Below are positions 1 to 64,000 of a DNA stretch of 64,000 nucleotides, piece after piece. The position numbers and the translations under genes are program-made. The notes under the pieces are model-generated. The model saw only the letters and a program-made list of their open reading frames with translations. It did no database searches and was not told the DNA's origin. The DNA is from Bugula neritina (lineage: Eukaryota > Animalia > Bryozoa): positions 8,938,698 to 9,002,697 of the forward strand of contig OZ037765.1 of the NCBI GenBank assembly GCA_964035545.1, in the 5' to 3' direction. Position 1 is the stretch's first letter. The number at the start of each line of letters is the position of its first letter.

Positions 1-452
1 GTTGATATTTCTGTGGTGTTGACAACTCCCACATTTGCTCGATTCTTTTCTCGTACGGCTTTCCCCTAGACTTTCATGCGTGCCGCTTTTAACGCAGTCA
101 CATACGAAGTCCTTCAAGTATGCGGGGGGTTGCCTCGTACGCTGTCCCCTTTCTAGGGGGGGTGACACGCTTGCCGGTTCGTTAGTAGGGGCCTCTAATG
201 GCGTCTCTACTTCACCGTCAGCAGTCACCTCTTCTTGTTCTCCGGATGGAGCCCCTCCCTCCGTGGGGGTTTGCACTTCCGGAACCGGCTCGGTTTCTGG
301 AAGTGATGGAATTAGACTTGGCGGTGGCGGACACGCTTCCGTTGGTAGAAGCTGCCGCTCCTCTCTCACCAAGTTTTCTTCCCGCGGTATGACCACTTCG
401 TATTCAGGTCCATGCCGCCGTCGCCCGCGCGTTGTTGTCTGCCTCCTGGGCT

Positions 453-3400
453 CTAACAACGGGGGGGGGCTTCTCCCACTCCGCCGGGGCTAGCCCAATA
501 CGGTTTCAAGCGAGACTCATTCTGGATAGATACCTGTCCTGAGCGCTCGATCTTGTACGTATGATTGGGCATAGCCTCGACGACCACGTAGGGGCCTACG
601 AACTTAGGCTTCAGCTTATCAGCCTGTCCGCGGCGCCTACGGTAATTGACCATCCACACCTTATCTCCCCTTTGATAGAGAGGGGGTTCATCGGAATCTT
701 CGTGCCGCACCTTCCACTGCTGTTGACGCAGTATATCGTGTGCGGCCTTCATCCGTTCCACTAGTTCACTGGCATACTCGTGAACCGAGTTGTCTTGCTC
801 TGGAACGTGATAGGTGAGATGGTCAGGGACACGAGTCTCTCTCCCGAGCATCAAGAGGTTTGGGGTCTCACCAGTACTGGTGTGTGGGGTGCTACGATAT
901 GCACGCATGACTTGCGGCAACACCGTATCCCATTCCTCTTGACCTCGTCCAAGGAGGAGACTCCGGAGCGCATCACCTAGCATCCGGTTGTTGCGCTCCA
1001 CCACCCCGTTACCTTGAGGGTGGTAGGGGGTGGTCCTGCTCTGATTTACTCCCCAGAGATGGCAAAGGTCGCTCATCAGTTGAGACTGGAATTGAGCGCC
1101 TTGATCAGAGTGTATCTGTTCGGGAATCCCAAAATAACAGAATACATGTTGGTCTAGTGCCCTGGCCACTGTTGGGGCTGATGCATCTGGGATAGCCAGA
1201 GCATCCGCCCACCTAGTAAAGTGGTCGGTTAGTACTAGGATCCAATTATTGCCTCTGGGGGTCAGGGGCATGGGTCCGACCAGGTCTACAGCGACTACTT
1301 GCCAGGGCCTACCAGCATATAGCCTCCGCCGTCCTGCTTCACCAGGGGGGCGGCTATGCTTACTGGCCTGGCAGATCTCACACTGTTTGACTCTGAGCCG
1401 GACGTCACGCTCCATCTGCGGCCAATACCATCGGAGTCGTAATTTGGATATCACTCGCTTGACCCCTGCGTGGGCCTGCTTGTGAGTATCCCAAATCAAC
1501 TCACGGCGGATGGCTGTGGGGCAGACTACCCTCTTCCTTTCCGGGTGTCTGACGCTGGCAGCTAGAGAGATGGTTAGCAACCCATCCTGCCCGATCCGCA
1601 GCGAGTCCCAACGCTGACAGTATAGCCGGAACTCGGCGCATCCCTGTCGTGTGCGTTCCTCGCTGGGTCGTCGCCCTTCCCTTTTGGCCCGGTATATGTC
1701 TGCCACGACTCCAGGCAGCTCTTCTTGGAGCTTCTTCAGCTCTCGAACATTACCGGCCAGTACAGGGTTGGCGCGGAGGTTTTGTACATCCTCCGGGGAC
1801 TCATCAACTCTTTGCCTGAGTTGACCTTGATCCCAGTCAAACGGCGCTCCGTGATGAGCCAGCGTCTCCAACTCGCATCGTGGGGGACCTCCATCCCTCC
1901 TCTCGATGTTGAGACACTGTTTGCAACCTCCGTCAGGTCGGCGACTCAACCCATCCGCATTGCTGTGTCTCTTGCCCGGTCGGTGTTCGATCCGGTACGA
2001 GAATTCAGCTAGGATTTCGAGCCACCGGGCGACCTGACTAGAGGGCTCTGCTCTCCTGCACAACCAGATCAGCGAGGCATGATTCGTACGCAGCCGGAAC
2101 TTCCTGCCATATAGGTATGGTCTGAAGTGCTTCACTGACTTGATTACTGCCAGCAGCTCCTTGAGGGTAGTGCAGTAATTTCGTTCAGCGGGAGAGAGAG
2201 ACTTGCTGTAGTAGGCTACTACTACTTCTCGGCCTTCCTGCACTTGTGACAGCACAGCGCCAACATTCTGGTCACTGGCGTCCGTGTCTAGGATGTACTC
2301 CAGAGTGGGGTCTGGGTAGGCCAAGATGGGCGCCGTTAGGAGGCAGCCCTTGAGGCGGTCGAACGCTTCTTGTTCGACTGGGGTCCACTGCCACGTCACT
2401 CCCTTTGCGGTAAGCCGGTTTAACGGCTGGGCTATGCCCGCAAAGTCTGGTATGTATTGCCTGTAATACCCTACCAGCCCCAAGAAAGCCCGGAGTTCGG
2501 TCAAGTCTTGGGGGGTGACCCAGTCTTCTACTGCCCGTACCTTCTCGGGATCCGTTGCCACGCCGTTTCGACCGACAACGTGCCCCAGGTACTTGACCTC
2601 CGGCTGCAACAGAGCGCACTTGGAAGGTTTGAGCTTAAGACCGGCACCTCGGAGTCTCTCGAAAACCTCCTGCAGACGACTGACATGTGTCTCGAAGTCT
2701 GGAGAGATTACGATGACATCATCGAGGTAGACCAGCAGTGTCTTCCAATGGAGTCCGCTAAGGACTTGTTCCATCAGCCTCTGGAAGGTGGCTGGGGCGG
2801 AGGTTAACCCGAAGGGCAGCACCTTCCACTTCCACAAACCGTCCCGTGTGATAAACGCCGCTTTCTCCTGGGCGTCGGGACTCAGAGGAACCTGCCAATA
2901 GCCGCTTAGCAAGTCTAACGTACTGAAGTACTTGCTGTCGGCTAGGGCGTCCAATGACTCGTCAATACGAGGTAGAGGGTAGGCGTCCTGTATGGTTACG
3001 CTATTGAGTTTGCGGTAGTCCACACAGAACCGCCAACTGCCGTCTTTCTTCCGGACCAGTACGACTGGCGAGCTCCACGCACTATGGGCGGGCTCTATCA
3101 GTCCCCGGTCCAGAAGATCCCGTACTTGTCGGCTAACCTCCTTCTCTTTCTCCGGCCCCAGCTTGCGCGTGGGCTGCCGGACAGGGACTGTCCCTGCAGT
3201 CAGCGGTATTTCGTGTCTGACAATTCCAGTCAGTCCCACGTCATGCTCTCCGCTGCTGAACACATCACCGTAGTCGCGTAGTAACTTAGCCATAGCTTGG
3301 CGTTCCCTGTTACTCGCGCAGCCGCCACTGGCTGTTTCATATAACTCCCGGAGATGTGTTGGGACTGCCCCTCGTCCCTGAATAGGGTGTCGAGGGAGTG

Positions 3401-4442
3401 CCTCTGTCGCATCATCCAGCGACGGGCCTACGTCTCCCTCCTGAACAGAGTGAAAACGGCCCAGCATCGACCCAGCCGGGAGCTTGATAGGCTCGGTAAA
3501 GGGGTTGACGCACTGCACTAAGATCTCCCCTTGCTCAGTCAGCTGATTCAGACTGCTGGCAAGTTGGATCTTTTCGTGCGCGCCTTTAACCACCCCGAGT
3601 CCAGAGATCCGGCTACTATTCACCCTGCAGTGAATGGTAGCCCGGGAGCGGCCTGGTATGGTACGGTTGCGTACCACTTGCACACCTCCCACTAAAGGGC
3701 AGCCGAACTTGTCGACGCAGGCGAGTTCCCGCCCGGACATCATCATTGCAGATCTGCTAAAATCTATGTGACATCCGTGCCGTTTAAGGAACGGCATCCC
3801 GAGGATAGCATCCTCCTTGAGCTGACTGACGATGAACGTCTCTTGGATCGGTTGATCGCGGACTCGTCCCGTCAGCTCAATTATACCATAGAAGGGAAGG
3901 CACGACCCGTCAGCTAGGGTGCCGTATTCCCCTTCGTATGCTTCCATCTCGCCCCTGACCCTAGCACTGAGGGTGTCGAAGAGTTGGCGGCTTAAGAGGT
4001 TTGTGGTACAGCCCGAATCAATGAGAAAAGTAACAGCTTTGCCTTCCAGTTTACCGGGCAAGAAATAGCTGTTCCCATGGGGCTGCACCTGAACTCTCCC
4101 TTCAGGCCTTACTCTCGCAGGGAGTACCTCCCTCGCTTTGGGTCGCGAAGGAGGTCTCTTGGGGCGGTGATAGGTAGGCCTCGGGGGTGCCGAGGCTAGA
4201 TTCTCAGCTACCTTTGTGTGCTCCCATCCAGATTCTTGGACTTGTAGCCCTGTGAATCTGTTGTGAAGGGGCATAGAAAAGGCAGCCGCGGGGCGAAGCC
4301 CCTTGCTGGTCCGTCGTGGCTGTTGCCACTGTTGGTTGCCAGTACGCGGTACCCGTCTGGGTGACCTGCGTTTCTTCTTCCCTAGAGGTTTCATCGTCGG
4401 CCCGCGGAAGGTGGGAACATCTGCGGGCCGCGGTAGTTTAAC
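453..4442 (-). CDS. pol: Gypsy Pol polyprotein (aspartic protease, reverse transcriptase, RNase H, integrase), probably expressed by -1 frameshift from gag
   Basis: LIDSGC (protease), RFCVDYRKLN and YLDD (RT), LDTDAS (RNase H), H..AHAG...C..C zinc finger plus VAVDLVGP / IHSDQG / VERNNR (DDE integrase), FVGPY (GPY/F). Confidence 0.96.
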   Translation of the reverse strand, partial: VKLPRPADVPTFRGPTMKPLGKKKRRSPRRVPRTGNQQWQQPRRTSKGLRPAAAFSMPLHNRFTGLQVQESGWEHTKVAENLASAPPRPTYHRPKRPPSRPKAREVLPARVRPEGRVQVQPHGNSYFLPGKLEGKAVTFLIDSGCTTNLLSRQLFDTLSARVRGEMEAYEGEYGTLADGSCLPFYGIIELTGRVRDQPIQETFIVSQLKEDAILGMPFLKRHGCHIDFSRSAMMMSGRELACVDKFGCPLVGGVQVVRNRTIPGRSRATIHCRVNSSRISGLGVVKGAHEKIQLASSLNQLTEQGEILVQCVNPFTEPIKLPAGSMLGRFHSVQEGDVGPSLDDATEALPRHPIQGRGAVPTHLRELYETASGGCASNRERQAMAKLLRDYGDVFSSGEHDVGLTGIVRHEIPLTAGTVPVRQPTRKLGPEKEKEVSRQVRDLLDRGLIEPAHSAWSSPVVLVRKKDGSWRFCVDYRKLNSVTIQDAYPLPRIDESLDALADSKYFSTLDLLSGYWQVPLSPDAQEKAAFITRDGLWKWKVLPFGLTSAPATFQRLMEQVLSGLHWKTLLVYLDDVIVISPDFETHVSRLQEVFERLRGAGLKLKPSKCALLQPEVKYLGHVVGRNGVATDPEKVRAVEDWVTPQDLTELRAFLGLVGYYRQYIPDFAGIAQPLNRLTAKGVTWQWTPVEQEAFDRLKGCLLTAPILAYPDPTLEYILDTDASDQNVGAVLSQVQEGREVVVAYYSKSLSPAERNYCTTLKELLAVIKSVKHFRPYLYGRKFRLRTNHASLIWLCRRAEPSSQVARWLEILAEFSYRIEHRPGKRHSNADGLSRRPDGGCKQCLNIERRDGGPPRCELETLAHHGAPFDWDQGQLRQRVDESPEDVQNLRANPVLAGNVRELKKLQEELPGVVADIYRAKREGRRPSEERTRQGCAEFRLYCQRWDSLRIGQDGLLTISLAASVRHPERKRVVCPTAIRRELIWDTHKQAHAGVKRVISKLRLRWYWPQMERDVRLRVKQCEICQASKHSRPPGEAGRRRLYAGRPWQVVAVDLVGPMPLTPRGNNWILVLTDHFTRWADALAIPDASAPTVARALDQHVFCYFGIPEQIHSDQGAQFQSQLMSDLCHLWGVNQSRTTPYHPQGNGVVERNNRMLGDALRSLLLGRGQEEWDTVLPQVMRAYRSTPHTSTGETPNLLMLGRETRVPDHLTYHVPEQDNSVHEYASELVERMKAAHDILRQQQWKVRHEDSDEPPLYQRGDKVWMVNYRRRRGQADKLKPKFVGPYVVVEAMPNHTYKIERSGQVSIQNESRLKPYWASPGGVGEAPPRC

Positions 4443-5344
4443 CCCTGATTTAGGAAGGGACAATATCGGCGGAAATGTCCTTGATTTCCGCACTCCCAGC
4501 AAAAACTGACTGTTTCTCCCTGTGGCGGCGCCGATGGCCGCATGGGCTCAGGGGCGGTACTCACTGGGTTTTGTGGTGTCAGTGTTGCTATCAGCTTGGC
4601 TAGCATGTCCGTCAGTTGAGTGACTTTTGATGCCGTCGCCAACTGGGACACGGCAGCCGCGGCGGAGGTTTCCTCCCCTTGTCCCGCGGCCGTGTCTGCG
4701 CGGTCTATCTCCACTTGGCGGGAGCTTCCGCGACTTTTATGCATTTGGTTAGCTAGGAGGTAAGCTTCCCCCTCAGTCAGAGCATCTTCAACGGTGGTGA
4801 CTCCCCTAGCTAGAAACTGGTGGTGGAGACCCAGATCGTCGACAGATGCTATGAAAGCGTCGAGGGTGTACCTCTCGCGGTTGACTGGGGGCAAGTCGCT
4901 GTACGCGATCTGTGCCAGCTTCATGACCGCGGCGGCATGCTCCCGCAGCGGGGTGCGGGGATCACGCCGCAACCTCTGCAATCTGGCCCTGGCATCTGTA
5001 GCAGAGAGGCCAAAGCGGGCCCGCAGAGAAGCAAAGATATTATCAATGTCTACGCCCAGCCCATATGGCTTGGCTTTGTCCATCAATGCCATTCTAAGCT
5101 TCAGCAGGGCCACCCTAGGGGGCCACTGAGCGACGTCCATTACGTCGCTAAACTCTTGGATAAATTGTTCCACCTCCTCTTCACCCGTGAAGGTGGGCGC
5201 CTTTAACCTGTAGCGGTCTTCAGCTAGTTCTCGCGGAACCCTTCGCTCTTCTACTACATGGTTAACAGGCATTGTCTCTACAGCATTGTCTCTACGCTCA
5301 CCTTCGATTGCCGGTGGTTGAGTTCCAGCATTTTCAGTCTCCAT
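4391..5344 (-). CDS. gag: Gypsy Gag protein
   Basis: 317-aa ORF starting just after the PBS; capsid-like LKAPTFTG motif and C-terminal CWECGNQGHFRRYC zinc knuckle. Confidence 0.93.
   Translation of the reverse strand: METENAGTQPPAIEGERRDNAVETMPVNHVVEERRVPRELAEDRYRLKAPTFTGEEEVEQFIQEFSDVMDVAQWPPRVALLKLRMALMDKAKPYGLGVDIDNIFASLRARFGLSATDARARLQRLRRDPRTPLREHAAAVMKLAQIAYSDLPPVNRERYTLDAFIASVDDLGLHHQFLARGVTTVEDALTEGEAYLLANQMHKSRGSSRQVEIDRADTAAGQGEETSAAAAVSQLATASKVTQLTDMLAKLIATLTPQNPVSTAPEPMRPSAPPQGETVSFCWECGNQGHFRRYCPFLNQGLNYRGPQMFPPSAGRR
4398..4442 (-). promoter_or_regulatory. Candidate -1 ribosomal frameshift signal: G_TTA_AAC, 5-nt spacer, 8-bp GC stem-loop
   Basis: Minus strand reads GGG TTA AAC TAC in the gag frame and GTT AAA CTA in the pol frame; CGGCCCGC and GCGGGCCG arms at 4423-4430 and 4398-4405. 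Confidence 0.7.
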
Positions 5345-5356
5345 CTTGGATGCACT

Positions 5357-5374
5357 ATCCCACCGCTGCCACCA
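5357..5374 (-). promoter_or_regulatory. Primer binding site complementary to the tRNA-Leu(AAG/TAG) 3' end
   Basis: TGGTGGCAGCGGTGGGAT lies 1 nt after the LTR ...TAACA; its complement ATCCCACCGCTGCCACCA is the eukaryotic tRNA-Leu 3' end. Confidence 0.9.
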
Positions 5375-5375
5375 C

Positions 5376-5681
5376 TGTTATAATTTTCAGATTTAGGGTT
5401 GATGTGCTATCCAGAGAGTCTATTTATCTAGTATAGAACTGCACCAGGCTAAGTCGAGTGAACGAGTATATTTTATACACAACTATACATTACAAAAACA
5501 CGATACATTATTTCCAACAAGTTACACATCTAATCTATTTCACACTCTAGCTTCGACTGAGTTAGCAGCGGGAAACTACAATTGCTGCTAACTATCAACT
5601 ACGCTAATTGGCTATCCATTGTTCCGGGTCAATTACGCGACCCTACATGTTGTGCTGCTGGTAGTTCCACGAACCACCACA
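5376..5681 (-). repeat. 5' LTR of the Gypsy element (306 bp)
   Basis: Minus strand TGTGGTGG...TAACA; homologous end to end to the solo LTR at 6889-7194. Confidence 0.92.
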
Positions 5682-6378
5682 ATAGGTAATTGGATCTAGC
5701 TCTAGCTCAGTCGTTTTAAGCATAGCATCCCACGCCAAGCCAGGGGCAGTATAATACCAAGCCGGGTCCAATTGATAGTGTTTGAGACATATGTCTCTAA
5801 AATTCTCAAACACCTCCACTAACTGCAGCACATCAACTTTCATATAAAGATCGTGGTAGTCTTTAAAAGTCTTCATATCAAACGCTTACCAAACATCTTG
5901 AGCGTGGGTATAGTCTTCATTTGATATGCCTTTTTCAGTGAAACTCGAATAGAATTTTTCTTTTGACGGTAAAGAAGTTTCATCTAACATCGATTGATCG
6001 TTAAAATAGTCATACGGGAAAACTCATTTTCTTAATAATAAATCTAATTGTTTCTCGAGATAATATTTTTTCAAGTGTTTAAAGTGGTCACGCTTTAGAT
6101 TCTCAACTAATTTTTTTAACAAAAAGTTCATAAATTTGAACGTGTCTAAAAATCGAATTTCTCGTTTAATTTCAACGATTTTTACCCTCTTTGTCAATAA
6201 ATTTATCTACTACTAGTTGTTTACTAAAAGATATGTACTTTTCTTCGTTGTTCGAAATACACAAAATTTTACCATCCCTTAAACTTTTAATGAACAGGTG
6301 AGCATCGTATCCTGACAAGTTGTGAATAAACACTGGATAAAATTCCGGAACCTTATAATTTAGCTTGCACTTATTATA
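5682..6378 (-). pseudogene. Decayed protein-primed DNA polymerase B of a Polinton/Maverick (adintovirus-like) element
   Basis: Minus-strand translation gives PVFIHNLSGYDAHLFIK, LLLRK*VFPYDY...LPSKEKFYS...DYTHAQDVW* and YHDLYMKVDVLQLVEVFENFRDICLKHYQLDPAWYYTAPGLAWDAMLK; in-frame stops; cut by the LTR at 5681. Confidence 0.85.
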
Positions 6379-6426
6379 AGTCGGTTTTCAAAAGCATCCA
6401 GTCTGCAGTGTTGAGTTTACCTAGTA

Positions 6427-6497
6427 GCTCCTGTGGCATAATGGTAGCACACTTGGTTGCCAGCCAGAGGATTCGGGTTCGATTCCCAGTGGGGGCA
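6427..6497 (+). pseudogene. tRNA-Gly(GCC)-like sequence (tRNA pseudogene or SINE head)
   Basis: A box TGGCATAATGG, B box GGTTCGATTCC, anticodon loop TTGCCAG, acceptor stem GCTCCTG/TGGGGGC with several G:U pairs, mismatches in the anticodon and T stems, TTTTT just downstream. Confidence 0.7.
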
Positions 6498-6888
6498 ATT
6501 ATTTTTCAAGCTCTTCCGGCCTTTAGTGAAGTGTAGTAGTACTCCGAGGGAGTTGAGTTTACTTTTTCCATCATCACGCCAGACAATTCAGAGACACCCA
6601 TAGACTATAATAATATAACTTCAACACTCCACGAAAATAGCATAATTTCTATAATAGCTTCGCCAGTAGTTATATTGTAGTGGCCAATGAAGCGTAGTAG
6701 TATACACTTGCAGTTAAGCCAAACAGAAGGAAACACGTGATTACCCCCCCCCCCCCCCCCCCCGGCAAAGCAGAATGCTTCCTGACAGTTTATATAGAGT
6801 TTAAGTTTTTTAAGTAGTATGTGAAGACAGAGAGTAGACTTGTATATGTGTAATAGAATTTAAATGTATTTTGCTATCATTTGTATAT

Positions 6889-7194
6889 TGTGGTGGCTCG
6901 TGGAGCTACCAGCAACACAATACGCAAGGTTGCGTATTGACCCGGAACAATGTATTAGCCAATTAGCTAGGCTGTTTTATGAGTAATAGTAGCAGCTTCG
7001 CGCTACTAGCTCAGTTGAGGATAGTGCTGTAAATTAAATAGACGTGCGTATCATTACTGTTGTACATTAGATTTTATTATGTATTCTTGTATTAAAATAT
7101 AACGATATCTACTCGACTTAACTCGGTGAAGTTTCTCTAGTGATAAATAGACTCTCTTGGTGGCACATCAACCCTAAATCTGAAAATCTTAACA
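6889..7194 (+). mobile_element. Solo LTR (306 bp) related to the Gypsy LTR, opposite orientation, ATAT target-site duplication
   Basis: TGTGGTGGCTCG...CTTAACA flanked by ATAT at 6885-6888 and 7195-7198; same length as the 5376-5681 LTR but diverged. Confidence 0.92.
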
Positions 7195-7288
7195 ATATAT
7201 TGGATTAAATATAGATTTTATCTCCTACCATCTGCAAAGTGTTTGGAACTATCCGTCAAATAGGATACGATTGCATATAGAATTTACT

Positions 7289-7795
7289 CTAAGCATTGTA
7301 ACTTGGGAAAATTATAACAATATTAATTTTTTCCATCTCACAAAATAAAAATATTTTAACTTTTATAGAGGATTTTAACAACTTTAACACTTTTGGTTTT
7401 ACTAATTTGACAAATGACTCAAAATCGTGCTTTGGTAAACCCTGAATCTCATAGGTTTGAAACCAACCTCTAGTGGCTCGCTCTTTTAGCACGGGCTTAA
7501 TCTTAGGTTGATTATATAATGCCATGATTTTTTCCTTAAACGATTTTATGGCTGGATCTATGTCTTTTAGCGTGGATATTAACTCATAATCCACTTCTCT
7601 AAGGCATGTATTTTTTCTTTGGCTTTAGTCATCATATTTCTTTCACTATGCTTTACGGCTTGAGGTATTAGTGGAGCTTGTCCAACATTGGGAATCATAA
7701 TATTTGCAGGGGTCAATAGCTGTACGAGTTCAACTTTTTTAAGTCGAGGCTCTGAGGTCTTTGACCGTTGAAAAATGCTTCTTAGTTCTATTCAT
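7289..7795 (-). pseudogene. Probable N-terminal remnant of the same Polinton PolB ORF
   Basis: Same strand and upstream of the PolB remnant; ATRGWFQTYEIQG...KVKIFLFCEMEK resembles the N-terminal region of invertebrate Polinton PolB proteins (recognised from memory); ATG at 7795 in TATATAATAAATG context. Confidence 0.5.
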
Positions 7796-8199
7796 TTATT
7801 ATATAAGAATTCTTTAAGTCTATCAAAATCAATTTCTATATAATAAAATGGATATAGGACTAAGAAGAACTTTTTTTCAATGAGGTTTACCGCACAGGCT
7901 GCCAATTAGCACGCGACTAAATCAATCCTAAGAGCGGATCACGCTTGAACATTGTACAGCTCTCCCCATTTATTATGCAAAAGTTTTTTAAACTATGAAA
8001 AATGATTTACACTAACATTACTACTCATGTACATGACTAGTCGTAATACTGCTAGGTCAGTTGCTATCAAGGGTTAGCTCAATTGCTAATACTATACAAC
8101 TTTAAGGCATTACTGTAATTTCAATCACTAGTATCTCAATACATAGAGCATTCCTGTATATAGAGACTAGGTATTTAATGTAAACTATATTACACACCA

Positions 8200-8460
8200 C
8201 TCTACTCTCATGTGTGCACGGAATCAAGAGTCATTGAGTGTGAGGTAGTCCTGATTCATCTTTAGAGTTGTCTCATGTGTGCACAAAATCAAGGTTCATT
8301 GAATGTCCTGATTCATAAAATTATTTTTAGAGTTGTTCCTACCTCTCAAAGCGTGCACAGATTCCCATGTTTCTCAGGATCATTGGTGGTTTAGAATCAT
8401 ATAATAAATTGATTTATTTTTGGAGTTGTCCCTACCCTTCAAAGCGTGCACGGATTCCTG
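8200..8460. repeat. Degenerate tandem repeat, about 4 units of 65-90 bp
   Basis: GTGCAC core recurs near 8213, 8279, 8353 and 8446, with GAGTTGT upstream of the last three. Confidence 0.6.
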
Positions 8461-8659
8461 TATTTTGTGTAAAAATGAGTTAAAAAAGGGAGCCAGAACC
8501 ATTAAAGTTCTACTACTACTGTCTGTATTTATTATGTGAAGCTTTACTTTTACTGTGTTCCTTGTTGCATTATTTTCAAGTGCATATTACTAGAAGAACT
8601 TAATTCCTTTAAACTTTGAAAATGTTCCTGAAACCACATCAAGTTTGTTTCTGGTTTAG

Positions 8660-8944
8660 TTGCCTGAGATCGCCGTGCAAGAATTTAAAGCCTCTCTTGA
8701 TCAGTACACGAATGGCTTCTCGGGAGATTTGGTAGACCTTGTGCAGCGGGTTTTCTCTTGCTGCGGAGTCAACTCTTATGCTGATTACTTGAACAAAAGT
8801 GTGCAGATACCTGCCAGCTGCAAATCTGGCAATACCACTGATGTCACTGAATTAGAGGGTTGTAGGGCCGTTGTGCTAGAGAAGCTAGATGAGAAGCTTG
8901 CTATTATTACTGGTGGGATTGACCTAGGGGCTGGAGCTGCTATG
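8660..8944 (+). CDS. Tetraspanin EC2 (large extracellular loop) exon, copy A
   Basis: tttag|TTG ... ATG|gtaagc; 285 bp, phase 0-0, open; FSCCG motif, PASC, GC. Confidence 0.85.
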
Positions 8945-9383
8945 GTAAGCATCTGGTTATGTGATGTAATAATGTTAACATATTATGATTTGTAGATTTG
9001 AATAGTATGTCAAATTAGTTGATTTATTGTGTAAGCCAGCCAGCTACAATACCTGCTGATTTTCCATTACTGCTGAAACTACTTTTCTGTTAGCAACTGC
9101 AATCTGCAATATTTGGGTGTAAGAATATAGCATTTAAAGATTTGAATGGCAACTCATATATATTTAGCAATTTCAATAGCTCTGAAGAGTTATTACACTC
9201 AGTGTCATTTACTTGAACAAACTTAAATATTTGCTAAAAGAGACTGCCTGTACTTGGTACGTGAAGCTTTACTTTTACTGTTACTTGTTGAATTATTTTC
9301 AAGTGCATATTACTAAAAGAACTTAATTCCTTTAAGCTTTGAAAATGTTCATAAAACTGCATCAAGTTTGTTTCTGGGTTTAG

Positions 9384-9665
9384 TTGCCTGAAATCACCGT
9401 GCAAGCGTTTAAAGACTCTTTTGCTCTGTACAAGAATGACGACCCTCAAAGTTTGGTAGACATTGTGCAGCGAGTTTTCTCTTGCTGCGGAGTCAACTCT
9501 TATGCTGATTATACAAAAAATGGTGTGCAGATACCTTTCAGCTGCAAATCTGATGATGTCACTGATGTCACTACCTTACAGGGTTGTAGTGCCGTTGTGC
9601 CAGAGAAGCTAGATGAGAAAGTTATTATTACTGGTGGGATTGCCCTAAGGGCTGAAGCTGCTATG
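9384..9665 (+). CDS. Tetraspanin EC2 exon, copy B
   Basis: tttag|TTG ... ATG|gtgagc; 282 bp, phase 0-0, open; CCG motif. Confidence 0.85.
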
Positions 9666-10054
9666 GTGAGCATCTGGTTATGTGATGTAATAATGTTAAC
9701 ATAATGTGATACGTAGATTTGAATAGTATCTCAAATAGGTTGATTTATTGTGTAAGCCAGCCAGCTATAATACCTGCTAATCTTCCATTACTGCTGAAAC
9801 TACTTTTCTGTTGGCAACTGCAACCTGCAATTATATTTGGGTGTAAAAATATAGCATTTAAAGATTTAAATGGCAACTTATATATATTTAGCAATCTCAA
9901 TAGCTCTAGAGAGTTATTACACTCAGTGTCATTTACTTGAAAAAACTCAAATATTTGTTAAAAGAGACTGCGTCTGTACTTAGTACGTGAAGCTTTACTT
10001 TTACTGTGTTCCTCGTTGAGTTACTTTCAAGTGCATATTATTAAAAGAACTTAA

Positions 10055-11919
10055 GGGTCATTCCACACCAACTCAACAAGGTTTTTGAGGATTTTCACGG
10101 ACAGCTGCTCCGTCAGAGAATTAATGAATTTTTTTCAAGTGGGAGACAATTTCTCTACTAGATTCAAGACTGTTTTCTAAATCATCCTGATGGAAACAGT
10201 GTCATGTTGCAAACAGTTACTTTTTATACAAAGGCAGTAATTAGGTTTAACCTCCAAGATCTACAGGATATGCCACAAAGCGATTTACAGCAGCTTAGGA
10301 ATTTTCCCAGTAAAACTACTGCACCACATTGTAACAATTAGTCCTTTGAAACCAAGAACTATCAGGCCATAGCATCTAATGTCTATGCACCTAAATATGT
10401 AAACTTCATTATTTACATAATATTTTCTGGTTTAGCAAAAAATTGAGAGTTTTTTGTCTAATTTAATATATACGTAATTGAAGAAACAATTGCTAAAGCC
10501 AGCATTTCTTCTTCACTCCATCCTTCACGCACTCATCCACACCCTCAGCCACCCATCATCTCTTACCTTCTTCCGGTAAAATTCCACACACACACACACC
10601 CACCCTGTAAGAAACCTGCTCTTTCAGTTTGACTGGCTTGCTAATAATAAAATACATTTTGGCAGTATGCTTCGTGAAGGTATCTCTACTTGATTAATTT
10701 ACAGGTCGGAGCAGGTGATAATTGTTTGGTAAAAGAAAAAAAGATATGTATGTGTGTGTGTGCATGCGTGTGTGTCTATGTATGTATGTAGGAGTGCATC
10801 AGGAGTGGTGCATGGGAGCAAGTGAGGGGGTACAAATGAAAGGGCAGAAAATAATGAGAAATATACTGCATGAAAGCATGGCACCCATCAAGTGGCAGCA
10901 TGACAAAATACATTAATTTAGTCGAATATTTACTCATGAGAAAACATGCAAACATTGATTCTTTGAGAAGTAAAAATGTATACATATAAACCCACAAGTG
11001 ATATAATTGTAATAATGTTCTTTTTTTATTTACTAGATTAAAATCTATATTGTGCTTTTAAATTCAAACAGTTTACGATATTTTTAAAGTGAACCCAGTT
11101 CAATAAATCTTATGAAGTATAATAATGATTAATGATATCCAAATTAAACTTGAATGTTGCGAAAATGATTGCGCAGATAATATGTAAACAATTTTGGTAT
11201 TTTTATGACTTTATGCATGTTTCAGCAACTGTATAAACTATATATAAGTGTAGTTTTAAATATAGGCAAAAATCAAAATAACGTCATTAACTTCAACATC
11301 TTTAAAATGCATCATTTTTAAAAAAACTCATTTATGCCCACATTGAGTTTTCTCCTCATGAAATAGTACATAATTTCAAAATTTTAGGATTTCAACATGC
11401 AATTGTGATGAAATTTATGCCAGTAAAAAGCTGAAACTTTTCTAATGTGGTATATATAATATAGTTTTTAGGCCCTTGCTAATACTATCAAGATCATAGC
11501 TGTTTGTAAAAAGTGAGTTTTAAGTGCCGGAAAATTGACGATTTTGAAAAATTACCAAATTTTTGACCTAAAAACGTAATACAACAGAAAATTTTTGTCA
11601 ACACTTATGGCAGATTTAAGCTTTAACTTGAATAAAATCATGTAGAACTTTCATCCATAAAAGTATGAAAGGTCTGTCTTGAATCGTCTCCGAGATATAA
11701 ATCAGTGAAGTTGACCTCCGGTACCGAAACTTATGAGAAAAGTACCAATTTTTTATCAACCTTTGCTCACAAAAAGTGCCACAACTACAAAAATATTAGG
11801 AATTAAGGGCTAATATTTGACAATTTTTCATTTGACATGATCTGGGATACCATACTTGAATCTCAAAAAATTCTGAGATGGGTCGGTTTTGGCCTTGTTG
11901 AGTTGGCGTGGAATGACCC
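10055..11919. mobile_element. Non-autonomous TIR DNA transposon with TTAA target site (Kolobok- or Sola-like)
   Basis: 27-bp TIRs GGGTCATTCCAC(A/G)CCAACTCAACAAGG; flanks TTAA and TTGA; paralogous intron copies show the empty site GAACTTAATT. Confidence 0.88.
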
Positions 11920-11979
11920 TTGATTACTTTAAGTTTTGAAAATGTTCCTAAAACTGCATCAGGTTTGTTTCTGGTTTAG

Positions 11980-12745
11980 TTAAGCGAGTTCGCTGAGCAA
12001 GCATTTACAGACTCTTTTGATCTGTACACCAATGATGACCCTCAAAGTTTGGTAGACCTTGTGCAGCGGGTATTCTCTTGCTGCGGAGTCAACTCTTATG
12101 CTGATTACTTAAACAAAAGTGTGCAGATACCTGCCAGCTGTAAATCTGGCAATACCACTGATGTCACTGAATTAGAGGGTTGTAGTGTCGCTTTGCCAGA
12201 GAAGCTAGATAAGAAAGTTATTATTACTGGTGGGGTTGCCCTGGGGGCTGGGGCTACTATGGTAAGCATCTGGTTGAGTGATGTAATAATGTTAACATAT
12301 TATAGTGGTATGTAGATTTGAATAGTATCTCAAATAGGATGATTTATTGTGTAAGCCAGCCAGCTACAATACCTGCTAATCTTCCATTACTGCTGAAACT
12401 ACTTTTCTGTTGGCAACTGCAACCTGCAATATTTGGGTGTAAGAATGTAGCATTTTAAGATTTAAATGGCAACTTATATATATTTAGCAATCTCAACAGC
12501 TCTGAAGAGTTATTACACTTGGTGTAACTTACTTGAAAAGATTGAATATTTGCAATGACCTGTGGAGTTGCCTACACCTTGTTTGAAACTCTGTGTATTT
12601 TTTGATGAGATGTTTCACAGTAACAATTTTTCTTATACCATTAATTAAAGGGAATTATATATTTTGTATTTTACAGCTCATTGGCTTGGTGTTCTCCATG
12701 ATGTTATGCTGTGCCATTAGAAATCAGAATCTGTAATACTACTAA
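11980..12745 (+). CDS. Tetraspanin EC2 exon copy C (11980-12261) plus terminal exon (12678-12745, LIGLVFSMMLCCAIRNQNL*)
   Basis: tttag|TTA ... ATG|gtaagc, 282 bp open; tacag|CTC ATT GGC... encodes the TM4 end with CC, stop TAA at 12735-12737; 5' exons not found in the window. Confidence 0.85.
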
Positions 12746-15700
12746 AATTGGATCATGTTACCCTGTATTCCTAATTAATGGCTCTATAGTAGACTAGTTG
12801 GTAATTTCACTATTTCTTTCATGTAAATCATACTTTAGGATACTAGGTATAATTTGTAATGTTGTTGCATTCATATGCTATTGCATATATGATTTATTTT
12901 GCATTTTCTATATATTATCTTTATTGCTAAATGTTGTAAAATCATTATGGCAAAAACTTATTTTTACACCAGCAGTTAATTTACTTTGCTAGAATATTTT
13001 TAATGACGTTTTCGCTTAGATTTACTTCATACATACATGCTTTTTACTTAATACAGGGCTTTTAAAAAGTAAACTATTTTACTTCTTGTTTGAAAAGGAT
13101 TCTGTTCAAATTACCTGAATTAAATGCCTTGTAAAAGTTGAGTAGAAAACAAGTTTACATATTACATTTTAATATGTATTCATAATTAAAATTTACCAAT
13201 AAAATAGTAAAGCACAACTTTCACCTTCAGTGTAAGTATTATCAACATGGTAACTAAAAAGTAAGTAAAAATAAAGCTAGATTATTTGGTAAGCTGAAAA
13301 AGCACCAAGTGTTGGTTAAGGCAGCATAAATATGACATGATTGTATATCACACTGCACCTCAAATAAGCAGACAGGATTAGATTAAAGTGTACACTAATT
13401 TACTAATCATTTAATAAATGATAAAATATGAATAGTGAAAACACATAACATGCATAAACAAGGCTAACCCTAAGAAAGCAAAATGACTATTTTGTCTCGA
13501 AGTAAGTTATTAAAACATTTCCAAACTTGAGTCATATTGGACTTAAGTATAGTTACCAAAGATACAGGAACCAAGAATAGACATAGTAATCAATGCATAT
13601 AGTGTAGAACTGTAGATAATGCTGTTTCCAGATGAACTCTTGTTTTCTTGAAAGTTCTTAGGTTGGCTACAGAATGGTGAGCTTATAATCATCACCAACC
13701 CAGCTCACTTCACATGATAACTTAGCGAATTGTTATTTCGTTTCAGATAATGCTGTATTGTAGCTACTGATGTTGGGTGCTTTGGCTTCATCTGACATTG
13801 AAAAAAGGATTAAAGACGTTCAGCAATTTTGTTTACATTGATGATTTAAGCTGATTCAAATTCAATTATTAGTATATAACTCATGTTCATGAATGTAGGC
13901 AGAAAATGTATTATAAATTAGTACCTATATTCGTGGTATTTCAAACTACAAGTAGTGACATGGTTTGGTTTCAACTCTCCTCTGCTAATTTCAGCAATCA
14001 AGTCACATTTACTCACTTCTCCTACCTTACTGCCCAATGCTGCCACTTTATCATGGCTACTTGATGACTTCCATCGATTATGTGCTTTTCAAGACATCTC
14101 AATAAATCGTCAGCGTATTCTGAATAATATAATACATATCATGTAAGTTTACAATAACTAGTGACGAATGGCTCTATAATCAGCTCTTAGTTGGAGATGG
14201 TTGAGTGCAGTAGCAATTGCTAAGTAAAGTGTGCCAGAGATTCTCTAAGTTTCCATATACATGTTTTCACCATACCCAGTGTAGCCTTTCAGAAGTGACA
14301 TTATTAATCCAGTGATTATGCCCCAAGCCAAGGAGCAAAGCCTTACAGAATTATGCATTTCTATTGGACGAAACAGTGTTGAGCCGCGACCTAATTTGAA
14401 AACTGGGTAAAATTGAAAATAAACTGAAAATTTGTACTTTTGTACTGCTTGATATATTTGCTGAAATTGAACTGATTATAGCACAAAATTATTCCTCTAG
14501 ATAACGTTATGATTGGCCAGCTAAATGAAAGTTCATATTATATTATTTGCATTGCTTAAATTGCCTAAATTTCGCGAATTTTGATTTTACCAGCTTGGCT
14601 AGTTTGTTTGGTAGTTCACCTATGGGTAGTTTTAACTGAGTTGATGCATATTGCAGACTTTTCAGGTTTAGAAAACCCAAAACATCTCATGGTCATTTTT
14701 TTGTTAAAAGGGATTACAATGAGCTCGACATGTTTTACTAACGAACAAGCCAGGTAACGATCATTAGTCCCAAATTTGCTTTTATAGACTCAATTGGTTT
14801 TTGCAGTGATCAGTTTCAACAAAAAACTGCAATGTTCATCAATGCAAATATGGAAACAATTCAAAATTAACATAGGCAAACTTAAGGTAATCTTACAACT
14901 TGGTGAATTAGTAAATCAAATGATGTCTCAATCACAAAGATGTTTTATAATATAAAAATTAATGAGTTATTGCATGCGAGCCTTATTTGTGATACTGATG
15001 TTGGCAATATTATTGTTAATTATATTGTCCATATATTGAGCAGTTTTAACTTAATTGTTGAGTTTGAGGATATAAATAGATAACTGTATATAATGACAAT
15101 GATTGCTATGTCAAAAAGACCATCATTTTTATTAAATGACTTTCATTGTTTTTTATGATAATGACAATCAGTCCAGTATAAGTGTTGTACCATGATCTCA
15201 TGTTTAATTTGATGTTAAACATTATTGAAATTCCTAAAGTATTATAGTATCTTTAGGCACAAAAATATGTGACATCATACATATAATTTAATAAATCAAG
15301 TATAAAGGTAAAAGTAAGAATGAAATAAGCTCAACCAATTAACATTAAGCCCGATTCCTGTTTTCACAAAGCTAAGTATCTCCCATGGCGGCAGCATTAC
15401 TTTAAAAAGAAACAGCACCACAATGGACGCTGAAAACATACAAGCAGCTTCTGTAGAAGCTGCAGTGTCTCAGGGTACACCCAATGAACAGCCTCCAGGT
15501 GAGGCTGTCCTTGATTCAAATAATGAGACCAGTTCTCAAAAAGTCAAAAGTAGATCACATCACATATTATCCAGATTATATGAGAAGTCGGTGAAGTTCC
15601 AGAGAGCATTGCTACTATACACAGTAGGTGATAGTGCAGCTAGATTTGTAAAATTATGTGCAAGGTATGAGGAAAATCAAAATCCTCGAGTCCTTATTGT

Positions 15701-16719
15701 ATTGATTTAATCAAATTGAAATTGAGACTGGTTTTTTTCATTGGTTAAAATTGTTCAAGTGGGTGGTTTGCAGCATAAATTGCGTAATATTGTTGGCACT
15801 GGGAAACTTTTTCACCATTTATACACAAATTGAAATGAAACATGTTTTAAAAGGTGTTCTCTGCCCTACTTTTTCAGCAGCTTCCCTGGGTTCATGGCTG
15901 TGTATGGTTATAACTACTATTGCACTCATCAGTTATTGTCGTATAAAGACTTGCTATCATGGAGCACAAAGTCATTCTTTACTTCTATAATGTCTACTGT
16001 CTTAGCATTACACCTCTACTAGTTCATAAATATGATATTTTATTCATTATTGTATCTGGTTTCATGAATTGCGATTTCGGATTTCACCTGTTCTTTTCTG
16101 GCTACTCTTTTCTCCTGAAAAGACAATGCCTCAAATTGACCTTCTAGTCACTGAACAAACTCATGCATGTTAATGATAGTCGCTATATTTACTGCAATGT
16201 ATAGAATAGTATAAAGAAAGCCACTGACCAGAGACATCAGCCCTGCTGCCGCATATTCATATGTTTTTCCAGTTTAGTGAAGCAGACTACTAGTTGAATA
16301 TTTAAATTTAACTATATAATATAATATGTTGGACTGTTCTAAAGTAGTTAAATATGCACACATTTCCCAAATGTTGCTAGCTGTGATCAGACTTTTGATA
16401 TCATAATAAAATGATCATATAGACCAACCTGTTGGTCACCAGCATATACAGGTATAACACAGTAACATGCAATTAACAAAAAATCAGTTGTAAAGTTTCA
16501 TCTGGTAGTTCTTAGTATATATCTCATCAGACTGAGTCAACTAAGCCAATCAAATGGCACTGAATGGCCTAGCAGCTCAGATATGCAACTGAATGAGATG
16601 CAATGTTACTGCGACCACACACACGCACGCACGCACACACACAAACATATATATATATAATGTATTATCATACAATAGTCCTAAAATATGTTTCTGTAAA
16701 ATCATGTTATTGTTGTAGC

Positions 16720-18985
16720 TGATTGGTTGCGTACTGGTAGGAATTGGAATATGGATGCTCGTGGGCCAGAACTCTGACAGTCTCCTTAGCCAGCTTCAGA
16801 GTACCAGTAGTGAATCTCAGCCTTCTGATTTCCCAGAGCATGTTGGAATCGTGCTGATCGTTGTTGGAGTACTCCTCGTGGTTGTGGGTTTTTTTGGCTG
16901 CTGTGGAGCAATTAGAGAGAGTAAAATCCGCCTCGTGCTGGTAGGCTATTCGCCATGTTTAAACTTGAATCAGTGAGGTAGGTGCAGTAATGGAAAAATT
17001 GGGAACAGCCTCTGTTCTAGAGTAGAAATATTGCAAAAGATGTCAGTAGTATTGGTAACAGTGGTAATAGTACCAGTACTAGTAGTACTACTATTATTGC
17101 CAATATGCCACTACCACTACCAAACCCACTACTACTACTACTACTGCTATTGCATATAGACGCCTCAGTCTGAAAATACTTAGTCAGTTTTAGGCATGGT
17201 AATTTTATCAACTACTCATCTTAGCTATGAAAATATATTTTATGCAGGTAAAAAGTAATAATAATGTGAGGTTATCAAATCCTTGTAATCCTGTGGTTAG
17301 TGGTACAGCAAACCATGCAAAATAATAATTTGTACAGTTCTACAAGTCAAACTGACGAGGAAGGCAAGATTTCAGCACATAGTTTTGCTACAAAATGGCA
17401 ATGAGCAGAGCTTGTTGATAAAGAATCACTTTTTACGTATTGAAATGCACATTTCTTGAGTGAAATTCAGAAAAGTTTCCAATGTTTTTAACCTTTAATT
17501 ATCTTCAATTTTAAGCATTAGAAAATTGCAAAAGCCAGTTTTTCAACCTTTTGAGTGGAGAAATCTGACTTTGTAAGGGAATAACTTTAAGTTGCTGTTT
17601 TATATTTATATACTTACTGGCTGGCAGAATATCCAATTATTTGAATTTTTTACTCTTATTAAATAAACAATATAAAATGCTTGCATATATGTAATAGCCT
17701 AAAGCTAATGCCCGAATTAAATTGTTTGCCACTATATATCTATTTTACTATTAATTTAATTTTAAAATTGCCTTTTCAAAGCATAAAATAAAATTTATTT
17801 GCAGGATGTAAATACAGCTAGTTGTGGGTGTAGTGTGTTCATCACTTGTATATTTATACACTGTCTTGCTATGAATACTTGCTTCATGACTTAATTCTCA
17901 TCTCACTAAAGCTAGTTGTGGCTGTTGTAGATGGAAGACTACCCAAGTTATAAGATTATTTTAACATTTTTATTTTGTAGTTTTTCATAAGCATGCTGAT
18001 TTTCTTCCTGGCCCTGGTTGCTGGAGGTGTCGCCTGCTTAGCCTACAAAAGTGAGGTGAGTGAATCTACATGTTAAAAGAGACTGCCTGTACTTAGTATG
18101 TGAAGCTTTACTTTTACTGCGTTCCTTGTTGAATTATTTTTGAGTGCATATTACTAAAAAAACTTAATTTCTTTAAGCTTTGAAAATATTCCTAAAACTG
18201 CATCAAGTTTGTTTCTGGATTAGTTTCCTGAGATCGCAGTGCAAGCATTTCAAGACTCTTTTGATCTGTACACGGATGACGACCCTCAAAGTTTGGTCGA
18301 CCTTGTGCAGCGAATTTTTTCTTGCTGTGGAGTCAACTCTTTTACTGATTACATAGACAAAGGTGTGGAGATATCTTTCAGCTGCAAACTTGACAATACC
18401 ACTGATGTGACTGAATTAGAGGGTTGTAGTGTCGTTGTGCTAGAGAAGCTAAATGAGAAGTTTGTTATTATTACTGGTGGGGTTGCCCTAGGGGCTGGGG
18501 CTGCTATGGTAAGCATCTGGTTATGTGATGTAATAATGTTAACATATTATAGTGGTATGTAGATTTGAATAGTATCTCAAATAGGATGATTTATTGTGTA
18601 AGCCAGCCAGCTATAATACCTGCTGATCTTCCATTACTGCTGAAACTACTTTTCTGTTAGCAACTGCAACCTGCAATATTTGGGTGCAAGAATATGGCAT
18701 TTTGAAATTTAAATGGCAACTTATATATATTTAGCAATTTCAATAGCTCTGAAGAGTTATTACACTCAGTGTCATTTACTTGAAAAGATTGAATATTTGC
18801 AATGACTTGTGGAGTTGCCTACACCTTGTTTGAAACTCTGTGCATTTTGTGATGAGATATTATACAGTCACAATTTTTCTCATATACCATTAATTAAAGG
18901 GAATTATTTATTTTGTATTTTACAGCTCATTGGCTTGGTGTTCTCCATGATGTTATGCTGTGCCATTAGAAATCAGAATCTGTAA
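16720..18985 (+). CDS. Tetraspanin gene (exons 16720-16940, 17981-18055, 18224-18508, 18926-18985; first coding exon uncertain)
   Basis: Spliced product LIGCVLVGIGIWM...GFFGCCGAIRES...FFISMLIFF...YKSE...FSCCG...LCCAIR; canonical GT-AG phase-0 junctions (exon edges +/-1 nt by hand count). Confidence 0.88.
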
Positions 18986-19765
18986 TACTACTAAAATTGG
19001 ATCATGTTACCCTGTATTCCTAATTAATGGTTTAAAATTTAAATTGACGCAGTTTAACTTAGTAGTTATTCTAGTCACAGTTTATACACCCTTAATGATT
19101 GCATGCTCTATAGCAGACTAGTTGGTAATTTCACTATTTCTTTCATGTAAATCATACTTTAGAATACTAGGTATAATTTCATGCTGGAAATGTTAATCAT
19201 AATAATTTGTAATGTTGTTGCATTCATATGCTATTGCAAAAAAACTTTTTTTTACACCAGTACCTAATTTACTTTGCTAGAATATTTACAATGACTTTTT
19301 GGCTTTGATCTATTACATACATACATGTTTTTTACTTAATACAGGGCTTTTAAAAAGTAAACTATGTTACTTCTTGTTTGAAGAGCATTCTGTCCAAGTT
19401 ACCTGAATTGCCTTGTAAAAATTGAGTAGAAAGCAAGTTTACATATTACATTTTAATATAATGTATTCATAATTAAAATTTCACAATAAAATAGTAAAGC
19501 ACAACTTTCACCTTCAGTGTAAGTATTATCAACATGGTAACTAAAAAGTAAGTATAAATAAAGCTAGATTATTCGGTAGGCTGAAAAAGCACCAAGTGTT
19601 TGTAAAGGCAGCATAAATATGACATGATTGTATATCACACTGCACCTTAAATAAGTAGACAAGATTTAAGTGTACACTAATTTACTAACCATTTATAAAA
19701 TGATAAAATATGAGTAGGGAAAACACATAACATAAACAAACCTAACCCTAGGAAAGCAAAATGAC
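18074..19765 (+). repeat. Segmental duplicate of 9958-13488 (without the transposon): intron, EC2 exon, last exon and 3' UTR
   Basis: Long near-identical runs, including an identical terminal exon and 3' UTR up to GAAAGCAAAATGAC. Confidence 0.9.
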
Positions 19766-19947
19766 GATGTTTTATGCAGACATTCATTCACTTGAGTATA
19801 TAAAAACAATCATAATCTATGAACAACTAATTTACCCTGAAATCCCATGTATTTTTGTGTGAAACAGCAGACCTAATCAAGCTATCGTGGAGACTAGCTA
19901 GCCGTTCATTCAAAGTATGAAATCTTGTGAACAAGTAAAACATGTGA

Positions 19948-22471
19948 TTAAAACTCATCGTGAGTTTTGGTGAGAGCCTCCCCAAAGTCCGTGGCTTGAC
20001 TCCCAACAAACAAATCATATTTGTCTAAGATTTCTTTCTTTGTAAGCTGCCCATCCTGAAATTATAAAAACTATCATTTAAAGCATCTTGCACAGAGTCT
20101 CCCAAAACTGCAAGTGTACAATTCAATAAATGTGAGAGTCAGAGTTGCACATGGTGTGATGTATCTAAAGTACAAAAGAAGACAAAAAATTTTGCCACAG
20201 GTTGAATATTGATTCTTACTTTGTCAGCATCAGCCTCATAAATAAGATGCTTGCTTTCAGCCTGCGCGTGATCATAATCTTCAGGCATTATCCAGTGTCT
20301 CACTTCCTCTTTATCCATCTTTCCATCACCGTTCAAATCTCTGTACTTTGTGAAATGCTCTCTCTCGGTCTGTACCCATTCAGGTTCATTTTCACCCTCC
20401 TCTGGATACATATCACCTACACCAACACAAAACTGATAAGATGAAAGAGCAAAATCACTACAATTAACAGTTTTCTAAAAGGCTGTAGAGTGTAGATTAT
20501 CAATTAACATATGCATTTCAGAGTTGTGCACTCATACACGCGTTATGATGCATACCAATGTATTCAGTCTGGCTAACAAATCCATCCTTGTTTTTGTCAA
20601 TATCTTCAATGGTTTCCATAACAACGATGTCTCTCATATGCTCAGCATCTTCAGGGTGGAGAAAGTCAACAAACTCTCGCAATGATAAAACGCCATCATA
20701 ATTGACATCTGCCATTTTGAACCTTCTAGACTCTCGTTCTTTCATATCTGCATAGCCGAAGCTCTCCTCGTCACCCTCTGGAAAATCTAAAATAATCATC
20801 AGCATTTCAATTGCCAACGTAAATTTTACACAACTTTCACCTAGCTTGATTCGCCAAATTTTAGCAATTTTGATAATTTATATACTACTCACAACTTACA
20901 GACTAAAAAGTGATGTAGAAAATTAAGTTTTCTTCAATTGGCAATTGTTCTTAAGGTAGTAAATGAAAGTCAAGGAAAAAATGCAAACAGCATGTATTTC
21001 TCGCAATAGAAAAAAATTATTTAGAAAAGCCTATTGATTATATTTTATGTTGTATTATTTTGAACTCTAACAATTTCATTGGCTTGCAATATAAAGTTGA
21101 ATTTTGGTGATTTGTAAAAATATTTAATAGAATTAATGTTAATGAGTAGCTCAGCAGTACAGATAACTAATGAAATACTTGTTCTATTATTGAAAGTTAT
21201 TAGGAAAAACAAAACCGTAAGACTGCACCACCAACATGTTTCAATCAAGTCAGTTGGCAATATTGTAAAAGAACACCAGCCTTCATGATCTAAGAGCTGT
21301 TATATGAACAAGAGGGCTCTTATAGCCACCAATGTCTTTAAGGATACTATTGTTCAACATGAATGTGGGTCTCTAGTGTTGTACAAAATTGTGCTATACA
21401 AAAGTTGTGTTGGTAAACTCTAGCAGCCCCCAAGAGAAAAGTAGAGGATAACGATTTGAAGTTAGCTCGAACAAGCAAGACTTTTTCTATTCTTTGCCAG
21501 TAAATAGAATAGCAAAGACATGTTGAAGACTTACTCAACCCTATACACTTTCTAGAATAAAAGCTTTTTAATTTAATATTTTACTTTAATAAATGCCGGC
21601 AGAGTCGACACCATTTAAGATCTTATCAAGAGTATATCTTGTTACCTTCAGAATGTTCACCATACGTCCTGTTGGCGTACTCATCCCAGGATAATGTGTC
21701 TTGTTCAGATTTTCCATAGTTGCTCCACTGTCTTTGGGTATCGCTTGTAGTATAACTTTTCTGAATATATTTAATCCATGCAATCATCTCCTTTTCACTG
21801 ACAAAGCTATTTTTGTCTGTGTCAATTTTGTCTACAATAGCTCTGCAAAAGAATAAACTACATAAGGAAAAAAATTATGTTCCATGGTCAGCAAATGTTA
21901 CTAATTAAAATTTCTGATTCTTACAATAACCTAAATTTAGCTGTCAAAGTCTTTGTAAAATACTTTGAAATATCATTCATGTATATACCGTTATATAATG
22001 TAAAGAATTACATAATATTGCATGATGTAGAAATAAACTAGTTTACAAGACAAATGGCATTTGAAAGGCTATTGAAAACCATGCTTTTAAATGTAAATAC
22101 TGTGACTAAATGTTGAAATGCATACCCTAGTTTGTTTTTACTTTCTTCAGGGGAAAGTTCATCAAACTCATGAGCTTCCTCTTTGCCTAAAAATGCCTCA
22201 TGATCATAGTCAGGGTTATGTTGACTATCTCCATTGTGATCTACATCACTGAGCTCCTGCAACAATTGCATGTTGATTGCGTCCAACAATTCAAATACTT
22301 TTATAACTATTCTCAGGTCTATTTCATTCTTTGAATTGAACAAACACATTCAGCTAACAATAATCGCACCTTTTCTTTAGTTCGTTTATCATGCTCTTGA
22401 TTTCTGATTGCAGAAGATGCTACGCAAAGAATACAGCAGGCCCCAATAAATGCTGCGAGAGAAGTCTTCAT
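19948..22471 (-). CDS. CALU: Calumenin (CREC family EF-hand ER protein); exons 22471-22370, 22256-22126, 21842-21646, 20777-20556, 20416-20220, 20055-19948
   Basis: Signal peptide, [23 protein letters not shown], multiple EF hands, [14 protein letters not shown]-terminal HDEF; all introns GT-AG and in frame. Confidence 0.93.
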
Positions 22472-22860
22472 TTTTTGAAAGCTAGGTGTCTAAAACTAAC
22501 AACAGATTTGATTAATAAAACCTGCTCATAATTGTTATATATTTTGTTATGAAAGTAGGTAAAAAACAAATACTTGGCAGCTAATACTTGTTGTGCAAGT
22601 ATCAGAGTTGAGCAATAGTGACTTAAAAATAACATTATCCATGATAAAAACCAACATTTCATGTGTTTAGCAGCAGAAGAAATGCAACAGCTAAAATGCG
22701 CTTTTCTATTATTTAAAAATGTGAACAAGTGGATCAGTTATTGTGAAAAATAAAACCAATGATACAATTACAAATTGAAAAAAACAAAGTTTCTACTGTA
22801 AAATAATATTGATCTTCAAAATAAAAACAGATTTCCTACAGTTCAAATCATTTTCTAACA

Positions 22861-22869
22861 CGCACACAT

Positions 22870-22945
<76 letters not shown>
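22861..22945. repeat. (CA)n/(TA)n microsatellite
   Basis: Direct reading. Confidence 0.95.
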
Positions 22946-22948
<3 letters not shown>

Positions 22949-23065
22949 GGTTGGGGTCAATTACATGTAAATGTAATTAATTACAATTACAATGACATGA
23001 AGATTTGTCAATTACAATTATAATTACAGTTAAAAAGTAATGTAATTAATTACAATTACTTTTGT
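22946..23065. mobile_element. hAT-like MITE end (CAGGGTTGGG with AATTAC subterminal repeats)
   Basis: CAGGG terminus next to (TA)n, followed by many AATTAC/GTAATT motifs; the partner end was not found. Confidence 0.5.
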
Positions 23066-23163
23066 TCTCACAAGCAGTAAATAGAAGTTATACAATGTCA
23101 CTTCTAGGGTCCAACTACCAGGGGCAATGGTAAACCTTCTTTTTTCTCAACAGTGACACTATA

Positions 23164-23500
23164 GGGTCTTTCCATGCCAATTCAGCCAAATTTTAAGGGT
23201 CCCACGCCTTTTTGGTCTTAGATTTTGCTCATATTTACACCAAATGGACCTACACATGTCTGGAGTACTATTCGTCAATATTTCTTGCCTGACATAAAAA
23301 CTTTTTGAGAAATGACTACTTTTGTGAACAAAAGTTGGGAAATATTTTGAGGAAAATTTGTGATTTATACTTTTAGACTATTTATAAACGCCTATATCTC
23401 CATCATTTTTCTAGACGAAGCCTTAAAATTTGATGTGACGAATATTTGAAATTTTTCAAAATTTACAACAATTTTATCATATGCAATGGCTTATCATAGA
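23164..23500. mobile_element. One end of a DNA transposon related to the 10055-11919 element
   Basis: GGGTCTTTCCATGCCAATTCAGC resembles the TIR GGGTCATTCCACGCCAACTCAAC; right boundary unknown. Confidence 0.45.
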
Positions 23501-23932
23501 TGCACACAAAGCAGTCTGTAGTGGTGTCATCCCACTAAGAGGATTCCCAGTTATACGATATTTATAGATTTTAGTGTAATATATGTATTTTACGCTATTA
23601 TTTAGCACATAATAGAAAGCAAAGAAGCCACCAGCAGGCCACTTACAGTAACAATGCTTCTATAAGAAGCCATCTTGCACAAACCCTAAACTTAAAGGTA
23701 AAAGATAGACAAAATATAATATGAAAAAGTTGTAATATAGCAGTATGTGATATACTATGAAATGCATTTGTGCATTTTACTCTGTTATTCTGAATAAAAT
23801 AAACTACAGCTAAATTAGTATTGAGTTAAAGCAAATAGCTGGCTTGGTAGCTTATTTCATGTTTAGCAGTAAATGCAACAGTTAATTTGTATATTACTAT
23901 ATATTGTACTATATATGTACCAAAATAAAAAT

Positions 23933-23978
23933 ATCGTCTAGGAGGGAATCGTCTAGGAGGGAATCGTCTAAGTGGGAT
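23933..23978. repeat. 15-bp tandem repeat ATCGTCTAGGAGGGA, about 3 copies
   Basis: Direct reading. Confidence 0.85.
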
Positions 23979-26900
23979 GAAACCTCTGTAGTATGTGTTG
24001 CTACTAGTGCAAAAACTACTTCGGTTGCTCTCGCAACCTCAGTAAGCCATGTAGCAGTAATTCGTAAGTACAACAATACCCCCACTTTAGTAGTGCATAA
24101 AACTACAACACGTGTACGAAACGACCTGAAAAAGTGGGCACGGAGCGACTTGTGTACGACATGACCTGCACCCCTTTGGCTTTGTAAATAAACTTTATTA
24201 CTATGCTAGTTACGTCTTACTGCTGGTTAGTAACTTAGAGTTAGTGTTACTGAAAAAAGTAACAGTAACACACTGAGTGTCACTGTTAGTGTTAGTCTTA
24301 CTAGTCCTAACAGTTACACTAAGAGTTAGAGTAAGTCCAACTCAAACTGAAGCTGCAAATTTTACTCTTCAGTAACACTAACTGTAAGTGTGACTGAAGT
24401 TGAACTGCGAGGTTTGTTATTAGAATAATAATATTGTTATGATGGAAAATTATCAAGACTTTTAATTTGCAAATGAAACGTTGAATCAATTGGTAAAAAA
24501 CTGAGAAAAATCTAATTACTTACTTGCTGTTGCGAACACGTATCACGGTATCAGTATCACAATTTTGAAGCGATTGTTGAACGCGCTTGGGGCATAGAGT
24601 GACGTGGAGATTTTAGAAACACGTGGTCATTAACGTGCAGTTATCCAATGGGATGTAGAGATAAAAAAATTCCTGCAAATCTGGATAGCAAATCGAAAGG
24701 AGCTGTTTTATGTGAAAGATAGTCCGAAAGCCCACCCGTTTAGGAATTTAAAAATATTTATACTCACGGTCTCTACTTCTATCGATAGTTTAAGTTAATT
24801 TACTTGGGCGGGCTGTTAAATGTTGTCTCGCTTACATTGAGTGGTTAAAGCATTGTTATGTACATAGGCTCCACGTGAACACGTGTGTGAAAAGTGGCAC
24901 TCGTTGCTGCTAAAGTACCACGTGTCATCGCAGTTTCACGAATCACATAATTGTGAAAATCGTAACTGTGGTTGAATAAATTACATAACAATGATCCGTA
25001 GTTGGCATGTCTTCTTTTACCATGAATACAAACGTTGGTGCGATTGATGAACATTTTGCACGGGTTTTACAATCCCTATGCATGCGAATTCAAGTCACAG
25101 CTGCTGAATAGTTCTGTGGGTCTTGGAGGATAAGTGTGGTTGACTTAATCAAACTCAACTGGTATTTTAAGTTGCCCACCACAATCGGTTTATTCTACAC
25201 CACATTTCAAGTAGTAGTCCACTTAAATTGGTGCATAACGATATCGAAGCCTATATAACATGTTATTTTCTAGCTTTTATTGCATACTTTCTATGTATCA
25301 TCAATAACTTATCAACAGAACTTATTTTTGGTTTTATGTAAAAATAAGTTTTAGCACAAATTCTATAACACCGTAAAACCAGTAAAGCCAATGAAAGTGT
25401 ATATCAATAACAGTTTAGGGCAGCAGGTCTCAATCTTCTCAAAGTTATTGAACCAAATTCTAGCCTATGCTGCTCAAAGATGGCCTATGCAACCAAAGTA
25501 TTTTACTTGATATAATCAAAGTAACAGAGCATAGCCATAATCAATTAATTGGTTTTAGTTCCATAAAAATTTCAAGCGAATTATTTTAGTGCAAAGAGTG
25601 CAGTATGATATATGAATAATCATCATTAATAACAATGTACATGCAGAAAATGATATATTCTATGACTGCAAAAGTTGTGACAACATAAAACATAAAATTA
25701 GGAGCAAACTGAATTTTGCTAAATGCTTCATCTTTCTCACCCAACTATAAATTTTTTTGGAATACCTAAGTTTCAAAACACTGGTGTAGGATTATGTAAA
25801 TGAGTATTGTAAAATCATGCCTATGCATTTTAATTTTTACAAAATAAAAAAATATCCAAATTTAGAAGCATTTATAATTTTTACCATCAAAGTATCTGCT
25901 AAGTTATACATTTAACATATTCCATCATGTGTGCGCGTGTGTGTGTTTACATATATGATACATAACCATAATTTTAAATTGTTTAGTATAATGCTTAGTT
26001 CTTACAATAAATGAATAAATCATCGTAGACTTCGCCCCCTCACGGAAAAAGAAAAACATCTTAGGGTTGGTGCACAATATATCTTACAACTTACAATATT
26101 TTGACAAAAAACTATTAATCAATTTAAGCACATGTTGGATATAGTTAGCACTTTCATCCTTAACTAAATCCTAATTGCTGTCCAAAATTACTGGCCTTCC
26201 TAAAAAAAACCAGTCAAAATGAAGGTAAAACTGTTTCCAGCTTGCTGCAGCAAGAGTTGTAAAAACTATTGGTTTACATTGACAAAAAAATCTATCTTAC
26301 TTTAAAAAATAGATGTTGTATTAAAAAGGTGGCAAGATCTCTCAACTAACCATTTGATAAAAAACTGATATAACAGACAAAGAGACTAAGTTTTACTAGA
26401 TAATATTGAGCTGGCAGCCTGATGAAAGAGACTAGGGCTGAGCAGCAACTAAAACCAAGTGAATTATCAGGTGTTAAAACACAATCTTTGTTGAAGAAGT
26501 CACTGCTGCTCAGTCATAAGCATTTCATTGGTATAACCATAATATAATTATTCTGTAATGAGAAGACATGTAAAAGAACTTTCTCCGTACATTCTTACCA
26601 TGGCACTCAATGAAAGTTAGTGGTTGCTAAAAAACCCAAGTTGAAGTATTGGTAGTTTAAACTTGTCATTGCAATAAAATTATCTGGCAATGAGAGCTGA
26701 GACAAATATTTATCCAAAAAGTATCATTATCTAGAATAATAATGTGCCAATTATTCAAGAAGTTGTCATACTTTTGTGTTTCACTGTGTAAACTAACTGT
26801 GTCAACTTATACACAAGTGTGTAAAAATTTATTCAACAACAAAATGTGGTAAAGTATAAAATTATTTACAATTGATAGCACATAGCATAGGAAATTATTT

Positions 26901-27204
26901 ATACCATGCTGTAATGAAACCTGAAGGCTTTTAATATAAACTGTAAAATGTTAGAAAAATATAGGAAATAAACTGTTATGTTATCTACATGTACAACAAC
27001 CTTTGATAATAAAGCTTAAGCATAAACATGGTTTTGTAATGCTAACTAAATTGCAGCTTCAAAACATGAAACTGAAAAAAAGAATATAAAAAATTCAGAA
27101 TTAGTTAAAACAAAAGTAACAAACCTAAGTAAGATAAAGTAGTGCATTTACCGGGAATGCACGTTTGTTAAAAGGTCTCTAGTCAAAATTTATTCCAGGT
27201 TATG

Positions 27205-27872
27205 TTACACTGGAGAAATATAATGTCCCTGTGTAGAAAATACGTCAGTTTCACTATCTTGGTTCTGATTTTTTCTCTGATTGTATTTACCAACTTTGCA
27301 CATAAGAGTTGTGACACAATGTGACTGAGTTGCAATCATGACAGAGTGGGTATAAGAGCACGTGTCACACAGATTAACTTGACACTGCAAACACCTTCTG
27401 CCAGCTGTAGCATAAAACCCTTCTGTAGCACAATGGTCACACATGGGTTGGTATTTCCAGGTCTGGTAAAACTCATCATGAGAGCAAGCCAATATCTAAA
27501 TAATAGTTTTTAAAAGTTAATTGACTAAAAATTAAATACACATGCTTAAAATATGCCAGTTTGTATTTCAGGCACAAATATAAAAACATACAAAAATAGT
27601 ACCTTATCGCTAAGATGCCAGATTCCCCACGGAGGCGCACTTAGGTTACCGCAGTATGGACATGGGAAGTCTAAAGATTCTTGATACTTTTTAATTTTTA
27701 CATAGTTAACAAGGCACAAGTCACAAAAAGAATGTTTACATTGAAGATAAGTGGGTTTCACAGCCAGTCCATTACATAGCTTGCATATCACTACTGAATG
27801 TGGCAGTATTGAGCAAGCATTTGAACTTGCTTTCGAAAATGTGTAAGGATGGCCTACAGGCTTTTTACTCAT
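27205..27872 (-). CDS. Short TRIM-like RING + B-box1 protein (exons ~27872-27603 and 27495-27205)
   Basis: C3HC4 RING CKLC...CKHSFCDLCL...FPCPYC; AAG|gtac...tttag|ATA phase-0 intron; B-box CDHC...CLQCQVNLCDTCSYTH...H. Confidence 0.75.
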
Positions 27873-28049
27873 GGCAGCAACAGTTTGATCATCATCTGCA
27901 ACAACACATAGAAGATGAACATTATATAAATTAAAATTTTCTAAGTTTCCTTTTAAATTTCGCAAATTGAAATTGGCCTATAAAAATATTTGGCTAGGAG
28001 CTGTGAGACGATAACATAAAATTGAGCATAATCATTAAATTAAAATCTC

Positions 28050-30085
28050 CAACCCTATTACTATTAGTATTAGTATTGGCATTGCTACAAGTGCGTCATG
28101 CATGCAACTAATACTATTACTATTAGTATTAGTATAAGTATTAGTTATTAGTTATATTTATTATTATAGTATAAGTATTACCATTGGCATTAGACTTAGA
28201 GTTAGTATTATTATTAGTATTAGTATTACTATTACTATTAGTATTACTATTGGTAATACTAATAGTGTTACTATTAGTATTACACTTACGTCTTACACTT
28301 ATAGTAATTTACTCTGAGTAATACTATAACTATAAGTTATAGTATAACTATAAGTATAAGTATAACTATTACTATTAGTATTAGTATTAGTATAAATGTA
28401 TTACTATTAGTATTAGTAACTATTACTATCAGTATCAGTATTAGTATTACTATTAGTATTACTATTAGTATTAGTATCAGTGAGTCATAACTCAAAAATT
28501 TGTCATGTTATCCATAGTATTTGCTCACTTTGTATAATCGTAGACTACGTTTCACTGTATCTTAGTAGTCAACGCTTAAAGATATCAACAAGCGCTTGAA
28601 TTCGACATCAACATGTGATATAAGTTGTCATGCTGGCAACTTTTACTCCGCTATGAGTTTTCGCAGTTTGTTTACTGCACAGTCTTGGACGTTAAAGGTA
28701 CCAAATAAAATGCCATTGACAGGGGTCGCTTGAAATCAGCTTATACAATTAGCACAAATAAATTTAAATTTTCTTTTTATTTTCAAACATTTCAACTCTT
28801 ATTATAACGCTTAAAAATTAAAAAACAATTCAAAAATTAGTTATTTTAATAATATTACTACAGTGCTGTAATACAAACATTGGGCTTGGCTTTAAGAAAA
28901 GTAGAAATTGCTAAACGGATATTGCGTAACACCATCGGGCAACAACTAGTCAACATTATTATAAGTTATAATCATTATGGTAATGATAACTCAATTATAA
29001 ATTAAAATCATAATTATGATTGTTTTTATTGCTAACAAACTGTAAATGCAGTTTTAAAATATTTTGATGTGATTGTTTACCAGCTCTTTCATTTACTGAA
29101 CAAATTCCAATTGAATGTTTAGTAAATGTAAGTTAATGTTATAACTGAATAAGTATAACTATTAGTATTAGTATTACTATTAGTATTACTATTAGATTTA
29201 GTATTACTATAACTATAAGTATAAGACTAAGTATGAGTTATACTTATAGTTATTCAGTTATTCATAGTATAACTATAAGTACAAGTTAAACTTAATGTAT
29301 AAGTATAAAATTTACTCTAAGTATTAGTATTAGCCGTATAGGTATAACATGTACATTAAGTTTAACTATAAGACTAAGAGTAAGTTAGACTTAGAGTATA
29401 AGACATAAGCATAACATTAACTATAACATTAACTAATAGTAATAGTAATAATAATACTATTACTAAATATTACTATAAGTATAACATAAATAAACATTAC
29501 AATATAATTTATCAATTAGAAGTAGTATAAGTATACCTATAACAATAACATTAACTGACTATAATATAAACATTAACTATAAGTATAAGTTAAAGTATAA
29601 GTAATACTCTAACTTATAGTTATGCTAATATTGTTTGGTATAGTAGGTATTACTCAATGTGTGTGGTATAGTAGGTATTACCCTGTGTCTGGTATAACAC
29701 TAATAGTAATACTAATACTAATAGTAATACTAATTATACTAATAGCCTAATAGTAAATGTAATACTAATAGCAATAGTAATACTACTAGACAATAGTCAA
29801 TACTCAATAGTATAACCGTATAAGTATAACTATAAGTACTACTATAACTACTAATACATAAAGTTAAGCTATTACTATGAGTATTCGTATTACTATTACT
29901 ATTAATAAAAATATTATTAGTACAACTATAACTATAAGTATAAGCATAACTATTACTAAGTATAAGTACAAGTAGATATTAAGAAAAATATAACATTGTC
30001 AATATCATTATGATTATGACTTATGATCAACTAATAAAACTATAAGTATAACTATTACTATAAGTTATATTATAACTATAAGTGT
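28050..30085. repeat. Cryptic simple-sequence tracts (TATTAG/TAGTAA/TATAAC-type hexamers) around a non-repetitive core at ~28500-28950
   Basis: Direct reading; similar tracts at ~24230-24400, 32600-33130, 34070-34140, 46480-47510 and 48060-48390. Confidence 0.8.
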
Positions 30086-30467
30086 AGCATCTCAAACTGA
30101 TTAAATTCTTGGCTTTGCACTTACAGTAGGCAAGTAGCTATAGACTTAGCCAATCATGGATACTCATACTGAGAGTGATACTGATAGTCATGGTGATAGT
30201 GATCAGTTATTCAAAATCAATGAATAGTATTATCATCATTGAATTAAATTTGTCATAACTTTGCAGTATTTTGCTTTTGTTGATTTAAAATCACTTTAAC
30301 TTTAACATAAACTCAAGGCCCAGCTGTAGATGTAATCTTATTGCTTATAAATATTACTATTATTTATTTATACTGTTATTTTACTTAAAGTTGATCTCAA
30401 AGTGATTAAGTGTTGGTGTTATTTATGATTACATTTAGTATTAGTATTGGTAATATAAATATCATAT

Positions 30468-33400
30468 GTGACCTGGCACCACAAAACAAGGGATGTATAT
30501 AAAATGTTGGATACCTAGTTATTACTATGGAGTGATAGAGCAGACTTTTTTGAACATTTTGCACTTTATTTGAAGTCTCTAGCATAAGTAGAACTCGAGA
30601 TATCAGTATTTAAAAACCTTAACGTTTTTAGAATTTCTAAATTACTGTTTCGAGAAAATCGCGTTTAAAGTTGGCAACTCTAGAATAAGTTGAGAATTAT
30701 TTGTTTACAATTTACAAGCCTTAGCAACGGGTCTTTGTATAACAGGAATAGTGACAAATTTGGTATCAAAATAATTGTGAAAGTTTGGGCTTTCTGTTAA
30801 ACTAAATTTCATGCTGCCTCAACATAAAATTAGGTCAAATATGGCCGCCAAACTTTTTGTCTAATTTATTTGTCAATTTGCTTTTTACTTTGTTTAATGG
30901 TTGAAAGGTTTAACAATTCCAGCAAAGAAGATGTTTCAGCAAGTTTGTGTGTTGAGATATTTAAGTTAGACATCCAAGTCAGCAGGAAGTCATATAAAAC
31001 AAAATGGCAGCTGCTTCCTCTTATACATTGAATACCTCCCTTTCCTCTAATATATTGTGTAATATATCAAACTGGAGCTATTGAGCTGTGCTGTTTCATA
31101 ATTATTGCTTTATGAGTAGAACACTTATGAGAAAATTATTTGACTATTATGAGATCATGCGAGGTTCATTCATAAATATCTTTATAATCTCTAACAGCAA
31201 CTAAATTTAGCAATTGATTTGGCTGAGATGTTGAAAATATTATAAACATAAAATCAGCTATTTGAACTTTTGAGTTTTATTAGGCATTATTATTCACATT
31301 TAAAACATCAAATACATTATTTTAAAAAACCAATTAAATGCAGTAAAAAAACCAGCCTGGATACAACCATTATGCTTGAATTAACTCTTATCAAGAAAAG
31401 AAAATTAGATAGCTTCTACGGTTTTTGCAGAGAAGGCACTTATCATCTTTCTACTTTCTTGGTCTTCATAATATGAGTTTACGGAGTATGGACACATAAC
31501 ATCATGTATGTGGCAAAAGCTTCATCACTATCATCAGTTGATTTTCTAGCAATTATAGATGCTGCTACTTGACCTCCATCCTGCAAATCTACCCACTTAT
31601 TGTCTATTCCAGAGCTGCAAGTACAATGTTGACTTTTTTTAAATAACAAAAGGAAACGGTAGCTTGATTAGAAATTATACCCAGTTATATTATAAAAATT
31701 TAGTTGGCTGAACACTCTTGTAGTACTATTATGGCAGTAGTTAATTGTGATCCTGCATTTCATCAACGTTTAAATTTATTGAACTAAACAGAACAATTTA
31801 AATTAAAAAAATGCTTGATAATTTTCAAGCACATCATTAAAAGACTGCAAACCTTTTTATGAATGAAATAAGCAGAAGCCATAACCTTGCAAGCCAAAAT
31901 TCGGAGTGTCTACATTAGAAGTATTAGATTGATAGGTAGTAGAGTTGTGTAGGTATAAGTCTTCACTCTAATGCCCTCACAAGTGCACTTTCTAAAATGT
32001 ACAGAATATCGGATTATTCTATATTAACATAGCATTACCAGTAAAATTACACATTATGCACTTGAATATCTAGCATATCTGCAACTGGCAATTTTGAAGC
32101 AATGTCTTTAGATAACTATTAACCACTCAGGCATTTAATTGAGTAAAAAAGCTAGCTAAGTGCAACTGAATCTATTAGAGACATTTACTATAAAATCAAT
32201 TTGAATTCAATGAATTACTTTAAAATATGAATAAATTTTTGCTCATCTTATAATAAAATTAAAAAGTTTAGACTATTTATGCATTCAGCTAGTGTTACTA
32301 CTCACTAAATAAGACTAAAAGTAACTTACTGAAAAACTAAGTCAGTCAACTATAGAATCATCATGAACTCGCATTAATATTTCATCATTATAATCATTTA
32401 CATTTAGTCACATTTATCATTTCAATTTGGTTATAGGTGATGCTTTTATCAATATAAATATGATTATCAATTGAGTTTTGATAGTAACACTAACTGTAAG
32501 CCTGCATAATGTGATAAAGATTTTATCATTATATTTTAAATCAAACTTTGAGCTAATTTAAAAATCACAAAAGGAACCGGTAGTTTGACTAGTACTAGTA
32601 GGCCTAATGTTAATACTAATAGTAATAGTAATCAGTAACTGTATTGACAAAATCTAAGACAGAGGCTAAAAGTTACTAAGAGTAAGAGTAAGTCTAATGT
32701 AAATTGAAATATCAACTATAGAATAAATCAATAAATATAATACTATCAGTATGAGTATCAAGTTTCAATAGCAAAGGCAAAACTCAGAGTCAGACCCAAA
32801 TAATAATACAGTAATACTAATAAGTAATTAGTAATAGTAATACTAATTGTAATAGTGAATTTATAATTATTAATTACTTATACTTATACTTATAGTTATA
32901 CTATTAGTATTATTATTAATGAGTTACATTTGGTTTTACTACCAAATACCAGTATCAGTAAATCATGAATAATAGTCATTATGATTATCATTATGAGTAA
33001 CCGTACCTCAAACTGTGAGTCATAGTGAAAGTCATTTAAATAGTTACTAGTAGTAGTATAGTATAGAATAGAATAGACTAAGACAGACTCCTACTCCTAG
33101 TGATAGTATAAATATTATTAAATTGATAACTACAAATAATCCTGGCAACAATTTTAAGTTAGTAGCGTAAATGATTGTTTTGAGTATAATTACCTGTATT
33201 GTTGTGGTTTTCAAGCTTGAACGCTAAAGATAAAGATTAAGTTCAGCATTTATCACCAAAGGGCAAAACAGCTCAGTAACTTAAAAGCTAACTTTGGATG
33301 GAACACGATGAAAAACTAAAACTAGCCTTCGATTTTAAATATGATGCTTCTGACAGTACGAAGAAAGAGGTGTAAGCTAAATTCAGTTGATAAAAAATAA

Positions 33401-33711
33401 ATTTGCAAGATCTCATGCTATGAAAGTGACTAAAATTGTCTTCTTTCTTTAATCGATAACTTCGCAATTTTTTCATCATTTAAAAAATTGAAAGCCTTAG
33501 TTACCAACTTTAAATGCAATTTTAGAGCTGAAGGAATCATCAAATGCTTACGAAAGTATGATTTTTGAAATCCTTAGATTTTTTTGCACTAGAAAAGTCT
33601 AAAATCTAAAAATTGGAAATTAATTTCAAATTTAAGTATTTCCAAATTAAACCTTCATTTACTACACTTAATAAACGCCGCCACATCCCCGGTTTTGTCG
33701 CGACTGGTCAC
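30468..33711. mobile_element. Old non-autonomous TIR DNA transposon (~3.2 kb) with ATAT target-site duplication (Sola1-like)
   Basis: Left ATAT|GTGACCTGGCACCACAAAACAAGGGATGT versus right (reverse complement) ATAT|GTGACCAGTCGCGACAAAACCGGGGATGT; no transposase ORF seen. Confidence 0.65.
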
Positions 33712-33885
33712 ATATTGTGATATTCATTATGACTATAATTATTCATTTGCAGCTAAACTTAATCAGTTTTGATACAATTTTAATCATGAATAATATTATA
33801 AGGTTATATTTAATTATTAATTGTTAACATACAGTCATATTACATTTATAATTATATTATTTTATTTTATGAGCAATCTATAATC

Positions 33886-33893
<8 letters not shown>

Positions 33894-33955
<62 letters not shown>
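33894..33955. repeat. (TA)n microsatellite
   Basis: Direct reading. Confidence 0.95.
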
Positions 33956-33958
<3 letters not shown>

Positions 33959-33961
33959 AAT

Positions 33962-34006
33962 CTGTGGACAGCAGCTGTTTCGGGATTTGTCCCCTCATCA
34001 GCACAG
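33962..34006 (-). ncRNA. Minimal type I hammerhead ribozyme (Penelope/retrozyme type)
   Basis: CTGTG-CTGATGA-GGGGACAAATCCC-GAAA-CAG-CTG-CTGTC^CACAG: complete catalytic core, stem I CTGTG/CACAG, stem II, short stem III, GUC cleavage triplet. Confidence 0.85.
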
Positions 34007-35094
34007 AACAGAGTACCATGGCCCACACCTTCGCAATAGTAAAACTTATAGTTTTACTAAAGCATATTTAGTCAATTACTGCTAATAGTAATACTAATAG
34101 TAATGGTATTGTGATTTACTAATTAGTTATAGTCATTAGAATGATAATTCCAGTGAGTATGATATTACTGTATAGCATTAACTGATTTATTTTAGTTAAG
34201 CATAATTTTTGACCAGTAATATGACTCTATTACTACGTGTATACCTATAGGTATTTAATATGTATATGTTGATTTTTTTTCCGTTGGTATAAGTATGAAA
34301 TATAACTATCAGTATTAGTATGAAATTGAATCTAGGTTAAAATAATAAATATTTCTAAAGTATTACCTTTCTCTTGAACCCCACCAATTCTATTATAAGA
34401 TATTTTTCTAAGGAAAGATTTTTGGTATTTTATTTACAATCAAGCAGACACAAGAGACACAAATTGCATAACAATAAATTATATGTAAATCTGCATTATT
34501 TTGATGTTCACAGTTGCTTTGTCCAATTTATATATGGATGCAATCTGCCTGTAGTTTACTTCAAAACAGAGTTATATATTATAAGATAAAATTGATCTAA
34601 TGAAATATTTGGTTTTTATTAGTTTGTATCGATGCCATCTTTTCTATACTTTTTTTTATTAATCACTACTATGCATTGGCTGTATATATTATTTTAGGTT
34701 ATACTTTTTAGTTATTTCAATTATTTTAAAGCATAAAGTTTTGTAAATAAAATTGCAAGTTATTAATATCAATATTATAAAGCAAACAGTTTTAAAAATT
34801 ACCTAATGATAAAATTTGCTGATTAATGACATAAGGTTGTGTTGGATAATTTTTATTTGTAGTATCACTTCATTATTTTGTATTGTACAAAGTATTGTTG
34901 TGTTATTAATTTAAATTGCCTAAAAATGTCAACACAGGCTCAAAGGTTGTTAACTTAAGTAATTACTTGTGTTTGAGGTTTTCCATCTGAGAGGTTTTAA
35001 TTTAAATCCAAAGTTTACGGTTTTTGCTGAAGTTTTTATCAAATTATTTATTGCGTGTGTCCTTGTAGATGACGCAGTCGTAGAATCTTCTCAG

Positions 35095-37808
35095 ATGGAA
35101 AACTTTCAGAGAATTAAAGTAGTTGGCAAAGGTAGTTATGGAGAGGTTTGGTTGTCAAAGCATGTTCGAGATAAAAAGCAGTATGTCCTCAAGAAAATGG
35201 ACTTAAAAAAGGCGTCAAAACGTGAACGAAAAGCTGCTGAGCAAGAAGCTAAGCTTCTTTCGAAGTTGAAGCATCCAAATATTGTTGGTTATAAAGATTC
35301 ATTTGAGGAAGAGGGCTATTTATGGATTGCTATGAGTTTTTGTGAAGGAGGCGATTTATATAACAGTTTGAAATCCCGTAAAGGCTCATTGCTTGAAGAG
35401 AGACAGATTGTCGAATGGTTCGTTCAGATATCTATGGCGCTGCAATATCTCCACGAAAGAAACATTTTGCACCGAGATTTGAAAACCCAAAATATATTTT
35501 TGACTCGTAGCAAAATAATAAAACTAGGAGATTTGGGTATTGCTAGGGTGCTAGACAGCAGTAATGATATGGCCACTACTCTAATAGGCACTCCTTATTA
35601 TATGAGTCCTGAACTTTTTTCAAACAAACCTTACAATCATAAGTCGGATGTATGGGCTTTAGGTTGCTGTGTATATGAAATGGCCACTCTGAAACATGCA
35701 TTCAATGCAAAGGATATGAACTCATTGGTTTATAAAATCCTTAGAGGAAAGATGCCGCCCATGCCCATACAGTATAGCCAGGAATTAACTAATCTAATCA
35801 GAGCAATGTTGGATCAAAATCCGTCCAGGCGACCTTCTGTCAATAAAATACTCAGAGATCCTTTCATTAAAAAGAACATTGCCATATTTCTAGAAGGTAC
35901 CAGAAAGAGCCGTAAAGCTACATCTGCAGCCAGAAGCCAAGTTGATGGGAAGATTGAGCCACCATCTTCTGCGTCAAAAGCAGGATTGGCAGGTATGTGA
36001 CTGTTTATTTTGTTTTATCTATATAATCACTAATTATCTATGCTGTATTCAAGCTAGCCGGTTGAATTGGTTTTTCCATGATTGAATTTGCTATGCAAAT
36101 TTGTTTCCTGCCAAATGAATAGCAACTTGCATTGATATGCAAAACGAGCAGCATTTATATAGTTGGATGCTATAATTTAGTATGTGGGAGCTTGTAATTG
36201 AATTTCATTTTATTAGCATAGTATTTTTACAATTCTGGTTGAATTTCAAAACTAGTATTTTTATTTTGAGCATTGTTCTTCTTTCTGTCACCTATTACTT
36301 CTTCATAATCTTACACAATTTGAGACTTATTGTACACTGTTGAGTATCATCAACATAGTAGCAATTGAAATGTTCGTAAAAGTTATGCTGCCTAACTTTC
36401 AATAAATCAATAATGTGACACTTTCCATTTCTACACCACGGATTTCTGTTATCATATATCTCGGCTTAATATATCTTGAGTTTTTCAACATTATAAAGAC
36501 AGGCTAAGACCTTTCAATTTTGAAGAGTGAATGTTTTTAATTCATGCAATTGTAAATGAACAACAAGGTATATTACTAGTAACTTGATTATCATTATGGT
36601 TCTAAATAATAATATTGTATTATTGCATTTGTTTTCTGCCACAAAGTTTGAGACTTACGAATTCTGACCAATTTGGTGTTGTATACTTCGAATGTAAACT
36701 GTCTACTTTTTTAAATTCAGGAAGAAAAAAAGAGAGGCCATCTAGTGGTGATCAAAAAAAGAAGTCCCGTCCATTTGACAATCCAATTCCTGTAGATAAA
36801 CCTCGTCCTTTACCAAGTATTCCAAATTTGAGTAATGAACATTCTGCACCATCTACACAAACTGATTCAACTGCATCATCTACTACTCCTTCCACTCCAA
36901 TTCAGGATGATGATGGGGGTTCTTCAGCTCGAGGTATAGTTCAAGAGATATTTTATAAGCCAATGCACTAACATTGGATCAAAAGAATTATTTTTATCAA
37001 AAGCTGTTTTTGTTTCTTTTCAGGAAGTTTTTCAGACATGGATGATATACAAAGAACAAATCCCAATATGTCTGCCAGAGCTCGTCGCCGTGAACGAAGT
37101 ATGAGGGATGAGACTCCACGTAACTCATACGAAGGTATTCAAAAGATTCACCTGGAACCAAGACGAAAGGGAAGTGCTAACAGTGACCGCCCGGACAGTG
37201 GAAAGTCTGATCATGGTCATCGCCGTCGACCTAGTGAACCTCCAGAGCTGCCATCTTACAACAATGCTAGTGGAGACAATCTTCAGGGGGAAGCAACTCC
37301 ATCGAATATTATAAAGATGAAACATAGGCAGACATCTTTGGTGGATGAAGATGAGGAAGGATCGAGTTCTCTTGATACCGAAGAAGACCAAGAAAAGAAA
37401 AGAGAGGAGAAAGAAGTAGAGAATTTGGAACGAATGCTTGATGCAACTTTGCACATACGAGGTAGTGAGCTGGATGATGACACTCTGGAAATTGAAGAGG
37501 CAGTTGCTCCTTCACTGCATCAGCCTGACAAATCTGAACCGGTTATTGGACAAGAACCAATGTTCAGCAAAGAAACATTAAATAGCTCAGGAAGATTAAT
37601 GGAACGAATAGTTGCCCTCCGAAAAGACTGCTTAAGAGGAGTGGGCCTTGAAAAATTGCATAAGTCTTACCAGATATTGGATGATGTTGACTCAGAAAAT
37701 ATGGAGGCCAAACTGCTAGCTCTCTTAGGCCAATCAATCTTTGATGAGTATGCTGGTAAAATTTGGCAATTAAAATTTTGTGAGGAATCAGCATTTAGAA
37801 TAAACTGA
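35095..37808 (+). CDS. NEK4: NIMA-related kinase NEK4 (exons 35095-35992, 36721-36933, 37024-37808)
   Basis: VVGKGSYGEV, ASKRERKAAEQEAKLLSKLKHPNIV, HRDLKTQNIFLT, DLG, PYYMSPELFSNKPYNHKSDVWALG; NEK4-like C-terminus (LR.DCLRGVG...QLKFCEE); phase-1 GT-AG introns. Confidence 0.92.
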
Positions 37809-38471
37809 GTAGATTATGAAGCTGTGGCTGTAATGTAGAAAGTTTTATACTGAATGCTACCTAGTTCATTTTGCAGTCAAGATGTATCTCACTATTTACA
37901 ATCTATGATGTTTAGCAAGGGTAGTTTTCAATAGTTTTACTAGTGAGTTGTGAAGATGTGGTAATAAAACTGATATATTTTTTATAGATCCGTCCTTGCT
38001 TAGTGGCATTTTATCACATATTGTTTGATCTGGATTGTTTTCTTAACAAAATATGTTGTTAATTTAATCAACATTGTTTTTAAATTTTAGTCTATTTTTA
38101 TGATTATAGCCTTTTATTTATTAGTCTTTAATTTTATGACATGCATATCTCTTCTTGTTACCTTGTTACATTGCTGTTTGTAGTTGTATGCTTTGTAGGA
38201 TAATAATATAATGCTTTTGACTTATAATTCTAGTCTTATTATGCTGGTAATTGCTTGAATGTAACAAAGTTCATTATCTAGTGGCATCACTATTTGATTA
38301 AGTTAGGCCAGTTATTCATCATTCCAATATCTTGACTGAGGATTACAGCATACTCGTGTTGTATTAGTCATACATAGGTGAGTAATGAGTGTCAGTAACT
38401 TATCCCTGGAAATAGAGCTAGTATTTCTAAACCTTGGAATTATTTTTTGTATTTTCAGTACCCTTGTTTAA

Positions 38472-41400
38472 ATGCGGTATTGCTATTGGCTATCCTTGCC
38501 GATTTCTCTCCATTTGAACAAGTGTGAAAGATTTTTCTCTTTGAGAACGATGTCGTCTGGTTCGAACCTTGTTAAAGTAGCAGTATGTCAAATGACTACA
38601 ACACCAGATAGCAAAAGCAACCTTGAACAAGGCAGAATGTTGATCGAAGAAAGCAAACGTCAAAATGCACAGGTACTTATTATGTCCTAGGTGTACTATT
38701 ATGGCATTGCTCCGTCCCTTGTATTAAATTTATGTCTCAGGTTGAATATGCAACTTGAAAACCATAAATAAGTGTTTTATTAATAACTTGTCATCTTTAG
38801 AATCTCCAACCTTGTACACACTTTGAATATTTGTATTCAAATTAGTTTTTGGTAATGGATTTTTGGAACAGTTTAAAAAGTGATAGTCACATGTAGTTGC
38901 TTGCTTTTAAAGTTCTCTGGGCTTACTTATTCGCAGCCCCATTAATTGTCTTAACATCTTTTAGATAGCGTTTCTACCTGAAGGCTTTGACAACATAAAT
39001 AGAAGTAGAGCGGAGTCAGTGGAAGCTGCACAAAGTGTGTCTGGTCCTACAATTTCCGAGTATTGCTCAATCGCAAAAGCCAATAATATGTGGCTGTCTC
39101 TCGGTGGATTTAAAGAAAAGGTACTTTCATATTTGGGCTGAAACCTTTGTGACATGATAAGCAGATGAAATATGTTGTTTGACCTGTTCACTATAGTCTA
39201 TGGTTCAATTTAATTAGTTCTGACTTTGATGGTTGATTTTGCATTGTTTGCTTGACAAAGTTCGTTTGCCTGGATTATTTTCGTAACCATTCAATTTAAA
39301 GCAATTATAATCATACTTTAGATGTTATGTTACAATTATCTGCAATTGTTGGTAGAGTGATGTATCTAAAGTGTACAACACCCACTTAATTGTTGATCCT
39401 GATGGGAATATAGCTGGAGCTTATAGAAAAATGCATTTATTTGATGTGGATATACCTGATAAAGTACGGTTGTGCGAAAGTGACTACACCCTTGCCGGAA
39501 ATGAGATCAGTAAGGTTGTGGCCACACCTGCAGGGAATATCGGATTGAGTACTGTATCCTTGAATACTTGCATTTCCTGCTCTGTAATATTACAGCCAGT
39601 TTTTTTTAACATTTTTCACATATAAATTTTGGATGGTTTTTGTTTGCATTAAAAGTTATTGTTGGTTGAAGTGTTACTATTAAAAGACGAATTTTTCTTA
39701 ACGTGTGCTAGTGTTATGATCTACGTTTCCCAGAACTATCGGCATTACTGAGAAATGATGGAGCTGATATTTTAACTTATCCTTCTGCTTTTACAATTCC
39801 TACAGGAAAAGCCCACTGGGAGGTTTGCATATTTACTTTATTCTTGTCAATGTGATCTATACAAAGTGCAATCAAATACATGTAAGTTGACTATATATTT
39901 TAGATTTTAATTTGTCATACAGTAAACACCCAAGTATTGTATGGTTCTGTACAGGTGCTGTTGAGGGCTCGTGCAATCGAGAATCAATGCTATGTGGTGG
40001 CTGCTGCGCAGGTTGGAGCTCATCACGATAAACGAGCCTCTTACGGTCACAGTATGGTGAGAAGCTAAAACTAAGTTTATAGGCATATTTTATATGTAAT
40101 CTCTAATTGCTAATTTTGATGCAATTATATTTGAGTTTTATGCTGCTATCTGCCCATAAACTGTTACTTTTAATTGTAGATTGTAGATCCATGGGGTAAA
40201 GTGTTGTGCGAGATAAAAGACGGTATAGGTGTGGCTACCGCTGACATTGATCTGCAACAGTTGCAGCAAACCCGAGAATCACTTCCTGTTGACAAACACA
40301 AGCGTAGAGATGTTTACCGTTTGGAAAAGTGTGGTGCTGCAGAATTACATAATATAGGTGTCCACTAGAAAACGTTATTACATGGGAGAAAGTCTTTTTA
40401 ATAAGCTAGCTATATCATCGAATTACAAAAATAAATTTGTTTGGTGAGAGAATGTCTGGCAAAATTAGATTGGTTGAGAGTGAATTTACTCTTCCTAAAA
40501 ACAGAGTTAATAAATTTGCAGCAAAGCAGTTCAGAAATTTGGACTGAGCACTTCAATCTTAAATCAGCTCCGGTGATATATTTTCCCAACTTGTAAAGAG
40601 TTGTCAAACCTTGCTTATTCTCATCTTCTCCAGAATTCTTTAAGCAGATAGAAAACCTTTTTTACTTGTTGATAGATTTTTCAAAGCTCTGCAGTTTTAT
40701 AGGAACAGCTGGAATTCTCACAATTCCTCACTGTTACTAGTGTAATTGCTAGAATGTGTGCATTCATCACCTATAACTTTAGGATTTTTTTACCAATTTA
40801 ATGCATTCTAATTTTGCAATTTTACTTGTATACATGTACTCGGTTTTTGCACTATTACCTGGTTTTCGATTTTTGACATTGTAGATGATGTGCCGCAGTA
40901 TATGTTTGCTCAATACCCTATTTCTTCCGAGGTTGTCTTCTGCAAAACTAACCTTTCCTTCGCTTTTGTGAACCGAAAGCCTGTAGTACCAGGTCGTATC
41001 CTTTTAGCATTAAACTACAAGTGTTGCCTGAAACATGATGAAATCATAGTTTAAAAGATTATGTTTGGTCAATTCAACAGGTTGCTGCTTTTAATGGTTA
41101 TCAATATAGCACATCTGTGTCTTGTTTATTGTAAATTCTTAACTTGATTATCAGATATGCTTGTTTCTCCACTTCGGGCGTGTAAACGATTTCATGATCT
41201 TACAACTGCTGAGACTTCTGACCTGTTTGAAGCAGTCAAGAAAGTTGGAGCTGCAGTTACTGCAGAATTTGGTGCGGGCTCTCTTACCATTAGCATTCAG
41301 GATGGACCAGATGCTGGACAGACTGTTGAGGTGCGATGCCAGTATTTTTATGATTTATTCTTTCAAAAAACTATGCTGTACTTTCAAAATGTGATCATAT

Positions 41401-42293
41401 CTTTATTTATATAAAAAAAAAACATGGAAAGCTGCTACTCGTGCAATGCACTGAATAGCAATTTGTTTTAGTTATTATCATGTTGTAAAAGATAGCCTAT
41501 GGTAACATTTAAACATCCATAGCTGCAATTGTTGAAGAGGTTTAAATCTTTGCTGCGTTTATTAGAGTATTATAAGGTGCTCAAATTTTACTTTACAATT
41601 AGCAATTTTCAAAGTTTCATCGTTTTTGTAATCCACAAATTCTAAGTTTATACAAACTAGGGGTGTGTATACTTGGGTCAAGAATATGTTTTTGTTTTGA
41701 CGCACACAAATTTTAATTAAAATCACGTTTATCCGAGTCAAGTGTGGTGCTGCTATAACTATAACTTTTGGTAAGTACAAAGTAGTTGTGTTCATTAATT
41801 GCTGTGAAACTGCTTAAGTATCATTGCAAATTGTGTCATTACCAACCACTCTTATATTTTCATTAATTTAGTGGACCATAAAATTCTTGAGGAGCATTTG
41901 TGCACAAGTTGTTAAAAACTGTGAAAGCTGCTGTCAAGCTAGTCTATTTTTTAGCATGTTCATGTCCACATATTACCTAGAAAGAAAGGAGACTTTGAAA
42001 ACAATGATGATATCTATAAAAAGGTAAAGTCTTTAAATTTAGTTAAAGTAAATCAAAGAACAGTTTGCTAAAGTAAAAATCACATTTGTGAAATTTTATT
42101 ATTTTCAAGTAGAGAGAGTAATTTGTTCATACATTTTCTCATTAGTTGCTACGTTAACCATTTCCACTAATGATTGCAGTTAGCAACCCATGACAAACAA
42201 AATGAAGGAACATCAACTGCTGACAAGTCCATATTCAGAACAGAGGAAGTTATGGCAAGGGAGGCAACTTCTATGAGAAAATATTTTCAATAA
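38472..42293 (+). CDS. NitFhit: NitFhit fusion (Nit1 amidase + Fhit Ap3A hydrolase); exons 38472-38672, 38965-39120, 39356-39553, 39712-39822, 39955-40056, 40180-40357, 40885-40995, 41155-41330, 41955-42023, 42180-42293
   Basis: VAVCQM, FLPEGFD (Glu), YRKMHLFDV (Lys), CYDLRFPE (Cys), [22 protein letters not shown], then in frame [29 protein letters not shown] (HIT motif). Start could be 38472 or 38549. Confidence 0.95.
39554..39711 (+). other. U12-type (minor spliceosome) GT-AG intron
   Basis: 5' site GTATCCTTG; branch site TTTTCTTAAC ending 9 nt before the intron end; no polypyrimidine tract. Confidence 0.9.
40996..41154 (+). other. U12-type (minor spliceosome) GT-AG intron
   Basis: 5' site GTATCCTTT; branch site TTCTTAAC ending 11 nt before the intron end; splicing restores PG-H-ML. 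Confidence 0.92.
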
Positions 42294-42415
42294 AGACCAG
42301 TAGCTCAATAGTGTACTATAAACATTTGGTAGAGCAATATTATTTACAGTATTATATACATACATACATGTCTTAGTCAGAAATTAAGAATTTAGAAAGT
42401 AATAATCTAAAACAT

Positions 42416-46084
<3,669 letters not shown>

Positions 46085-46479
46085 TTTACAAGTAACTCTA
46101 AAAAACAAGTTCAGTTATATTAAAAATACATACAACCCATGCTCCATAATTAAAGTCAAGTTTGAAAAAAAACTACTTTAAAATCTGCATTATAAATTTT
46201 CCCACTGTAAGAGAATATGACTGGAGCATGCCAGCATAAAATACATAGCCTATGTGATGAGAAAGGCAAAGAGACATTTTATCACCAAAGCCGTTTTTAC
46301 AAATCTTGTGGGTACCTCTTCAATTAGCATATAATAATACAACTAAGGTGATTAAACCAGAGTAGCAAATTCTAAATAAGACTCACTGAAAATTATTAAT
46401 AGCAATTGTAAAAAGATAATATTAATATTATTAATATAATCATTGCTATTTCGTGATTATTTATTTCACTAAATCTAAT

Positions 46480-48390
46480 ACTAATACTAATAGCAACAAT
46501 ACTCTTTAATTTTGGTACCCTCCGACTGTAGCCGAAGATCAGGTTTAGAAAGCAAAGAAAAATGGACGGTTAAAAATATAGTACAAGAGAAGACAACTTT
46601 TAAAAGTTACCTCAAAATCTACTACAATAATAATATTAATAGCCATAATGATACTAATAGTAATATTAACTACTAATAGTAACAGTAATACTAATACTAA
46701 ATACAGATAGTTATAGTTATACTTAACGTAATACTAATACTGATACTGGGTAATAGTACTAGTAGTACCATAATAGTTTATCAAATTTAATAGTTATAAC
46801 TTAAAGTTATAGTAATTCAAATTTTCATTGGCATTAATTATTAGTGATAATTTACTTTTAATTATCGGAATTATAATCATAATGATAAGGGTAGATCTAA
46901 TACTATTACTCTAATACTAATAGTAATTAATAGACTAATAGTAATACTTATACTTATAGTTATACTAATACTAATACTTATAGTAATACTAATAATAAAT
47001 GTAATGCTAATACTAATAGTAATAGTAATACCCTAAGTAATAGTAATAATAATAGTAATACTAATAGTATTTCTATTAGTATTAGTATTAGTAAAACTAA
47101 ATGTAATACTCATACTTATAGTTATAGTGTTATACACTTACACTTACAGTTAGTGTTATAGTTAAATTAGTTATAGTTATACTACTACTGAGTACTACTG
47201 CTACAGTACTAGTACTGCTACTGCTAGTACTACTATACTACTACTAGTAGTAGTAGTACTACTGGTACTAGTACTACTAGTACTGGTAGTACTGGTACTA
47301 GTACTGGTAGTACTGGTACTAGTACTAGTAGTACTAGTACAGTACTACTAGTACTAGACACTATTAGTATTACTATTACTATTAGTATGTATTAGTATTA
47401 CTGTATTAGACTCAGAGTTAGAGTATTACTATAGTTACTACTACTACTACTACTAGTACTAGTAATAGTATAAGCACTACACTACTAGTATTACCATTAC
47501 TATTAGTATTATATAACTGCATCTATGAAAATCCAGTGTGACTCTTATGTCGAAGCTGTTTGGTTTTTTTGACAAAAATACCGTTAAAACTGTTCAAAAA
47601 GAGCAACTCTAACCATAATAATAGTGATAATGAGAACGAATGATGTTAAGACTGAACTGATTTTAATTTCAAGCCAACATTTTTCAGTGACCTTGACTGC
47701 AATACAATAAGCGCTCTTTTGTAGGGGCAGAGATTAAAATGCAATACGCTCTGGGGAAACTAAATTCGTAAATGATTTATAGACCCTAAGCCCGCACAGT
47801 GTGTAGTTAAAACAATAGAGCTGCTGCTATCTTTGACCCAACATTCACCTTCACATGTTTTCATTGATTTTCAATTGAACTTAAACTTCAACTTCAAGAT
47901 CTGTTTTTTTTTTATTGGAATAAACATTGATTTTCATCAATTGTGAGATTTTGTTATGAAACCATTTTTACTGATATTAATAACAAATCAAACCTTGCAC
48001 TCTACATTACCCACCAAGTTTCATTGCAACTTGAAGTTTAACTTAACCTAAATTTTTAGTTTTAGTTTTACTTTAGATTTTAGAGTTGGTAAAACTAAAA
48101 GTAAAACTAAAAGTTTAAGTAAAACTAAATGTAAATGTAAGTTTAACTAGACCTAGCACTACTAGTAGTTGACGTAATACTAACAACAGTCACTGAGCTA
48201 GTAATTGTAACTCTAAATGGTAAGGTTAATCTGAGCTAAAACTACTAATACTAGTACTACTACTGCTGCTAATGGTAAACAGTTATATTCATATTGTAGT
48301 ACTAGTAGTAGTAGTGGTAGTAGTACCAGTACTACTCTACCAGTACCGTTTACACTTACAGTCACACTAAATCTAATATTAGTATTACTA
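46480..48390. repeat. Cryptic simple-sequence tracts (ACTAAT/AGTACT/ACTAGT types) flanking a non-repetitive core at ~47520-48030 between divergent ARP5 and MRPL45
   Basis: Direct reading. Confidence 0.8.
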
Positions 48391-48518
48391 GTTGCAGTTC
48401 AAAAATTTTCGATGGGAAAGTATAAACCAATTTTCATTAACTCTGTTTGATGCTTAATTATTGAGTTGGTTGTTAACGTTGTACAAGTTTCTGTTTAACT
48501 TTCATGTTGATGTAGTCA

Positions 48519-51500
48519 ATGGCGCAGCGATTAACCTCTTTGCTCCTACGTAATAATTCCTTGCTTGTCACTACCTCTCTAAATCAACAGCAGACCAGGA
48601 CTATAAATAAACATTTCAATCCTAAATGGAAAAGACAAAGAAGGGAAAAGTATTTGAAGGCAAGAAATCTGTTACTTTAACGTGTTGTTTGTGGTTAATC
48701 TAGATTTTGAAAAGTGCAGCTCAGATCATTCAACAATGATAAAATAGAAATCAGCTCAACTAACTGGATAATCTTATTTTGATGATTGATTTTATTGCTA
48801 TATTAATTTGAGGAATTTGATTTGTTAAAGTTTTTTGTATATTTGTGCTAGACTTTCTGATGTATAAACTGTGTTAATCTTTTTTAACATTTGATGATCT
48901 GTTTTCAGGTTCCTCTGCCAGATTTTGAGGCAATGCGAAGTGCTATGAATAACCAGTTGACACCTGCTGAAGTTAGAGCTTTCATGAGACAGCGCGGTGT
49001 GCTGCCTTATGCTCCTTCTTCTCCAGTAGTTAGTTTGTCGGACAGTGGTAGGTGAACTGGTGTGCTTGTGAACAATTGGATTGAGCAGTTGCAATTATTA
49101 ACGAGTTACATGCCCAGTAAAGACACTTAATATATACTCTTTATTAGTTCTAAAATATAGGTACTAGCTCAATTTTGATGTCAATACAGGAAATTGAAGC
49201 TGTAGTTGATAGTGGTTACACTAATAGTTATTACTGCCCACTGCTGGTTACCTCATACGTTCTTTGTGATTCATTTTATGAATAGTAAATGCATATATTT
49301 TATATAAATTCCTCTACATACTTTAGGTCAGATTTTTGATGCATATGTTCCCAAAGAAGATGATGCCTTTGTATCAAATGTAAGTTAATACACTTTTAAT
49401 TTTTTTTCAATGTTTCTCCCTTGATCAAAATATTATACATTAAATGGTTAATAATCTGGTTTATTATACTTAAGAAAGCATCCTTAGTGCCATAATCTGA
49501 ACAGATGCAATGTTTTTGGTCAACAGTGTTTATAGCATAAAAATTACGAACCATGTTCAATTTAATTTAAAACATGCTCATTCAAATTTTGATGACTTAT
49601 GTAAAGAAATTGAATATTACAGGCTGACCATAAAATCACATATGCATAATAAATGGACCTTGTGATTTTAAGAAAAGTTGATGTATTTTATGAGAAGTGC
49701 CAAGTTTTTATTAATTGGGGACACAACTTCAAGTTTTCAACATTAGCAACCACATACCAATTTTGAACTCTTGATATAGTACTAATCTAAAAGTTGCTAT
49801 AATGCAATACTTTATACTTTGGAATTTTAATTAACTTTTCTGACTAAAAACAACTATTATTTGATTGGTCAGCATATCTAAGAGTTGATCATAGGCTGGC
49901 AATATTAAATTATGCGAGTAAACATATTTCCAATAATTCAATTTTTAGAATTCTGTTTTAGCTTTTCATATGTTCTATTTGCAGAAATTAGGATTGTTTA
50001 TACTAGTCATAATGGAGTTTATAGTAGCAGCAATGGCTAGTGATGAAACTAGTAATAATCTGAATGTTATTTATACTAAAAATATTTTTTTGTGATTTGT
50101 GATCAATTGTGTCACAGTTGGGTCAAGCTCACAAGTTAAGTCAAAAAAGCACAAGTGAGAAAATGGCTTGGTTTGCCTGATTTAAATTTTAATAAACTTG
50201 CTCATTTTTGAACCAGGTCATTGCTTCCAGTTTCCCTTCAAATCCTACATGTATTTAATATTGAAGCCAAGAAGAACAAATTAGTGACTAGTTCTACTTA
50301 TTATCTTATTTTTTATAATTAATGAAATAATACCAAAATAACTAGTATTCTGATGCACTCAAAATGCCACCTAATTACAGTTGCTATGAAATAAAACACA
50401 AAAATTGTTGTTGCTTGTGTAACTCATTTTAAGTAGCTTTCTTTTGGTAATAAAATGAAAAATTAGGTGAAATAGTTGTCCTTTTTTAGGTGAAAGAATC
50501 TTTCCTAAAAAAAGCCAAGCAGATAAGAGGAAAACGTGAAATAAAAAAGTTTGACGAAGAGTTTACGGTGGATCGGTTTGCAGAAGAGGCTCTGGCTATA
50601 TACCTTGAGGCTCATGAGTTATTAACCAGGTAAAAAACCTCAGTGTCTACTCTATTCCATTCTCAACCAATATTTAGCACTATATATACCTGACATGTAA
50701 GTTTATCTTGTTAACTCAACAGCTGGTCATGCAGTGGCTCTAACAAAAAACTTTGAGTAACAGTTACAGTAAATTTCAATTGAATTTTCCGGTAATTTCC
50801 ATACTGGTAAAACTAAATTTAGTATAAGATTGATAAGGGGTCATTGGTATTTACCACCATAACTAAACAATATAGATTTGTAGCCTAGATAGTGTTAACT
50901 GCCTTAAGGTACTAATTGCTTATTGATGATAAAAGATTGTTAACAAAATATCTATTGTAATAAATAATTATCCAATTAGCAGACTGATTATTCCACTTGA
51001 AGCTGTTTTACTACTTAGCATTTTATTGCTCCTTGACTTTGGCCCAGTACTGTAAAAATTAATTCAATAACTTTGGAAAATAGTTTTTTGAAAGTAATAA
51101 AATTAAATTAATGTAAATTAATTGAAAAAAATTAAACTCATTTGATTCAACTAGTTGTACAAGTAAAGTATGTGTATTAAAAAGCTTATTTTGGTATTTC
51201 TAAACAATCAATGGCAGTGTTACGTTATGGAGAACTAGATTAGTTGGTAGTGATGCATTATTTTGTGTGTTGTTTTTTATGAACGCAGAGCATTTCCTAG
51301 AAACTTTCGTTCAGAGTACGAAGATCAAGAAGATTACTTCAAGTTGCTTGACCTTGTATCAGAATTTGGTTGGCCAGTGAGTAATTCTAGCATATTACTG
51401 GAAGTAAAAATGTGTTTATATCATATAATTGACTTAATTGTGATTTTCAAAACTACTTTTTTGTTTAAAATTAAATGTTTTGATCAAAGATAAACTGTTG

Positions 51501-53157
51501 TTTAAGAATAAAAAAGAGAACCAAATAAACTGGAATCTAGCTAGCACATTCCTACCTAAATTAATATAAACGTATTTTAAATTTCATTTCATTCTAAACA
51601 AGAAAAGTGGTATAATTATGCGAAGTACCAGGATAGTTAAACACAAAATATTTATATTTGTTCATCTAACAATGTTTGTAACTTGCTTCAGTTTTATGCA
51701 TTTGGAAGTTTCTTTGTTGTAAGTATACTGACCAGCTATTAGATGTTTTTAAAATTTGAACATATCTTTTAGCAAATGACTGGCGGTTTGGAGAAAAAGA
51801 CATTAGTATGGAAGTATGTTGAGTCATTGGAACCAGCCAAAGTTGTTCATGTGACATCTGCTGAGTCTAAGAAACAAGGAAACAGTTACGCTCAGGCCAC
51901 TGTCAGATTTCATTCTAAACAGGTTTGTTAGATTTAGTACAAGCCAGGCCTTACTACTGGCTACATTTTTCAAGTGCATTAACAAACCATGTTATCTTTA
52001 CCAACTAAATCTAGTATAAGGGTAGGCCAAAGCGCTATCAGTTGCTGCAGATATTTAAATGGAAGATTTTCCAAATCTTCAAAGACTTTTCAATGGCAAA
52101 TGGAAATAAGTTTCCTTGTTTCAAAGTTCTCATTTTTTGATAGCAATTATATATAAAGATGGAGAAGTTAGGTTTAGTTTAAAATTTGCGACAGATTTAA
52201 AAACAACGCCTTATCAACACTAAACAACTGTATTTGACCTTGACACAGATGAAAAAACATTCATCGCTGCAGCCCCCAATACTTGTATTATATTATAGCT
52301 AAACCTGACTGATTTTGTAAAAAAAATTATTATACATTTAGGTGTAAAATCTTACTTTAGCTGCAACAAGAACAGAAAATGATATGCTCCGAAATATATT
52401 TTTAGTTGATCCTTCAATCTCTGATAAGAGAAATACTATTCATTTCTTTTTATTCAATTATTTCCGTGTGATTTATTGTACATGATTCTTTTCAACCGGA
52501 AATACTTTCCACTTGAAGTCAATGACTATAAATATTAAGGTATCTGTCATTAAAAATAATGTTTACATATTTGTATATTTTTCTTGCATACTTCACTATA
52601 AATTTTATTTATAGTAATATCTGCAAGACTCTTGGCAATGAAAAATTTTCAATGCTGTTGCCCTGTACATAGGGTTGCCCTGTATATAGGGTTGCCCTGT
52701 ATATAGGGTTGCCCTGTATATAGGGCTATATACTTTATTTGATATATGTATTAAGTTGCACACACCACTGAGTATTGCATGCAGGTAACTGAAATAAGCC
52801 CTTTATCTGCGGTTCAAAGACCTCAGTGCATGCTCTATACATGCGTATATAACATACTAATATGTTGCATATTGATCATCATGTGTTGTGTTGCAATAGA
52901 TAATGGCAGTGTACGACAGATTTGGAAGGCTCATATTTGGCAGCAATACTGTGCCCAAAGATACACTTGATTACGTCGTATTTGAAAAGCACATCTCAGA
53001 TACTGATGGTAGATGGAGAATACATGGCAAGATTCAGCCTTCTTGGTCACAAAATTCGGACAAGATTGTACAGCGAACAATAAATATTGCTGATTTTTTC
53101 GTAGATAAAGAAGATGATTTATCAACATCTGAAAAGGATGTAGCAGTGAATGAATAA
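48519..53157 (+). CDS. MRPL45: Mitochondrial ribosomal protein mL45 (Tim44-like domain); exons 48519-48659, 48909-49047, 49327-49379, 50490-50628, 51289-51376, ~51774-51922, 52900-53157
   Basis: Transit-peptide-like N-terminus, KHFNPKWKRQR..K..KVPLPDFE, WKYVESLEPAKVVHV, YAQATVRFHSKQ, MAVYDRFGRLIFG...KDTLDYVVFEKH...WRIHGKI.P.W. Confidence 0.92.
52657..52726. repeat. 17-bp minisatellite GTTGCCCTGTATATAGG, 4 copies
   Basis: Direct reading; lies in the last MRPL45 intron. Confidence 0.92.
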
Positions 53158-54825
53158 AATTGTTGGGCAATTACTACAGCACTTTGTCTTTGGTTGAATA
53201 CAGTTTGTTTAAACTGTTTGTGACAATAGAGACTTCACAATGCTTGCTCCAACATATTTTGTAACCTGTGGCTTGTTATGTACATTTTCTAGCCTGATGT
53301 TTTGTTATAATATAATAGCTTATAATGTGAGTTGTATATTCATGTTATCAAATTACATCTCTTGGGCAAACTGTTTGGTTGACAATGCATTATTTTATAT
53401 GGGGTTTTAGAGCTCCCATTATCAATTTTATTACACAAGTCTAATGCACAATCTATTAGCAACAGAGTAATGAATGATTCAACCAATGGATTCAACATTT
53501 TGCACTTGTGCACAGAACTGTGCTTCAAGTACTAAATCTTGATCAGGTCTAGCTAGGCTGTGCAAATTCTACATAGCTACAGTACAGTATTTGATTGCAA
53601 TGGTGGCATTTTTATAAGCCTGCTAATAGTGCTTTGTGAGATTAGCCATCCTTTCATGCAACCCTGACCTAATTAGCCTCATAAATCACATTTGTCAAGA
53701 TAAGAAAAATCTTGCTAATAATAATAATCAAAGAGAACTGCAGTCGGACTATTTCAAGTTTTTTCATTTCACTAACTTGAATGTTCTGCTTTCTTCTTGG
53801 GGTTTATAAAATAAATGAAAACATCTTGACTTAATTTGCCCGCCTACAAGTGAACACCTTTAAAAAACCATGATTAATTGTCTGTATAATTCAAATAACC
53901 ACTTGTGTACATGTAAATACCTCTATTTTCTTGCCCTAGCTAGAAAATTACTGGGGTATTTTATAAAAATTTTCCTCTAAATTTACATAAAACATTGACT
54001 GGCCGCACTCTAACCTAGCCTGATGAGAACTTGTTTAGATTTCTAACTTTACAAAAATATTCATTCATATTTTTCATGAGCAAAATATCATAATTTGACT
54101 TTTAGTAAATATTGAAATATTGGCAGGTAGTTCGAGCCGAAAACAGTAGCCTCTGGTGTTGACTGTAAAATCTCCTACTTAACTTATTTATGGTGGAACA
54201 CAACTCAAGAGTTCATTTTTGCTTTAACTTTCACATCTAGCTAAATGATTTATCTTTATAATATGGATGAAAAGCTAGAGAAAGAAAGTAGTTGATAATT
54301 ATTATAATTCTTCCTCCTTTAACTTGGGTAGTGAATAAGCATACTAATAAAACAGGCTCTATCATTATCAGTATCCTATTACACGGAAGCTACAATAAGC
54401 AGTGAATTGGAATACGCACGTTACGTTCCATTGCAGTGACTATAACCAAGTCACTTGATCTATATGAACAATTGAACTAGGTTATCTTGCTGTACACACA
54501 ACATGCCATATAGTCGGATGATGGTCATTAATCAATGTTCATGGATATGCTATATATTCGAATTTTACAAGTTTTATATTTTATTTTATTAGCTGCAACT
54601 TTGTGGGAGTAATCTGCCATATGTCTATCAAAAGACAAGGTTTTTATGGGCATTTCTCTTCCTTTTGAAATGCAGTATATGCTGTATAAAACCATCAACA
54701 ATGCAATATTACGTATAGATAAGAATGATTAGCTGCACTCCCTTCTTTTTGACATTTATGAGCCGGCCCATTGCATTATCTCCAATAGCCGGTAAATTGT
54801 TTACATTGACTCATGAAATATTCCA

Positions 54826-54879
54826 GTAGTGAATACACTGTAGTGAATACTCTAGTAGTGAATACACTGTAGTGAATAG
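54826..54879. repeat. 14-bp tandem repeat GTAGTGAATACACT, about 4 copies
   Basis: Direct reading; downstream of desaturase 1. Confidence 0.85.
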
Positions 54880-55130
54880 TTGGGAATTGTAATAGAACTT
54901 TTAATAGCTTGAAATGTACACAAATGAAGTGAGAAACCATAGTTATAGTAAATTTCACCAAGAAATGAGTGAAAAATAGCTTTTATAAAAAAAGTAAAAC
55001 ACAATAAATTTAACTCCATATGTAAAGCATAGCAGTTTACAATAGAGCTGCAAGTAGAGACTTGTAGTGTGTGGCCTTCAATATAAGTCAATGTATACAG
55101 AATTGAGCAAATATACAGCATCATTACCCG

Positions 55131-56402
55131 CTAGGAATTCGGGTCTAGTGAGAAATGCTCAGACATACGTTTTAACTGAGAAAGAGTACGTTTAACAGCT
55201 TCAAACCAGCCACAATGATCATAGTGTAAGTTGTACTCATGACAAACTTTTCTCACATATTCGGTAGCTTTGCGGTAATTGTGTCTCGGCATTCGAGGGT
55301 ATAAATGATGTACTAGATGGAAATTTAGTCCTCCATGAAACCAGTCCAACCATAGTGGTGTAATAATATCAATATTACTTTCTACCTGCATTTGTGCCCA
55401 GTTCACATCTTTAGAAACGTTTTTAACATGATGATAATCTTTCGCATAATGGCTAATTAGTAACTGTATGTGCAAGATTCCTTGTATAGTTGATGCTATT
55501 CCATAAAATATGAATACATGTTTCCATGTTGGAAGGTAAGAAAGAAGAACACAGATCCAAACCCAATGTAGACCAAATGCTGCCCACTCTATCAACCTTC
55601 GCTCTTGGACCATAGAAGCTTTAATAATAGCTAATCTACCCATAAAAACGCAAAGGGGAAGGAACGTTATATGCTGAATTCGAATCAAGAAGTACGACAG
55701 TTGATTTTGATAAAAAGGCCACAGCTTTTCATTTTGAGCCCAAACTACTGATTCCATCATTTGAGGATCAGCAAAACCTATATCATGGTCAACACATGTC
55801 GTCAGCGCATGATGAATAAAGTGCTCATCTCTCCACCATGATCCACTAATTCCAAAGCAAAATGTCCCAAAGAAAGTTCCTAGCCACTTGTCTATGTGTC
55901 TGTTCTGAGAGAACTGATTGTGCTCAAAGTCATGCATAAAAAATCCACACTGCTGCCAGAAAGCAGCAAGTGCAACGGCTCCCAGGTACACTCGGTCTGA
56001 AGTTGGATAATTAGTAACAATGTACACTACAGAACATATCAGTAAAAATGTCACCAAAAATTTCTTGGCATACCAATAATAATCCGTGATAAAATATCCT
56101 TCCTTCTCAAAATATTGGCCTAAGTGAGCAAAAGCCTGACTAACTCGACTGTTTTCAACAGTAGTTTCATTCATCCTAGCATAAGGCTTCCGGTGCCTCA
56201 ACACTGATTGTCTGTGAAATCCATGGAAGACTGCAGAAGCATCTTTTCCTACAAACTGTTCGATAACTTTTCCACCAGGATGATGGGGAATGAAGTTTGT
56301 AATGTCGTACCAGTATCCATCTATACCAATAAGTTTCTTTCCTTGCTTACTGCTTTTCCAATCATGAGAAGAGCTGGTTGCTTCATTTCCATTTCTATCC
56401 AT
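55131..56402 (-). CDS. Cytochrome b5-fusion desaturase 1 (sphingolipid-desaturase-like; His boxes HDFEH, HFIHH, HLVHH), no coding introns
   Basis: HPGG heme motif, three His boxes, WLDWFHGGLNFHLVHHLYPRMPRHNYR; single ORF, first ATG at 56402. Confidence 0.93.
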   Translation of the reverse strand: MDRNGNEATSSSHDWKSSKQGKKLIGIDGYWYDITNFIPHHPGGKVIEQFVGKDASAVFHGFHRQSVLRHRKPYARMNETTVENSRVSQAFAHLGQYFEKEGYFITDYYWYAKKFLVTFLLICSVVYIVTNYPTSDRVYLGAVALAAFWQQCGFFMHDFEHNQFSQNRHIDKWLGTFFGTFCFGISGSWWRDEHFIHHALTTCVDHDIGFADPQMMESVVWAQNEKLWPFYQNQLSYFLIRIQHITFLPLCVFMGRLAIIKASMVQERRLIEWAAFGLHWVWICVLLSYLPTWKHVFIFYGIASTIQGILHIQLLISHYAKDYHHVKNVSKDVNWAQMQVESNIDIITPLWLDWFHGGLNFHLVHHLYPRMPRHNYRKATEYVRKVCHEYNLHYDHCGWFEAVKRTLSQLKRMSEHFSLDPNS

Positions 56403-59400
56403 TTGATCATTGACTAAAATCAAACAACAGTTGTAGTAACAGCAGCTGGATTTGAAGCAGACAGTAATAGGCTGTGTATCAGCGATGCAGCTATGTTGCT
56501 ATAATAAAGGTAAAACATAAAATGGTTGCACTAAGTTGATCAACTATATTGCATTGTTATAGGACAATGTTTGGATATTGTTTGTTTAACGGTTGCTAAG
56601 ACTAACTATTCATCAAACTCACTCTTATCAAGTAGAAAATCTATAGCCTACACACATTTCAGCTAGTACGTAATTCAACTAGTTCAATAATTACAGATAA
56701 AGTTAGCAGCCATAGTAACTTTGTAGTCATAAAGTTGGCTAATAAAAATCAGCATCTAGTGTGGAAAATATATTTCAGTTTACAGGTCTTGTGGGGATTT
56801 CTTCTGAATATTATAATAGCACTTTTACTACATACTTACATACATGCTATTACTCATGCATGAAGACTATGGAGATTGCCGATTGAGTTATGTATGCAGA
56901 TATTTGACATTTAATTCAGTGAGCTATGACCTAGGATCACCACCAAGATTGCACTGTTATATATGTAGATATACCAGGTGCACGTATACAATGTTAATAT
57001 ATTATTATTGCATTGCTTCAACTATCGAAGTGATGAATGGAGAGCAACTATTGGTCACAGATTTATAAAAGAACAGTTTAGGAAATGTTATTGCACATTG
57101 TATCATATAGAATTGGCATAAAGCTTTTGGAATTATAAGCTCTATAAGTTTTACCTCTTTCCCCAATTTTGCAAAACCTTACCAAATCTTATTTCCACCA
57201 CATTTAAAATAACATTTTCCTGTAAGAGGCTTTTTTGAGATACTTTGAAAATTAGCTGTCATTCTAGCATATTAATTTCATTTCTCACATCTAACATAAA
57301 CTGCAACTTTACAGGCAGCTTTCCTCTTTTATTTCCGGCATTAAATGTTGAACTTGCACGATAGTTAAGTTAATTATTATAGTCACATACCTTCCCTATC
57401 AAACCTCCCAAAAGTCTGTAGAGATTGAATTCAATTATACTTTCATTAGAATATGATAGCAAGTGGTTATTATAGAAGCTCTGCAGAGTTGAATGATATC
57501 TCACTCATCATCGAGTTATATTTATTGATACAACAGATGTCAAAATACTTCCCTCTCTATTTATAGTACTCATATGACACTCCTACAAGGAAAATTTCTA
57601 GATGATTCTCTAACGTGATTCACACTGCAGCAATTTGTTGCCAAAAAGCAGGCAGCTACTGTCAAAATTCGTTTGTTACTTACTTTAATAATGAATGAAA
57701 ACTATCCCTGAATAAATAGCACTGCACTTACACTGAATGAAACGTTCTAGGAAGTTCCTAAGTGATAGAAAAGTGGGGCACACAGTGAAGGAGCCACTTG
57801 AAATGGGAATCTATAATTCTACTTTTATAAGTCAATTTATTTACCAGCATTCAGCAAGAGCAAGAAAATAGATTGGTTTAATATTAAAGGAGAAGTTGTG
57901 TACACTCATCAGCCGAGCATATAGCAGTACTTATGTCCCAACAATATTAGGATAAAATTGGGGGTATCTGATGTATTAACTTATAGCTTATGCCTTATGC
58001 CTATTACTATTACACCACGACTAAAGAAAATTATTTAATAATTATAATATCATGGTATACTAGTTTCATGATGGTATGCCTGTTGTAAAGAAGTAACCAA
58101 TCAACTTTGAGGACTGTGTGATATGGCTCAATGTCATGCAGTAAATATACTTTTACTGAGTCAGTTTTATCGAAGCCCTGCAACATCTTATGAACTAGTT
58201 ATCAGCAGTTTGTATAATAATTATTATAATAATTACGACAGGCCATGAAAGAAATTATGCAACTATGAGTTGTCCATAGTCTTGATATGTTTACGTTGTA
58301 TAGAAGTATCTATTTGATTATTTTTATTTGACCAAAAATTATGTCATTGAGCTAAAATAAATTTACTGCACCTTCTCTTTCTCAAAAAATACATAATATT
58401 TCAGTGTATTGAAATGGGATTGTGAATGCAACTTATACTATTTTAGCTCCCCCACCAAGAAACTTTTCTTGGTAAAAAAATAACCTTGGTGACTATCTTA
58501 ACTGTGTGATTAGTTGATCATGGAGGGCTCAATCAACTACACCAAGATTGATGACAAACAGACAATTTAAATTTTTCAGCTACTACAGAAATTACTAATC
58601 AATTAAGCCGCGACAATCTGGCTTTCGTCATTAAAAGAGGCTGATGGGCTTTGCAGTTATAGATTAGAAATCTAGTGATTATGGAGTTACATTTATAAAA
58701 GTTAAGACTAAAAAGAGACATGCAGCATGACATTTATTTACTTAATAAAATTGTCAGGTGTAGTCAATAGCAATTTATTTGTTTAGTAACTCAAGCTAAA
58801 CATTTGAACAAGCTTCAAGGTGATTGCAACTTGCTCACCTTTTCTATAACTTTTTGGCATTTAAGTTTATATATTAATTCCTTTTCCGATACAGCAGATG
58901 CTGTTTTCTTAATTCAATATACTATTGGAATGAAAAGAACTATTCAGCTAGTTTTAAGAAAAAAATAATGTGTTTTTGCAAGTGATCTAGTTTCACAGCA
59001 GAATTTTTTATATTGAGAAAATAGTGCATCCTTCAAGCTTTTATAAAAAAAAGTTACTTAATTAATTGACAATTGTGCTCATAAACAACAGCTAATGAAC
59101 ATTACTCTTATACTTCTTCATAATTTCATAGAAATGTGATTTGTAAAATTGCCTAATCCATGATACCAAGTTATTTGAGAGGATACTGTACCTGCATTTT
59201 TGATACTGTTTTGGAGTTATGTTCTTATGTTGCAATTATTTGCCAAAATTTGTAAAAAAAATAGTTTTTCCATATTTTAGCAGGTTTTTCTAATTTAATT
59301 CGGTCGGAAGCCGAATTTAGTATACACATGGCTAAACACAGCTAAAAAATTTTTCACAAAGGAAAAGTATGTGTCAATATGGTGTAATTATATTTACACT

Positions 59401-61304
59401 ATCAATTATAGAATTAGTAATGCTAAATTGTAAATATAACTAATAGATTAGTAGTAACCTAGGTAAGACAGAATGGTTGATGATACAACTTATATATATG
59501 AACATATATTATGAACAGTTTTACAAACCTACAGAGCCTATAGTTAAAACCAAAAAAATCAACTTGTGCTAATGTTGATTGGATTGGTAATTATAGGTGA
59601 GCAATAGGCAAATTTATTAGATTTATTCAGAGAAGTTTGTAGTTTTTTTGAAATGGGTGTTTTTTAAATTGAATACACAAGTCTGGGTTCCCCATTAATT
59701 AATGATTTTCAAGCCATGCATGCACACATATATAATTTAAATTATTACTTACCATCACCAAAAAGATTTCAATAAAACTCTCAGCTATTAAGAATTTACT
59801 TTTTGGGGCAGAATCAACAACCAATAAAGCTGCTGCAGGTACTTCATTCTACTAGTTGAGAGCACTATGAACAAACGGCTGTTCTAACAGTATTTTAATG
59901 TGTATGAATGGGAATATCATCACAAAAGATGAATAGAGAAAGATATCATCTTAATTACCATTTTATAATGCTAAAAACTAGACCGGTAGTATATGCATGG
60001 TCACAGTAAAATATTTAACCTTGATATGCAAACTGTATTTGATGGTAACTATTTTCTGCATATGATTAAACTTAAACTAATTCACTTTGCACACAATATA
60101 GATACCGCATTATGTCATTTTTTTGTGTTAAATTTTACAGATTTGTAATAATCAATAGTACCCCAGTCTACTAAAAGGCCTTTAGTAGACTTAACATTTA
60201 AAGGCACGAGTGTGGCAATTTGCCTAAGGAAAAAAAACTAATCAGAGTTTTGGTAAATTATGTTTTAAGATTCATAAATTGAGGTAAATTGCTTCACAGG
60301 TCTAAAAGGTGTCTGCTAATACAGAATGTAGCCAGTATGAATTTCTCTCAAGAATGATATATACATTTTCGTTTAGCTTGGGTTGTTAGTAAGATAGTGG
60401 AATTGCTACAAGTATTTGTTAGAACAATCACTGTTGAAATACACTACAACTTTGCGCCTTCATCTTGAATTTTTCATCTACATAAACTGTGTATGTAGTT
60501 GGTGTAAAAGTAATATTGACATTTTTTTAGAGTTTAAGTGCCACTTGCTCTAAAATATTTAGACAACAGGTGACAGCTACATCAGACATAGAAGTATTTT
60601 CAATTTAGTATGAAAGCTTAAGCTGTTCTTACTCAAAACATTTGAACTGGTAAGACAGTTTTTCCAGTAGCGACACTCATCAACACATAATATAATATAT
60701 TAGGTAGACTATCCATTATATTAAATGTATTCTCATAATAATATAAAACCATCATGTGTTAGAAGATGCAACAGTAACAGTAAAAATTATGCATAGAGTA
60801 TAAATGCTGTGACAGCTACAAACTTGGTGACCTTTTGTAAAAAGTTATTTATATGAAAGGTACTGGGTGGAAACATCAAATCTAATACCGAGCTTCACAT
60901 ATATACTAGTACTCAATTACGTAAGCTAATACTTCAATTTAAATAAGATGCAATCCTAAAAAAAATAAAAGCTAAAGTAACACAACCTAAAATGTATAAA
61001 ATTTCAAGTTACAAAATTTATAATAATTATCTACTTACTGGCTAATAACTATAAATCAACTGCTATAATACTGAAACACTTAATTGAAATTCAAAGAAGT
61101 ATCAATTAGTATACCTAATCAATTCCAAATGTGTAGGCATAACATAGTTTTTATACTAGTCCACTGCAGTGCATAGATTTATAATAATAATTACATTTCA
61201 GCAAGTGACAAAGCTAAATGATTATTTGCTAAATATGTTAGCAAAAGTGAGCACATGTTTGAAACTGAGCAAAATTTACAAACAGGAATGATGACTTTTT
61301 TTAC

Positions 61305-62537
61305 CTATCTTGGGTCTAATGAGAAATGTTCAGAAGTTTTCTGCAAGTGTAAAAGAGTTCGTTTTACTGCTGTTGACCACTCACATGAGTCATAGTGTAA
61401 GTTGTGGGCTTCGCAAAGTTTACGCACAAATTCAGTGGCCTGTCGAAAGTTATGCCGAGGCATACGAGGATACAAATGATGTACCAAGTGAAAATTTAGA
61501 CCACCATGAAACCAGTCCATCCACCATGGGGTGAGAATGTCAATGTTGCTTTCAACTTGCATCTGAAACCACCCTTTAGTAGTTTCTATATCTTCCACAA
61601 AGTGAAACTGCTTCGAGTAATGGCTAATGAGTAATTGGATGTGCAAAATACCTTGAAGAAATGCAGCAATTAAGTAAAACAATAACCTCTCTTTCCAGTT
61701 GGATAGTTGAAACAGTAATGATGCAGTCCAGATTAGATGCAAAGAAAAAGCAACAAGTTGCTTAGGGTCTCTCTCACTTTTCATAGAATCAATCATGATG
61801 CCTATTCTGCCCAAAATTATGCAAATTGGCAAGAAGGTTATGTGCTGAACCTTAATACACCAATATTTAATCTTGGATTGATAGAATGGGTATAACTTCC
61901 AGTTTTGCACCCAAACTGGTTCTCTCATCTGTGGATCAAAGAAATTAGTCTCATAATGAACACAGGCAGTCAATGCATGATGAACAAAATGATTATGCCT
62001 CCACCATGAGCTGCTAACTCCAAAGCACATTGTCGCAAAAAATACTCCAATCCAAGAATCCAAATTTCGATTACGTGTCAACTGGTTATGTTCAGCATCG
62101 TGCATAAAGAATCCACATTGCTGCCAGAAAGCAGCAAGTGCTATTGCTCCAAATAGGCGATACGGTGATTCAACCCAACAAACGAGCCCCATGCATGTGC
62201 CAAGCATACAAAAGGTTACTATTAACTTCCGGCAATACCAGTAATAATCCGTTTTAAAGTAGCCTTGTCGCTCAAACCATTCACCAAGATTAGCAAAAGC
62301 TTCATTAATGGCATCCAATTCATGATTTACTTGCACTTTGGCTACAGGCTTTCGATGTTTTAAAATAATTGGTTTATGGAAAGCCTGAAAAACTGCAGAA
62401 GCATCTTTTCCAACAAACCTGTTGATAGTTCCACCAGGGTGGTAGTCAATAAAATTTGTGATGTCATACCAATTCCCATCAACAGCTATTAGCTTCTTTT
62501 CCGTAATTCCAGATTCACATAGACCCTTATCACCCAT
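61305..62537 (-). CDS. Cytochrome b5-fusion desaturase 2 (paralog; His boxes HDAEH, HFVHH, HLVHH), no coding introns
   Basis: 410-aa single ORF with HPGG and WMDWFHGGLNFHLVHHLYPRMPRHNFR; colinear with desaturase 1. Confidence 0.94.
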   Translation of the reverse strand: MGDKGLCESGITEKKLIAVDGNWYDITNFIDYHPGGTINRFVGKDASAVFQAFHKPIILKHRKPVAKVQVNHELDAINEAFANLGEWFERQGYFKTDYYWYCRKLIVTFCMLGTCMGLVCWVESPYRLFGAIALAAFWQQCGFFMHDAEHNQLTRNRNLDSWIGVFFATMCFGVSSSWWRHNHFVHHALTACVHYETNFFDPQMREPVWVQNWKLYPFYQSKIKYWCIKVQHITFLPICIILGRIGIMIDSMKSERDPKQLVAFSLHLIWTASLLFQLSNWKERLLFYLIAAFLQGILHIQLLISHYSKQFHFVEDIETTKGWFQMQVESNIDILTPWWMDWFHGGLNFHLVHHLYPRMPRHNFRQATEFVRKLCEAHNLHYDSCEWSTAVKRTLLHLQKTSEHFSLDPR

Positions 62538-64000
62538 TTCAGTGATTTGAAAGACACTTTATTTGTATATTCAAAATTCATGCATTTACCTTGCACGCTG
62601 AGTGTGAAAAATGAAGAGTGGTAGCAATGCATGTGTGTAACAGAAGCTGTAGCCTGTGATACCATTATTTTTAGTTGTACTAATATTTCATGATGATTAT
62701 ATAGGTCAAATACAAAGTACATACAGCTTAGTATTACAAGTAATCAAGCCAACATTAATCATAATGGCAGCAACAGTTTATACAGACAGTATAATCTTTT
62801 AACCTGTCATGGAAATTACTATTGGTCTAATAGTGGTTTGTTAGTAGCAGTGGTTAAGATGAACTCACTGACAAGGTTGCACTTTGAATAGACCATGTAA
62901 GGACATTATGGGGCAAAACTTAAATTTTACCATGAAATGCAAACTTACATAATGAAAAATAATATAACTTTCTCAAATACAAAACAACAACAATTAATCC
63001 CTTGTTTAAAAGTTCCTTGCACTTTTAGCTTCTTCAAAAATAGTCAGAAATCAAAACCTAGTTTGTAGTAGATCAAAACCACTATGCTAGGTCAAAGTTT
63101 TTTTCATAATGAGTTCCAAAAAGATTTATTTTTCTATAAATTAATTTATATGCAATATTAGGCAGTTGACAGCTTTATGATGAAAGCTAATCAAGAAATG
63201 CAAACAAATTTACCAAAATACATATTGCTGCAACTCAATTTTATTTTTGCAAGCTATGTAGTAAATGCATTATTTAAAATATTTTATTTGGTAACAAATA
63301 ACTGATAGCTACCGAGACTGTTTTCAAAATTAATTTTTTTGAATAAATGGGTACAAAAACAAACAAACTTTGAAATGTGTTCATTTTTTGTGTTTACTAT
63401 ATGCACACATGTGCATTAAAAGTTTTGAAACACTTTAAAACTGGAAATCAATTACAAAACATCTACAAAAATCTCTTTTTACTATAATGTGCTGTAAAAG
63501 TGCACATATGAAAATTGTTTGAAGGTAGCATGGAGATGGAAAACCAAAACATACAAATATGTATGTGCATATTTTACAAGTTTTGTGGGCTTGAACATGC
63601 TTAATATAAAGTAATCAAAAATGTGGTTTAATTTTGTTAGTAGAAAATATAAGTTTTAAGTATACGCAAGAAAGTCATTGAGCAATATTACAACCTTACA
63701 TCTGTATAAGCTCAAAAAATGCTACAATAAATCATAAAGTAAAGCAGAGCCATGTCAGTTAAATAGCCACTGTGCTATACCGCGATACGCTAAAAAGTTG
63801 CATTTGTTCACACTCTATAAAGGTTAATGCAGTTAAATATTATTTCTGAAAGCAATAGGAATGGGCCGTCATAAATCATTCACTTTGCTTATGCTTTGCA
63901 ACTAAATGCAAGCAAAACCAAACGCACCATAACCACACTAACTTTCACTCAAGCGTATTTGGTCCTAATAGGAACAGATATAACTTTGCTACAAAGAGCA

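Follow-up and report, generated by a model that had tools for sequence, protein, structure and literature searches.

Tandem cytochrome b5-fused desaturase genes of the bryozoan Bugula neritina as candidate sphingolipid 10-desaturases

Introduction

Conjugated 4,8,10-triene sphingoid bases have long been known as a hallmark of marine invertebrates, and various bioactivities have been reported for them. No animal enzyme for either the delta-8 or the delta-10 step was found described in the searchable literature, and a paper of 2018 states that sphingolipid desaturases fused to cytochrome b5 "have yet to be identified in metazoan taxa" (PMC6010785). The ceramides of the bryozoan Bugula neritina carry 4E, 4E,8E, and unmethylated 4E,8E,10E bases, which make up the full stepwise series (PMC4012440). 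Two neighboring genes of this animal, here called geneA and geneB, raise the question of whether an enzyme for the last of these steps lies in plain sight.

Both genes lie on the minus strand of the window, by which is meant the whole stretch of 64,000 nucleotides that was analyzed (C1:8.94-9.00 Mb of a 216 Mb assembly). An earlier note on this DNA had proposed that the pair may be the animal enzymes for conjugated sphingatriene synthesis, a proposal that agrees well with the triene ceramides of the host. The answer favored here, to which we give a probability of roughly 55%, is narrower: geneA and geneB would be functional, tandemly duplicated bryozoan desaturases, at least one of which most likely inserts the delta-10 bond into the d18:2(4E,8E) base.

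Results

Structure and expression of the two genes

The coding region of geneA occupies a single exon (55131..56402, minus strand) and specifies 423 amino acids plus a stop, with a cytochrome b5 domain N-terminal to a membrane desaturase domain. The open reading frame as listed is longer (55131-56423, minus strand; 430 amino acids, beginning with TTG), the first in-frame ATG, at 56402, yielding the 423 residues; spliced RNA contigs and the sequence itself place this ATG downstream of a splice acceptor. Spliced contigs covering the gene come from three RNA studies, and the 5' UTR that they reveal, again on the minus strand, can be followed in the direction of transcription. Exon 1 extends over at least 57732..57797 (contig pieces 57731-57797, studies X3 and X5). 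It is followed by a 149-nt intron (57583..57731) with the canonical ends GTAAGT...AG, defined by a contig joint at 57581/57731 (cut +1) in X3 and X5. Exon 2 (57391..57582) is based on contig pieces at 57416-57581/2 from X3, X4, and X5, with further letters matching down to about 57391; its 3' end is approximate, and a GTATGT donor lies at about 57390. The last portion of the 5' UTR (56403..56413) belongs to the coding exon and begins just after the acceptor AG at 56415-56414, as seen in spliced contigs of X4 and X5. At the joint of the geneA contig stand 34 letters for which no match was found at 3 or fewer mismatches; the notion that they form an exon of their own was rejected, as they are a diverged continuation of exon 2.

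The neighboring gene, geneB, likewise has a single coding exon (61305..62537, minus strand), which begins with ATG and encodes a b5-fused desaturase of 410 amino acids plus a stop. Unspliced RNA contigs from four studies cover it over 61038-62049. Its 3' UTR reaches at most to 60713 in the contigs (60713..61304, minus strand), other contigs ending at about 61040-61050; the evidence consists of contig pieces from X1, X3, X4, and X5 that start between 60713 and 61053 and run colinearly into the coding region.

Public B. neritina proteins correspond to both genes. geneA is 98% identical to P0008, whose cluster includes KAF6040487.1, and geneB is 96% identical to P0001, whose cluster includes KAF6040489.1, a partial protein labeled 'FADS3'. 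Judged by the features of the sequence, that label is not backed.

Domains, motifs, and constraint

The two proteins are 58% identical across 406 residues. Pfam recognizes Cyt-b5 (PF00173) in geneA and geneB with E-values of 2.5e-11 and 1.1e-09, respectively, and FA_desaturase (PF00487) with E-values of 9e-35 and 4e-32. The motifs named in the earlier note, HPGG and three histidine boxes of the form HD(F/A)EH, HF(I/V)HH, and HLVHH, were all found in both proteins, HLVHH at the coordinates that it had given. In geneA (minus strand throughout), these are the heme-binding HPGG at 56271..56282, HDFEH at 55920..55934, HFIHH at 55809..55823, and HLVHH at 55305..55319, the last opening with histidine in place of the glutamine of front-end desaturases. 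The counterparts in geneB, also on the minus strand, are HPGG at 62430..62441, HDAEH at 62088..62102 (the same five residues as in the delta-10 enzyme of the diatom Thalassiosira pseudonana, HDAEH-H), HFVHH at 61977..61991, and HLVHH at 61476..61490. In both proteins, HLVHH lies within the context DWFHGGLNFHLVHHLYPRMPRHN, and both retain the full set of eight histidines that serve desaturases as metal ligands, along with the b5 motif.

A confident AlphaFold (AF2) model, with a pLDDT of 92.8, shows a b5 domain next to a helical body of the membrane-desaturase kind, in which long helices are paired. The best matches of the model to the PDB by Foldseek, namely a desaturase-like subunit (8xqw_M), AlkB, and b5, support the general fold only. 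A feature search of the ESM Atlas brought up nothing beyond generic clusters of b5 and desaturase proteins, which are uninformative as to taxonomic range.

geneA and geneB are intact, conserved genes, far beyond what chance would produce. Comparison with the orthologs gives a dN/dS of 0.079 for geneA (against L012) and 0.098 for geneB (against L011), so both genes are under purifying selection; the dN/dS between the two paralogs is uninformative, as dS is saturated. The orthologs lie together on one 169 kb contig of an independent B. neritina assembly. Open reading frames for a kinase, an actin-like protein, and a RING protein occur nearby on the contig that bears the pair.

A family with histidine at the head of box 3

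The earlier note took the deviations that the paralogs share to imply selection, and purifying selection does act on both (dN/dS 0.08-0.10). The histidine that opens box 3, however, recurs without exception in some 90 animal and protist homologs, in the context GGLN(F/L)H..HH. It is evidently a feature of the whole subfamily, not private to geneA and geneB. The signature of the bryozoan clade is the combination of HDxEH in box 1 with HL(V/I)HH in box 3, most other members having HDFMH and HIEHH.

A phylogeny, one of the checks that the earlier note had suggested, was computed with IQ-TREE from 84 rows of His-type and Gln-type desaturases. It separates the His-type subfamily from Gln-type, delta-8-like desaturases with support of 100/100 and places the T. 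pseudonana sphingolipid 10-desaturase (P0147, which is Q4G2T3) on the His-type side, along with geneA and geneB. The diatom enzyme does have histidine at this position, as the earlier note states, its box 3 reading HYSHH. Within the subfamily, the bryozoan clade stands among animal sequences, grouping with Lingula X2, Priapulus, Owenia, and Macrostomum (95/95). The position of the diatom clade is less secure. It sits on a branch of length 1.73, and its basal position within the His-type family has supports of 16/0 and 62/38, so that geneA and geneB may or may not be orthologs of the diatom enzyme. When the diatom clade was constrained to group with the Gln-type proteins, an AU test returned p 0.418, a result that only permits the diatom clade as the first His-type branch, the bipartition saying nothing on whether the clade nests inside the Gln-type enzymes.

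RefSeq gives the automatic name 'sphingolipid 10-desaturase(-like)' to homologs in Lingula anatina, Priapulus caudatus, and Branchiostoma floridae, so as annotation the delta-10 idea is not new. Among 104 matches to geneB, there was no named protein from an echinoderm, a mollusc, or a cnidarian, though these groups contain 4,8,10-trienes. Thus, while the placement of the pair in one subfamily with the diatom enzyme favors the proposal of the earlier note, to speak of "the animal enzymes" is too general. The His-type family seems to be absent from several triene-producing phyla and so would not be the whole answer for animals.

Partner genes

A whole-genome scan with PF00487 found three His-type genes, one Gln-type gene, copies of DEGS, one FADS6-like gene, and no obvious gene of the Fads1/2 type, although a six-frame scan of this sort sets a lower bound for multi-exon genes and Fads may have been missed. 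The third His-type paralog (L002) is on another chromosome. The Gln-type gene (L004) is delta-8-like, with the boxes HDIGH, HETHH, and QVIHH. Of the partners that might be expected for triene synthesis, a delta-8-like enzyme and DEGS are thus on hand, but a C9-methyltransferase (CMAS, PF02353), which had also been proposed, gave no match in a whole-genome scan. The FADS6-like gene has HIEHH. A kinship with FADS6 was considered by way of its exon (L006) and dropped, the similarity being distant, local, and directed to both types alike (E about 1e-10).

Discussion

Proposed function

The products of geneA and geneB would be desaturases of the ER membrane, fused to cytochrome b5 and built around a di-iron catalytic center. 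The b5 domain, through the heme bound at HPGG, would supply electrons to the di-iron center held by the three histidine boxes, and this center would desaturate the long-chain base, carried by a ceramide or a glucosylceramide, by abstracting two of its hydrogens. The delta-4 bond would be the work of DEGS and the delta-8 bond that of the Gln-type, delta-8-like enzyme, both encoded elsewhere in the genome, and desaturation at delta-10 would then yield the conjugated d18:3(4E,8E,10E) bases that B. neritina is reported to contain. The paralogs may divide the labor between them. The assignment of the delta-10 position derives from homology to the sole characterized member of the subfamily with histidine in box 3, the T. 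pseudonana enzyme, and on this basis geneA and geneB are plausibly good candidates for the triene ceramides of Bugula.

Some considerations call for caution. Three paralogs exceed the need of a single reaction, which counts against the delta-10 reading. Nor can the box 3 histidine by itself mark delta-10 chemistry, to judge from the sequences compared, since the delta-10 enzyme of Fusarium is delta-8-like and the FADS6-like gene of Bugula also has such a histidine. The regiospecificity of b5-fusion desaturases can shift between close relatives, the Fusarium delta-10 enzyme being 55.7% like a delta-8 enzyme (PMC4440215). As to the trienes themselves, Bugula is a filter feeder on phytoplankton, diatoms that make d18:3 included, so its trienes could be dietary.

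Other readings of the pair

Perhaps geneA and geneB desaturate sphingoid bases at some other position (delta-8, for example, or one yet to be described) or act on another sphingolipid substrate, the delta-10 bond being introduced by L004, by another enzyme, or not by the animal. The His-type family is, after all, sister to the delta-8-like enzymes and has the DWFHGGL context in common with them, its one characterized member sits on a long branch, and many of its animal members with HDFMH and HIEHH come from taxa for which no triene bases are on record, suggesting that the family originally had a broader role. We nonetheless consider this unlikely: the genome already contains a dedicated Gln-type gene for a delta-8-like enzyme, the nearest characterized relative of the pair is a delta-10 and not a delta-8 desaturase, and the triene series of Bugula requires a delta-10 step.

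It is distinctly unlikely that the pair are fatty-acyl front-end desaturases (of the delta-5/6/8 type) that supply PUFA or non-methylene-interrupted fatty acids. In overall architecture they match front-end desaturases, one of the two carries the public annotation 'FADS3', and no obvious Fads1/2-type gene appeared in the genome to fill the role, this last point being blunted by the lower bound that attaches to the scan. However, glutamine opens box 3 in characterized acyl front-end desaturases, the QxxHH rule (PMC5215697, PMC6010785), and both geneA and geneB have HLVHH. Moreover, the 104 matches to geneB include no named Fads1/2 protein but do include 'sphingolipid 10-desaturase' proteins.

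One might also imagine that at least one paralog has changed its chemistry, becoming a hydroxylase, a conjugase-like enzyme, or a modifier of the N-acyl chain. Few changes are known to suffice to turn a membrane di-iron desaturase into a hydroxylase or the reverse, and the bryozoan clade, with its three or more paralogs, has clade-specific changes directly beside metal ligands (M to E in box 1, IE to LV in box 3). Such an enzyme could explain the 3'S-hydroxy acyl ceramides described as novel from B. neritina (PMC4012440). We think this very improbable, given that the eight ligand histidines and the b5 motif are as in desaturases and that the glutamate of box 1 is also present in the diatom enzyme, a desaturase.

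The idea that the genes are non-functional retrocopies, contaminants, or horizontally acquired DNA, which the lack of introns from their coding regions in an intron-rich genome might suggest, is already contradicted by their setting in the assembly beside other ORFs, the spliced 5' UTR exons and GT..AG intron of geneA seen in RNA contigs of three studies, the low dN/dS, the paired orthologs in the independent assembly, and the nesting of the clade among animal sequences.

A possibly relocated glutamate

Within the preferred reading, that at least one of the pair is a delta-10 desaturase, a further possibility concerns how the position of the bond might be set. In all 65 of the 65 His-type proteins compared, glutamate is kept at one of three equivalent positions in the boxes. 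In the bryozoan clade, the glutamate of box 3 may have moved to box 1 (HIEHH giving way to HL(V/I)HH, and HDFMH to HDxEH), an arrangement that the characterized diatom delta-10 clade displays as well, apparently by independent origin, and the relocated residue may fix delta-10 regiochemistry on unmethylated bases. Both the bryozoan and the diatom delta-10 clades have E in box 1 (HDxEH) and D333, M and N standing at these positions in 90-95% of the remaining members. This sharing is a weak further hint at a delta-10 function. Of clade-specific residues, the bryozoan clade shares 2 of 5 with the diatom clade and a chordate control 1 of 5, too few to weigh, and the covariation amounts to 2-3 independent events, with which a sign test is unable to reach significance. 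The idea is speculative and unlikely. If it were true, the widespread animal 'sphingolipid 10-desaturase' proteins with HDFMH and HIEHH would do something else, and the three Bugula paralogs would represent a lineage-specific invention for sphingatrienes, possibly with divergent products.

What the locus offers in any case is a testable set of genes, three of the His type, one of the Gln type, and DEGS, in a genus whose ceramides run through the series 4, 4,8, and 4,8,10. Its value is tempered by the automatic RefSeq names, which already suggest a delta-10 function for homologs in other phyla.

Comparison with known systems

The animal Fads1/2/3 and the Fads of echinoderms and molluscs resemble the bryozoan pair in the b5 fusion, the HPGG motif, and the three histidine boxes but differ in having QxxHH where the pair has HLVHH. 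FADS3 is itself a sphingoid desaturase, of delta-14Z specificity. The Gln-type sphingolipid delta-8 desaturases of plants, fungi, and algae, together with L004 of the bryozoan, form the sister group of the His-type family and share with it the b5 fusion, DWFHGGL before box 3, and sphingoid bases as the class of substrate; unlike the pair, they have GGLQ(F/Y)Q..HH and HDxGH and fall on the far side of the 100/100 branch.

The Fusarium graminearum enzyme FGSG_09845 is also a b5 fusion, and it carries out the reaction proposed for the Bugula pair, 10,11-desaturation of a 4,8-diene base. It is close to the fungal delta-8 desaturase, falls below 20% in similarity with the diatom enzyme, and requires a C9-methyl group (PMC4440215), whereas the bases of Bugula are unmethylated and its genome gave no CMAS match.

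The proteins of Lingula, Priapulus, and Branchiostoma named by RefSeq belong to the His-type subfamily, have the same architecture, and are 42-51% identical to the bryozoan proteins. No biochemical test of them was found in the searchable literature. They have HDFMH and HIEHH in contrast to the HDxEH and HL(V/I)HH of the bryozoan clade, which also numbers at least three paralogs.

The T. pseudonana protein Q4G2T3 (DESAT_THAPS) is named a sphingolipid 10-desaturase in UniProt, an activity that PMC4440215 credits to Michaelson et al. (2013), and acts also on bases without the C9-methyl group (PMC4440215). It is only 35% identical to geneB, is about 100 residues longer owing to an insert after the b5 domain, and has HREHH and HYSHH in boxes 2 and 3 as against HF(I/V)HH and HLVHH in the bryozoan pair. 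Yet it has the same N-terminal b5 fusion, the same histidine in box 3, and the same GGLNFH..HH context, and its host, like B. neritina, contains unmethylated d18:3(4,8,10) bases.

Results

The two cytochrome b5-fusion desaturase genes lie on the minus strand, geneA in an open reading frame at 55131-56423 and geneB at 61305-62537, each with Pfam Cyt-b5 and FA_desaturase matches, and their products are 58% identical across 406 residues. Both proteins carry HPGG, HD(F/A)EH and HF(I/V)HH, and a third histidine box, HLVHH (55305-55319 in geneA and 61476-61490 in geneB, both minus strand), encoded as CAT (C/T)T(A/G) GTA CAT CAT and embedded in FHGGLNFHLVHHLYPRM. An earlier note had read these motifs correctly, with exact coordinates for box 3.

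Contigs from RNA-type runs in four studies cover both genes, and those from three studies are spliced at geneA. They define two exons of 5' UTR on the minus strand, 57797-57732 and 57582 to ~57391, separated by a 149-nt intron (GTAAGT..AG, 57731-57583), and an acceptor AG before the coding exon at 56415-56414. The TTG that opens the reading frame at 56423 thus falls in the intron-acceptor region, and the coding sequence, of 423 aa, starts at 56402 with the first ATG in frame. The coding regions of geneA and geneB are single exons, yet the splicing of the geneA transcript is evidence against contaminant DNA or a dead retrocopy. The spliced leader also contains an out-of-frame ATG (56410-56408, minus strand), 8 nt upstream of the start codon, which may open an overlapping upstream ORF. 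Some contigs (X1, X3) continue across the acceptor unspliced, a pattern suggestive of alternative 5' ends.

Compared with orthologous contigs, geneA has a dN/dS of 0.079 (dS 0.11, contig L012) and geneB of 0.098 (dS 0.16, contig L011), so both are under strong purifying selection. They are genuine, expressed and constrained bryozoan genes of a desaturase subfamily with His at the first position of box 3. GeneB is 96% identical to a protein cluster (P0001) containing B. neritina KAF6040489.1, a 235-aa partial protein labelled 'FADS3', and geneA is 98% identical to one (P0008) containing KAF6040487.1, a 'hypothetical protein'. These two share one 169 kb contig of an independent B. neritina assembly, so the pair stands together there too.

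The window (G000:C1:8938698-9002697, in an assembly of 216 Mb and 321 contigs) is ordinary animal chromatin: further ORFs in it encode a protein kinase, an actin-like fragment, a RING finger and a Ty3/gypsy polyprotein. The retroelement encoding the last (453-5344, minus strand) has an unbroken 1349-aa pol ORF (protease, RT, RNase H, integrase), an upstream 317-aa ORF without a Pfam match, and a GC content of ~56%, against ~33% in the remaining window. Just past it is a borderline Rfam match to a tRNA (6427-6497, plus strand; 29.9 bits, where the gathering score is 29).

A word-based search with geneB returned 104 homologs, no Fads protein among them. Named animal homologs come from Bryozoa (Watersipora), Brachiopoda (Lingula), Annelida (Owenia), Platyhelminthes (Macrostomum), Priapulida, Cephalochordata and Tunicata, and named protist homologs from diplonemids, Telonema and diatoms. 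Every readable homolog down to P0093 has His at box 3 position 1, in GGLN(F/L)H..HH; the next tier of matches (P0094-P0101) has the delta-8-type GGLQ(F/Y)Q..HH. The His is therefore a subfamily signature and not a deviation private to the two paralogs. The earlier note's statement that a diatom enzyme has His at this position was correct: the RefSeq name 'sphingolipid 10-desaturase(-like)', borne by the Lingula, Priapulus and B. floridae homologs, traces through cluster P0112 to P0147, which is T. pseudonana Q4G2T3 (DESAT_THAPS, 'Sphingolipid 10-desaturase'; boxes HDAEHH, HREHH and HYSHH; 35% identical to geneB). In public annotation the Bugula proteins stand as 'hypothetical' or 'FADS3', but homologs in other taxa already have names assigned automatically after the diatom enzyme. 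One partial dipteran protein (P0091, Condylostylus longicornis, 318 aa, 'acyl-CoA 6-desaturase-like') has a His-type box 3, HQVHH, in a DWFHGGLNFH context and is 51% identical across a third of geneB; it is either a surprising arthropod member or a contaminant in the assembly it comes from.

Each of the 65 His-type proteins has Glu in at least one of three places, the fourth residue of box 1 and the third residues of boxes 2 and 3. It is confined to box 3 (HIEHH) in 35 proteins, to box 1 in 17 (all bryozoan) and to box 2 in five; the seven of the diatom delta-10 clade have it in boxes 1 and 2, and one protein has it in boxes 2 and 3. Gln-type (QxxHH) proteins follow no such rule. The box 3 Glu was lost only ~3 times, so the pattern is no more than a hint. 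HDxEH and D333 are common to the bryozoan and diatom delta-10 clades, with M and N in 90-95% of other members; this may be function-linked convergence or chance.

An 84-row IQ-TREE phylogeny (LG+C20+F+G4 PMSF, UFBoot and SH-aLRT), made without animal Fads1/2/3, separates His-type from Gln-type proteins at 100/100. A bryozoan HL(V/I)HH clade of 17 rows (100/100) includes geneA, geneB, a third paralog (L002) and Watersipora. Within both the geneA and the geneB lineages are several further sequences, and dS between the paralogs is saturated, so their duplication is old. The bryozoan clade lies inside a larger one (95/95) that also holds Lingula X2, Priapulus, Owenia, Macrostomum and, surprisingly, diplonemids. 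The diplonemid proteins (P0046, P0051, P0056 and P0068, from Flectonema, Diplonema japonicum, Rhynchopus and D. papillatum) may owe this position to genes passed between animals and diplonemids, or to an artefact of sampling. The diatom clade with the characterised enzyme is monophyletic (100/100), with a branch length of 1.73 and basal supports of 16/0 and 62/38. The AU test of their placement (p 0.418) allows diatoms to branch first within the His-type family, and bears on that point alone.

A six-frame scan of the genome for PF00487, which sets only a minimum for genes with several exons, recovered geneA, geneB, L002, a Gln-type gene (L004), DEGS-like loci on contigs C3 and C63, and a FADS6-like gene. 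L002 (G000:C5:1117364-1121137, ORF 1417-2697, minus strand) is a single coding exon of 426 aa on another chromosome, with boxes HDFEH/HFIHH/HLVHH; it is sister to geneA and has a B. neritina counterpart, KAF6036555.1. L004 (G000:C3:32375154-32378987, ORF 1360-3078, minus strand) is a b5 fusion in a single coding exon, with HDIGH/HETHH/QVIHH, that clusters with delta-8-sphingolipid-desaturase-like proteins and a Watersipora ortholog. The Glu usual in box 3 is missing from it, as from several other Gln-type proteins. The search for partners that the earlier note had proposed thus yielded a likely delta-8 enzyme in L004; for the C9-methyltransferase, a whole-genome search gave no match to the CMAS family. 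The DEGS-like (delta-4 desaturase) locus on C63 (L005/L010, G000:C63:58863-62737), a small contig, has stop codons within the match and may represent a copy with introns, a haplotig or a pseudogene. The FADS6-like gene (L006/L008, G000:C1:34108898-34113459) is multi-exon, with a box 3 His (CHIEHHLFPTL), no b5 exon detected, and only remote similarity to b5 fusions of either the His or the Gln type.

Discussion

At least one paralog is most likely a delta-10 desaturase acting on sphingoid bases, at slightly better than even odds (roughly 0.55). Homology to the diatom delta-10 enzyme is firm at the level of the family; orthology is not, because the long diatom branch joins a weakly supported base. 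Desaturation at another long-chain-base position is the nearest rival; regiochemistry is labile within the desaturase superfamily (PMC4440215), and the AlphaFold2 model (62-sequence alignment, pLDDT 92.8, pTM 0.90), a small b5 domain with long paired helices, is consistent with the family and silent on regiochemistry. Foldseek matches it to a desaturase-like subunit in the Ycf2-FtsHi complex, to AlkB and to numerous b5 domains. Acyl front-end desaturation would gain from the apparent absence of canonical Fads from the genome scan, but that absence may be an artefact of multi-exon genes. Animal Fads, moreover, have Gln at box 3, unlike geneA and geneB (PMC5215697, PMC6010785), and those characterised from sea urchin desaturate acyl chains and are of the Gln type (PMC5215697). 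This difference, and the lack of Fads among the 104 homologs, speak only indirectly against a grouping with ordinary Fads, which the earlier note had named as refuting its idea. Altered chemistry is the least likely of the three.

The earlier note had proposed these genes as the animal enzymes for conjugated sphingatriene synthesis. A delta-10 role in Bugula draws support from the diatom enzyme's family, the ceramide series, and the delta-8-like and DEGS genes; the definite article claimed too much. Reports of trienes extend to starfish, an anemone and a gorgonian (PMC4440215, PMC4012440), and also to squid and scallop, but none of the named proteins among the 104 homologs comes from an echinoderm, mollusc or cnidarian, so the His-type family is not the sole animal solution. 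According to a 2018 paper, b5-fusion sphingolipid desaturases had by then not been identified in Metazoa (PMC6010785), and the phrase 'sphingolipid 10-desaturase' was not found in any of ~8.4 million searchable papers. The locus, if not very surprising, opens an old gap in the biochemistry of animal sphingolipids to direct testing.

The ceramide bases reported from B. neritina are a 4E-monoene, a 4E,8E-diene and an unmethylated 4E,8E,10E-triene (PMC4012440). This is exactly the series expected if DEGS, a delta-8 enzyme and a delta-10 enzyme were to act stepwise in that order. Bugula eats phytoplankton, so its trienes may be of dietary origin. The match of the ceramide series, together with the unmethylated bases, is the strongest circumstantial support for the earlier note's idea. 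The diatom delta-10 enzyme acts on unmethylated bases, and the Bugula trienes are unmethylated, whereas the unrelated delta-10 enzyme of Fusarium requires a 9-methyl group (PMC4440215, PMC4012440).
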